A stretch of DNA of 47,334 nt from an uncultured Candidatus Bathyarchaeia archaeon (lineage in GTDB: Archaea; Thermoproteota; Bathyarchaeia; 40CM-2-53-6; CAYOZM01): NCBI GenBank assembly GCA_964533795.1, contig CAZHMI010000001.1:2535-49868 (forward strand), in the 5' to 3' direction. The notes beneath the pieces were generated by a model. It did not search any database, was not told the DNA's origin, and worked only from the letters and a program-made list of their open reading frames with translations. Of the stretch, positions 1 to 47,334 are shown one piece after another (within the stretch, counting starts at the first letter, position 1; every line of letters begins with the position of its first letter). Made by a program: the position numbers and the translations under genes.

Positions 1-41
1 ATGATGGGAGCACCGAAGTAAACGTTAGCTCAATGTTTATC

Positions 42-1000
42 TTAAATGCCGTAGTAAGCCAAAAGGAACCCAATGAATGCCACAACTGTTAGCGGAAGCC
101 AAAAGAACCTTAGTAATTGATCTATTCTAACTCTTGGATTGATTAAACGAACGACAGACAGAGCGATTAGAACGCCTAGAAGCTTCAGAGTTGCTATGAC
201 CGACGTAAGAGCGATTGTTGCACTATTTGTGAAATCAACAATCAGTCCACCTAGGAAGATTGTTGATAGAAACCAAGGCAAGATGAACAACCTCATTGAC
301 TGAGAAAGCTTGAACAACATCAAGGTAGCGCCTGAGTACTCAGTGTAGGGTCCTGCCACTATCTCTGTTTTCGCGTCAGGTATATCGAACGGGGCAAGCG
401 TTAAGGTGGCTTGAGTCGCGAAGAAGGCTACTATGAAAGCTAGGGGACCTGAGATCTTAAAAAGGAAGGGACCGTGTTCGAATTGCCAAGAAACTATGTC
501 ATCTATTCTGAGTGAGAATGGTTGAACGCTCAGGACGATTGTGAAGATCGAGACTAGCAGGGGTAGTTCATATGAGAAGAGTTGGACGACCTCTCTTTGA
601 GCTCCGATTGAGGCGTATGGGTTGGCTAAGCCCATCCGGCTATCATCGCCGCCAACACAGGTAGAGCGATAAGATAAAGTAAGACGATTATGTCCCCAAC
701 GAAGTTCAACGGCGCTGGCGTGTAGATTATTGGCAACATGAGAGGAGCAATAGTCATTGCTGACAAGGAAATAAGTGGTGCAAGTATGAACCAGAATCTA
801 TGAGCTTGGTCTGGGATTATCAGCTCTTTGGCGCATAGTTTGATCATGTCAGCCCAAGGTTGATACAAAGGCGGCCCTATTCGGTATTGAAGTTTGGCAG
901 CCAATTTCCGATCGATCCAGCCGAAGAACAAGCCCACGTTTGACGAGAAAGCCAAGCCGGGAAAAACGAGAAGATAGAATAGTACCTCGAGTATACTCAT
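42..1000 (-). pseudogene. nuoH: Complex I subunit 1 family membrane protein (NuoH/FpoH/HycD-like), reading frame broken at about 626-640
   Basis: ORF 626..1000 has IGPPLYQPWADMIKLCAKELIIP (NuoH-type GP..QP.AD..KL..KE) and ends ...AGWA*. ORF 42..635 starts MGLANPYASIGAQRE and continues as polytopic membrane protein. The two ORFs overlap by 10 nt in different frames. Restoring one nt gives the expected GWA-x-LANPYA junction. Confidence 0.7.
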
Positions 1001-1197
1001 TTGCTACCTCCTTTACATGGCTTCCTTGAAGCTCGAGCAGATAACATACCGATGTACCTCCTATAACGTTTTACATAAGTATTTGAAATTCTAGCATGGT
1101 CTGATGCAAGATCTGGCTTGACCTTGCTTTGCTTCTCAATACGTTCGAACAAGTACTTTTCTAAGACAAACATAGTGGTAGATAGTTCATTCGACAC
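997..1197 (-). CDS. hypothetical small basic protein, ATGA-overlapped with the nuoH-like start
   Basis: 66-aa ORF whose stop overlaps the downstream start by 4 nt. No recognisable motif. Confidence 0.3.
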   Translation of the reverse strand: MSNELSTTMFVLEKYLFERIEKQSKVKPDLASDHARISNTYVKRYRRYIGMLSARASRKPCKGGSK

Positions 1198-1299
1198 TCA
1201 CAATTCTACATCCTTTTTCAATTTCTCAATTCGTCATAGGTTTATATGGAACTAGACTGTCTCAATAGAGAAAACATTCCTTAGTGCGAGTAAACGCAA

Positions 1300-2235
1300 A
1301 TGAGCGATCGAATCTTTGGGGGAAAAGCGACCAAGCGTAGTAGATACGGAGCGACCTCTAGAGATCGACTTGTGCGGACATTAAGATCCGCAGAAATGTG
1401 TCTCAAAGGAAACTTGAAGTATCACGTCATAGATTCCGAGTGGAAATGGGCTTACTTGGCTACTTACGAAGTTCGCAAGCTGCTGAGTTGTTCTAGAGAC
1501 CTAGTAACTGTTATCACATTCTCAACTAGACACCTCAATTCCTTGAGGCTCATGCGACGTACGGTCAGCGAGATAGCGTCAACGGATAATTTGGCGTTGA
1601 ACTTGGTCTTGGGAAACAAAGCTTACTTGAACCCCGCTGAATGTAAAAGACCAGCGGTCAGAACGCTCATCGATTCAGTGAAGTTTATGCGAAGACGCTT
1701 TGGGGAGATCACCGCTTTTATTGGAACGGAAGGCGTGACTGAGGAAGCGGCGCATCTGGCGGCTGAATACGATCTAACGCCATTCGTTTTGCTCGACAAG
1801 TATCTTCAACGTGATCTGTCCTTGATCAAAGATATATGTGGAGTAAGGGACGTCGCCGTCTACATCCCTTTCCTAGTCTCCAGTAATTATGCTAGACTGC
1901 TACGTGATGTGCTCTATCGTCTCTCAGGGTATATGCTCAGAAGAAGATGGGTTCAGAGTGAACTGAAGAAGATTGGATTTGACCCAACCATGTCGATGAT
2001 GAGAGCAATAATACAAGAAAAGAAATCTCTGCCAACTGAATTGATGAGAAGTAAGCTGGGTTCTCTCTTAAAGACGGCTAGCGAATCCCTCGCGCTTTAT
2101 GGTCACGAGCAACTCGTTCTTGAGCGATTGAAGAGTCTGCAAAAGCTCGGTGCAAACATCTTCATCGGTCTTCCCATAAAAGAGAATGATCAACAGATCC
2201 TTTCATTCGCGAAATGTCTAAACTCCATCTGTTAA
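1300..2235 (+). CDS. hypothetical protein (311 aa)
   Basis: Long ORF with a TATA-like TTTATAT at 1241-1247 upstream. No family recognised by eye. Confidence 0.55.
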   Translation: MSDRIFGGKATKRSRYGATSRDRLVRTLRSAEMCLKGNLKYHVIDSEWKWAYLATYEVRKLLSCSRDLVTVITFSTRHLNSLRLMRRTVSEIASTDNLALNLVLGNKAYLNPAECKRPAVRTLIDSVKFMRRRFGEITAFIGTEGVTEEAAHLAAEYDLTPFVLLDKYLQRDLSLIKDICGVRDVAVYIPFLVSSNYARLLRDVLYRLSGYMLRRRWVQSELKKIGFDPTMSMMRAIIQEKKSLPTELMRSKLGSLLKTASESLALYGHEQLVLERLKSLQKLGANIFIGLPIKENDQQILSFAKCLNSIC

Positions 2236-2281
2236 AGACTGTTAGCGAGCGAACTAGGCGCTTGATAACGGGTGCTCTAGT

Positions 2282-2620
2282 TCACCCCACCTTAATTTCT
2301 ATCCCCACTGTCCTCTTGACAAGTTCTGCAAGAACGTCTGTTTTGGGCTTCTCTCCTCTCTTTCCCGGAATGGAAACTACTAGAGGATATTCTTTTTCGC
2401 GCTTCATTCTGGTCAGTCGAGATTGTATCCAATCGAAGACTTGCTCAGTGACCATTATTAGAGATACTTGCTGGTTTGCGAATAGTGATTCGAGGCGTTT
2501 CTCTGCTTCCGCTCTATCATTCACGAAGTAACTGTTCTTTACCCCTGAGAGTTTGAAGTAGACTGCTGTCTCTTTGTCAGCTAGGACAGCGATTCTCGAC
2601 ATTCTTATATCAGCTGTCAA
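2282..2620 (-). CDS. atpF: A/V-type ATP synthase subunit F
   Basis: About 105 aa. RIAVLADKETAVYFKLSGV...SLIMVTEQVFDWI...PLVVSIPG pattern typical of AtpF. Overlaps the atpE stop by 4 nt. Confidence 0.75.
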   Translation of the reverse strand: MTADIRMSRIAVLADKETAVYFKLSGVKNSYFVNDRAEAEKRLESLFANQQVSLIMVTEQVFDWIQSRLTRMKREKEYPLVVSIPGKRGEKPKTDVLAELVKRTVGIEIKVG

Positions 2621-3255
2621 TCGGTTTTCGTGAAGAGAATTGCCGAGATCTTAGGTTCAAGATCCTTCCTTCTGCTCTTGATTAGAGCTTCAAAAGTATT
2701 GTCAACAGCAACCTTCCCATCATTTGATTTTATCAATACGCCCCCGATCGAGTTCGTAACTTCGGCTTTTCTCAGTGTTGTTTTAACTCCAGTAGCCTTC
2801 TCTACATTATCTGATAGCCGATCTAGAGGTAGATTCCTTTCATGGTCGTAATTGTTCAGATGAACTTGCAACTGCCCTCCGCCAGCGGCGATCGCGCCCT
2901 CTTCGATAAGTGACTCAAGCATCCTGTCGTACTCATTCGAGCGAGTGAATTCTTTGAGTTTTATCTTCACTTCATCGAAGACTTTATCAATGATCTTTTC
3001 TTTTTCAGATAGGATCATCCAATTCATTCTGATTCTTGAGTTGGCTATCGCGCTTTCAACTATGCTCCTCGCTTGATCTTCAGCGGTCTTAATCAAGGTC
3101 CCAGATTCTTCTTCAGCCTTCTTTCTAGCTTCCTGACGCTTTTCCTCCAAGGCTCCTTGAGCTGTCTTCCTTGATTTCTCGATAGATTCATCTGCTTCTT
3201 TCTTCGCATCATCTAGTATCTTCTTAATCAGGGCTTCCTGACGCAATTCTGACAA
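2617..3255 (-). CDS. atpE: A/V-type ATP synthase subunit E
   Basis: 212 aa with a long charged N-terminal helix (KKILDDAKKEADESIEKSRK...) and a globular C-terminus (GGVLIKSNDGKVAVDNTFEALI), as in subunit E. Confidence 0.75.
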   Translation of the reverse strand: MSELRQEALIKKILDDAKKEADESIEKSRKTAQGALEEKRQEARKKAEEESGTLIKTAEDQARSIVESAIANSRIRMNWMILSEKEKIIDKVFDEVKIKLKEFTRSNEYDRMLESLIEEGAIAAGGGQLQVHLNNYDHERNLPLDRLSDNVEKATGVKTTLRKAEVTNSIGGVLIKSNDGKVAVDNTFEALIKSRRKDLEPKISAILFTKTD

Positions 3256-3265
3256 AAGCGGTTCA

Positions 3266-3595
3266 TCACCCGTATGAGATTATCTCCTTGAAAACCTGTT
3301 CAGAGGCCTTAGCGATGTTTCTTTCAGCCGTCTCTCTAAGCTTCTTGACTTCATCTTCCGCTTGAGCGATTATCTTCTGGGCTTCGGTCTCTGCGTTTAC
3401 TTTTGCCTTCTTTATGATCGCGTCTGCTTTCTCCCTCGCTCGTTTCTTTATTTCCGTGTATGTCTCATCGTAGACTCTTATAGCGTCGATGCTTGCTTCT
3501 CGCTCTATCTTCTTCGCTTGCTTCAAGGCTTCTGCCAAGTTTTCCTCTGCTTGCTTTTCTGCGTCTCTTATCTCTGCAAGGACCTTGTCGACCAT
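3266..3595 (-). CDS. atpH: A-type ATP synthase subunit H (peripheral stalk)
   Basis: 109-aa highly charged coiled-coil protein (AEIRDAEKQAEENLAEALKQAKKIEREA) immediately upstream of atpE. Confidence 0.6.
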   Translation of the reverse strand: MVDKVLAEIRDAEKQAEENLAEALKQAKKIEREASIDAIRVYDETYTEIKKRAREKADAIIKKAKVNAETEAQKIIAQAEDEVKKLRETAERNIAKASEQVFKEIISYG

Positions 3596-3666
3596 TATTG
3601 ATACCTCTTGCTGAAGCGTTGAAGATCTTCTCTATGTAGATAAAGCATTAAGGTTAAACTTTTTCC

Positions 3667-4131
3667 CTAGAACTGCTTGAGAACATCGGGCATCTCCATG
3701 ATCCTTCCACAGAAGTGGCAACGGATCTTGAGCGGGTCTACTTCTTCTGTATGAAACATCGAGTCTACAGGTTCTTTAGCGTTTGAAATGCATGAAGGGT
3801 TGTCGCACTTCACTATTCCTTTTATAACCATCGGAAGCTTGACTTTCTTCTTCTCAACCACATCATAGTCACGAATTATGTTTATCGTGGCTTTAGGCGC
3901 GACTAAAGCTATCTTGTCAACCTCACCAGGCCTCAACTCTCTACTATCAATTTTGACTATGTCCTTTTTCCCATACTTCTCGCTTGGAACGTTCATCACA
4001 ACGCCGACGACATGACCTTCCTTCCCAGATATGTTGAGGATCCTAAGAACGTTTAACGCGTTCCCGCAACTTATATGGTCTATGACTGTTCCGCTACGGA
4101 TCTTCTTGACATACAGCTCCATTTTGCTCAA
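3667..4131 (-). CDS. pyrI: aspartate carbamoyltransferase regulatory chain
   Basis: 154 aa. VKKIRSGTVIDHI, then a C-terminal Zn domain CDNPSCISN...CHFCGR (4 Cys), diagnostic of PyrI. Confidence 0.9.
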   Translation of the reverse strand: MSKMELYVKKIRSGTVIDHISCGNALNVLRILNISGKEGHVVGVVMNVPSEKYGKKDIVKIDSRELRPGEVDKIALVAPKATINIIRDYDVVEKKKVKLPMVIKGIVKCDNPSCISNAKEPVDSMFHTEEVDPLKIRCHFCGRIMEMPDVLKQF

Positions 4132-4262
4132 TTTTCAGCACTCAATAAAATTTGATTAGGTGAGTTATTTAGCGCTTCTTTTTTCTTTGAACGTTTCTTT
4201 TATTGCGTCCACCTGTATCAATAGGGTAAAATACAACTACAAGCAAGCTGTTGACTCAATCC

Positions 4263-4523
4263 TCAGAAGAGGCTGTAAACCTTCTCAGGTGGCAGAGCGG
4301 GGTAGACATCTACTTTCCGGTGGAAACGGAGCGCAGGCATGACATATTTGTAAACGTCCTCTGAGTTGTCAGCCTCAACTATCTCGACAAACAGCCCTCC
4401 CGGCGTTCCGTACTCGACTATGTGTTTTACGCCTTTCGGGCGTGGAAACTTGCCCTCTTTGAAGAGCTTCATCCCTTCCATTAGTTTCTCGGGGTTTGCT
4501 TCCCAAATTATCATGAACAGCAT
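4263..4523 (-). CDS. small conserved hypothetical protein (possibly DUF3303-like)
   Basis: 86-aa ORF MLFMIIWEANPEKLMEG.... Family assignment is from memory only. Confidence 0.4.
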   Translation of the reverse strand: MLFMIIWEANPEKLMEGMKLFKEGKFPRPKGVKHIVEYGTPGGLFVEIVEADNSEDVYKYVMPALRFHRKVDVYPALPPEKVYSLF

Positions 4524-4637
4524 CTTTTCTACTTGACCTCCTCAAGCTTCTATTGTGAACGTGAACTGTTTAATAAACCAGAAACGTTGTTGGAGGGCAA
4601 TCTTACATGTAGTCAATTTGTCCGTGGTCTTTTCGAG

Positions 4638-4898
4638 CTAGAAGATATGGGATTTCTTCTCATAGCTCCGTGAAACATTCGTTTCCTTTCTGAGCTTATT
4701 CGGATCACAGACGTGATCGAGCATATTCTGTTTCTTGCATGCTATCTTCAGAAGCAAGTCGTCAATATCGACCTCTGGGTTTGATCTATGGTATTTCATA
4801 ACGGCTTCTTCCCCTGCATTGAGTTCTTCTACACTTGAGCATGCTTCCACCTGTGAATTAAGCACCTTCAATTCCGCTGCCGTGTCTTCCTTAGACAT
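4638..4898 (-). CDS. hypothetical protein (86 aa)
   Basis: ORF only. Confidence 0.3.
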   Translation of the reverse strand: MSKEDTAAELKVLNSQVEACSSVEELNAGEEAVMKYHRSNPEVDIDDLLLKIACKKQNMLDHVCDPNKLRKETNVSRSYEKKSHIF

Positions 4899-5011
4899 AC
4901 GTATACCTTCTTCGCAGCTCTGAAGTTGCGAAATCCATTACAAAAAGTTCTCGTTACTAGAAAGCGACAATAAATAAGGTAGCCTCTGAATATGAGTAGA
5001 ATGGAAGCGGT

Positions 5012-5941
5012 GTGAAAGACTTGAGTTTCCAAGGCAGAGATATTATCTCGATTAAAGACTTCTCTCGTGAGGAGATTGATTATGTTTTAGACACAACTGA
5101 GCTTATGGAACCTCTTGCCAAAAGGGGTTCAGATATGCTTCGAAGAAAGATCTTGGCTACTCTATTCTACGAGCCCAGTACAAGAACGAAGTTGAGTTTT
5201 GAAACTGCGATGTACCGGCTTGGCGGAAACACTATTGGATTTGCCGAACCAAGAGTCGCTTCCGTCGAGAAGGGTGAGAACCTAGCTGATACGGTCAGAG
5301 CTGTCGAGAACTACGCTGATCTGCTCGTAGTTAGGCACCCTTTGGAGGGCGCGGCTAGGCTCACTGCAGAATTCGTAAATATTCCAGTCATTAATGCTGG
5401 CTCAGGAGCTGAAGAGCACCCGACCCAAGCTCTGCTCGACCTCTACACGATCAGGCATGAGATCGGATCTATCGATGGGCTGAACATAGGTCTGGTTGGA
5501 GACCTGCGGTACGGGCGGACGGTACACTCTTTAGCGTACGCGCTTTCACAATACAAAGTAAAGTTGTGTTTGATTTCTCCTGAGCTTTTGAAGATGCGCC
5601 GGGAGGTGTTGGAGGAGACCAAGAAGAGAATAGAGGTTGAGGAGAGGAATGATTGGAAGGATGTTCTTTCTGAACTTGATGTTATCTACATGACTAGGAT
5701 TCAGAGGGAGAGATTTGCAGATCTAGCTGAATACGAGAAAGTCAAGGGATACTACAGGTTGACTTCTCAGGAGATGCTCAAGGTAAAGAAGAATGCTGTT
5801 TTAATGCATCCTCTCCCGCGCGTTGATGAGATCGCTTTCGAAGTGGATCATGCCCCTCAAGCGAAGTACTTCAAGCAGGTTTGGTATGGACTTCTTACAA
5901 GAATGGCCTTGATAGGACTTGTCTTAGGCGCGGTAAGGTAG
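5012..5941 (+). CDS. pyrB: aspartate carbamoyltransferase catalytic chain
   Basis: GTG start. Motifs FYEPSTRTKLSFE, VVRHP, HPTQALLD, HPLPRVDEI. Confidence 0.95.
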   Translation: MKDLSFQGRDIISIKDFSREEIDYVLDTTELMEPLAKRGSDMLRRKILATLFYEPSTRTKLSFETAMYRLGGNTIGFAEPRVASVEKGENLADTVRAVENYADLLVVRHPLEGAARLTAEFVNIPVINAGSGAEEHPTQALLDLYTIRHEIGSIDGLNIGLVGDLRYGRTVHSLAYALSQYKVKLCLISPELLKMRREVLEETKKRIEVEERNDWKDVLSELDVIYMTRIQRERFADLAEYEKVKGYYRLTSQEMLKVKKNAVLMHPLPRVDEIAFEVDHAPQAKYFKQVWYGLLTRMALIGLVLGAVR

Positions 5942-5980
5942 AGATCCTCCGGTATCACGTCTTTCTTGTAAGAGGAGATG

Positions 5981-6028
5981 AGTTACTAAAGGTAACATTT
6001 ATAAGGCAGAAAGTTACTAAAGGTAACA
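5981..6028 (+). promoter_or_regulatory. two identical 17-nt operator-like boxes AGTTACTAAAGGTAACA (each with dyad GTTAC-N5-GTAAC) flanking a TATA box TTTATAA
   Basis: Box 1 at 5981-5997, TTTATAA at 5998-6004, box 2 at 6012-6028. The downstream ORF starts at GTG 6032 or ATG 6041, consistent with a leaderless transcript. Confidence 0.65.
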
Positions 6029-6031
6029 CAA

Positions 6032-6793
6032 GTGCTCGATATGCTCCTCGAACTGCACTCAAGCGCCAAGAGGAAAAGAGTCCTTCCACTCCATGTGGTC
6101 GACTATGCCGCGTTCAAGGACAGGTTCGGCGTAAGGGAGGGTGAGTCGGAACTCCATTCCTTGGAGAAGTTCCATGCGGCAAGATCCCTCGTGGAGGAAG
6201 GGTATGAGGAAACATATGTCGATGCGCCTCTTCGCTCTGTACCAACCCAAAGGTTAGGAGACTCCATTTTCGCCGACGTATGCGGAAAGAGAGATGGGGA
6301 AATTACAGTAGTTTTCTGCGAGGTTGTTCCTCTCACCAAGGAGACTTTCGCTGACTTGGAGATCGTTGAAAAAGCCGAGAATGCTAGGGCCGTGTTACTA
6401 TATCCTTTCACAGCCAATACAGAGGCGATCGCGAGGAGATTTCCGAGAGCAATCGAATCTGGGAAGATAAGTATTACGAGAGTTGGTTGGCTGAATCACG
6501 GACTTGAAAGCGCCTTCAGAGAAGCTTTAGATCTGATGGACCTACTGTCGAACGAAACAAGAGTAAGGATGCTTATGCCTTTGCTTGAAAGCCGCCGTGA
6601 AAAGAAGCAGTTCAGAGCGGAGATAAACCCGAAACTTGTCTACGAAAATCTTCGAGCCTTCATTGAAAGTGAAATCATCGACGAAATCTCAGACGGTCAA
6701 TATGAACTCACCAATTTCGGGAAGCATGTTCTGTGCGAGTACCTCACCTTCATTGAACGGCTCAGGAAGATTCGCAGGAGAATGGTGGAATGA
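6032..6793 (+). CDS. putative transcription regulator with C-terminal winged-helix (ArsR/PadR-like) domain
   Basis: C-terminal LLSNETRVRMLMPLLESRREKKQFRAEINPKLVYENLRAFIESEIIDEISDGQYELTNFGKHV looks like a wHTH. The N-terminal approximately 150 aa are unassigned. Confidence 0.55.
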   Translation: MLDMLLELHSSAKRKRVLPLHVVDYAAFKDRFGVREGESELHSLEKFHAARSLVEEGYEETYVDAPLRSVPTQRLGDSIFADVCGKRDGEITVVFCEVVPLTKETFADLEIVEKAENARAVLLYPFTANTEAIARRFPRAIESGKISITRVGWLNHGLESAFREALDLMDLLSNETRVRMLMPLLESRREKKQFRAEINPKLVYENLRAFIESEIIDEISDGQYELTNFGKHVLCEYLTFIERLRKIRRRMVE

Positions 6794-6846
6794 GTAAGAT
6801 AGCTAGGGTGCAAGTAGAGGAAAAGGTAAGAAAAGGAGGTTAAGAT

Positions 6847-7407
6847 ATGTCAGTTAGAAAGAGAGAGGAAAAAGACGCATGGTTTGATGAATTTCGAGAC
6901 TTCAGGCGGTTCTTTAAAGAGTATGACCGATTCTTCGAGAATATGTTTGAGGACTTCGAAGGTTCATCGCCACTCTTAAGGCCTCAAGAGCTGATGAGTC
7001 TGAAAAAGCCGTTTGAGAAAGAAATTAAGAAAGGCAACATGAAAGGCTTCTTCAGAGTTCAGCCGATTAAAGGAGAGGGAGTAACGGGCTACATCGCCTA
7101 CGGAGAACTCAGCAACATTCAGACACCAACTCGAACTCCTACGAGAGCCGAGAGCATTCAGATAATCAAAGAAGATGAGCCCTTGATAGACGTCATAGAA
7201 GAAAGGGATGCGGTGAAGGTCGTTGCTGAGATCCATGGAGTCTCTATGAATGATATAGCATTGAATATGCGTGACAACTGCTTAGAGATTAAGGCGGGGG
7301 AGAAATTCAGCAAGTCAATTGAGATTCCAAATAAAGTCGACTTTGCTCGCGCATCTATCAGCTACAAGAACGGCATACTCCAGTTGAAACTGCCGAAAAT
7401 CTCGTAG
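6847..7407 (+). CDS. hsp20: small heat shock protein, Hsp20/alpha-crystallin family
   Basis: C-terminal alpha-crystallin domain IDVIEERDAVKVVAEIHGVSMNDIALNMRDNCLEIKAGE...ISYKNGILQLKLPK. GGAGGT RBS upstream. Confidence 0.8.
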   Translation: MSVRKREEKDAWFDEFRDFRRFFKEYDRFFENMFEDFEGSSPLLRPQELMSLKKPFEKEIKKGNMKGFFRVQPIKGEGVTGYIAYGELSNIQTPTRTPTRAESIQIIKEDEPLIDVIEERDAVKVVAEIHGVSMNDIALNMRDNCLEIKAGEKFSKSIEIPNKVDFARASISYKNGILQLKLPKIS

Positions 7408-7423
7408 ATTAGCGTGATCTCTC

Positions 7424-7909
7424 ATGAACTATATTCAAGAACTGGATCGTTGCGAGAATTTTGGAGACGTATTCGAACTGGTCAAGAAATCTGTGAAAGA
7501 GAGCCTAGGTCAATGGCGAGGAGGCTTGATGCTATATCTAGCCGATCTACCGATCTACGTCGGCGCATTTCACGGTGTAGGCTCAAACGCGATCGTGATG
7601 AATCGTAGGCTTCTAGATCTAGCTGTAAAGTCTAGTAGATCAAGGAGGGAAGTGAACTCCTACGTCTTCTACATACTTCTCCACGAGTACCTCCATTCTC
7701 TAGGCTACATCGATGAAGGCACTGTTAGAAGACTGGTTCATGCAGTAGCCGAGAGAACTTTCGGAGAGGAACATCCCACAACTCAGATGGCACTCACAGG
7801 GCCTGCAGCTATTCTATCGCGAATACGTCAACCTGTAGAAGAATCTTCCGAAAGCGATATGGAGATCGTGAGAGACTTCGATAGGTCGAGCCAGACATAC
7901 TTCAGTTGA
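7424..7909 (+). CDS. hypothetical protein with HExxH (HEYLH) metallopeptidase-like motif
   Basis: YILLHEYLHSLGY motif. Starts 17 nt after hsp20. Confidence 0.45.
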   Translation: MNYIQELDRCENFGDVFELVKKSVKESLGQWRGGLMLYLADLPIYVGAFHGVGSNAIVMNRRLLDLAVKSSRSRREVNSYVFYILLHEYLHSLGYIDEGTVRRLVHAVAERTFGEEHPTTQMALTGPAAILSRIRQPVEESSESDMEIVRDFDRSSQTYFS

Positions 7910-7925
7910 AAAAGCCACTGCAATT

Positions 7926-10199
7926 CTAGGGGAGAGAATAGCAGACCCATTTGTCTAGAGCGCGGCGTTTCGCGTCATTCCAGAGCGTCAAAGGTGTAAA
8001 TATGGCTGAGGAACGCCCAAAGTAGATCAAAGTGCTTGAACCGCATACGGAACACTTTGGAAGAACGCCTACGAAAGATTCATCGCACTTTCTGCAATAT
8101 GAGTAGCTATTCGTATACGTGAAGAACTGAAGCCCCTTCTCACATATGTTCCCAGTCAACTTCACTAGCGCTTCGGCACTATGTTCAAGTGGCGTCAGGC
8201 AGATTGGTGCCAAATGACCTCCTGTCAGAACCTCTTGGAACTTGCTTTCAAGCTCAACTCTTTCATCGATTGAAACTTTGGAGGATAATGGAAGGGTAGG
8301 CATATCGTTATAATATGGATGGCCTCTAACTCCTTCGACTACGACGGTTAAAAGCCCGTATTTCTCCATGTCGAGTTCAGCCAATCTCCCGGCAGCCTCA
8401 TCTTGCGGTCTTTGAGCAACGCTGAACCTGGTGCCGAACTCTTTGGAAATCGATCTTGCATATTGTGATATTTCTTTGATGACCTCAAGAGCGAACTTCA
8501 TCGAGCTCTCGTTTCTGTAGAAGCTTGAACCGGTATGCGCAATTGTTGCTTCATTCAATCCAATGGAGCTTATCGTGTATGTAGCATTCTTGTCGTAGAA
8601 GTATGGTGAACCTCTTGTGGCGCCGCAGAGGAGCGGTAGAAGCATCTCCTGAAATCTCTCATTCATCGATTTCTGTTTCGCCTTAAAGGCTTCCATAACC
8701 ATCTCTAAGGTTTTCTCAACTGACTTGAAGAACCTATCATCATTCTTACGCGCATCGTATGCTATCCTAGGAAGATTCAGGAAGATTGTGTCCATGTTTC
8801 CGGTTCTCATACAGTCGGTCTCCCAGTAGCCTGTCCAGTCGTCATTCAATCTAAGGCCGGTCGCTGTATAGTTGACTCTACTATTGTCAGGCTGAGAAAG
8901 AAAGTACGGTAGAGAATATTTAGCAGCCAGCTCATGCATCTTCAACAGATCCGTTGCCGCTGTTTTACTTTTGAGAGCTTTCCGCCTAAGCTTGAAAATT
9001 AGACGCGGGTTGAATAGAGGCTTCGCCGAGGAAGCTTCAAGCGCAGCCTCCACTATCAACCTCGTGACTGAGCCAGCTTCATCTACGTAGTCGCCATAGA
9101 TCCCCGCAGTTTGACCTCCAAGCCCTATAGCTTCAATATCATACAAGAAATCTGGAACAGCGAACTCAAGTCCGAGCGAAAGCCCTGGAGCAGCTCTGTT
9201 TGAGAACAGGTCTTGACGCATGCTGGTCAAGAACTGGTAGAGGGCATCTCTCAAACGCGGTTCAGGTAAGCCTTTCGCAAAAGGTGCGAGGAAGACATTG
9301 AACATATCGAATGATTGCTCGCCTGAAACCTCGGTCCTAGTTAACTCGAAAACTTCATGAGCAATCGACAGAGCAGCTTCGAAAGATTTTGGAGGCTTTA
9401 CTGCTGGCAGACCGTTCTTGAGAAAATATCGGAAGTCATGTTGAATTTCATTTGGTTTCAATATCCAGTTCGCAAGATTGTCAACATGTATTTGACCCGA
9501 GAGGTGGGCATCAGCTATGTTTCGAGGCAAGCACTCTAGCAGTACATATTCGGCCATGACTGATGTAGAAGCGATGTCTCTAACAGCTTCAACGTCAAGC
9601 ATCTGTTCGCCTACCATCTTGAAGAGCTGAGATACATCGTGTACTGGCATTCCGAGCCTCGTCAACTTGTGTCTGTACTCTTCGAGTCGCCTTTCGATCA
9701 GGATTGAGTTGACGAATTCGCGAATAAGCGGAGCTGTCAAGTATGTTGTTCTAAGACGGATTAGACGGTCTTCAGCCTCAGCCGCGATCTCTTGCGCAAG
9801 TTCATACGGCACCCCTGCCTCACTCGTCAGCGATTTCGCTATCTTGTCTCTAGCGAATTCTTCTATGGCAAGTCGTGATGTTCTGACGAAGAGCTTCCCT
9901 CTCTTGACGGCACTGTATTCTTCTATGTCTCTAGCAAAGTTGACCACCATCTCGCCAAGTTCTGTTATCCCATACTTCTTCGATTCTTTATCTAGAGTGA
10001 TTAGGCCAGCTTGCATCAAGTTCTTCAAATGGTAGACGAATTTGCCTGCGTCCCTAATCGGGTCGAGCTTTAAGGAGAACATTATCTCTGTATAAGGTAG
10101 AGCGCCCCTCGTGACAAGAAGCTTTAAAATGTCTACTCGCACTGGAGCTGAAGCTGCGTCGAAGATGTTCGCTCCAATTTTCTCGAGTGAATGTGACAA
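7926..10199 (-). CDS. nrdD: class III (anaerobic) ribonucleotide reductase NrdD-like protein with N-terminal wHTH and ATP-cone
   Basis: N-terminal ArsR-like wHTH (VRVDILKLLVTRGALPYTEIM...YHLKNLMQAGLI). ATP-cone (LFVRTSRLAIEEFARDKIAKSL...). Core motif GNMDTIFLNLPRIAYDA. C-terminal CRKC...CSVCG zinc ribbon and WN motif. Confidence 0.75.
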   Translation of the reverse strand: MSHSLEKIGANIFDAASAPVRVDILKLLVTRGALPYTEIMFSLKLDPIRDAGKFVYHLKNLMQAGLITLDKESKKYGITELGEMVVNFARDIEEYSAVKRGKLFVRTSRLAIEEFARDKIAKSLTSEAGVPYELAQEIAAEAEDRLIRLRTTYLTAPLIREFVNSILIERRLEEYRHKLTRLGMPVHDVSQLFKMVGEQMLDVEAVRDIASTSVMAEYVLLECLPRNIADAHLSGQIHVDNLANWILKPNEIQHDFRYFLKNGLPAVKPPKSFEAALSIAHEVFELTRTEVSGEQSFDMFNVFLAPFAKGLPEPRLRDALYQFLTSMRQDLFSNRAAPGLSLGLEFAVPDFLYDIEAIGLGGQTAGIYGDYVDEAGSVTRLIVEAALEASSAKPLFNPRLIFKLRRKALKSKTAATDLLKMHELAAKYSLPYFLSQPDNSRVNYTATGLRLNDDWTGYWETDCMRTGNMDTIFLNLPRIAYDARKNDDRFFKSVEKTLEMVMEAFKAKQKSMNERFQEMLLPLLCGATRGSPYFYDKNATYTISSIGLNEATIAHTGSSFYRNESSMKFALEVIKEISQYARSISKEFGTRFSVAQRPQDEAAGRLAELDMEKYGLLTVVVEGVRGHPYYNDMPTLPLSSKVSIDERVELESKFQEVLTGGHLAPICLTPLEHSAEALVKLTGNICEKGLQFFTYTNSYSYCRKCDESFVGVLPKCSVCGSSTLIYFGRSSAIFTPLTLWNDAKRRALDKWVCYSLP

Positions 10200-10474
10200 T
10201 TCTCAGGAACCTCGTTTTGCTCGTAGATAATTAGGTGCGTCCACAGTTTAAAAAATAGAGTAATGATCGAGTGAAGGGTGAGTTCTCGTCTTAGCCGTGG
10301 CAGCAAGCTTACGGTTACCCTAATCCTGTTAGGCTTTAGCGTTGAGTTGATGGTCTTTCCGTTTCTTTGCGCTCTCGTCCTCATTTTAGCGTTTGCTAGC
10401 ATTCTATAAATGGGTAGGAAGATTTTCTCTGAACAAGTCTCTTTGAAGTGTGCATGTATTGTCCTAGCGCGTCT

Positions 10475-11674
10475 TCACGTTCTCATTCGGTTCAGTACGA
10501 ATGCAACGATCAATCCAACCGTTGAGATAAGGAGCAGTAGAGGTAGAACGATTGAAATTGTTAGTAGAGAAGCTAGATATCCTGTAACGTAGGATACAAT
10601 GGTGCCTCCGAGGACTCCAGCATTCAGAGTTAAAGCGTAAGAAAGCCCTCTTCTCCTATCCGAGACCAGTCGGCCGATCATGCTTAATTGGAATGGAAAG
10701 CAAACGTAGACTGAGGTCCCGCTCAATATCAAAAGCACGTAAAGTACTGGAGATGCATGCCAACTCGTTTGAGATTCAAGAAGATTGGAAACAAGAAAGA
10801 GAACTGTCATAACGCTGAAGAATCCTATCAATGACCGTGATTCTCCTCCAAGCCATTTAGCTATACGGCCGGCAGAGGCGGCTACTGGAATCCCCGCTGC
10901 AAACCATAATGCCATGATGATTGTAGCCGTCGAGAGCCTCATCCCTTGAGCGATCGTCAGATAGAGAGGCATGTAGTACAAGAAAAGAACATAGACTCCG
11001 TCCGCAAGTGCTATGCTTGCAACTATCATGGCGTACAACCTCACCTTGGACGGTTTAGGCCGTTCGTCCCTTGGAGGATCAATGTTGTTGTATGCGAAAT
11101 TCAGCCCACTGCCCCTGAACAGAATCAGAAAGAACAAGAAGCCAACCAGCCCCACCGTGGCCCAAACATAGAATGGGGCTCCCCAACCATAGGCTTCAGC
11201 TACGAAGCCAGTGAAGAGAGGCGCAATGACCATTGCAACCTGCTCTCCTACTCCTTGTATGCCGAAAGCCTTCGTTCTGCACTTCGCGTAGATTCTACTG
11301 ATCGATGCAAAACTTACAGGATGGTATACCGAAGTGAATGCTCTCATAAGTAAAAATGCCACGAGAATCTGCATGAATAATGATGCAGAAGGAAACAGAA
11401 TAGAGGAAAGTGCGACACCTATGAAACCAATAAAAATGATTGCGTTAGTGAATCCGCGATCTGAGATGTAGCCAAAGATTAACTGCATAATTAAGTAAAT
11501 GATCGAGCCTAAACTGAGGACAATACCTACCTGATAGAGGGTTAAATCCAAAGCCATCGTTATAGCAGGAAGCGCGGCTGTAAAGACTACGATTGAGCCG
11601 TCGTTTACACAATGATAGATTGCTAAAGCCCGAAGCCTTCGCACACCAGTGTCTTCGATCTTTTCATTGACCAA
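10475..11674 (-). CDS. MFS transporter
   Basis: 399 aa with about 12 hydrophobic segments. D-R-x-G-type loop SDRGF after TM2. Confidence 0.75.
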   Translation of the reverse strand: MVNEKIEDTGVRRLRALAIYHCVNDGSIVVFTAALPAITMALDLTLYQVGIVLSLGSIIYLIMQLIFGYISDRGFTNAIIFIGFIGVALSSILFPSASLFMQILVAFLLMRAFTSVYHPVSFASISRIYAKCRTKAFGIQGVGEQVAMVIAPLFTGFVAEAYGWGAPFYVWATVGLVGFLFFLILFRGSGLNFAYNNIDPPRDERPKPSKVRLYAMIVASIALADGVYVLFLYYMPLYLTIAQGMRLSTATIIMALWFAAGIPVAASAGRIAKWLGGESRSLIGFFSVMTVLFLVSNLLESQTSWHASPVLYVLLILSGTSVYVCFPFQLSMIGRLVSDRRRGLSYALTLNAGVLGGTIVSYVTGYLASLLTISIVLPLLLLISTVGLIVAFVLNRMRT

Positions 11675-11769
11675 TGGATGAGCCTCGTTTATTTCGAATC
11701 AAACTTTCTGCAAGTACTCTAAATACTTCGTTTTGAAGTTTTCTCTAGAAGATCATAGCCTGTTGTTTC

Positions 11770-12444
11770 TCAAAATTGTTTCACCTTGGTTTCCAGTGGG
11801 GTGTGGATCGGTCTGTTTGGTGGATATTTCCTGTGGAAGGCTTTGATTGGTGTTTCGAGTTCTTTCCAGTTGAGGCTCATGTGCGGTTTGATCTCGTTAT
11901 GCCATTTAACGATGGCGTCTACGTCATGGTGGAATTGAGTCCATTTCTGGTCTAGTACGCCGTAGAAACGCTCTAGCTTTCCATTTGTTTGGGGGTGGTT
12001 GACTCGGCAGAGGATGTGGTGTATCTCTTTCTCCGCTAGGAGTCTTTCAAATTCGCTCTGGCCCTTCTGTTTGAGTTCTCCTTCATTCGCGTAGAATTGG
12101 CTTCCACGATCGGTTAGGATCTCTCTGGGGCATCCATACTTGGCTATTCCATCTTTTAGGACTTTGAGGGTATTCTCTGCAGTTGCTTCCTGGAAGACTC
12201 CGTAGCTTACGATTAGCCTTGAGGCATCGTCCATGTATGCGATTATCCATCTGCCGTCTGGAAGCTGCTTCCAGTCTGTATGCCATAGGGTCATACTGTG
12301 TTCTCTCTCGTATCGGACCCACTTTCGCCTAGTCTGCTTGCTTGGTTGAGTCATAGCTCTTCCCGCTAAACGTAATACTTGCTGGATCTTCATGTGGTTT
12401 ATCTTCAATCCATACATTTCCTTGAGTATGGCTTCCAGTATCAA
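11770..12444 (-). mobile_element. IS481-like DDE (rve) transposase, N-terminally truncated
   Basis: DDE core: WHTDW..., ILTDRGSQF, HPQTNGKLERF. Only 224 aa. An in-frame TAA lies 10 codons upstream of the TTG start, so the usual N-terminal HTH region is missing. Confidence 0.75.
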
Positions 12445-12480
12445 CGCATTGGCTTCACATTTGTCGAGGCTTTATTCAGT

Positions 12481-13413
12481 ATGAAAGATGCGATCGAGGC
12501 GGTTGAGAGATGCTTCAGTGTTTATGGCGATGGAAAAGCTGGAATGCCTCCCATAGTAACCTCCTATGTGAAGAAGTACGACGGGGTTTTGGAGATAAAA
12601 TCGGGCTACTTGGAAACCGATTGCATAGGCGCGAAAGTTATCTGTTGTTTCGAGGGCAATCCGTCGAGATATGGTCTGCCAGCTCTCACTGGAGTTGTGA
12701 TCTTGAACGACCTTAAAACAGGAATTCCTATCGCTATAGTGAATGCGGCGCCTATCACAGCCTTGCGGACTGGGGCAGCTGGGGCTGTCGCCGCAAAATA
12801 CTTGGCGAGAAAAGGTTCTCGCAGCGTTGGGATAATCGGCACTGGTGTTCAAGGAAGATCTCAATTGATGGGCCTAAATGAATTGTTTGACATAGAAGAG
12901 GTTAGGGCATACGATAGAGTCAGAGACTCAAGTATAAGATACGCTTCCGAAATGAGTAACAAACTGGGGCTAGATGTGAAAGCTGTTAAAGTACCAAGAG
13001 ACGTTGTAGAGAACGCAGACATTGTAGTTACAGCGACCCCGTCAAGGAAGCCCATAATCAATAGTAAGTGGGTGACGCGGGGAGTGCACATAAACGCAAT
13101 TGGTGCCGACGAGCCTGGCAAGCAGGAGTTGGATCCGGAGATTTTGAAGAGAGCGAAGATTGTGGTGGATCGCCTTGAAGAATGCAAGGTTAGAGGTGAA
13201 ATCAATGTGGCTATATCTAATGGAATAATCGATCTTTCTGATGTTTATGCGGAACTTGGCGACATCATAACTGGGAAGAAGAAAGGTAGAGAAAGCGACA
13301 GTGAAATAACGATCTTCGATGCAACCGGAATGGCTATTCAAGATATAGCGACATCATATGAAATCTACAAGATCGCCAAAGAGAAAGGGATTGGAATCAC
13401 TGTAGCCATTTAG
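12481..13413 (+). CDS. ornithine cyclodeaminase/mu-crystallin family protein (archaeal alanine dehydrogenase-like)
   Basis: MKDAIEAVERCF..., Rossmann GIIGTGVQGRSQL, NAIGADEPGKQELD. The upstream in-frame extension to 12379 runs antisense into the transposase and is unlikely to be real. Confidence 0.75.
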   Translation: MKDAIEAVERCFSVYGDGKAGMPPIVTSYVKKYDGVLEIKSGYLETDCIGAKVICCFEGNPSRYGLPALTGVVILNDLKTGIPIAIVNAAPITALRTGAAGAVAAKYLARKGSRSVGIIGTGVQGRSQLMGLNELFDIEEVRAYDRVRDSSIRYASEMSNKLGLDVKAVKVPRDVVENADIVVTATPSRKPIINSKWVTRGVHINAIGADEPGKQELDPEILKRAKIVVDRLEECKVRGEINVAISNGIIDLSDVYAELGDIITGKKKGRESDSEITIFDATGMAIQDIATSYEIYKIAKEKGIGITVAI

Positions 13414-13418
13414 CAACT

Positions 13419-14891
13419 TTACTTTGTGATGCCTGCGTACTTGCAAACGATCTCAGTGGCCCGAACGACTGCTCTTATAGCCATTCGCGCATTCTCTTCG
13501 ATCAATTGTCCTTCCTCATCTGTGGTTCCTTGCCAAGGCCCAAACCAGATGTTAGCATCATATATTACAGGTGGATAGACTCCCATCTCGTATATAGTGG
13601 CGGATAGAAGTGAATCTGCGTACAAATCTTCTGCGCTGAAAATCGGTATTCCGAATTCGCCGTTTTTCCAAGTTCGCTCGTAGTTAACCTCTATTGCTCC
13701 CATATTGTATGATTTGGTTATGATTAGTCCTTCTCTTAGCCATGTAGGGATGATTTTTGAAAATTCCTCTCGAACGATTTGGTACATATCATCTATAGGT
13801 TTCTTTATTTTCTCTGGAGTATCTCTAAGAACCTTCAAAACTTCAATTTGGCTGATGATCGCATCTCTCCCTGGATCACATGCCGAGTAGAGGGCTTTGC
13901 CATGCGATGATACGGTTCCTCCTCTTTCACCGCCTAGGCCTAATGCCTTTCTTATGGTGACTAGTACGTCTTCTTTACCGATTATCAAACCGCTTGTAAT
14001 AGCGCGACATGATTTGTCCATGCTCCACAACATAGCAGAGGAGCCTATCTTACGTAGGTCAGTTCCAATGAATGGGATGCCCATGGCGCAATCAACGATG
14101 TAAGGGAGATCGAGTTTTTCACTCAAATTACTTATCATCCTTTGAATCTTTGGAACTCCGTCTTCATTCTTTGTTCCATATCCGTATCCAGGTGTATCGT
14201 ACCCTAACGATTCAAATCCGCTGAGCATAGAAATGTGGAGTTCAGCAACCTCCTCTATTCTTTTTCCAGTCTTCTCAGCGTCCGCTCCTGTCAACAGAGG
14301 AACTGGATTGTACTTTATTCCATGAACTTCGTATTTCGCGCCAACGAAAGGCACTATAATCGCATCCAAATTCGTTAGAGATTTCGCTTCCACTCCCAGT
14401 TCTCCAGCTGAAACACTTCGATCGACCCAGACGTTCTTGTACTTTGGCGGGAATGGCCTGCCGTATGCTGCCATAAACTCGAAATCGTGATTGTACGGCG
14501 CGATATACCTTGCCCTGTATGCGTCCCCTTTACGCATTGTTGGTGGCGCAAAAAGGGTTTCGAAGCAGACTCGTAATGCAGACTCGCAGCTATTGGTTGC
14601 CGCTGCGTCGAAACTGTCGCCGTAGACGTCTTTAACTATCTCTCTAAGTTCATCCTCAATCTTTGTCATGGGCAAGACAGATATCTTACTTGCCTTCGCT
14701 ATGGCGTCCACCACGTATTTTGGCAGTGGAGGTGGAGATGCAGAACCGGTTGGATACAAGCCTATTTGGCCCTTGAATTTTTCAAGCCCCATATCAGCAG
14801 CAGATTTCCTTGCTTCTTCATAGATTTTCAGTCTGTTTTCATTCAGTTTTTGATACCATCTGAACTTGTATTTTTGTCTCACAATCCTCAC
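13419..14891 (-). CDS. uncharacterised PLP-dependent enzyme, fold type I, SelA-like
   Basis: WSMDKSCRAITSGLIIGKED resembles the SelA-type lysine motif (SGDKLLGGPQAGIIVGK). 490 aa. Confidence 0.45.
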   Translation of the reverse strand: MRIVRQKYKFRWYQKLNENRLKIYEEARKSAADMGLEKFKGQIGLYPTGSASPPPLPKYVVDAIAKASKISVLPMTKIEDELREIVKDVYGDSFDAAATNSCESALRVCFETLFAPPTMRKGDAYRARYIAPYNHDFEFMAAYGRPFPPKYKNVWVDRSVSAGELGVEAKSLTNLDAIIVPFVGAKYEVHGIKYNPVPLLTGADAEKTGKRIEEVAELHISMLSGFESLGYDTPGYGYGTKNEDGVPKIQRMISNLSEKLDLPYIVDCAMGIPFIGTDLRKIGSSAMLWSMDKSCRAITSGLIIGKEDVLVTIRKALGLGGERGGTVSSHGKALYSACDPGRDAIISQIEVLKVLRDTPEKIKKPIDDMYQIVREEFSKIIPTWLREGLIITKSYNMGAIEVNYERTWKNGEFGIPIFSAEDLYADSLLSATIYEMGVYPPVIYDANIWFGPWQGTTDEEGQLIEENARMAIRAVVRATEIVCKYAGITK

Positions 14892-15007
14892 TTCCAGTCT
14901 ATGCTTATGACTTTACACTTTGAAGTAGCCTTAGAGTTTACCATGGAAATAAGGTTCTTCCCCTTACCAAAAAGGGGTAAACGTTCTCTTCTACTAGAGT
15001 TGGTGCA

Positions 15008-15616
15008 CTACCGAACTTTCGCAGCTTTCAAAATCTCATTTACAATCTCATTCGATTTCTTAGTGGCGTCAATCCTTATGGTTCTCACATCTTTCTCGAA
15101 TATTTTGTGAATGAAACGTAGATGCGCATCTACATTCTTCAGCAAGTCCATGTTAAGTGTTGTGAAGCCCTCTTTGTTTCGACCTTTCTGTCTTTCCACA
15201 GCGGTTTCAATAGGGGTGTAAAGATAGACGTAGAGATCTGGCTTCGGGATGGTTTGCGTAGTCCATGCGTTTATGTATAGGCTTAGGCATGTTGGGTAGG
15301 CTGACGATTGCTTCCTCATATAGCGTGCATACGCGAAAGAGAGGTCTGTCGGGAAGTAGCTGTCAACGACTATGTTCTGTCCATCAGTTAGGCTTTTCTC
15401 GATCTCCTTCAATCTTCTGGTTTCTTCGATGAAGATCAGGTAGTCGGAGGATGTATCCCCTCTGTCTCCTATGGGTATCCCTGAGGCGCCTAGAACGGTT
15501 GCCACTTCAGGGAATACCTTCCAGCCGAGGTTCTCGAGCATTTTGCATATCGTTGTCTTTCCCGATCCGGGAAGCCCTTCAAGAACAAGAAAGAAACCTC
15601 TCTTCTCAGTAGGCAT
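15008..15616 (-). CDS. P-loop nucleoside/nucleotide kinase (deoxynucleoside kinase/dTMP kinase-like)
   Basis: FLVLEGLPGSGKTT Walker A. About 200 aa. Immediately downstream of the nucleoside-type ABC operon. Confidence 0.6.
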   Translation of the reverse strand: MPTEKRGFFLVLEGLPGSGKTTICKMLENLGWKVFPEVATVLGASGIPIGDRGDTSSDYLIFIEETRRLKEIEKSLTDGQNIVVDSYFPTDLSFAYARYMRKQSSAYPTCLSLYINAWTTQTIPKPDLYVYLYTPIETAVERQKGRNKEGFTTLNMDLLKNVDAHLRFIHKIFEKDVRTIRIDATKKSNEIVNEILKAAKVR

Positions 15617-15627
15617 TTCTGGGACTC

Positions 15628-16584
15628 CTATTCTTTCTCGTATGGCTTTCCGACGGCTGCAGGTGGCTTGGCGCGACCTATCGCGCCCGTGACAACTATA
15701 AGCGTTAAGACGTACGGGACCATTTGCAGAAATTGTGGTGGGAAGCCGACTCCTAGGGCGGGCGCGAGACGTATTTGCAGTCCATCAGCAAACCCGAAGA
15801 GTAAGCCTCCGACCAAGACCAGTAGGGGGTTCCAGTTGCTGAAGACGACTGTGGCTAGAGCTATGAAGCCTCTCCCAGCAGTCATGTATCTTACGAACAT
15901 GCTGTTCCAGTCAACAGCTAGGTACGCTCCCCCCACCGCAGCCAAAACAGCGCCTATTATCGTCGCTATGAATTGGACCCTGTAAACATTTATTCCAGCA
16001 ACATCAGCAGCGGCAGGGTTCTCTCCGATAGACCTGAGCCTCAAGCCGAACTTGGTCTTATAGAGAATATAGTATGATGCCAAAGCTGTTAGAACCATCA
16101 AGAAGACGAATGGGCTTATGCTGCTAAAAGCTCCCGGTAGAGGCAATGGTATCTGTGGGATCCTTGGAACATCAGGAGAGTTTCCTGCGGCTAGTTCTCC
16201 CCAGATTATTATGAGCCATGCAGCTGTGAATCCGTAGGCGAACATGTTCATTCCGACACCGCTGACAATCTGATCTCCTTTGAAGTTGATGGAGATAACT
16301 CCGTGGATGTAGCCGGACAGTGTGCCTATAATTATCGCGACGAGAACCCCTATCCAAGGGTCTCCTGTAAAGTAGGAGACGTATGTTGCGGAAAATGCTC
16401 CAAGAAGCATAACTCCTTCTATCCCTATGTTGACTACACCAGCTCTCTCCGCGATGACTTCTCCAATTCCGGTGAAGACTATGGGTACCGATAGCCTAAG
16501 CATGGCTGCCAAAAGGGACATGATGAACGCAGCGTCAAAGAGATTTAACTCAACCATCTTTATCTTGCCCTCCAGAACTTCCAA
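15628..16584 (-). CDS. ABC transporter permease (BMP/nucleoside-type)
   Basis: Polytopic 318-aa membrane protein, operonic with the ATPase and BMP binding protein. Confidence 0.8.
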   Translation of the reverse strand: MEVLEGKIKMVELNLFDAAFIMSLLAAMLRLSVPIVFTGIGEVIAERAGVVNIGIEGVMLLGAFSATYVSYFTGDPWIGVLVAIIIGTLSGYIHGVISINFKGDQIVSGVGMNMFAYGFTAAWLIIIWGELAAGNSPDVPRIPQIPLPLPGAFSSISPFVFLMVLTALASYYILYKTKFGLRLRSIGENPAAADVAGINVYRVQFIATIIGAVLAAVGGAYLAVDWNSMFVRYMTAGRGFIALATVVFSNWNPLLVLVGGLLFGFADGLQIRLAPALGVGFPPQFLQMVPYVLTLIVVTGAIGRAKPPAAVGKPYEKE

Positions 16585-17648
16585 TGCTCTACTGCTTTGC
16601 GCACTAGTCTAGTAGCTTCAGGGATAGCGGCAAATATGATTATAATCCCCTCGATCGCCATCACAAGTTCTTTCGGCATGTGCGTGACTAGCCTCATGTA
16701 GACCGCGCCTGAGTAGAGAGCCCCAATGAAGATTGCAGCGAGCAGTGCGCCGATAGGGTTATTGCGGCCGATCAGTGCCACAGCGATTCCATCGAACCCA
16801 TAGCCTGGAGAGAACCTGTCTACGAATCTTCTGTATGTGCCTAGGGTTACGCCGGCTCCTCCGATTCCGCATAATGCACCGCTTATCAGCATACCTATGA
16901 CCCAGACTTTTGAGACCGCGATACCTCCGTACTCGGCTGCTGTTGGGTTCAGTCCCACCGCTCTGATCTCGTATCCTAACGGCATTCTCTTGAGCATATA
17001 GTAGACTACGAAGACGCAGATCAGAGCAACGAGGAATGAGGCTGAGAGCCCTGTTCTTGGAACTATTATCGGGAGAACTGCTGAACTATTGATTATCGGA
17101 GTCTCAGGTATCGATGCAGTCGGCTCCAAGAAATGATATAATGTGAGGTAACTGGTGAGCAGCATGGCAATCCAGTTCATCATGATAGTGGTAACAACTT
17201 CGTGAGCTCCTCTCTTCACTTTAAGAATCGCCGGGAGGATAGCCCACCCTGCGCCACCCGCGATGCCCATGAGTATGACAAACGGTATGTGAATAGGAGT
17301 TGGCATCGCGATCAGATATCCTCCGAGAAAGGCTAGAAAAGCTCCGATGAATAGTTGCCCTTCAGCGCCTATGTTGAAGCATCCTTCAGTGAAAGCCACG
17401 GCTACGCCGAGGCCGGTAAGTATGAGCGGCGTCGCCTGAGCTAATGTTTCAGCTATTGAGCCAACATCTCCAAATGCTCCTTTTAAGAGAACTCCATAAG
17501 CTACAACTGGTGAGTAGCCTGCTGCAGCGACCATTATTCCTCCGGCAATAAAACCTAAGGCAACTGCTAGAAGCGACTGCGTCAGCATCGAGATGTCGAT
17601 CTTTCGCTCTCTGGAAGGCGGTTGAGACTTGGGTTCTTCTTTTGCCAT
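16560..17648 (-). CDS. ABC transporter permease (BMP/nucleoside-type)
   Basis: Polytopic 362-aa membrane protein in the same operon. Confidence 0.8.
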   Translation of the reverse strand: MAKEEPKSQPPSRERKIDISMLTQSLLAVALGFIAGGIMVAAAGYSPVVAYGVLLKGAFGDVGSIAETLAQATPLILTGLGVAVAFTEGCFNIGAEGQLFIGAFLAFLGGYLIAMPTPIHIPFVILMGIAGGAGWAILPAILKVKRGAHEVVTTIMMNWIAMLLTSYLTLYHFLEPTASIPETPIINSSAVLPIIVPRTGLSASFLVALICVFVVYYMLKRMPLGYEIRAVGLNPTAAEYGGIAVSKVWVIGMLISGALCGIGGAGVTLGTYRRFVDRFSPGYGFDGIAVALIGRNNPIGALLAAIFIGALYSGAVYMRLVTHMPKELVMAIEGIIIIFAAIPEATRLVRKAVEHWKFWRAR

Positions 17649-17660
17649 TTTCTATACCTC

Positions 17661-19187
17661 TCAACTGTCCGCTTTGACGCCTCCCATCATCAGCCCTATC
17701 TTCTCTTCCGTTAACTCCTCCGATTTCCTAACGTCTACAAATGTTCCCTCGTAGATGACTGCTACTCTATCGCTCAGCTGCAGGATCTCGTCGAGGTCTG
17801 AGGAGATTAGTAACACAGCCTTTCGTTCTTCCCGCATCTTCAAGAGGATTGTTCTAACGTATTCTGTGGCTGCTACGTCTAGACCTCTTGTAGGTTGCGC
17901 GGCTACTATAAAATCCGGGTTGCGGCCGAGTTCTCTAGCTACAACTATACGTTGCTGATTACCGCCAGAGAGGTATTTAACGCGCACTTTCTCGCTTGGA
18001 GCCACTATCGAAAACTTTCCAATAGCTTCCTGCGCATAGTTGTAAATCGTTCCAAGACTCATATTGAATCTCGTTCCGAAGGGCGCATTCGACTGTGAAC
18101 CTAAGACTAGGTTTTCAGCAAGATCAAAGTCTAGTATGAGACCTCGCTTGTGTCTATCTTCAGGAATGTGACCGACACCTACTTTTGTCAGTTCATTCGG
18201 CGGCGAGTTCGTCACGTCTTTGCCGTTTACCTTAACTTTTCCCTTCTCAACCTTTCTAAGTCCAGTCAAGGATTCGACCAGTTCTGTCTGCCCGTTTCCT
18301 TCGACACCCGCGACTCCGAATATCTCGCCTCTTCTCACAGTGAAATTTATCCCTTTAACCGCGAAGAGCCTTTTGTCACTACGAACCCAGAGATCTTCAA
18401 CCTCAAGTAAAGGCTCGCCTACCGTGACTGGCTTCTTCACAAGTTTGAACTCTACTTCTCGACCTACCATCATGTTAGCCAATATTTGCGGCGTGGACCC
18501 TTCTGAGTTAACAACTCCTGTAACCCTTCCTGCTCTCATAACGGTTATTCTATCGGAGATCGCGAGAGCTTCTTTCAGCTTGTGGGTTACGAAGATTATC
18601 GTCCTTCCTTTATCTCTGAGGCCCTTGAGAATTTGGAAGAAGTCTTCCACCTCTATTGGGCTTAAGACTGAAGTGGGCTCATCAAGTATCAGCGTCATGG
18701 CTCCTCTATAGAGCATCTTCAGTATTTCGACCCTCTGCTGAACCCCGACTGGGAGACCCTCTACTCGGGATTCTGGGTCAACATGAAGTCCGGTCTCTCT
18801 AGATAGCTTCTTGATCGCTTCTACAGCTGATTTGTAGTCGACTACCACTCCTTGCTTGCAAGGCTCAGATCCTAGCACTATGTTTTCCACGACCGTAAAG
18901 TCTGGAACGAGTGCGAAGTGTTGTTGAACCATGCCGACTCCATTCTTGATCGCATCACTTGGATGTCCAAAGTTGACCTCTTTACCTTTGATCAGTATCT
19001 TCCCTGATGTCGGTTTCAGTAGACCGTAGAGTATCTTCATGAGGGTCGTCTTACCAGCGCCGTTCTCCCCGATTAATGCGTGAATCTCGCCCTCACGAAC
19101 ATTGAAGTCAACCCCCTTCAAGGCGACTGTTCCGTCGCGATAAGTCTTTTGAATATTCTGCATGTCAGCTGCGAGGCTACTGCTCAT
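17661..19187 (-). CDS. ABC transporter ATP-binding protein with two fused ABC domains
   Basis: Walker A GENGAGKTT, signature-like LPVGVQQRVEI and LSGGNQQRIVVA, Walker B LILDEPT. Confidence 0.9.
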   Translation of the reverse strand: MSSSLAADMQNIQKTYRDGTVALKGVDFNVREGEIHALIGENGAGKTTLMKILYGLLKPTSGKILIKGKEVNFGHPSDAIKNGVGMVQQHFALVPDFTVVENIVLGSEPCKQGVVVDYKSAVEAIKKLSRETGLHVDPESRVEGLPVGVQQRVEILKMLYRGAMTLILDEPTSVLSPIEVEDFFQILKGLRDKGRTIIFVTHKLKEALAISDRITVMRAGRVTGVVNSEGSTPQILANMMVGREVEFKLVKKPVTVGEPLLEVEDLWVRSDKRLFAVKGINFTVRRGEIFGVAGVEGNGQTELVESLTGLRKVEKGKVKVNGKDVTNSPPNELTKVGVGHIPEDRHKRGLILDFDLAENLVLGSQSNAPFGTRFNMSLGTIYNYAQEAIGKFSIVAPSEKVRVKYLSGGNQQRIVVARELGRNPDFIVAAQPTRGLDVAATEYVRTILLKMREERKAVLLISSDLDEILQLSDRVAVIYEGTFVDVRKSEELTEEKIGLMMGGVKADS

Positions 19188-19277
19188 AAGCTATCCCCGG
19201 ATTCGAGATAGGGGAGATTATGCGGGATCCGGATAAAAAATGGGGGGTTAGGATGTTCTCTCAGCCGGATTCTTGTA

Positions 19278-20471
19278 CTAACCGTATCTTTGTCTTAATG
19301 CTGCTAGTTCCTCCGCTGATCCTGGAACTGGTACGTTAACTTCGCCGTCCATTATCTTATTCTTTAGTTCGTCGACCTTCTGCCAAACATCACTCGGCAC
19401 GCTATCTCGCATCGCTTTGATCGCATCGCGAACCTCTTCCGCTTTCATTCCAGTGTCTTTCTCGATTCCTTCTTTCGCCGTAGGGTCGTTCAGCAGATCA
19501 TCTAGTGCTGCTAGATCACTGACTCCAATACCGCCTTCCTTTATGCCTAGACTTAGAAGCCCGCCCGTAAACGGTCCCTTGACCGCCATCTCAACCGCTT
19601 TGTAGACACCTACATCCACGCGCTTCATCATGCTCGCTATAATATTGCCTGGATACATCCAGTCTTGGTTTGCATCTACGCCTATGGCGTAGAGCTTCTC
19701 ACCCGTTTCTTTCGCTCTTTCAGATACAGCTTTAAGGGCTCCAAGCCCTGTAGCGCCTGCTGCTGCAAATATTATATCTGCTTTCTGATCAAGCATTGAG
19801 ATCGCAGATTCTCTTCCGAGCGAGGGATCGTCGAATTTGCCTGTGTAATGCCAAAGAACTTTGATCGTCTTGCCGGTTGCGTTTCCGATGTATTGAGCTC
19901 CGTACTTGTAGCCTATCTCAAACTTCCATAGGACTGGGATCTCCATGCCGAGTACGTTGCCTATCGTTCCTGTCTCGGATACTAGCGCGGCTAATGCTCC
20001 GACAAGTGCGCAACCTTCGTTTTCTCTATAGACAACTGCTAAGACATTCGGTTTATCTGGGAGGAAGACGTCTATAGCTCCGAATTTCTGATCCGGAAAT
20101 TCATCGGAAACCTTCGCGAGCGCATCTGTCCACAGGAATCCGATGCATAGGATTATCTTGTACTCTCCAGTCTTCGATAACCTCCTTAGAACATCTTCCA
20201 TCTCTGGAATCGCTCTAGGCGTTATCTCGTCGACCGTAACGCCGAAATCCTTACCAGCTTTCGAGGCGCCCAAATAAGCCATGTCGTTAAACGATTTGTC
20301 TCCTCTTCCTCCGACGTCGTATGCTAACGCGATCTTCGTTGGCGCAGGTGGAACCGCCACGTATGAATAGTACGCGTATGCGCCTGCTCCAATCACTGCT
20401 ATGATGACGATGACTATTATGGCCCAAGCTTTCATTGTTACAGCTTTTCTACTTTTCAACACCGTAAACAC
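19278..20471 (-). CDS. BMP-family (PnrA-like) ABC substrate-binding protein, membrane anchored
   Basis: N-terminal hydrophobic anchor AWAIIVIVIIAVIGAGAYAYY, then YDVGGRGDKSFNDMAY..., typical of basic membrane protein family nucleoside-binding proteins. Confidence 0.8.
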   Translation of the reverse strand: MFTVLKSRKAVTMKAWAIIVIVIIAVIGAGAYAYYSYVAVPPAPTKIALAYDVGGRGDKSFNDMAYLGASKAGKDFGVTVDEITPRAIPEMEDVLRRLSKTGEYKIILCIGFLWTDALAKVSDEFPDQKFGAIDVFLPDKPNVLAVVYRENEGCALVGALAALVSETGTIGNVLGMEIPVLWKFEIGYKYGAQYIGNATGKTIKVLWHYTGKFDDPSLGRESAISMLDQKADIIFAAAGATGLGALKAVSERAKETGEKLYAIGVDANQDWMYPGNIIASMMKRVDVGVYKAVEMAVKGPFTGGLLSLGIKEGGIGVSDLAALDDLLNDPTAKEGIEKDTGMKAEEVRDAIKAMRDSVPSDVWQKVDELKNKIMDGEVNVPVPGSAEELAALRQRYG

Positions 20472-20615
20472 CGAAGCTAAATCGTTGCTATGGGTTTAAG
20501 AGCTTTTGCATGCTGATTTCTGAGAATTCATGAATTACCGTAGCGTTGAAACTATCTTGAAGGGTTCAATGAGCGTATGTGTTAATAAAGTGCGTCTCAT
20601 TCTGTTTGCACATTG

Positions 20616-20623
20616 TTTTTAAA
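20616..20623 (+). promoter_or_regulatory. TATA-box candidate (TTTTTAAA) for the tRNA gene
   Basis: Lies about 31-38 nt upstream of tRNA position 1, an appropriate distance for an archaeal promoter. Confidence 0.4.
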
Positions 20624-20653
20624 TCGGTCGAGGAAGTGAAGTATGGTCGAGCT

Positions 20654-20744
20654 GGGGCGGTGGTCCAGCTTGGTCAAAGATTCCGGTCTCGGGACCCGTG
20701 GGCGAGTGAGCCGGAGATCGCGGGTTCAAATCCCGCCCGCCCCA
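20654..20744 (+). tRNA. tRNA-Pro (anticodon CGG) with about 15-nt intron at the canonical 37/38 position; CCA not encoded
   Basis: Hand fold: acceptor GGGGCGG/CCGCCCC plus A73; T arm GCGGG-TTCAAAT-CCCGC; anticodon stem CCGGT/GCCGG; loop CTCGGGA interrupted by ACCCGTGGGCGAGTG; D arm weak (3 bp). Confidence 0.75.
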
Positions 20745-20784
20745 CTAGAACAAACCCTATATCCTAACGAATATTTTGTAAGGG

Positions 20785-21000
20785 TCATTTTCTTTTCCTA
20801 AAGATTTTGTTGCGATCATAGTCGCAGACATGTTCAAAGCCCGCTTCTATGAGTTGGCACACTTCTTGCTCTGAGTGAGCGACTTTTGCGGTGTAGTCGT
20901 CGTCTTTGAAGTTTACGAGTTGGGTGTAGATGAGGGTGTTTTGGATGCTTCTGTGGCCAAGTGTTTGCATGATATGGAGAATGACTTTGGCTTCATTCCG
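20785..21000 (-). pseudogene. tyrosine recombinase/integrase, C-terminal stub only
   Basis: ...ILHIMQTLGHRSIQNTLIYTQLV... is the box II LGH...Y catalytic-Tyr region. An in-frame TAG about 10 codons upstream of the Met ends the frame and no N-terminal part follows. Lies 41 nt from the tRNA 3' end. Confidence 0.7.
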
Positions 21001-21087
21001 ACCCTACTACTAGACTGACATCCTTAAGTAACAGTTTCTCAAGTCTTATTTAGTAGACCCCACCCTACTTACTATGGGTACCCCTAC

Positions 21088-22182
21088 TTGTATTTCGACC
21101 CAAGACCAAAAACCAACAAAGAAGATCTATTCAACAGAGAAAAAGAACTCAAACAATTTCAAGACGTTCTATCCTACGCCTCAATTATCGTTGTCACAGG
21201 GCTAAGGAGAACAGGTAAAACATCCTTTGTTGACGTAGCCTTATCTGAAACCAACCGTCCCAATGTTCTCTTAGACATGCGCGACCTCCCGATCGTTCCC
21301 TCACGCACTGAAATAGTCCGCAAAATAGAAGTAGCCTTCAATAAACTAAGCCGAAAATGGATATCAGCCCTCTCAGACACGCTAAAACACGTCAAAGGCG
21401 TCAGCATTGTCAGCGGCTCCATAGTCTTCGAGTGGGGAGAAAAAGGCCTTGACTTAGCCGAACTATTCGACAAGATAGATACATGGGCCAAAAGCCACAG
21501 ACAACGTTTCCTACTCGCATTCGACGAAATCCAACTAATCCGAGGAGACAAAAGCATCCCGAGGCTTTTCGCGAGAATAGCAGACAAAAACCGAAACATA
21601 ATCATAATCCTAACTGGATCAGAAATAGGGCTACTATACGACTTCCTCGGATTTGACAACCCAGAATCTCCACTCTACGGCAGGCATTACATGGAAATCA
21701 AAATGCATAACTTCAATCCACAAGAAGCCAGAGCCTTTCTCAAAGAAGGATTTGAACAGATCAACACAACATGCCCAAACGAAATCGTAGACTACGCCAT
21801 CGAAAAACTTGACGGGGTCGTAGGATGGCTCACGCTTTTCGGCGCAAGATGTCGCAACAGAGGAAAATGCAGCAAAGAAATAGTTGATGATGTAGTGGAC
21901 GAAGGCGGAAGACTTGCACGAAAAGAAGCCTTGGAAATAGTGAAATTCTCTCCACGCTACGGAGTCATCTTGAACTTTCTATCAACGGTCAAGAAAGCGA
22001 GCTGGGCAAATTTGAAGGCAGCAGTAGAAGTGCGCGAAAAACGCTCACTGCCAAGCTCCACGTTCACAGACCTACTTAACAAACTTGTCAAAACAAGCCT
22101 TGTTGAAAAAGAAGACAGCGAATATCACATAGCGGACCCACTTTTAGCTCATGGAATAGTGAGAGAACCGTTCAAACAGTAA
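21088..22182 (+). CDS. archaeal ATPase (Arch_ATPase/PF01637-like AAA+ NTPase) with C-terminal wHTH (DUF234-like)
   Basis: FNREKELKQF, Walker A GLRRTGKTS, Walker B LLAFDEIQ. C-terminal winged-helix-like tail. The coding strand is strongly A-rich and T-poor. Confidence 0.75.
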   Translation: MYFDPRPKTNKEDLFNREKELKQFQDVLSYASIIVVTGLRRTGKTSFVDVALSETNRPNVLLDMRDLPIVPSRTEIVRKIEVAFNKLSRKWISALSDTLKHVKGVSIVSGSIVFEWGEKGLDLAELFDKIDTWAKSHRQRFLLAFDEIQLIRGDKSIPRLFARIADKNRNIIIILTGSEIGLLYDFLGFDNPESPLYGRHYMEIKMHNFNPQEARAFLKEGFEQINTTCPNEIVDYAIEKLDGVVGWLTLFGARCRNRGKCSKEIVDDVVDEGGRLARKEALEIVKFSPRYGVILNFLSTVKKASWANLKAAVEVREKRSLPSSTFTDLLNKLVKTSLVEKEDSEYHIADPLLAHGIVREPFKQ

Positions 22183-22311
22183 TCTGCCAATAGTATACCC
22201 ACCGCTACTTGGTAGAGCCACTCCTACCAAACACAATCAAGGACAAACTTGCTCTCAGATTTCCTACTTAAGGAGGTTAAGTACTAAACCGGGTTAAGCT
22301 CCTCCATATGC

Positions 22312-22563
22312 TTGGCGAGTACCATGACGATTGCCAAAGTCGGAAGACGCGGAAGCTTAGTCATTCCTTCGAGAGAGAGAAGAAAGGCCAAGATCGAAGA
22401 GGGAGATCGGGTCGAGATTGTCGCAAGAGGATCTGGCCTGCTTGTTTTAAAGAGAGTGCCGGCGCTGAAGGAAATCCAGAAGAAGATGGCCGGTCGTCTC
22501 CCACAATGGAGAGATCTCGAGGGAAAGGCTGACGAACTGGCTGAAAAAGAAGTCAAGGGCTAG
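22312..22563 (+). CDS. AbrB/SpoVT-fold DNA-binding protein (VapB/MazE-type antitoxin-like), no partner toxin
   Basis: TIAKVGRRGSLVIPSRERRKAKIEEGDRVEIVARGSGLLVLK is a SpoVT/AbrB swapped-hairpin motif. Confidence 0.65.
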   Translation: MASTMTIAKVGRRGSLVIPSRERRKAKIEEGDRVEIVARGSGLLVLKRVPALKEIQKKMAGRLPQWRDLEGKADELAEKEVKG

Positions 22564-22626
22564 CTAGAGCCCCGCATGCAACGTACCGGCAATATCAAAG
22601 AATCTCAGAACTCTATGGCGTATACC

Positions 22627-22660
22627 TTCGTGAGTTCAAATCCCATCCGCCCCACTACAA
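22627..22660 (+). repeat. direct repeat of the tRNA-Pro 3' end (att scar)
   Basis: 22628-22660 matches 20718-20750 at 28 of 33 positions (hand count). The core GTTCAAATCCC..CCGCCCCACTA matches at 22 of 24. No 5' half of a tRNA lies upstream. Confidence 0.7.
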
Positions 22661-22806
22661 CCTTCGAAGACGAAGATGCTCCGTCTTACGGGTAGCGATG
22701 TGGAAAAAGTATCTTTGGGAAAGCAAGGCGGATTCGCGTTTTTCATGTAGTATGATCATCTCAAGATATCACTACTTCAAGATTGGGCTTCATAAGAGTT
22801 GCCAAG

Positions 22807-22980
22807 TTAGAAGCTGTGTTCAAAGGTGAAATCCGCTCCAGAGCCGATGTACATGAAGCATGGTAACCATTCGCCTTCGCGACCTTCAAGATGAGCTTTT
22901 GCTACAGGCCTTCTTATCGATCCGAATATCTTCGACTTTTCCGATTTGTACTTGAAGGTTATAGAATAAGGACTTCTTCC
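22807..22980 (-). pseudogene. retropepsin-like (clan AA aspartic protease) remnant, start-less and prematurely terminated
   Basis: Frame reads ITFKYKSEKSKIFGSIRRPVAKAHLEGREGEWLPCFMYIGSGADFTFEHSF*. It resembles the RP.v.v.l...alvD(S/T)GAd N-terminus but has G in place of the catalytic D and no start codon. Confidence 0.3.
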
Positions 22981-23156
22981 TTAGGAAACTTCCATAGTAC
23001 AACTTCCGCAGTCGGTTGTTTCTCTTTCGCTCTTGAGTATACTGCTTTCGGGTCCTCTCCGTATTCCACAACTTTACCTTCAGCTACCGCAATGTGAAGG
23101 CCTTTATAGTTGTCAAGATCAGCTTTGAGGCACCACTCGTAATTCGCGTCTTCCAA
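22959..23156 (-). CDS. DUF5678-like small protein
   Basis: 65 aa. NYKGLHIAVAEGKVVEYGEDPKAVYSRAKEK resembles the y.GkwVAi.dgkvv..g.d...v motif. Confidence 0.5.
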   Translation of the reverse strand: MEDANYEWCLKADLDNYKGLHIAVAEGKVVEYGEDPKAVYSRAKEKQPTAEVVLWKFPKEEVLIL

Positions 23157-23307
23157 TTCAAATTCACTATTATGAAAAGTAGTTCGCCGTCTTATAAATC
23201 GGAGCTAATGTTTAGCCTTCTCGCTGCCGACTCTTTTCGCTTTCAATTTTGAACCGTCGCTCTTAAGTGCTGGAAGTGTGAACAAGCAGCATGGGTGAAG
23301 GAGCAGT

Positions 23308-23699
23308 ATGTTCACTCATGCCAGTATTCGGACTAGCGATATGGATAGGTCGATTGACTTCTACACTAGGATAATGGGACTGAAACTTCTGAGTCGAGAA
23401 GAGATTCCGCAGAACAATGCTGAGATTGCTTTCCTCCAAGATCCGGAGGGGAGGGGGCTGAGCTTGAGCTGACGTTCTATAGGAATCAGAAGAAGTTTAT
23501 TCAGGCTGATTATGAGGATCGGTTGTTCGATCATCTCGCGTTTGAAGTCGAGGATATGGAAGAGATAATTTCCGTGATGCGGATGAAGAAGTTCACGATT
23601 ACAGACGAGCCTTTTAGACTTAACCAGACTGGATCATTGATAGCGTTCGTTGAGGATCCGGACGGGACCTTGGTCGAATTGATCGAGAGAAAGCAGTAG
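23308..23699 (+). pseudogene. glyoxalase I/VOC-family protein, frameshifted in a G-rich run
   Basis: Frame 1: MFTHASIRTSDMDRSIDFYTRIMGLKLLSREEIPQNNAEIAFLQDPEGRGLSLS*. A shifted frame continues ELTFYRNQ...FDHLAFEVEDMEE...IAFVEDPDGTLVELIERKQ*. The span is 392 nt, not a multiple of 3. Confidence 0.7.
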
Positions 23700-23752
23700 C
23701 GAAATCTATTGGTTGAATCAAGCCTCTCAAAGGGGGCAGGGGTAGGGGGCCT

Positions 23753-23782
23753 CTTTCAATTCTACCATAGAGCGATTGAAAC
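23753..23782 (-). repeat. solitary CRISPR-repeat-like 30-mer (minus strand GTTTCAATCGCTCTATGGTAGAATTGAAAG)
   Basis: GTTTCAAT start and ATTGAAAG end, the canonical archaeal Cas6 8-nt tag sequence. Terminal 7-bp complementarity and an inner TCTA/TAGA hairpin. No regular array around it. Confidence 0.5.
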
Positions 23783-24513
23783 CTGAAGCAGGGTATATAT
23801 CTCTCTAGCGGGGTCTCACGGATGACGCTCCTCTTCCAGTTTCCTTCGATGAAACCGGGGACCCAGCATCCCCTTTAGCCGTCAAAAGAGAGAGCCCTCG
23901 ACATCGACGAGCACGTGTCGATCAGTAAGTTTCTAGTGAGAGAGGTAGCCGGATTCTTTCAGGAAGAGCGAGTCTACAGCGCATCAAGGACCAGCAGGGG
24001 AACTGGGGAACGTGGTGCAGAAAGCATGAGAGTTAAACAGAGCCCCGGTGTGGAAGCCCTTGTGACGCTTAAGCATCCGCCCAGCGCTAGACATCGGAAA
24101 CTTGGAATAGGCGAGTATATGATCGCAAGTCATGACCCAGTAAGCCACTACTGCCTAGAACCTTGCATACACTTCAAGAAAGTGAAAGAGCACGAAACCA
24201 TAAAATCACATTCTTCGAAGTCACGTATCGGAAACACGAAACACGGCACATTTCGACAACACTAAGACAACACTTTCTGAAGTAGCTTACGCTTGAGAAA
24301 GCTTTTCAACGCCTCAACCTGAACGACTGCGAGAAAGAAGTAGTAGAAGCCCTACTAGCCCACTACAACCGCACTGGATCTCCATTCAGATACATCAAAT
24401 TCATCGAGGACTTGCTTCCAATGTTTGATGCAGAATGACGTGAATGATCGAGGATCGTTCACGGTTCGAAGATGCTCGCAGTCTTCACACCATCACGCAA
24501 AGGAAAGCAACTC

Positions 24514-24768
24514 CTATGGGGACCTTCCATCCGGTTTGCTGCTTGTCAGCCATCTGTCGAGTTTCTCAGGGTTCGATATGTAATTCGGATCTGGTACGAT
24601 TGAATGGACCAGCCTTTCAGCTCGCTCTATGCATCTGCAGCATTCATTCGTCAAGAATCTTCTCTTAGCTGGACCGTAGACGCATGCCTCGCAATCCTTG
24701 CCCAGCCTTCTCAGAAGATCGTCTAGAGCGTAAACTCTGACTTCACCGAAGCCGAGCATAACCTTCAA
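24514..24768 (-). CDS. hypothetical Cys-rich protein (84 aa), divergent from the AbrB-MTase operon
   Basis: ORF with CEAC...CCRC cysteines. No family recognised. Confidence 0.35.
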   Translation of the reverse strand: MKVMLGFGEVRVYALDDLLRRLGKDCEACVYGPAKRRFLTNECCRCIERAERLVHSIVPDPNYISNPEKLDRWLTSSKPDGRSP

Positions 24769-24857
24769 CCGTACAGCGGATAACTTGAATGAGACTGATC
24801 GCTGAAAGTGCTGGATACGCGAAGAACCTCATTGAGTCTATGCGATTTCCAAAAGGC

Positions 24858-24896
24858 TTTTAAGGCAACTGTGGCAGAATGTGGCTAATTGTGGCA
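24858..24896 (+). promoter_or_regulatory. TATA-like TTTTAA followed by three 10-bp-phased TGTGGCW boxes
   Basis: TTTTAA at 24858-24863. TGTGGCA at 24870-24876, TGTGGCT at 24880-24886, TGTGGCA at 24890-24896. ATG of the AbrB-like gene at 24901. Confidence 0.6.
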
Positions 24897-24900
24897 TCAA

Positions 24901-25089
24901 ATGTCTATCATATACAGTATACCGGTCCGCATCGTTCCCAATAATGGCACATTGCGATGCACTATCCCAAAGGAAATCGTGCTGAACCTAGGATTGCAAA
25001 AGGGAGACGAGCTCATCTGGATTCTTCATGATGATGGAAAGCTTGAGGTTAGAGTTCCAAGAGAAGCCAAGGCGAAGAAATTAGAATAA
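24901..25089 (+). CDS. AbrB/SpoVT-fold small DNA-binding protein upstream of the methyltransferase (candidate R-M controller)
   Basis: MSIIYSIPVRIVPNNGTLRCTIPKEIVLNLGLQKGDELIWILHDDGKLEVRV is a SpoVT/AbrB motif. The ORF track extends to TTG 24889. There are 26 nt to the MTase start. Confidence 0.65.
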   Translation: MSIIYSIPVRIVPNNGTLRCTIPKEIVLNLGLQKGDELIWILHDDGKLEVRVPREAKAKKLE

Positions 25090-25115
25090 CGCGTATGAAA
25101 GGATAGCGAAACACT

Positions 25116-26375
25116 ATGCTCACCAAGAACAGGGACTATATGGCAGAACCAATCCTGGATTGGATACTTAACGGAATCCCTGAACCAGTAAACGTGAAAC
25201 TTTTCGACGATGTTGCGTTCATCTACGAGGCACAGCTAGCTAAGATGGAACTGTTCTCTTGGTGGCAAGATCTCGATGAATTTCAGAAGAGAGCTGCCTA
25301 CTATGAAGAAGTAAATGGCCAGAAAACCTATCACTACTATATTTCAGACATTAAGGGTAAGGATCAAATCGGTCGGTCAAACCAGTACTTGACTCATTGG
25401 TACTACCCATACAAGGCGAAGTTTCATCCCCAGATGATAAAGGCCCTAATAAACTGGATGGCTCTCAAAAAAGGCCAAAAATTGCTAGACCCGTTCGTCG
25501 GTTCAGGTACAGCGCTGATTGAGGCGAAACTCATAGGCGTTGACAGTATTGGAATCGACATCGACCCATTCTGTGTGTTCATGAGCAAAGTCAAAACAGA
25601 CCTTCTGGACTTGAGACCTGAACAACTTGACGCCTTAGATTTTCAAACCGCATTCAACCACTTCAAAACGTTCAAGGGAAAATCATCTCAAGTCGGACTA
25701 ACAAAGTTCATAGAGGCTAACGCCACATCAAAGTCTCCGTTCTTCGGAATGGATGAGAGAATTCATGACTTCTTCCTCCTAAGCTATCTCTATGCGCTCT
25801 CCGATTACACTTATGTTAAGCGAGACATGTGGGAAGGATTTCACCAGAACACCAGCCAAATCATGAAATCAATCCGCAGATTCGATGAACTAAAGCAACA
25901 GCTTGACCTAAAGATGGGGAAAGTAGAGGTCGAGCATGGAGATGCAAGATTCCTTGAACAAAAAGGGATTCAAAGAGAAAGCATCGATGGCATAGTAACA
26001 AGCCCTCCATATAGCATCGCGGTAGACTACATTGCGATGGACCTTCACACCTTCAAATACCTAGGAATAGAACCCCAAGGTCTCCAAGACAAACTGGTCG
26101 GTCTCAAAGGAAAGCATGAGGAGAGGGTTCGTATTTATTTTGAGGACATGGAACTAGCTTTTCAAAGTATGTTCAACGTCCTAAAGCCCAAAGCGCGGTG
26201 CGCCGTCGTTATTGGTGACGTAACTTTCGAAGGAAAGAAACTACCGATCACTCAACGATTCATCGACATTGCCGAGAAGATTGGCTTCAAACTGGTGAAC
26301 GTCATACGCCGGCCTATTCTCGGAGGTTTTGCACGGCTGAGATACGAGTACATGATACTTTTGCAGAAGCCCTAG
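25116..26375 (+). CDS. DNA methyltransferase (N6-adenine or N4-cytosine), motif I before motif IV
   Basis: Motif I LLDPFVGSGTALIEA...GIDID. Motif IV IVTSPPYS about 170 aa downstream. Confidence 0.8.
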   Translation: MLTKNRDYMAEPILDWILNGIPEPVNVKLFDDVAFIYEAQLAKMELFSWWQDLDEFQKRAAYYEEVNGQKTYHYYISDIKGKDQIGRSNQYLTHWYYPYKAKFHPQMIKALINWMALKKGQKLLDPFVGSGTALIEAKLIGVDSIGIDIDPFCVFMSKVKTDLLDLRPEQLDALDFQTAFNHFKTFKGKSSQVGLTKFIEANATSKSPFFGMDERIHDFFLLSYLYALSDYTYVKRDMWEGFHQNTSQIMKSIRRFDELKQQLDLKMGKVEVEHGDARFLEQKGIQRESIDGIVTSPPYSIAVDYIAMDLHTFKYLGIEPQGLQDKLVGLKGKHEERVRIYFEDMELAFQSMFNVLKPKARCAVVIGDVTFEGKKLPITQRFIDIAEKIGFKLVNVIRRPILGGFARLRYEYMILLQKP

Positions 26376-27142
26376 TCAAGCCTCCGCTGACCTTTCTTCT
26401 CCTTTGTCCAAGTATCTCGCGCTTTTCCCGCCACCTTGAGAATCTCTTCAAAAGCCCCATTTCCTCCGATCATGTCCCACAGAGCCTTACCGATTAGAAC
26501 CTCTCTTTCTAAGTCCATTATCCGTTTGGTGAATCCCCATCGGTATTCTTTTCCTTCGCCATACGGATTGTATGGCAATCCGAAGAAAGCTTGACCCTTC
26601 TTATTCTCCTCGAACATCATAGCTAGGAATGTAAGCATCTTCCGTTTAGATTCATCACAGACATCCAAGTTAGGCAAGGGACTCTTGATTTCAAGGAACA
26701 GAGGCCCCTGTTGATGATCTCCGATGTATAGGTCAGCGATAGTCCTTGTCAGTTGCCTACTGTTGCTCCTAACCTTCAGGATTTCATCGAGCTCACGTTC
26801 ACGGTCAGGCCTTCTTCGGTTGCCTCTCAAATCATCAACGATCTTATTGATGGCATTCATCTTGGCCGATTCGATTTCTCTCTCAATCTGATGCTCGCGT
26901 CGCACATCTCTATAACGTTCTTTGGCGACGATTTCAGCCAAAGGCGGATAGAACATTACTCCAATCCTTGTGACGATTGAACGCTCCTGTTTGGCATAAG
27001 GTAGAACCTCTTCAGGAAAGAAGATAGCGTGAAATGGATAGAGTTTCCTAAGTTCTTCAATCGAGTACTTAGCAAGAGAAGCGATTTCATCAAGGACTCT
27101 GAAGGTAAGTTTAGTGATTTGCTCCTCAGTCTCACGCTTCAC
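26372..27142 (-). CDS. putative type II restriction endonuclease, PD-(D/E)xK fold (TdeIII-like by memory)
   Basis: IADLYIGDHQQGPLFLEIKSPLPNLD gives a D...E-x-K arrangement. Convergent with and overlapping the MTase 3' end. Confidence 0.55.
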   Translation of the reverse strand: MKRETEEQITKLTFRVLDEIASLAKYSIEELRKLYPFHAIFFPEEVLPYAKQERSIVTRIGVMFYPPLAEIVAKERYRDVRREHQIEREIESAKMNAINKIVDDLRGNRRRPDRERELDEILKVRSNSRQLTRTIADLYIGDHQQGPLFLEIKSPLPNLDVCDESKRKMLTFLAMMFEENKKGQAFFGLPYNPYGEGKEYRWGFTKRIMDLEREVLIGKALWDMIGGNGAFEEILKVAGKARDTWTKEKKGQRRLD

Positions 27143-27178
27143 GATGTCTCACTCTCTAGGCCGGTAGACCCAGATTCA

Positions 27179-27503
27179 CTAACTTCTTGCTGACCTTAGT
27201 TTTCCTCCGCAGATAGGGCAGATCTCACCCACAGCTTTCTTGTCTTCGTCGCGTAGGTACGCTAGCTTCTTGAAGCTTCTGGAGTAGGCTACGGACAAAG
27301 TCGCTCGTAGAGTCGCGTAAGGTAACGTTTCGAAAGGCGAAGATTGAAGTTCTCGCTCAAATCGTTCAGATTGCTCTCAACCATCCAATTCACGTCGCAC
27401 AGGGCGATACGCCCTCACTCTGCGCATGAAACGCTTTGCCTACTCTTATATTGAATTCAGCCGGCTTTAAAGTTTGAACGCTGTAGACGCATAGCTTTTG
27501 CAT
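27179..27503 (-). pseudogene. degraded small ORF with C-terminal CPICG zinc-ribbon-like end (needs two frameshifts)
   Basis: Three frame pieces: MQKLCVYSVQTLKPAEFNIRVGKAFHAQSEGVSPCAT*, LCDVNWMVESNLNDLSENFNLRLSKRYLTRLYERLCP*, and ...SVAYSRSFKKLAYLRDEDKKAVGEICPICGGKLRSARS*. Ends 36 nt upstream of the REase start. Confidence 0.25.
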
Positions 27504-27765
27504 AATGCCAGCGATTCGATCCCAGGCCTAGCGGATAGGAGGACCTTCTCACGGCAAAGAATCGTCTAGGTACATCATATGGAGAAAGAGGAAAGCTTCA
27601 ACGCCCGAAACTCGAAGAACTGGAAAAGATTTTCAACGAAGTTCTTGAAACAACACTGCTTGATGATCTCAAGCATCACCTTAGACGCATTTCTTAGCAA
27701 CATTATCTCATTGAAAACTCCAGCCTCCGGGATACCCGGGGGCCCCCTTCCTAGGGGTTCGGCGC

Positions 27766-27795
27766 TTTTCAATTCTATTGTAGACTGACTGAAAT
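27766..27795 (-). repeat. diverged second copy of the CRISPR-repeat-like 30-mer
   Basis: TTTTCAATTCTATTGTAGACTGACTGAAAT matches 23753-23782 at 22 of 30 positions in the same orientation (hand count). The inner TCTA-N3-TAGA stem is kept while its loop differs. Flanked by inverted CCTAGGGG (27750-27757) and CCCCTAGG (27819-27826). Confidence 0.45.
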
Positions 27796-27982
27796 GAACT
27801 CTGAAATTATTGCAGCCACCCCTAGGTGAAGTGGGGATCTCGTCCTTGACCTTCTTCTTCCTCTTGTCCAAACGCTGCATCTTTATTTATGCTAGGTAAT
27901 AGTCGATGAAACTGACGAACCGGAGTTGATGCGTTTCAGCGCACAGACTTGTTTGTTTTCGAATGCCGCCTTGTTGACAATG

Positions 27983-29089
27983 CTACCTTATCATTTTACA
28001 CCAGTGTTTTGTGAGCGGTTCACATCCTTCTTTGCGTATCAGGAAGGTATCTTCACATTTGACCGAGCCTACGTTCGGTATTGTCAACGGAACATGCACA
28101 GCAGCCAAAACCATGTTCTCAGCAACCATATACCTTCTATGAGGTACGACGATCGTCGTTATCGGGTCCTCCTCAGTAAGCAGACCGACGCCGTGCGTAA
28201 AACCCCAAGAATAGTATGCGCCGTACCCTGACCCCTCCATAAGTTCATGTATCTTCTTCTCTATCTCCGCCAGCTCTACGCCAGGCTTCAGCTCTTCCTC
28301 CGCCAGATGCCTAGCCTTCTCCACAACCTCAAACGCCCTCTTCTTCTTGCTTGAAGTTTCGCTGAAGAACATGGTTCTAGAGACGTTGCTGAAATAGTTG
28401 TTATAGTCAGCTCCAATGACTATGCTGACGCAATCTCCTCTACTAACCTTCACATCGCCTCTCGGCTCAGCGTGTTTTCTAGGCTTCGGGCCGACGTTCA
28501 CATAGACTAAAGGATGTTCTGCCCCCAGCTTCATTAACCTGTAAACCGGCTCAGCCGCGATCTCCAACTCGCTCCTGCCGGAATCCACGCTGTTCACAGC
28601 GGCTTCCATCCCTAGGTCCACAATCTCAGAAGCTCTCCGAATACATTCGATCTCCTGCGCATCCTTGATCATCCTCAACTTCATAATCAACGCATGAACA
28701 TCGCGAACCTCAACGCTCGGATTCAGCGTTTTAAACAGTTCGAAGAAGAGCACGTACGAATCCCTTTCGACGCTATAATCAAAACCAGCAACCTTGTAGC
28801 CGGCCTTCCGAATCATTCCACTGATTCCTTTCATCAAATCCTCAGTCTTCATCCACCGCTCAATACCCTTCACCCAACATCTTGAAGCAAACTCATCCGC
28901 CTCATGCTGAAAAATGAAGCCTGTAGGCTCTCCTTCAGCCGGAATCAGTAGAGCGGGCCTCAGCCACTTGATACCAGTGAAGTATATGAATGATGAAAGG
29001 GTTCGAATTACAGCGACATCAATCCCGTTAGCCTTCATCAACGACTGAAAATTCCTTACGCGATTTCTAAGTTGAGCCTCAGTGAACAT
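27983..29089 (-). CDS. M24-family Xaa-Pro aminopeptidase/prolidase
   Basis: Creatinase-like N-domain followed by a pita-bread domain. GADYNNYFSNVSRT, GFTHGVGL and EDTFLI motifs. Confidence 0.8.
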   Translation of the reverse strand: MFTEAQLRNRVRNFQSLMKANGIDVAVIRTLSSFIYFTGIKWLRPALLIPAEGEPTGFIFQHEADEFASRCWVKGIERWMKTEDLMKGISGMIRKAGYKVAGFDYSVERDSYVLFFELFKTLNPSVEVRDVHALIMKLRMIKDAQEIECIRRASEIVDLGMEAAVNSVDSGRSELEIAAEPVYRLMKLGAEHPLVYVNVGPKPRKHAEPRGDVKVSRGDCVSIVIGADYNNYFSNVSRTMFFSETSSKKKRAFEVVEKARHLAEEELKPGVELAEIEKKIHELMEGSGYGAYYSWGFTHGVGLLTEEDPITTIVVPHRRYMVAENMVLAAVHVPLTIPNVGSVKCEDTFLIRKEGCEPLTKHWCKMIR

Positions 29090-29205
29090 GCAGAGCCACC
29101 CGAGCCTTTAGGTAACTACGTCAAGAAAATATGAGCTTAACGCGAAAAACTGAAGCGGCTCAACGATAATTGACGAAAAGGCATGACGCTTGAATTGATT
29201 TTATC

Positions 29206-30612
29206 CTATTTCGAGCCTTTCTCTCTCTTCTCAATCTCCTTCGCGGCAACAACCCCTGACACAGAAGCTTGAATAAGTCCTCTAGTTACCCCAGCTCCAT
29301 CACCCACAGCGAATAGATTATGGATCTTCGTTTCAAGCGTATTGCTCAATTCAAGTTTCGATGAATAGAACTTAACCTCAACACCGTACAGCAATGTGTG
29401 CTTCGAATATATCCCCGGCGAAACTTGGTCCATCGCTCTCAGCATCTCACGAATGTCGGATAGGTATCTGTAGGGCAGAACAAAGCTCAAGTCTCCAGGC
29501 GTAGCTGTCTTCAAAGTCGGAATAACCACGTTCCTAGCTATCCTCTCATGCGTAGACCTCCGCCCACCCTCAAGATCTCCGACTCTTTGAACGATTATCC
29601 CACCGCCAAGCAGATTCGCCAACCTAGCAATATACTTGCCATACGCTATAGGCTCCTTGAACGGCTCAGTGAAAGACGTGCTGACGAGGATCGCGAAGTT
29701 CGTGTTTCCACTCTTCGTCTCCGCGTAACTTTGACCGTTCACCGTTATAACATCATTATAGGATTCAGTGATGACTTCCCCCCTCGGACAGACGCAGAAG
29801 ATACGAACCTTATCATCAAAGAATTTCGAGAAGAAGACGAACTTAGGCTCATAAAGGATTTGAGTAATCTCCTCCATCACAGGCGCTGAAACTTCAACTC
29901 TAACTCCGACATCAACAGGATTACTCAAAGTTTTCAGCCCAAGTCTCTTCGCTTCTCCAGCCAACCATTCAGCTCCAACCCTTCCAGGCGTAGCGATGAC
30001 GTACTTCGCATGTATCTCTCCATCGCCTGCCGTCACGCCCGTCACTCGGCCGCCCTCAACGAGGAAGCTCTTCACTTCACTATCCGTTCTGATCTCAACT
30101 TTCCTCTCAAGCGAATGTTTCACGCGCTTAAGAATCTGAACGCACTCCTCAGTTCCGAGATGACGCAACTTCTCGCGGACAAGCTTCAATCCAGCCAGCG
30201 CGGCTTTCCTCTCAATTTCCTCAACCTTGTCAAGATCCGTGCCGTACAACTTCTCAGGCGCGCCGAATTTCAAGTAGACCTTATCCACGTAATCGATAAG
30301 ACCATTCAACTCCTTCCCGTCGAGATACTCATTAAGCCATCCGCCAACCTCAGAAGAAAGCGTAAGCTTTCCGTCACTGAAAGCTCCGGCTCCACCCCAA
30401 CCGCTAAGAAGAGAGCATGGAATGCAGCGTACACAGCCAATGCCGCGGCTTGTCGGGCACTTTCGCTTATCGATATCAGGTCCTTTATCTAGCATCAATA
30501 CCTTCAGATCAGTCTTCTCAGACAACTCGTAAGCAGCAAAGATTCCAGCCGGTCCGCAGCCCACAACGACTACATCGTAAGGTTCGCGGTTTCTCGGGTT
30601 TTGGATATTCAT
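29206..30612 (-). CDS. FAD-dependent oxidoreductase (COG2509-like uncharacterised dehydrogenase)
   Basis: N-terminal YDVVVVGCGPAGIFAAYELSE dinucleotide fold. C-terminal FAVGDGAGVTRG. Confidence 0.7.
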   Translation of the reverse strand: MNIQNPRNREPYDVVVVGCGPAGIFAAYELSEKTDLKVLMLDKGPDIDKRKCPTSRGIGCVRCIPCSLLSGWGGAGAFSDGKLTLSSEVGGWLNEYLDGKELNGLIDYVDKVYLKFGAPEKLYGTDLDKVEEIERKAALAGLKLVREKLRHLGTEECVQILKRVKHSLERKVEIRTDSEVKSFLVEGGRVTGVTAGDGEIHAKYVIATPGRVGAEWLAGEAKRLGLKTLSNPVDVGVRVEVSAPVMEEITQILYEPKFVFFSKFFDDKVRIFCVCPRGEVITESYNDVITVNGQSYAETKSGNTNFAILVSTSFTEPFKEPIAYGKYIARLANLLGGGIIVQRVGDLEGGRRSTHERIARNVVIPTLKTATPGDLSFVLPYRYLSDIREMLRAMDQVSPGIYSKHTLLYGVEVKFYSSKLELSNTLETKIHNLFAVGDGAGVTRGLIQASVSGVVAAKEIEKREKGSK

Positions 30613-30714
30613 TCACCCTTCTATACCGTGATTCTCCCATTTTTACATGTTTTGGTTTAGATACCTACCTTACCCTGCCCCACTTTACCTTCTCCTGTGC
30701 CGTAAGTCTCTTAT

Positions 30715-30768
30715 CGTATACCGACAGGATACCATTGGGTTTCAGAAAGCATGCATCGGGTATACCGA
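30715..30768. promoter_or_regulatory. two copies of GTATACCGA in a divergent promoter region, with GCATGC between them
   Basis: CGTATACCGA at 30715-30724 and GGTATACCGA at 30759-30768, between the FAD oxidoreductase start (30612) and the small ORF at 30810. Confidence 0.3.
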
Positions 30769-30809
30769 AGGCTCTGGTGGACTTTTTGGTAAAGAAGAAA
30801 GCCCATGTA

Positions 30810-31046
30810 ATGAAGTTAAGCGAGCTGGAGCTAGCGACCGTCAAAGCGGCTAGAGACATCGCCCAAGAACTTATTCCAGTCTCCATAGACTTGGGCACGA
30901 CCGCAGCGCTTGGAACAATAGTTCTGTTAAGAGATATTCTACGAATTGAGGTTGAACTCCTGAGGAGGCGGGAGATTCAGCCCTACCTAAATCTGATTCA
31001 ACTTCTTGGTGAAGCTGCTAGAAGGAAAGAGAGAGAAACTTCTTGA
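30810..31046 (+). CDS. hypothetical 78-aa protein, 4-nt overlap with the surface-protein gene
   Basis: ATG at 30810 within the longer ORF 30417..31046. Its stop TGA overlaps the TTG start of the next gene. Confidence 0.35.
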   Translation: MKLSELELATVKAARDIAQELIPVSIDLGTTAALGTIVLLRDILRIEVELLRRREIQPYLNLIQLLGEAARRKERETS

Positions 31047-33589
31047 AAACCGATATCAGGCTAACAGCATTTCTTTTCCTGATATTGGCAGTCTCCTCTA
31101 TCCTCGTTAATGCATATGATATTCGTGTCACCGGTAATGATAGCCCCTCTAATGGCGATCATGTGGAGTTATGGCCTGGAACACATCCAGGATGGGATTA
31201 TAATTTAAGCACCCCAAATCAGATTGTAAAGATGGATTATCCTAAGAGTACGATATTCGTTGACACCGTTGGAGATCTCCTATTCAAAATAACGATCGCG
31301 GAAAAGCGTTTCGGCATTAGAATATATATTCCTCCCGAGTTCGGCGCATTCTCTCTCTACAATGTTTGGACCAGCGTGACGAATGACTACAATTCGATCT
31401 CAGTCGCCAAGCTAAGTTCTACAGATCTCATCGGTCCTGATTGGTGGTTGATTACCATTGAACCGATCGAGAATCCTAACAATAAGGTACGCATAGGCAT
31501 CCCAATACCAGCCCTCGATTCGAACAAGGATTCTCCATACACGTTTTATGTTAGAGTCTTCAACATCAAAGCGCCAAGTATCGCGGGAAGATATTTCTTC
31601 AAAATCTTTAGACTGGAGAGTAGCGGCAGTTCAGCGTACACCTCTATAGGTGCTGAGAAGTTTCCGACTCTAGTGGTTAAAGGAGAAGTTGATCCAGCCT
31701 ATATTTCCGGCACAATCTTGTACGGAGGATCTGACTACTACGGGTACTATTATGGGCGACCTATAGATGTCCATGGAAAAGTGATCGCGACAGGTATCAC
31801 TCCTGCTGGAAGATTCGTAAGAGCGCAAGCCTACTTCAACGCAACGGCTAATGGAAGATATACGCTATACGGTTTAGCTCCAGCAACATACAACATAACT
31901 GTCTCAGCAGCGGGAATGCCCCCGATCACTCTTGAAAGACCTGTCACAGTTCTCGCAGGGCAATCATTAGAAGGGGTCGACATATATCTGCATCCAGGTG
32001 CGAGGGTCAGCGGAAGAGTTTGGTCTAAGAATTGTACACTTGGAAAGAAGATACCTTGGGGCACAACATACTCAATTACAGTTACCATTTACGATGTAGG
32101 ATGGAAATCTCTTTCATATATCACAGGAACCACCGACGCTAATGCCGACAACTACAACTTCACTTTCGGTTCAGCACCATTATGGCTAGTGAATACAGAT
32201 TTCACAGGCCATATACCTCAAAACTATGCAGGATACGTTTCCGGCTTAGAACTTGGTGTATACTACGTAAACGCAACCGTAACCGACTATACACAGATGC
32301 AACTCTACACAATAGTCGTGCCAAGTTTGGAGTATACCGGCGTTATCTACGTAGAAATGGATTTGAGAAGATGCCCCAAGTATATGCCTCCTTCAAAGCC
32401 GACATATACCGGAAATTTAAACGTCACCATCTTCTCAGTTAACTGGGAGAATCCAGCTCAAAAGATACCTTGGGCATATCCTGGAAGATACGTAAAGGTC
32501 ATCGTCTATACCTTAGCCGGAGGCGTAGTATCAACCCTCATTTCAAGGCAGGTTGCGGACAGGAATTACTTAACCTTCAACTTCACAGGACTCCCAACCG
32601 GCGTTTACGCCTTGAAGGCTTTCACGCCTGGATACGTTCAATTGACAACGCCTGAAGTCGCTGTCATCGCAAGCGAGACCAACGACGAGAAAAGGACTGC
32701 TGACATATCCTTTGAACTCGTGAAAGGAGCCGCAATCTTCACAATTATAAACTTCAAGACTGAAGACTTGCTTGCACCTATAGACCTTTCAAACCACACG
32801 AGCATAAGGATAGAAGTTTACGATTCAAACGGGAAGTTCGTGGGAGTAGGTGTAGGATATGTCCCTCCGAACGTTGTACAGGTATCTTGGCCCACATACA
32901 ATTTCACAAGAGTAATCGGCTTCGACAGTTATGCCGGCAACCCTTGTAGCCGAAATTACGGAAATTGGATGAACTACTACGACACAACCGATGGAGTTCC
33001 GATAAACGATTACGGTCTGCCCGCCGGAACGTACACAGTGAAGGTTTGGGTTCCAGGATATATGCAGAGAAGCGTCGTAGCCGCCACCGTACCACTTTCC
33101 GGAAATGCAGCGGTCATTCTTGATCTCCACAGAATGGCTCATGTATACGGAAGACTTTCAGAGACGGGTGTAAGATGGTTCAACGCTTTCGGAGAACTAT
33201 ATCCGCTCTCGTGGGCTCAAATCCTAGCCATAGGACCCACAAGTAGTGTAGCATACTCCATAGATGGAGACTTTGACCTATGGCTTCCAAACGGAACATA
33301 TACGATAAGCGTAGGGATCCCGCAATATCAAGTATACCAACCACAAAGCGTGACGATCACAGTCACAGATGGATCAGAAACATCCCTAGGCTTCAACCTA
33401 GTCGAGACAGGTATTCCGATCCCAGAATTTCCAACAACTCAACTCGTGATGATTCTCATAATCGTAATATCACTGTTCTTTCTCCAAAGACAGGAAAGAA
33501 GACGGGAATTTCCTAGAAAAACCTTGACCTCAAGCACAAAAAGCGCTAATTCAAAGATTTCCAAACGGTTCTTAATTTATGATAAATGA
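31043..33589 (+). CDS. large secreted surface (S-layer-like) glycoprotein candidate with CarboxypepD_reg-like repeats and PEF-CTERM-like anchor
   Basis: Signal peptide MKTDIRLTAFLFLILAVSSILVNA. Recurrent LP.G.Y.(V/I)...PGY modules. Many N-x-S/T sequons. C-terminal IPEFPTTQLVMILIIVISLFFLQRQERRRE. Confidence 0.75.
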   Translation: MKTDIRLTAFLFLILAVSSILVNAYDIRVTGNDSPSNGDHVELWPGTHPGWDYNLSTPNQIVKMDYPKSTIFVDTVGDLLFKITIAEKRFGIRIYIPPEFGAFSLYNVWTSVTNDYNSISVAKLSSTDLIGPDWWLITIEPIENPNNKVRIGIPIPALDSNKDSPYTFYVRVFNIKAPSIAGRYFFKIFRLESSGSSAYTSIGAEKFPTLVVKGEVDPAYISGTILYGGSDYYGYYYGRPIDVHGKVIATGITPAGRFVRAQAYFNATANGRYTLYGLAPATYNITVSAAGMPPITLERPVTVLAGQSLEGVDIYLHPGARVSGRVWSKNCTLGKKIPWGTTYSITVTIYDVGWKSLSYITGTTDANADNYNFTFGSAPLWLVNTDFTGHIPQNYAGYVSGLELGVYYVNATVTDYTQMQLYTIVVPSLEYTGVIYVEMDLRRCPKYMPPSKPTYTGNLNVTIFSVNWENPAQKIPWAYPGRYVKVIVYTLAGGVVSTLISRQVADRNYLTFNFTGLPTGVYALKAFTPGYVQLTTPEVAVIASETNDEKRTADISFELVKGAAIFTIINFKTEDLLAPIDLSNHTSIRIEVYDSNGKFVGVGVGYVPPNVVQVSWPTYNFTRVIGFDSYAGNPCSRNYGNWMNYYDTTDGVPINDYGLPAGTYTVKVWVPGYMQRSVVAATVPLSGNAAVILDLHRMAHVYGRLSETGVRWFNAFGELYPLSWAQILAIGPTSSVAYSIDGDFDLWLPNGTYTISVGIPQYQVYQPQSVTITVTDGSETSLGFNLVETGIPIPEFPTTQLVMILIIVISLFFLQRQERRREFPRKTLTSSTKSANSKISKRFLIYDK

Positions 33590-33598
33590 GAACTGAGC

Positions 33599-34510
33599 CT
33601 AAGTATATGAACGAAGATTCTCTATCTCCCCCAGAAATGTTCCATCTAGCAAATACACTTCCGCATTATCTAAATCGACACTTCCTGACCGCAGGACTGG
33701 ACCTATATATTCCGCTCTAGATTCCTTCGAACCCCCGATCACTTTCCTATTGATCGCTTGACCTCCTAAGAAGTCGTTGAACGAAGGCATTATAATACAA
33801 TCAGGATTCCTCAAACGCACATTGAAACGCCGCTTAAGCTCATCAGCTATACTCCCCTCAACCGCAATATTCAAATGTTTAAAGAGAGATCTCGCGAGCT
33901 TTTCGCTGTCGCACTTAGCTTTAACCCAGACCTGCCTCATGATTCTGAAACCGAGAACATCCTTGAACATAACAACTGGGTGAAGATGCCCCATAATAAG
34001 GCTGTCACATGCAAGAAGCTCAGGCGAAGGCCATGCATGCCCATGGAAGATGCCGATACTATTCCAAAGAATTGTTCCAGTTGACTGAAGAATCTTGACA
34101 TTCGAAGGTGTCAAAGGCTCAAGATTCCCATCATGGTTTCCCGGAACCACCTCAATATCCGAAACCAGTTTACTGATCTTTTCGAAGAAGTCTGGAACAT
34201 CGCGCCACTCCTCCATTTCCACCCTTGCAACAGTATGCTTTACGTCACCCAAGAGAATCAACTTGTTCGGTTTGCAAACGTCAATCACTTGAATGGTTCT
34301 CTCAAGTAGCTTGGAGGTCTGCGATGGCACGTGAATTCCTTGCCGCGCCAAAGTCACTTCCCAACCTATATGCAGGTCTCCAATAACCACGACGCGCTCG
34401 GATTTCCTCCGTAAGAGCAGAGCAGCAAAAGGGCTAACGGGTTTTAAGTGGCTAACGTTCGGCTCCTCCAGTAACGGTCTCAGAACTAACCGTTTATTTA
34501 TCCTTTTCAA
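33599..34510 (-). CDS. calcineurin-like metallophosphoesterase
   Basis: Motifs VVVIGDLHIG, LILLGDVKH, VPGNHD, FHGHAWP, IMGHLHP. Confidence 0.8.
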   Translation of the reverse strand: MKRINKRLVLRPLLEEPNVSHLKPVSPFAALLLRRKSERVVVIGDLHIGWEVTLARQGIHVPSQTSKLLERTIQVIDVCKPNKLILLGDVKHTVARVEMEEWRDVPDFFEKISKLVSDIEVVPGNHDGNLEPLTPSNVKILQSTGTILWNSIGIFHGHAWPSPELLACDSLIMGHLHPVVMFKDVLGFRIMRQVWVKAKCDSEKLARSLFKHLNIAVEGSIADELKRRFNVRLRNPDCIIMPSFNDFLGGQAINRKVIGGSKESRAEYIGPVLRSGSVDLDNAEVYLLDGTFLGEIENLRSYT

Positions 34511-34759
34511 AATCAGCTAAGAGGAGAAGAGAGAGGAATAAGCGAATCTCGCCAAGCCTTCCCACAGATTGACCTCTCACTATGAAAGGTAGTCTAATTT
34601 GTCCCGATGACGTTTGCATGACCATGGTCCATTTATCGATAGTTCATTCATCAATGGCGACCATAAAAGTGTCGTGTCGTCAATAGATTTAGTTGCATAT
34701 CAAAGTTCTTATAGAAAGGCGATGAGTTACCGCAACAGGAGTACAGGAAGCACGCGCAG

Positions 34760-35194
34760 ATGAGGGAGACCGGCAAGAGAGAGATCGCGGCAGTCGAGAA
34801 AGCTTGCAACGAAATACGTTCCACCGGACAGCTAAGCGAAAAGACAAAAATGAAGCTTATCAAACAGTTTTCGAAACGCTTTGAAAACGCAATGAACCTT
34901 ATCGACAAGAATAGAGTAAAGAAATACATGTTCAAACCAAGCAGCCGAGTAATATGGACGGTCATAGGAAGAAAAGGAGAGTACCAAGTGATCCCTGAAA
35001 CAAACTTCTGTAACTGCGATGACTACTACTTTAGAGTAATCGACCGGGAAAGAACATTGTGCTACCATATCATAGCCCAAATGTTCGCTGAAGCACTTGG
35101 TAGGTACACCGTTAAGAAGCTGCCCGATAGGGCTTACAGTAGCGTCACAGAGAAATGGAAAGTTGGAGAAGAGGATACTCAGACTTCTGAATAA
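34760..35194 (+). CDS. SWIM zinc-finger protein
   Basis: FCNCDDYYFRVIDRERTLCYHIIA matches the CxC...CxH SWIM signature. Confidence 0.65.
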   Translation: MRETGKREIAAVEKACNEIRSTGQLSEKTKMKLIKQFSKRFENAMNLIDKNRVKKYMFKPSSRVIWTVIGRKGEYQVIPETNFCNCDDYYFRVIDRERTLCYHIIAQMFAEALGRYTVKKLPDRAYSSVTEKWKVGEEDTQTSE

Positions 35195-35249
35195 GACATG
35201 TTTTAAATCTTAGCTGACAGTTATCGTTCTGAAACGAGGCGCTTATGAA

Positions 35250-35363
35250 GTGTCCCCTGATGAAACATTCGAGATAATCCGACTCTTCGTCTTAGTGCTC
35301 GCATTCATAACGTTGATCCTGATATTCTTATACATCTCGTATGAGAAGACTGAAGCAACCTGA
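35250..35363 (+). CDS. possible 37-aa single-pass membrane peptide
   Basis: GTG-start ORF MSPDETFEIIRLFVLVLAFITLILIFLYISYEKTEAT. Stop lies 3 nt before the next ORF. Not in the ORF track because of its length. Confidence 0.25.
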   Translation: MSPDETFEIIRLFVLVLAFITLILIFLYISYEKTEAT

Positions 35364-35366
35364 CCT

Positions 35367-35603
35367 ATGCGAGAAGCGCTTCAAATGAAAGAGAAAGCTT
35401 GGCTAGCATACAGTGACGCAGTTCCATATCTTTCAAACATAGAGTGGACTAAAGCTTCAATCACGAAAACCATCGAGGAGAGCAGAGACCTCATTGATTT
35501 TACAGAAAAATTAAAGCAACTTGAGGGGAAAGAGAAAGAGCCCACGAGAAGGAGCGATTTAAGGATCTATTTGATATATTTGGAGAAGGCCATTCAGAAA
35601 TAG
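35367..35603 (+). CDS. hypothetical 78-aa helical protein
   Basis: ORF only. Confidence 0.35.
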   Translation: MREALQMKEKAWLAYSDAVPYLSNIEWTKASITKTIEESRDLIDFTEKLKQLEGKEKEPTRRSDLRIYLIYLEKAIQK

Positions 35604-35741
35604 CGAATTGAATTTCATGCCTTCTTTGAAAAGCCGCTTTTCATCCCCTCTGTTCAGAGTCCTATAGTTTCTAGCTCAAATGTTTATGAATGGCTCTTCA
35701 GGTAGAGGATAGAGACCTCTAGTAAATCTAGGCAGAAAGCC

Positions 35742-38588
35742 ATGGCTGAAAACGCCTTCCAGCTCCTTTCGAAGCCTGTGAAAAGACAGTTAGAGAGAGA
35801 AGAGATAGCGGAGCCCAGTGAGATTCAGAAGCTAGCTATCCCAGCGATCCTAGAGGGCAAGAATGTTCTCATTATTGCGCCAACCGGCACTGGCAAAACA
35901 TATGCAGCCGTTCTTCCCGTATTTGATCTATTTCTCTCAGCAAGAAGTGCTGCGAAGCCAGTCGGCATATCGATCCTCTACGTCACGCCGCTTAGAGCCT
36001 TGAACCGGGATTTGTTAAGGCGACTCTCCGAGATCGGGAAAGACTTGGATATCGATGTCCAAGTCAGGCATGGAGACACAGTCGCTAGCGTAAGAGCGAT
36101 GCAAGCCAAATTCCCGCCGGACATGCTGATAACAACCCCTGAGACTCTACAAGCGATTCTCCCAGGAAAGAGAATGAAAGAACATTTGAAACATGTCAAA
36201 TGGGTGATAATCGATGAGATTCATGAATTAACCACTGATAAGCGTGGAACACAGCTTGCAGTAGCTTTGGAGAGACTACGCCAGTTGGCAGGTCGAGAGT
36301 TTCAAAGAATCGGCTTATCAGCTACGATAGGCGAAGAGGACAAAGTAGCCAGATTTCTAGCGGGAACTGAACGTGAAGTAAAGACGGTAAAGTCCTCAGA
36401 ACTTAGAACGTTCGACGTGACGGTGGAGTATGTCACACCTACAAAGGATGACTATAAAGAAGCTGATAGGCTGGGCGTCCCAGCGCCAGCCATCGCTAGA
36501 ATTAGAAGAATTATCGATCTAATGTCGAAACAGCGGTCCTCTCTTGTCTTCACAAACACTAGAGAACATGCAGAAGCTCTAGGATCGCAAATCCATGCAT
36601 TGAACAGCGAGTTGCCTGTCAGGGTACACCATGGCTCCTTATCTAGAGAGATACGTGAAGAGGTTGAGAAGGAATTCCAAGAAGGCATAGTCAAGAGTGT
36701 TATATGCACCTCATCCTTGGAGCTGGGCATAGATATCGGAACAGTCGACTTCATAGTACAATACATGTCTCCGAGAGAAGCTACTCGCCTGATACAAAGA
36801 GTTGGAAGAAGCGGACATAGAATAAGAGGAGTTCCGAAAGGGTGCATCATAGCTGGATGGGCGGACGACATAGTGGAGTCGTCCGCAATTGTGAACCGAG
36901 CGAAAAAGGAGAGCCTTGAACAAGTTAAGATCCATGAAAATGCTCTCGATGTCTTGGCCCACCAGATTATCGGTATGCTACTCGATTCAAAACAAATGAA
37001 ACTTGAAGGAGTTTACGAGGTAGTAAGAAACTCTTACCCATACAGAGATCTTCCGCCTGAAGACTTGATGGCTGTTGTAAAGCAACTGGAAAATCTTCGG
37101 CTTCTAAGACTGAGAGAAGACTCTATCCAACCAAGATATCCGAAGGCGTTCAAATACTATTATGATAATCTCTCGGTAATTCCAGATGTAAAGAAGTATA
37201 CTGTGTTCGACTTCATTAGAAAACGGAGGATAGGCGTTCTGGATCAAGAGTTCGTTGCCAGACGGTGCTCCTCTGGAACAGAGTTCATAATGCATGGTCA
37301 AACTTGGCGGGTTATAAGCGTAGATGAGACGGACCTCTCGATTGAGGTTGAACCAACCGCGCCGAGTTTGAATGCAATACCGAGTTGGGAAGGGGAGATA
37401 ATTCCAGTAAGCTATGAAGTCGCTGTGCAAGTCGGCAACCTTAGGGGCGTGATAGCGAATAGCTTGAAAGATCTTAAGCAAGAAAGAATAGCTGCAGAGA
37501 CCGGTATAGGCGAGAGTGCTATCGGCAAAGTCGTCGAGACGATTGAAAGCCATATTCATGATTACCCTCTTCCAACCGACAAAAGGATAATCATCGAGAA
37601 TTACGAGAACTGCATAGTAATCCACTGCTGCTTCGGCAACCTTGTGAACGAAACACTAGGGACAGCCCTAGCTACAATACTCAGCTCTAAGTACGGTATG
37701 CATATTGCAACACAAGTAGACCCGTACAGAGTAGCCTTGACGTGTCCATTCAAGATCAACGCTCAACTAGTGGCGAATGAATTGACAAAGTTCACCCCTG
37801 AAGAGCTTGAAAAAACGATCAATGAAGCCATCGAAAGAACTGAGCTATTCATATGGAGGCACTGGCATGTAGCCAGAAGGTTCGGAGCAGTTGAGAGAGC
37901 AGCGGACTACAAGATGAATAAAGCTAGACTTCTTGCCGACGTGTATAGAGGAACGCCGATAAACAAAGAGGCGAAGAGAGAGATCTTCCTAGAGAAACTA
38001 GATGTGGAAAATGCAAAGCGAATAGTTCAGCAAATCATCGATGGAAAACTGGCTGTTGAACTCTCCCCGCAAAAAGGAACGAGTTGTTCACCATTCGCTA
38101 TGCCGATAGTCGACAAAATAGTCCCTCACGATCTCTTGAGGCCAGCTGTTCCAACAGCATCATTAGCTGAAGTAGTTAAAGAACGACTTCTATCGCATAC
38201 AGTCAGACTCGTCTGCATATTCAATGCTGACTGGGAAGGCATAAGATCGGTCAAGACGCTACCTGAGAGAATCAAATGCCCGTCCTGTAACTCGACGTTG
38301 ATTGCAGTCACATACCAAGGCGACGAGGAACTCCTCAAGATCTCGAAAAAGAAGAAGAAGCAACAACTGACAACGGAAGAACAGGGAGCATGGAATAGAG
38401 GTTGGAAGAGCGCAAGCCTAGTTCAAACCGCAGGTAAGAAAGCCGTCATCTCGATGAGTGGCAGAGGAGTTGGCCCAACGACAGCCGCACGGATACTAAG
38501 GAAGTTCGTTCGCAACGAACAGGAGTTCTACGCGGAAATCCTGAAGGCTGAAAGAGAGTACGCTAGAACCCGCCTATTCTGGGATTAA
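35742..38588 (+). CDS. lhr: Lhr-type large ATP-dependent helicase (DEAD/DEAH box plus DEAD/H-associated domain)
   Basis: APTGTGKT, VIIDEIHE, SAT, VCTSSLELGIDIG, QRVGRSGHR. About 950 aa with a long C-terminal extension containing a CPSCNS zinc-like motif. Confidence 0.85.
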   Translation: MAENAFQLLSKPVKRQLEREEIAEPSEIQKLAIPAILEGKNVLIIAPTGTGKTYAAVLPVFDLFLSARSAAKPVGISILYVTPLRALNRDLLRRLSEIGKDLDIDVQVRHGDTVASVRAMQAKFPPDMLITTPETLQAILPGKRMKEHLKHVKWVIIDEIHELTTDKRGTQLAVALERLRQLAGREFQRIGLSATIGEEDKVARFLAGTEREVKTVKSSELRTFDVTVEYVTPTKDDYKEADRLGVPAPAIARIRRIIDLMSKQRSSLVFTNTREHAEALGSQIHALNSELPVRVHHGSLSREIREEVEKEFQEGIVKSVICTSSLELGIDIGTVDFIVQYMSPREATRLIQRVGRSGHRIRGVPKGCIIAGWADDIVESSAIVNRAKKESLEQVKIHENALDVLAHQIIGMLLDSKQMKLEGVYEVVRNSYPYRDLPPEDLMAVVKQLENLRLLRLREDSIQPRYPKAFKYYYDNLSVIPDVKKYTVFDFIRKRRIGVLDQEFVARRCSSGTEFIMHGQTWRVISVDETDLSIEVEPTAPSLNAIPSWEGEIIPVSYEVAVQVGNLRGVIANSLKDLKQERIAAETGIGESAIGKVVETIESHIHDYPLPTDKRIIIENYENCIVIHCCFGNLVNETLGTALATILSSKYGMHIATQVDPYRVALTCPFKINAQLVANELTKFTPEELEKTINEAIERTELFIWRHWHVARRFGAVERAADYKMNKARLLADVYRGTPINKEAKREIFLEKLDVENAKRIVQQIIDGKLAVELSPQKGTSCSPFAMPIVDKIVPHDLLRPAVPTASLAEVVKERLLSHTVRLVCIFNADWEGIRSVKTLPERIKCPSCNSTLIAVTYQGDEELLKISKKKKKQQLTTEEQGAWNRGWKSASLVQTAGKKAVISMSGRGVGPTTAARILRKFVRNEQEFYAEILKAEREYARTRLFWD

Positions 38589-38777
38589 ATACCCACAGCT
38601 ATTGTCGATCATTATGCTTGAGTCGATAGGTTCTTGAAACTCCTCTAATAGCTGCCGACTTTTCCATTGAACTTTCAGGAAGACGAGGCCGGAGACGAAG
38701 ATGTTTGTGTCGATCAGGCCCTTAGGTTTGAGTTTTGGCATGCTTCTCTTCCAGCAGTTTCGCTTTGGCTCTCTCAA
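38574..38777 (-). pseudogene. vapC: PIN-domain toxin (VapC-like), C-terminally truncated
   Basis: KGLIDTNIFVSGLVF is a PIN N-terminal motif, but the ORF stops after about 55-67 aa and its end overlaps the lhr 3' end. Confidence 0.55.
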
Positions 38778-39011
38778 CCTCCTTCATTAGGGAGTTGCGG
38801 GTCTATACCTCTCTCCTTTGCCTGACTTTGGAGAATCGTGGAGATCTCGTCCAAGGATAACTCGTCCACCTTCTTCATCACGATGAGGGTGGCCCACTTT
38901 GGTCACATAGAGGTAATTATCTTTATTTAGTGATAGGTCCCTCCTTATCTCAATCGGAAGAGTAAACTGCCCCTTCGATGTCATCTTGACAACCTCACTA
39001 GTAGCTATCAT
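38774..39011 (-). pseudogene. vapB: AbrB/SpoVT-type antitoxin (VapB-like), frameshifted
   Basis: MTSKGQFTLPIEIRRDLSL...YLYVTKVG, then the annotated frame becomes implausible. A shifted frame reads TLIVMKKVDELSLDEISTILQSQAKERGIDPQLPNEGG* and ends in a TTGA overlap with the vapC start. Confidence 0.55.
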
Positions 39012-39052
39012 ATTCGCCTACAGCTAGAAGTAAGAATTCCTTACATATGCAT

Positions 39053-39265
39053 TTAACCGACAAGCCCACCATCAGATTTTCTTGCGAAAACGATTTGCAA
39101 AGTTTCTCTATACCGGTGGAAACCCAAACTTGCAAAACTACTGGACCAGATATGACCGTCCTCAACATCCAATTCCCCAGTTAGCTCTGAAATGATCGGG
39201 CACGTGGTAACTCGTCTGTTGTAAACGTCGAAGCATGTTCGGGTTTCAGATTTGCTAGCTCTCAT
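39053..39265 (-). CDS. hypothetical protein (70 aa)
   Basis: ORF only. Confidence 0.2.
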   Translation of the reverse strand: MRASKSETRTCFDVYNRRVTTCPIISELTGELDVEDGHIWSSSFASLGFHRYRETLQIVFARKSDGGLVG

Positions 39266-39455
39266 TGGCGTCAGCTTCAGCTAATACATGTCAAGAAGCA
39301 ACGATTGCAAAATTCGATTGCGATTTATGAGAGATGTGCTGGGAAAAAGAGGGGATTTGCGGGGGACATCGCCTTTTTCTACGGATAATACTAAAATATA
39401 GAGTCTTGCATTCTGCTTAAGAACCATTCAACAATTCAGGACTTGCCTGCGGTAG

Positions 39456-40691
39456 ATGTCGGATAGCATGTTCAACAGAGTTGCAGCATACCTAGGCTTA
39501 GAACGGATAGTGCTAGTTGCTTGCGTCGCGTTCTTTATTTTGAACTTTGGAACTTCCCTCTGGCTGACCCTCTTCGCGGTCTACCTTGACAATGCGGGTT
39601 TGACAGCCATTTGGATCGGCGCAGTTCTAACAGGAATCAACGGCTCAATCAGCTTAACGTACCTTCCATCAGGAAGATTATCGGATCTTGTCGGAAGAAG
39701 AACTCCTCTTATCGCTGGAAGCGCTCTAATTGCTGTAAACACATTCTTCCTCTACTTCACTAAGAACCCTCTTCTAATCATGGTATTCACTATTCTCTAC
39801 GGAATCGGTCAAGGACTCGCGACGCCAGCGGTTAACGCTCTAGTCGCAGAAGCTAGTCACCCAAGCAAATCTGGAATGGCTTATGCAAGCTACTACATCT
39901 CCATCCTATCTGCCACAGTGTTAGGCTCATGCCTCTCTGGACTCTTAGCGGGCTCCTTTGGGTTCCAAAGTCTGTTTCTAATCGCGTCTATACTTCTAGC
40001 GGTCGCTACAGTGATCATCTATGTCTCCATTAAGGGGAAAGGCGACCAATGGAGAGGCTCTTATCATCTGGCATTCGAAGAAAGCTTGAAAAAATCAATC
40101 TCAGGAACCACCTTATTATTGCGGGCAGATAAAGAGCTCCAATTGCTTGCAGTCGCTCTTTCATTCCACGCCTTCGGATTCTACATGCTGAACCCCTACA
40201 TCGCACTCTATGCTACTTACGGCATTCGCCTTGATGTCGTCCAAACTGGTGTAATAATAGCATTATGGAATTTAGGGATGATATCAGCTCAGATCCCATT
40301 CGGCAAAATGACCGACAAGCTGGGTGGAAGACCTATGCTCTTCATGCATTTTGTACTCTCGACAATTTCTTGGGTGGCATACGCCTTGTCGAAAAGTTTC
40401 ATAGCCGCAATCATAACGATGATGACCTTCGGCGTAATAGGTGCAATGGATATGCCCGCTAGAAGGACGATAATGTTAGAGCATGCCACTGAAGATGCCG
40501 GCAAAGCTACGATAATTGGAGTCGTGGATTCAATAACGACAGGAGCAGGAATATTCGCACCGCTCATCGGCGCAATAGCATGGGCTCAAATAGGCTACTC
40601 AGCACCATTCATAATAGGTGCTGCCGTAAACGTCTTTGCATGCTTGCCAATGGCGGCGTTGTTGAGGAGAAGATGTCTATCAACAAGTTGA
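39456..40691 (+). CDS. MFS transporter
   Basis: 411 aa with about 12 TM segments. GRLSDLVGRR loop after TM2. Confidence 0.8.
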   Translation: MSDSMFNRVAAYLGLERIVLVACVAFFILNFGTSLWLTLFAVYLDNAGLTAIWIGAVLTGINGSISLTYLPSGRLSDLVGRRTPLIAGSALIAVNTFFLYFTKNPLLIMVFTILYGIGQGLATPAVNALVAEASHPSKSGMAYASYYISILSATVLGSCLSGLLAGSFGFQSLFLIASILLAVATVIIYVSIKGKGDQWRGSYHLAFEESLKKSISGTTLLLRADKELQLLAVALSFHAFGFYMLNPYIALYATYGIRLDVVQTGVIIALWNLGMISAQIPFGKMTDKLGGRPMLFMHFVLSTISWVAYALSKSFIAAIITMMTFGVIGAMDMPARRTIMLEHATEDAGKATIIGVVDSITTGAGIFAPLIGAIAWAQIGYSAPFIIGAAVNVFACLPMAALLRRRCLSTS

Positions 40692-41452
40692 TAATTGAAG
40701 GAAAGATGGTGACGAGAGAACTTCGATTGAATGACTTGGAAACCGCCTACTCTGAAACACGAAATATTGAAAGCCTCGCATCGAAGCTAGGCGCCGACCT
40801 ATTCGGAGTTGCTAACTTAAGCTTATACCAAGACTCTTACGGGATCTCTAAGCCGTTGCTCTCAAGGTATGCATTCGGTATTTCGATAGCAGTCAAACTA
40901 TCAAATGAGATAATCGATAGAATCACTAAAGAGGACCCTACAGAAGCTTACGCTCACCATTACAGACAGGTCAACGCTCTGCTCGATAACATGGCATCCA
41001 AGATCGCGGAATACTGCAAAAATAGGGGATGTGAAGCAGTATCGATCCCAGCATCCCAAGTGATAGATGAACTTAATCTTGTAGGGATCATCTCCCACAA
41101 AGCTGTCGCCGCGCTAGCTGGAATCGGTTGGCTAGGCAAGAACCTGCTCATCATAAACGAGAAATTCGGCCCTCGCATAAGATTGGCATCTATCCTAACG
41201 ACTCTCCCGTTAACCGCGAACGTTCCGATAGAGAATCGCTGCGGAAAGTGCACTATATGCGTAAAGACTTGCCCGGTCCAAGCTATAAAAGAGTCCCACT
41301 TCACAGAGAGACCGTCATCCCGTGAAGAAGCTTTAGACATCAACACCTGTAATAAAAGGCTATTAGAAATAGAGGGCCAACCTCGTTTTGGAAGCCGAGT
41401 TTGCGGGATATGCATCAAGGTCTGTCCTTGGGGAAAGAAAGCCGCGGCTTGA
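40673..41452 (+). CDS. QueG-like (epoxyqueuosine reductase family) 4Fe-4S protein
   Basis: ISHKAVAALAGIGWLGKNLLIINEKFGPRIRLASILT and CGKCTICVKTCPVQAI. Start chosen at ATG 40673, because the ORF-track start 40580 lies inside the MFS gene. Confidence 0.6.
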   Translation: MSINKLIIEGKMVTRELRLNDLETAYSETRNIESLASKLGADLFGVANLSLYQDSYGISKPLLSRYAFGISIAVKLSNEIIDRITKEDPTEAYAHHYRQVNALLDNMASKIAEYCKNRGCEAVSIPASQVIDELNLVGIISHKAVAALAGIGWLGKNLLIINEKFGPRIRLASILTTLPLTANVPIENRCGKCTICVKTCPVQAIKESHFTERPSSREEALDINTCNKRLLEIEGQPRFGSRVCGICIKVCPWGKKAAA

Positions 41453-41551
41453 AATTGACGGTGGGCTCGACGAAGTTCGGACCGCCGTTTCCGCCGCGAT
41501 AACCCAACAAGAATAAATACGTAGCTTCAAGAGATTTCAATTCAATGAGAG

Positions 41552-41788
41552 ATGCCTTTGATACTCATAGATTCAAAAGCTTGCGATGGTTGCGGTTTAT
41601 GCGTAGCCGTTTGTCCAACGTCAGTACTTGAGCTATCAGACCGAAAAGTACAAGTTGTGAATCAGCAAGCATGCCTAGGCATCGAAGCAAAACCATCTTG
41701 CGTCGAATGCGTTGGAAGAACAGAAGCGTGCGCCGGATGTGTGGCGTGCGTTAGAAATTGTCCAACTAAAGCGATAATGATTCGATGA
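41552..41788 (+). CDS. 4Fe-4S dicluster ferredoxin
   Basis: CDGCGLCVAVCP and CAGCVACVRNCP motifs. Confidence 0.8.
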   Translation: MPLILIDSKACDGCGLCVAVCPTSVLELSDRKVQVVNQQACLGIEAKPSCVECVGRTEACAGCVACVRNCPTKAIMIR

Positions 41789-41871
41789 AGTTGGTTGTCA
41801 CGTTGATTGATGAACCATCCAAAGAGGGAGGATTGCCCAGTAAATTCTAGTTCAAATTAGAGGGTGGGTAT

Positions 41872-42114
41872 TTGTCAGATAAGGTGAAAGTAGATCGAGT
41901 ACTGGACTGCATTGGGCTGTACTGCCCAGTTCCAGTCTTCAGGACAAAAGAAGAAATTGACAAGCTTTCTGTGGGCCAGGTTCTTGAGGTTATCGCTGAT
42001 GATCCGGCCGCGGAAGAGGATATCAAGTATTGGGCTAAGAATGCTGGACAGGAGATTCTTGAGGTAAAGCGAGAGAATGGAAAGATCAGGTTTCTGATGA
42101 GGAAATTGAGGTAG
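41872..42114 (+). CDS. tusA: TusA/SirA-family sulfur carrier protein
   Basis: LDCIGLYCPVPVFRTKEEI (CP-x-P motif). 80 aa, TTG start. Confidence 0.8.
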   Translation: MSDKVKVDRVLDCIGLYCPVPVFRTKEEIDKLSVGQVLEVIADDPAAEEDIKYWAKNAGQEILEVKRENGKIRFLMRKLR

Positions 42115-42260
42115 GACACGTTGGCGCTTAGTGCGAAAAGGAGGCGGCTGCAACCATAAACCGCTTAGCTCCCGAAGCCGTCGCGGTCATCTGCACCTAA
42201 CTCTTCAATTCCAAGTATGCAGTGCTACAAAATGAGTGATTTTGGGAGAAGAATAATCAC

Positions 42261-43436
42261 GTGAAAAGAATATGTATGGATTACCAAGCCGGGGCTCCAA
42301 CAGATCCCAGAGTGCTTGAAGCTATGATGCCTTACTTTACTGAGATCTTCGGAAATCCTTCTTCATCCCATCAATTTGGGCAGGAGGCGAAAATTGCTAT
42401 GGATCATGCTAGAAGTAGCGTCGCCGAATTAGTAGGTGCCAAGAAGGCCGAAGAGATTGTGTTTACGTCTGGCGGAACTGAAAGCAATAACCTCGCGATT
42501 AGAGGCGTGGCTCACAGGAATAGAGAAAAAGGCGACCATGTAATCACCACTAAGATTGAACACATGTCGGTAATCAATACATGCAAGTCTCTTCAAAAGG
42601 AAGGCTTCAAAGTCACATTCATTCCAGTCGACAAATATGGGGTAGTAGACCTTGAGAGATTGAGGAGCGAAATAAGCGAAAAGACCATTCTCATCTCGGT
42701 CATGTATGCGAACGGCGAGATAGGAACGGTTGAGCCTATAAGAGAGATAGGCTCGATCTGCCACCACAATAAAATTTACTTCCACGTTGACGCCGTTGCT
42801 GCAGCGGGAAAAATTCCAATAGACGTTCAGCAAGAAGATATAGATTTGTTATCGATTTCATCGAACGATATGTACGGACCGAAAGGAGTCGGCGCACTAT
42901 ACATTCGAGAGGGAATGAGAATAATTCCTGTCATGTTCGGAGGAGGGCAGGAGAAGGGACTACGATCAGGATCTGAAGATATCCCAGGCATTGTTGGCAT
43001 GGGCAAGGCGGCGGAAATTGCGAAGAATGAGATGTACTCTGAAAGCAAAAGAATGATCGAGTTGCGAGATCGACTAATAAGCAATATTACCCGAGATATT
43101 CCACACTCGTACTTGAACGGACATCCAACAGAGAGACTCCCAAATAACGTGAACGTTAGGTTCAGCTATATTGAAGGGGAATCGTTGATTCTAAGCCTTG
43201 ACATGGAAGGTGTTGCCGTGTCTTCAGGGTCAGCGTGCACTTCCAAGACCTTGGAGCCATCGCATGTTTTGCTTGCAATAGGGCTGGCCCATGAGGAGGC
43301 GCATGGATCATTACTCTTCTCGCTCGGTAGGCAAACTTCAAAAGAGGACGTTGACTATGTCTCAGGAATACTGCCTAGCATAGTGAAGCGATTAAGAGCT
43401 ATGTCTCCATTAACGCCGAAAGAAGAGGCTGGGTGA
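42261..43436 (+). CDS. nifS: cysteine desulfurase (NifS/IscS type)
   Basis: SGGTESNN. SSGSACTS active-site Cys loop. About 390 aa, GTG start. Confidence 0.9.
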   Translation: MKRICMDYQAGAPTDPRVLEAMMPYFTEIFGNPSSSHQFGQEAKIAMDHARSSVAELVGAKKAEEIVFTSGGTESNNLAIRGVAHRNREKGDHVITTKIEHMSVINTCKSLQKEGFKVTFIPVDKYGVVDLERLRSEISEKTILISVMYANGEIGTVEPIREIGSICHHNKIYFHVDAVAAAGKIPIDVQQEDIDLLSISSNDMYGPKGVGALYIREGMRIIPVMFGGGQEKGLRSGSEDIPGIVGMGKAAEIAKNEMYSESKRMIELRDRLISNITRDIPHSYLNGHPTERLPNNVNVRFSYIEGESLILSLDMEGVAVSSGSACTSKTLEPSHVLLAIGLAHEEAHGSLLFSLGRQTSKEDVDYVSGILPSIVKRLRAMSPLTPKEEAG

Positions 43437-43440
43437 TAGG

Positions 43441-43818
43441 ATGTACAGCCAGAAGGTTATGGAACACTTCAGAAACCCTCGAAACATGGGCGAAATCCCG
43501 GATGCAGACGGAGTAGGAACTGTGGGAAATCCCATATGCGGAGACATGATGAAGATCTTCATTAAAGTGAAAGACAATAGGTTGGAGGATGTCAAGTTCA
43601 AAACTTTCGGTTGTGGAGCGGCTATAGCCACCAGTAGTATGATAACGGAATTGGCGAAGGGGAAAACGATCGATGAGGCTATGAAGATCACTCGTTCTGA
43701 TGTTGCAGATGCTCTAGAAGGTTTACCTCCGATAAAGATGCATTGCTCCAATCTAGCGGCCGATGGGTTGCGTGCAGCGATAGAGGACTACTTGAAGAAA
43801 AGGGAGGCATCGAAATGA
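43441..43818 (+). CDS. iscU: Fe-S cluster scaffold IscU/NifU N-terminal type
   Basis: GNPICGDMM, FKTFGCGAAIATSS, MHCSNLAADGL (three conserved Cys). Confidence 0.9.
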   Translation: MYSQKVMEHFRNPRNMGEIPDADGVGTVGNPICGDMMKIFIKVKDNRLEDVKFKTFGCGAAIATSSMITELAKGKTIDEAMKITRSDVADALEGLPPIKMHCSNLAADGLRAAIEDYLKKREASK

Positions 43819-43964
43819 AAAAGACTTCAAAGATGTGCGAACTCTGCAAAGAGCAAATAGGCGAAGGATGCGCCTTTGCTGTCTACAAGAGAGTGATAAA
43901 AGGTAAGGAGCATTTGTTCTGTTGCGCTACTTGCGCAGACAAGTACGAGGAGAAAGAAGGCTAA
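43815..43964 (+). CDS. TRASH/YHS-like small metal-binding protein, ATGA-coupled to iscU
   Basis: MKKTSKMCELCKEQIG...HLFCCATCADKY shows CxxC...CxxxC spacing. Its ATG overlaps the iscU TGA. Confidence 0.55.
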   Translation: MKKTSKMCELCKEQIGEGCAFAVYKRVIKGKEHLFCCATCADKYEEKEG

Positions 43965-44002
43965 TCCTAAATTCTTAAACCAGATTTTGGGAAGGCAAGC
44001 AT

Positions 44003-45073
44003 ATGGTTAAGACAGGGCTAGTTTACCATGAAGATTATCTGAAACATGACCCAGGCCTAGGCCATCCTGAGAGCCCTGAAAGACTACGTAGAACTATTCA
44101 AGTCTTGTCCGAAACTAAACTGATAGCTCAACCGAACATAGTCGTACTGAAACCTCGACCTGCAACCGATGATGATTTGGCGCTCATTCATACACGCGAG
44201 TACATTGAAACCGTAGAGTCATTGAGCAGATCTGGCGGCGCTATCACTGCAGACACACCTGTTCCAGAAGGAACCTATGAAATAGCTAAATTGAGTGCTG
44301 GAGGCGCTATTTCGGCTGGCGAAGCGGTAGTAAAAGGGGATGTGAATAACGCTTTCGCATTGATTCGCCCGCCAGGCCATCACTCAGGAAGAAATTACGG
44401 AGGAGGATTCTGCTACTTTAACAATATAGCCATCATGGTTAGGTACCTTCACGAGAAATATCGCTTGAAACGCTTCATGATTTTAGATTGGGATGTCCAC
44501 CATGGAAATGGAACCCAAGACATATTCTATGAGGACCCTACTGTCCTATACTTTTCAACTCATCAAATGCCGCTCTACCCCGGAACAGGCTATCTTGATG
44601 AGATAGGAGATGGAGAAGGGAAAGGGTACAACGTCAATTTGCCGTTGCCTCTTGGAACGTCTGGAGTGAACTACCTTTACATTCTTGATATGCTTTTCAC
44701 CCCGCTGGCTGAAGCTTTCAAGCCAGAGGTAATCGCTATTTCGGCAGGACAAGACGCTTACTTCGACGATCCTATTGCAAATCTCAATTTCACCGTTCAC
44801 ACGTATGCTGATATAACCAAGAAAATCATGGATGTTGCTCGGAAAATCTGCGGCGGAAGAATAGCGATGGTCTTGGAAGGAGGATATCACATAGAAGCCG
44901 TGCCTCGCGCCATCGCAGGAATCGTGGCAACTCTAGCTGAAATCCAAGGCTACGAGATAACTGAGCCAAAGAAGCCTCCTCAACAGACATTAAGCAGTGA
45001 GGTTAAATCAAGAGTTGAGAAAATCAAGTCGATTCTAGCGGAATACTGGGATGTATTCGAATCATCTAAATAG
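44003..45073 (+). CDS. histone deacetylase-family enzyme (AcuC/acetylpolyamine amidohydrolase-like)
   Basis: RPPGHH, DWDVHHGNGTQ, GGYH motifs. Confidence 0.85.
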   Translation: MVKTGLVYHEDYLKHDPGLGHPESPERLRRTIQVLSETKLIAQPNIVVLKPRPATDDDLALIHTREYIETVESLSRSGGAITADTPVPEGTYEIAKLSAGGAISAGEAVVKGDVNNAFALIRPPGHHSGRNYGGGFCYFNNIAIMVRYLHEKYRLKRFMILDWDVHHGNGTQDIFYEDPTVLYFSTHQMPLYPGTGYLDEIGDGEGKGYNVNLPLPLGTSGVNYLYILDMLFTPLAEAFKPEVIAISAGQDAYFDDPIANLNFTVHTYADITKKIMDVARKICGGRIAMVLEGGYHIEAVPRAIAGIVATLAEIQGYEITEPKKPPQQTLSSEVKSRVEKIKSILAEYWDVFESSK

Positions 45074-45347
45074 ATAAAACTCAGAAAACTTCAAGATTGT
45101 AAAGTCCTAGAATCACTACTGCTTGACTGAAATAACTTAGGATGCTGGCCGAATCTTATGAAGCCCCTTGAAAAGATGTTTTCAACGAGGTCCAGTTGTA
45201 TGCCAAGAAACGAACGATTTCAGCGCATCCTATTTCTGCCAGTAAATATTGAGGCAAAACATAAAACAAGCAGCCTCTCAGATGTCTTGTTGAGAATGAC
45301 CGCTGGCTCTTAACTGAAACTCCGTAATGCCTTTGCGGGGCTAAATA

Positions 45348-47333
45348 TTGTCTGAAACAGAACAGATCATCGAAACAATTCTAACTCAACGGAGAGACTT
45401 GACACGGAAGAAGCTCTTGGCTCTTGTAGAAGATAAGAAGAAACAAGCTGGCGACTTGCTATCTGATGAAGGTGCCGCAAGATTGGTCGCCCAAGACTTA
45501 CTCATTGATATGGAAGCAAAGAGAAGAGAGACACTAAGAATAATCGACATTGTTAGCGGGCTAAATGATGTAACAATAGTTGGTCGAGTTATTGTTGTGT
45601 GGCCAGCGCAGGAATTTAAGAAGACCGACGGTTCCACAGGTAAGATTGCGCGATTCCTTCTGGCCGATAGAACCGGCAAGATACATTGTGTTGCGTGGAA
45701 CGCCAAAACTGAAAGACTTGAACGAGAAGGACCGATACAAGGAAAGATTGTGAAGGTTGCCCACGGCTACAGTCGAGAAGGACTTGCAAATACTGTCGAG
45801 TTACATTGCGGCGATCGAAGTGACATTGTCATTTCACCAGCAGAAGTCAGCGATGCAGAATACCCCAAGTTCGAAGAATTCTTCGCCAATATTGCCGGGA
45901 TCGCTCTAGACAGAAAAGAAGTTAACGTCATCGGCGTAGTGAAATCGGAACCAAAGTTGTTCGCCTTTCAAAGACAGGGCGGAGAAGGCTACGTGCTTCG
46001 AACCCGGATAGCCGATATGACGGGGAGTATTACGGTGGTTATCTGGAATGAGAAAGTCGAGGATGTCAGAGATCTAAAGAGAGACGACGTTCTTCAAGTA
46101 ATCAATGGAAAAGTGAAGAGGGATCTCGGCGGATTCGCAGAGATCCATGTGGACAAGAGAAGCAAAATTGAGATCTTAAAAGATAGACCAGCATACCTTC
46201 AGGCTCCAGCCTCAAGATTCACAAAGATAGCTGCATTGAAACCTACAATGAGAGGAATCGATCTAATAGTCAGAGTTGCAAGAGTTGGAGAACAACGAGA
46301 GTTAAAGAGATCAACGGGAGAGACGACGCAAATAGGAAGATTGCTAGTGAACGATGACACTGGATTGACAAAAATCTCGCTGTGGAATGAGCATGCAAAG
46401 TTACTCGAACGCGTAAGAGAAGGAGATATTCTCTTGATAGAAGACGCCTCGACTAGAGAACGAGCTGGCGAGGTTTCCATAAATGCGGGGAAAACAACTT
46501 CCATAACAGTAAATCCTCAGATTGAAGACGAGCTGAAGCCCGCTCCTCCAAAAGTGACCAAGATCAAGGATCTGCCTCAAGCTTCAGGCATGGTCATTGT
46601 TGAAGGAACGTTGACTGAAACGCCGATCCTCAGGGAGGTACTTACGAAAGGTGGAGAGAAGATTGAAGTTGCATCATCAAGAATTATGGATGAGACAGGT
46701 GAAGCACGGGTCTCTATTTGGAGAACTTTAGCGAGGCAAATAGTAGAGACCCCATCGAAGATGACGGTTCGATTAGTGGGAGTTCGATTCAGAGTAGGAG
46801 TGGATGGTGAGGTTGAGATATCTTCAGACCCACTAACTAGACTAGAGATAATAGCTAGACCTGAATACCAAGTTGTTCCAACCGAAGAAGTAAAGAGACT
46901 CGTAGAACTGAAGAACTGGGAAAGCGCAACGATACAGGCAACGATTCTGGAGGTCACAGAGAAATCATTCATGTATGCTACTTGTAGCAACTGCATGGGA
47001 CGAGTTGACTTTGAAGATGATAAGATTGTGTGTAGTTCCTGTAGAATCATAAAGGACATTTCCCCTCAACTCTTATTACACTTAAAGATCGATGACGGGA
47101 CCGCCTTCGTTGACGCCACCGCGGAGTCTCCTAACGCTGAGAATCTACTAAAAGAGGATGTGGACATCCTATGGAAGAAAATGCGTGAGCAGAAAGTTTC
47201 TAAAGCATCATTGCCAATAGAGGTAACTGGGAAGCTCATAGGAATGAGAGTGGAAGCTTCCGGAATAATGGAATACGACGCGAAGACAGGAAAACCCAAG
47301 TTTCTCGTGAACAGACTGAAAGTTATCACTTAG
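45348..47333 (+). CDS. rpa: replication protein A (multi-OB-fold ssDNA-binding protein with zinc finger)
   Basis: Repeated OB-fold-like modules (VTIVGRVIVVWP..., VNVIGVVKSE..., IDLIVRVARVGE..., VIVEGTLTE...) and CSNCMGRV...CSSCR. TTG start. Confidence 0.75.
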   Translation: MSETEQIIETILTQRRDLTRKKLLALVEDKKKQAGDLLSDEGAARLVAQDLLIDMEAKRRETLRIIDIVSGLNDVTIVGRVIVVWPAQEFKKTDGSTGKIARFLLADRTGKIHCVAWNAKTERLEREGPIQGKIVKVAHGYSREGLANTVELHCGDRSDIVISPAEVSDAEYPKFEEFFANIAGIALDRKEVNVIGVVKSEPKLFAFQRQGGEGYVLRTRIADMTGSITVVIWNEKVEDVRDLKRDDVLQVINGKVKRDLGGFAEIHVDKRSKIEILKDRPAYLQAPASRFTKIAALKPTMRGIDLIVRVARVGEQRELKRSTGETTQIGRLLVNDDTGLTKISLWNEHAKLLERVREGDILLIEDASTRERAGEVSINAGKTTSITVNPQIEDELKPAPPKVTKIKDLPQASGMVIVEGTLTETPILREVLTKGGEKIEVASSRIMDETGEARVSIWRTLARQIVETPSKMTVRLVGVRFRVGVDGEVEISSDPLTRLEIIARPEYQVVPTEEVKRLVELKNWESATIQATILEVTEKSFMYATCSNCMGRVDFEDDKIVCSSCRIIKDISPQLLLHLKIDDGTAFVDATAESPNAENLLKEDVDILWKKMREQKVSKASLPIEVTGKLIGMRVEASGIMEYDAKTGKPKFLVNRLKVIT

Positions 47334-47334
47334 C

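Follow-up and report, generated by a model that had tools for sequence, protein, structure and literature searches.

A putative AbrB-fold controller with a triple direct-repeat operator in a mobile archaeal type II restriction-modification cassette

The DNA analyzed here, referred to as the window, is a stretch of 47,334 nucleotides from an uncultured Candidatus Bathyarchaeia archaeon. The archaeal origin is reflected in its gene content, which includes an RPA-like replication factor-A protein, an ATPase_2 and archaeal relatives. Since the organism is archaeal, the hexamer TTTTAA that precedes the genes of interest was read as a TATA box and not as a -10/-35 element. The following features were assigned:

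24847-24857, + strand: left border of the mobile cassette, comprising the purine-rich CCAAAAGGC as a candidate BRE (homology breakpoints)
24858-24863, + strand: TATA-box-like hexamer TTTTAA of the abrB-methyltransferase promoter (direct sequence reading)
24870-24876, + strand: putative operator box 1, TGTGGCA (position kept in loci L081, TATGTCA, and L093, GGTGGCA)
24880-24886, + strand: putative operator box 2, TGTGGCT (TGTGCCT in both L081 and L093)
24890-24896, + strand: putative operator box 3, TGTGGCA (TGTGGCA in L081, AGTGGCA in L093)
24901-25089, + strand: gene for a 62-aa AbrB/SpoVT-fold protein, the proposed controller of the restriction-modification (R-M) system (PF04014)
25116-26375, + strand: gene for a DNA methyltransferase of 419 aa with an SPPY motif (PF01555 N6_N4_Mtase, E = 7.7e-15)
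26372-27142, - strand: gene for a TdeIII-family type II restriction endonuclease of 256 aa with a GTG start (PF09520 RE_TdeIII, E = 1.4e-53)

The first-pass annotation of this DNA had described a TTTTAA hexamer followed by three TGTGGCW boxes in one-turn phasing that end 4 nt before an ATG. Direct reading of the sequence confirmed all of these elements, with a box spacing of exactly 10 bp and 4 nt between the end of box 3 and the ATG at 24901. A TTG at 24889 was rejected as an alternative abrB start, since the homologues all begin with M-x-I-x-YSIPV. The ORF coordinates and the PF04014 match also bore out a 62-aa AbrB-type ORF on the same strand as the methyltransferase gene, with 26 nt between the abrB stop codon and the methyltransferase ATG at 25116. 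This gap is devoid of a TATA-like element, and the methyltransferase gene is probably co-transcribed with abrB. The purine-rich stretch just upstream of the TATA box is a candidate BRE by its position only. In archaea, transcription usually starts ~26 nt from the TATA box, which would place the start at approximately 24885-24890, at box 2. The methyltransferase and endonuclease genes are convergent, and their 3' ends overlap by 4 bp. With separate, adjacent genes for a PF01555 methyltransferase and a PF09520 endonuclease, the locus appears to encode a type II R-M system. The specificity of TdeIII is GGNCC.

PF04014, MazE_antitoxin, which represents the SpoVT/AbrB domain, was the sole Pfam match of the 62-aa protein and scored above the curated threshold (E = 5e-8, 33.2 bits versus a cutoff of 24.7). 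The NCBIfam AbrB model TIGR01439 stayed below its threshold (21.6 versus 28.3), and further sub-threshold NCBIfam matches were to 'putative addiction module antidote'. An AlphaFold2 monomer model (pLDDT 72.5) showed a beta-beta-alpha-beta-beta arrangement with strands at residues 3-10, 12-19, 37-43, and 48-51 and a helix at 24-30. The best Foldseek neighbors were MazE and SpoVT, at the non-significant E values of 0.3-0.7 obtained with the monomer model of an obligate dimer. A PDB profile search likewise returned weak, non-significant matches, namely 7xi6 (AbrB-like C56, E = 0.03), SpoVT (E = 0.28), and 3o27 (E = 0.42). The latter entry is C68, a protein encoded by the Sulfolobus virus-plasmid hybrid pSSVx; C56 is probably a related archaeal mobile-element protein. 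Fourteen residues were invariant among the 24 homologues compared. Members of the family comprise 54-65 aa with a tail of only 4-12 residues, and consist essentially of the DNA-binding domain alone. The best explanation for the 62-aa protein is thus a stand-alone AbrB/SpoVT swapped-hairpin DNA-binding domain, as far as can be judged from its sequence.

The first-pass annotation had proposed surveying genomes for AbrB genes that precede this methyltransferase family. The AbrB subfamily proved to be small, with ~5 clusters at 50% identity and E < 1e-13 among 1.84 billion representatives, and we collected 33 archaeal loci. In all 32 loci for which downstream DNA was available, a PF01555 methyltransferase gene directly follows on the same strand. 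This linkage spans Heimdallarchaeota, Aenigmatarchaeota, Jordarchaeaceae, and unassigned metagenomic contigs, and the flanking contexts are unrelated. The gap between the two genes is -14 to +6 nt in most homologous loci but wider, with values of about 26-32 to 84-91 nt, in the clade of the window and one other clade. A search of sequence runs gave matches only in DNA metagenomes (hot spring, sediment). On the other hand, the closest relatives of the enzymes, encoded in L001 and L002 (58-62% identical methyltransferases and 49-52% identical endonucleases), occur without the AbrB gene, which therefore is an optional accessory module. More generally, an AbrB gene was absent from all 80 genome loci in which the closest methyltransferase relatives are encoded; the TdeIII nuclease was also present only in L001, L002, and L004 among them. 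Absence of the small ORF from homologous R-M loci had been named beforehand as evidence against a controller, and in L001 and L002 this is what we found. The survey thus upheld the proposed association from the side of the AbrB subfamily, but not from that of the closest relatives. Taken together, the sequence comparisons support the view that the AbrB-fold gene is a conserved, dedicated component of R-M cassettes.

R-M systems behave like addiction modules (PMC2701414), and this behavior, together with the family name MazE_antitoxin of the best Pfam match and the sub-threshold antidote matches, would suit an antitoxin-like AbrB protein that neutralizes the endonuclease by direct binding, with or without autoregulation, in the manner of MazE, VapB, or PrlF. 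However, the protein lacks the C-terminal extension with which such antitoxins bind their toxins, and its constant neighbor is the methyltransferase rather than the nuclease. Moreover, at least three unrelated families are represented among the partner nucleases, i.e., TdeIII-like proteins, EcoO109I-like proteins (the nuclease of L093 matches this family), and proteins of ~190 aa, one of which matches an Hjc-like family. The AbrB proteins of the window and of L090 are 98% identical and the endonucleases only 33%. A canonical toxin gene (MazF, PIN, Doc) is not adjacent. The suggestion of the first-pass annotation that the protein might double as an antitoxin-like element for the endonuclease is contradicted by a bare DNA-binding domain that coexists with such divergent and unrelated nucleases, and we consider it very improbable.

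To evaluate the boxes, we analyzed their frequency and phasing. On the two strands of the 47 kb window together, the heptamer TGTGGCW is present at only 10 sites, which is close to the shuffle expectation. Since three of these 10 sites lie in phase within 27 bp at the abrB promoter, a chance origin of the boxes is excluded. A two-box search with up to three mismatches revealed nothing comparable elsewhere in the window, and Tandem Repeats Finder reported a period-10 array at 24864-24896. Within the 36 nt before the ATG, the identity at an offset of 10 was 0.54 (mononucleotide shuffle, p = 0.0008). The mean offset-10 identity amounted to 0.46 in the family loci versus 0.29 in 102 control upstream regions (Mann-Whitney p = 1e-9, from loci that are not phylogenetically independent). 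In the clade of L088 and L111, in which only 4-nt cores repeat, L088 ranked in the top 18% and L111 in the top 7% of the controls. A comparison of the window with L081 revealed three changes in 21 box positions versus about four in 10 spacer positions; within the clade of the window, the boxes thus appear only modestly better conserved than the spacers.

Across the family, it is the architecture rather than the letters of the boxes that is retained. Three 10-bp-phased boxes lie between TATA and ATG in every clade, an A/T-rich TATA-like element precedes box 1 by 5-6 nt in all clades, and a TGNC-type core stands just before the ATG, with 2-5 nt between the box end and the start codon. The box sequence itself is clade-specific. 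Locus L093 carries GGTGGCA, TGTGCCT, and AGTGGCA in 10-bp phase, despite an AbrB protein only 58% identical to that of the window and a nuclease of a different family. L088, L089, L105, L107, L111, and L114 share TGTC, AGTC, and KGAC cores in 10-bp phase, and the boxes read GTAATTT, ATACCTT, and TGACCTT in the clade with a 308-aa methyltransferase. In some clades, GTGAC or GGTGA is located 3 nt before the ATG, and the last box might then be read as a Shine-Dalgarno sequence. As the sole explanation, this is disfavored by the 37-43 nt between TATA and ATG, a distance at which transcription is expected to begin at the last box or beyond it.

The strict and tight linkage to the methyltransferase gene could also mean that the methyltransferase employs the AbrB protein as a DNA-binding accessory subunit, e.g., in targeting or loading, and that the repeats are unrelated promoter features. 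The two genes often overlap or are separated by 2-6 nt, which suggests translational coupling and a stoichiometric production of both proteins. The partner methyltransferases, however, span at least three subfamilies with mutual identities of 22-45%, a divergence that speaks against a specific AbrB-methyltransferase interface. Homologous methyltransferases do without an AbrB protein in L001 and L002, and the positionally conserved, clade-specific triple boxes would be left unexplained. A subunit function is therefore rather improbable.

The extent of the mobile unit was deduced from homology breakpoints. Homology to L081, which resides in a different genomic context, spans exactly 24847-27153 and covers the promoter, abrB, and the genes for methyltransferase and endonuclease only. 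L092, likewise in a different context, shares the start of homology at 24847, and L090 and L091 also diverge from the window upstream of ~24845. The cassette begins 11 bp before the TATA box and thus includes the promoter and the boxes, which move together with the genes. At the other end, the homology stops at 27153, only 11 bp upstream of the GTG start of the endonuclease gene, which means that a conserved endonuclease promoter does not travel with the cassette. A tblastn search of the window with the neighboring proteins of L081 gave no sign of a degraded DndB-like gene in the region preceding the endonuclease gene. The cassette sits in an island that adjoins a tRNA gene and an integrase-like fragment and has another AbrB-type gene.

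Such an island would also suit a hitch-hiking or generic mobile-element regulator, comparable to the AbrB types of Sulfolobus plasmids and viruses, that plays no specific role in R-M control and leaves the boxes to another factor or without function. The weak best PDB matches, C56 (7xi6) and 3o27, point in the same direction, as does a sister group, L109 and L110, whose genes are not located next to a methyltransferase gene. L110, a viral contig, was the only match in the viral contigs searched, and it belongs to this sister group without methyltransferase. The core subfamily, in contrast, is methyltransferase-adjacent in 32 of 32 loci from several archaeal groups with unrelated flanks, and the cassette borders enclose nothing beyond the R-M genes, abrB, and the promoter. 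A mere passenger is hard to reconcile with this pattern, and we give it hardly any credence.

A further issue is whether the AbrB protein acts on the endonuclease gene. The search for TGTGGCW boxes upstream of this gene, suggested in the first-pass annotation, was negative for the window: no TGTGGCW pairs were found near the endonuclease promoter (27143-27600, up to three mismatches). When the clade-specific pattern was used to look for pairs of boxes in the loci of the 308-aa methyltransferase, the matches did not exceed chance level; one recurrent match lies within the nuclease coding sequence and reflects coding conservation. Endonuclease genes are convergent in some loci and divergent in others. 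In the divergent loci L088, L089, L105, L107, L111, and L114 and in the 308-aa-methyltransferase clade, the endonuclease gene and the abrB-methyltransferase pair flank one near-palindromic TATA (TTTAAATA / TATTTAAA), with boxes on the abrB side only. In the window, the convergent genes overlap by 4 bp without an oligo-T terminator on the + strand, where a T5 run is absent from 24850-27700. Because of this missing run, transcripts of abrB and the methyltransferase gene may extend antisense into the endonuclease gene, and their repression could de-repress the endonuclease.

These arrangements would be compatible with classical-style control of the endonuclease by an activator or a dual switch, i.e., a C-protein analogue that acts through an unrecognized site or the shared TATA, with autorepression as one half of the circuit. 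Control by promoter competition has a precedent in bacteria (PMC12707154). Against it stand the lack of box-like sites beyond chance upstream of the endonuclease gene in the window and its convergent relatives, the end of the cassette homology 11 bp before the endonuclease start, and the purely inferred mechanism. We regard an activator as unlikely.

Taken together, the AbrB protein is probably a dedicated transcriptional controller of a mobile type II R-M cassette that acts by cooperative autorepression of the abrB-methyltransferase operon. The sequence comparisons show the fold assignment, the strict linkage of the genes, the borders of the cassette, and the conserved box architecture; box binding by the protein, repression, the position of the transcription start, joint transcription with the methyltransferase gene, and consequences for the endonuclease are inferred. 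According to this model, abrB is the first gene of an operon with the methyltransferase gene under a TATA promoter. AbrB dimers would bind cooperatively, one per box, to the three TGTGGCW-N3 direct repeats one helical turn apart. The boxes take up the stretch from TATA to start codon, including the expected transcription start, and protein bound to them would block RNA polymerase recruitment. Upon entry of the cassette into a naive cell, the operon would fire before repressing itself to a low steady level, and methyltransferase dosage would thus be under negative feedback. The endonuclease would be affected indirectly, if at all. In the convergent layout of the window, such an effect may come about by relief of antisense or convergent transcription; in the divergent relatives, the single shared near-palindromic TATA may be freed for transcription in the endonuclease direction. 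Autorepression of the abrB-methyltransferase operon is what can be directly inferred, because the gene is linked to the methyltransferase and not to the endonuclease. The initial idea of an AbrB-fold protein that governs the whole R-M system thus survives in a narrower form. A dedicated cassette component with conserved triple boxes is retained, but it is tied to the methyltransferase and lacks boxes at the endonuclease. Likewise, the proposed autoregulation agrees with a box layout that is conserved across clades and resembles MraZ and AbrB operators, but it would extend to the abrB-methyltransferase operon and not to the entire system.

According to published accounts, C proteins share one helix-turn-helix ancestry (PMC2632904; PMC12707154). 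C.PvuII, C.AhdI, C.Esp1396I, and C.EcoO109I/C.Csp231I are, like the protein described here, DNA-binding-only proteins of less than 100 aa that are encoded in type II cassettes and have an operator in their own promoter; for the window, the cassette at 24847-27153 appears to contain such a small regulator gene and operator. Both kinds of regulators are modular, paired with many sets of R-M enzymes and moving along with them. However, the 62-aa protein matches no helix-turn-helix family and is predicted to possess an AbrB swapped-hairpin domain instead. C-boxes are inverted repeats, whereas the boxes described here are three 10-bp-phased direct repeats. C genes are usually co-transcribed with the endonuclease gene, which they activate, whereas the AbrB gene precedes the methyltransferase gene in every locus with downstream sequence. 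The archaeal host and the TATA promoter represent further differences. In the EcoO109I system, reportedly described by Kita and coworkers in 2002, the C gene is said to lie upstream of the methyltransferase gene with a convergent endonuclease gene, a topology identical to that of the window.

A match to the operator layout is found outside R-M systems. MraZ, a protein of ~150 aa, is built from two AbrB-like half-domains in tandem; its gene is followed by rsmH (mraW), which encodes a SAM-dependent N4-cytosine methyltransferase of rRNA. MraZ, a member of the AbrB superfamily, forms octamer and nonamer rings, binds cooperatively to GTG(G/T) boxes that are three or four in number and separated by 6-nt spacers, and represses its own operon, whose transcription starts inside a box (PMC12957436). 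The site has also been written as (AAAGTGKN3)3 (PMC5282649). The window contains GTGG-N6-GTGG-N6-GTGG at 24871-24894, which would overlap the expected transcription start. Three direct boxes, a 10-bp period, and a regulator encoded first in its operon are common to both systems. The 62-aa protein is nevertheless not a member of the MraZ family: it has no PF02381 match, comprises a single domain that must dimerize, and belongs to an archaeal defense cassette, whereas MraZ is bacterial and encoded in the cell-division (dcw/mra) cluster. AbrB of B. subtilis recognizes pairs of TGGNA motifs, either tandem or inverted, with a distance of 4-5 bp (PMC3025583), and the boxes of the window can be read accordingly as TGGCA-N5-TGGCT-N5-TGGCA. 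Bacillus AbrB, Abh, and SpoVT share the N-terminal DNA-binding fold, but they carry C-terminal multimerization or GAF domains and act globally with relaxed specificity. The protein described here lacks a C-terminal domain and appears to be dedicated to one promoter.

AbrB-type antitoxins are described as autorepressing via operator repeats in their own promoter (PMC4333400). MazE, VapB, and PrlF match PF04014 as well, and each is encoded by a small gene that stands first in a mobile addiction-type module of two genes. They differ in having a C-terminal toxin-binding tail and an adjacent proteic toxin, whereas here a protective PF01555 methyltransferase is encoded downstream, the tail amounts to 4-12 residues, and the partner nucleases are non-homologous. 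In bacterial R-M systems, negative feedback on the methyltransferase or the entire operon is exerted from a site overlapping promoter and transcription start, and in divergent systems it shifts transcription toward the endonuclease (PMC12707154). HsdC is encoded by the first gene of a methyltransferase-containing operon, and its binding site, the direct repeats (GTGTTAN5)2, overlaps the transcription start (PMC5282649). HsdC and the other bacterial feedback regulators follow the same logic as proposed here but are helix-turn-helix domains or C-family proteins with this fold, whereas the archaeal regulator is a separate AbrB-fold protein.

In the literature searched, no AbrB-type R-M controller was described. 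R-M control is explained there by helix-turn-helix C proteins, methyltransferase-repressor fusions, promoter methylation, and antisense RNA, almost always in bacteria. One may speculate that Archaea possess their own class of AbrB-fold R-M controllers with an MraZ-like triple-box operator, in which the shut-off of abrB and the methyltransferase gene also times the endonuclease, via the shared symmetric TATA or by antisense relief, as an orientation switch of the pre-initiation complex. This extended scheme is possible but doubtful; if true, it would constitute the first non-helix-turn-helix class of C proteins and the first described establishment circuit of an archaeal R-M system. The signature M-x-I-x-YSIPV(R/K) ... 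CTIPKEI ... W provides an annotation marker for uncharacterized archaeal R-M systems and also flags those with ~190-aa nucleases that are missed by current libraries. With one 62-aa protein and a 27-bp operator, the cassette is a compact test case that may be used to study specificity and cooperativity of AbrB domains on direct repeats as well as the block of the pre-initiation complex by an archaeal repressor. The control problem of R-M systems is to produce the methyltransferase first and then to keep it low. A dedicated AbrB-fold regulator across several archaeal phyla would represent an independent solution, based on a different fold and a TATA-type promoter.

The elements of the presumed abrB-M operon and the adjoining endonuclease gene are as follows:

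24858-24863, plus strand: TATA-like hexamer TTTTAA, read from the sequence
24870-24876, plus strand: box 1, TGTGGCA, read from the sequence
24880-24886, plus strand: box 2, TGTGGCT, read from the sequence
24890-24896, plus strand: box 3, TGTGGCA, read from the sequence
24901-25089, plus strand: abrB, 62 aa, PF04014 match
25116 (ATG), plus strand: methyltransferase M, 419 aa, PF01555 N6/N4 DNA methyltransferase with SPPY motif, profile match
26372-27142, minus strand: TdeIII-family type II endonuclease, 256 aa, E=1.4e-53, convergent with M (4-bp overlap)

The first-pass annotation had described the hexamer, three boxes spaced exactly 10 bp apart, 4 nt between box 3 and the ATG at 24901, and a 26-nt gap from the abrB end (25089) to the ATG of M; all were found as described. 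The 62-aa product, named there as a SpoVT/AbrB protein, indeed matched PF04014 (SpoVT/AbrB-type domain, Pfam name MazE_antitoxin) with E=5e-8, over the gathering score. We placed its start at ATG 24901 and not at the upstream TTG of the ORF finder, because the homologues all begin with M-x-I-x-YSIPV. An AlphaFold2 model calculated with 19 family members as input showed a beta-beta-alpha-beta-beta arrangement (pLDDT 72.5), for which Foldseek ranked MazE and SpoVT at the top without significance. The AbrB-type fold exists only as an intertwined dimer, so this outcome is unsurprising for a monomer model. A profile search of the PDB gave weak matches to AbrB-like C56 (7xi6) and SpoVT. A second AbrB/MazE-type gene at 22312-22563 (83 aa, PF04014 E=2e-8, VapB-like length) is unrelated to the R-M-linked subfamily, with neither a recognisable toxin gene downstream nor TGTGGC boxes.

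The window is archaeal, encoding an ATPase_2 protein together with an RPA-like replication factor-A protein, so TTTTAA is to be read as a TATA box. It originates from a hot-spring metagenome, and the closest relatives of M belong to Bathyarchaeia, Methanocellales and Nitrosotalea. Tandem Repeats Finder detected a period-10 array at the abrB promoter, and the 36 nt 5' of the ATG had an offset-10 self-identity of 0.54 (shuffle p=0.0008). The two strands of the 47-kb window together contain only ten TGTGGCW heptamers, about the shuffle expectation, and three of these are the in-phase promoter copies; no other two-box site with up to three mismatches was found elsewhere in the window. A different repeat, the inverted GTTAC-TAAAG-GTAAC, is present in two exact copies (5982-5996, 6013-6027; 0.05 expected by chance), which flank a TTTATA box 5' of the gene for a 253-aa HVO_A0261_N-like-domain protein, with an Hsp20 gene next; it looks like the operator pair of a heat-shock-type regulator.

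DNA homology with loci L081 and L092, whose surroundings differ from those of the window, spans 24847-27153, starting 11 bp 5' of the TATA box and stopping 11 bp before the endonuclease start. Loci L090 and L091 likewise part from the window just upstream of ~24845. Judged by these borders, the abrB promoter is part of the R-M cassette. Further upstream, the interval 20654-20970 holds a tRNA gene with no anticodon assigned by ARAGORN (tRNA-???) and, after it, a 61-aa ORF on the minus strand (HRSIQNTLIYT...), which resembles a tyrosine recombinase C-terminus and has no Pfam match. The pair may be an integration scar where a 6.5-kb island begins on its left side, the R-M cassette being the island's other end. 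A glyoxalase-family gene at 23308-23699 appears to be split into two ORFs (23308-23472, 23523-23699) and is probably a pseudogene or frameshifted.

The first-pass annotation had made its proposal depend on the small gene being present in homologous R-M loci, and this held from one side only. Among 80 genome loci of the nearest methyltransferase relatives, none carries an AbrB gene, including the only three with a TdeIII nuclease (L001, L002, L004). Thus, the gene is dispensable for the R-M enzymes. Seen from the AbrB side, a PF01555 methyltransferase gene comes next on the same strand in 32/32 loci with downstream DNA; the two genes overlap by up to 14 nt or lie up to 91 nt apart. The abrB subfamily is small and tight (~5 50%-identity clusters at E<1e-13 among 1.84 billion representatives); its 33 loci, including the window, are spread over Heimdallarchaeota, Aenigmatarchaeota, Jordarchaeaceae and unassigned metagenomic contigs. 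The partner methyltransferases belong to at least three subfamilies (419-425, 399-402 and 268-314 aa; mutually 22-45% identical). The third gene encodes either a nuclease, of TdeIII type or (in L093) of EcoO109I type, or a ~190-aa protein; among the ~190-aa proteins only that of L112 had a family match (Hjc-like endonuclease family). Convergent nuclease genes occur in the window, L081, L090, L093, L083 and L096, divergent ones in L088, L089, L098-L104, L105, L107, L111 and L114. Between the window and L090, AbrB is 98% and the methyltransferase 93%, the endonuclease only 33% identical. A sister group (L109 and L110, the latter a viral contig) lacks both the YSIPV N-terminus and an adjoining methyltransferase. 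Being optional, always methyltransferase-attached and nuclease-indifferent is what one would expect of a portable regulatory module.

Several side observations concern these cassettes. In L090 (5019-6117) and L091, whose AbrB and methyltransferase proteins are 98% and 93% identical to those of the window, a TdeIII paralogue only 33% identical has replaced the endonuclease, and upstream of it 77 N-terminal residues of the window-type enzyme persist as a remnant. Convergent cassettes with a ~190-aa nuclease carry directly 5' of it a gene for a 76-aa protein that is conserved and has a zinc ribbon of two CxxC pairs (L083 6859-7089; L096 ~3180-3410, minus strand). This protein matches the Lar restriction-alleviation family below threshold and could act as another regulator or as a partner of the nuclease. 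DndB-like (PF14072) genes directly adjoin several cassettes (L081 4132-5730; L101 2116-4131; L102-L104), the L081 endonuclease gene apparently closing an operon that contains one; the window contains no trace of such a gene. The endonuclease family PF09520 is called 'HinfI' in the precomputed Pfam table and RE_TdeIII by hmmscan, a difference in naming only. GGNCC, the reported cleavage site of TdeIII, is mildly depleted in the whole window (76 versus 103 +/- 10 in dinucleotide-preserving shuffles).

The promoter layout is shared by all clades: after the TATA hexamer come 5-6 nt, three boxes separated from each other by N3, then 2-5 nt and the ATG, with clade-specific box sequences.

Boxes 1/2/3 upstream of abrB in the window and related loci
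Window, L082, L090: TGTGGCA / TGTGGCT / TGTGGCA
L081: TATGTCA / TGTGCCT / TGTGGCA
L093 (AbrB 58% identical, nuclease from another family): GGTGGCA / TGTGCCT / AGTGGCA
Divergent TdeIII clade (six loci, including one Heimdallarchaeote; 4-nt cores): TGTC / AGTC / KGAC; invariant pattern GTGTC-N7-GTCT-N6-GAC
Clade with 308-aa methyltransferase: GTAATTT / ATACCTT / TGACCTT

Over the last 36 nt 5' of the ATG, mean self-identity in 19 loci was 0.46 at offset 10 and 0.20-0.33 at other offsets, compared with a flat 0.27-0.31 in 102 upstream regions taken as controls from these contigs (offset 10, Mann-Whitney p ~1e-9, which overstates independence given the kinship of the loci). The clade representatives WIN (the window), L093, L105 and L096 exceeded all controls, while L083, L111 and L088 lay at the 3%, 7% and 18% level. 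The clade of the window itself shows only somewhat stronger conservation of boxes than of spacers, so the support is architectural and not a clean footprint.

The box layout matches published operators of AbrB-superfamily proteins. The closest grammar is that of MraZ, whose cooperative binding involves three or four GTG(G/T) boxes 6 nt apart, with one DNA-binding cradle per major groove and the transcription start inside a box; MraZ thereby represses its own operon (PMC12957436); its site is alternatively written (AAAGTGKN3)3 (PMC5282649). The window boxes read GTGG-N6-GTGG-N6-GTGG or, equally, TGGCA-N5-TGGCT-N5-TGGCA, and TGGNA pairs, tandem or inverted and 4-5 bp apart, are the preferred motifs of Bacillus subtilis AbrB (PMC3025583). 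Unlike MraZ, the 62-aa protein is single-domain and has no PF02381 match.

TATA-to-start distances in archaea are usually ~26 nt, which would put the start at ~24885-24890 and the boxes at about -17 to +10. Archaeal repressors bound in this interval block RNA polymerase recruitment. Because the layout resembles that of the AbrB superfamily and the boxes cover the predicted start, our proposal is that the 62-aa protein, as dimers, fills the three boxes cooperatively and represses the abrB-M operon. Co-transcription is likely, since the gap between the genes lacks a TATA-like element and the genes are close or overlapping in most relatives. Upon entry into a new cell, a burst of methyltransferase would then give way to low steady expression. 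We consider it rather probable that the protein is an autoregulatory R-M controller; the fuller reading as a timing switch is doubtful.

The first-pass annotation had suggested searching for TGTGGCW triplets upstream of the endonuclease gene, and no boxes were found there; nor did the homology borders reveal a conserved endonuclease promoter travelling with the cassette. Just 5' of the gene (27180-27300, minus strand) lies a short reading frame ending in EICPICGGKLRSARS and a stop; it has one CPxCG motif, lacks an ATG start and may be a gene remnant. Two hypotheses would couple abrB-M to the endonuclease indirectly. In the window, the plus strand of 24850-27700 has no T5 run and the genes overlap convergently, so abrB-M transcripts could run antisense through the endonuclease gene until repression sets in. 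In divergent relatives, one near-palindromic TATA (TTTAAATA) lies between the endonuclease and abrB-M with boxes on the abrB side only, and occupied boxes could shift the pre-initiation complex in favour of the endonuclease gene. Both resemble bacterial promoter-competition circuits (reviewed in PMC12707154). An antitoxin-like role toward the endonuclease, also raised earlier, is not borne out: PF04014 is common to MazE-type antitoxins and the 62-aa protein, but the latter has neither toxin partner nor tail, and its linkage, constant to the methyltransferase gene and indifferent to the nuclease, argues against a protein-level antidote.

In its proposed role the 62-aa protein resembles C proteins and the self-repressing SsoII-type methyltransferase. 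The C-protein family is, however, helix-turn-helix by common ancestry (PMC2632904; PMC12707154), and the AbrB-fold protein is not a member. The literature searched, REBASE excluded, describes no AbrB-type R-M controller. The first-pass interpretation holds in part: comparative genomics considerably strengthens the idea of such a controller, and what it shows does not extend to direct control of the endonuclease. On the sequence evidence so far, AbrB-fold control would be a plausible, testable and previously undescribed archaeal solution to R-M regulation.
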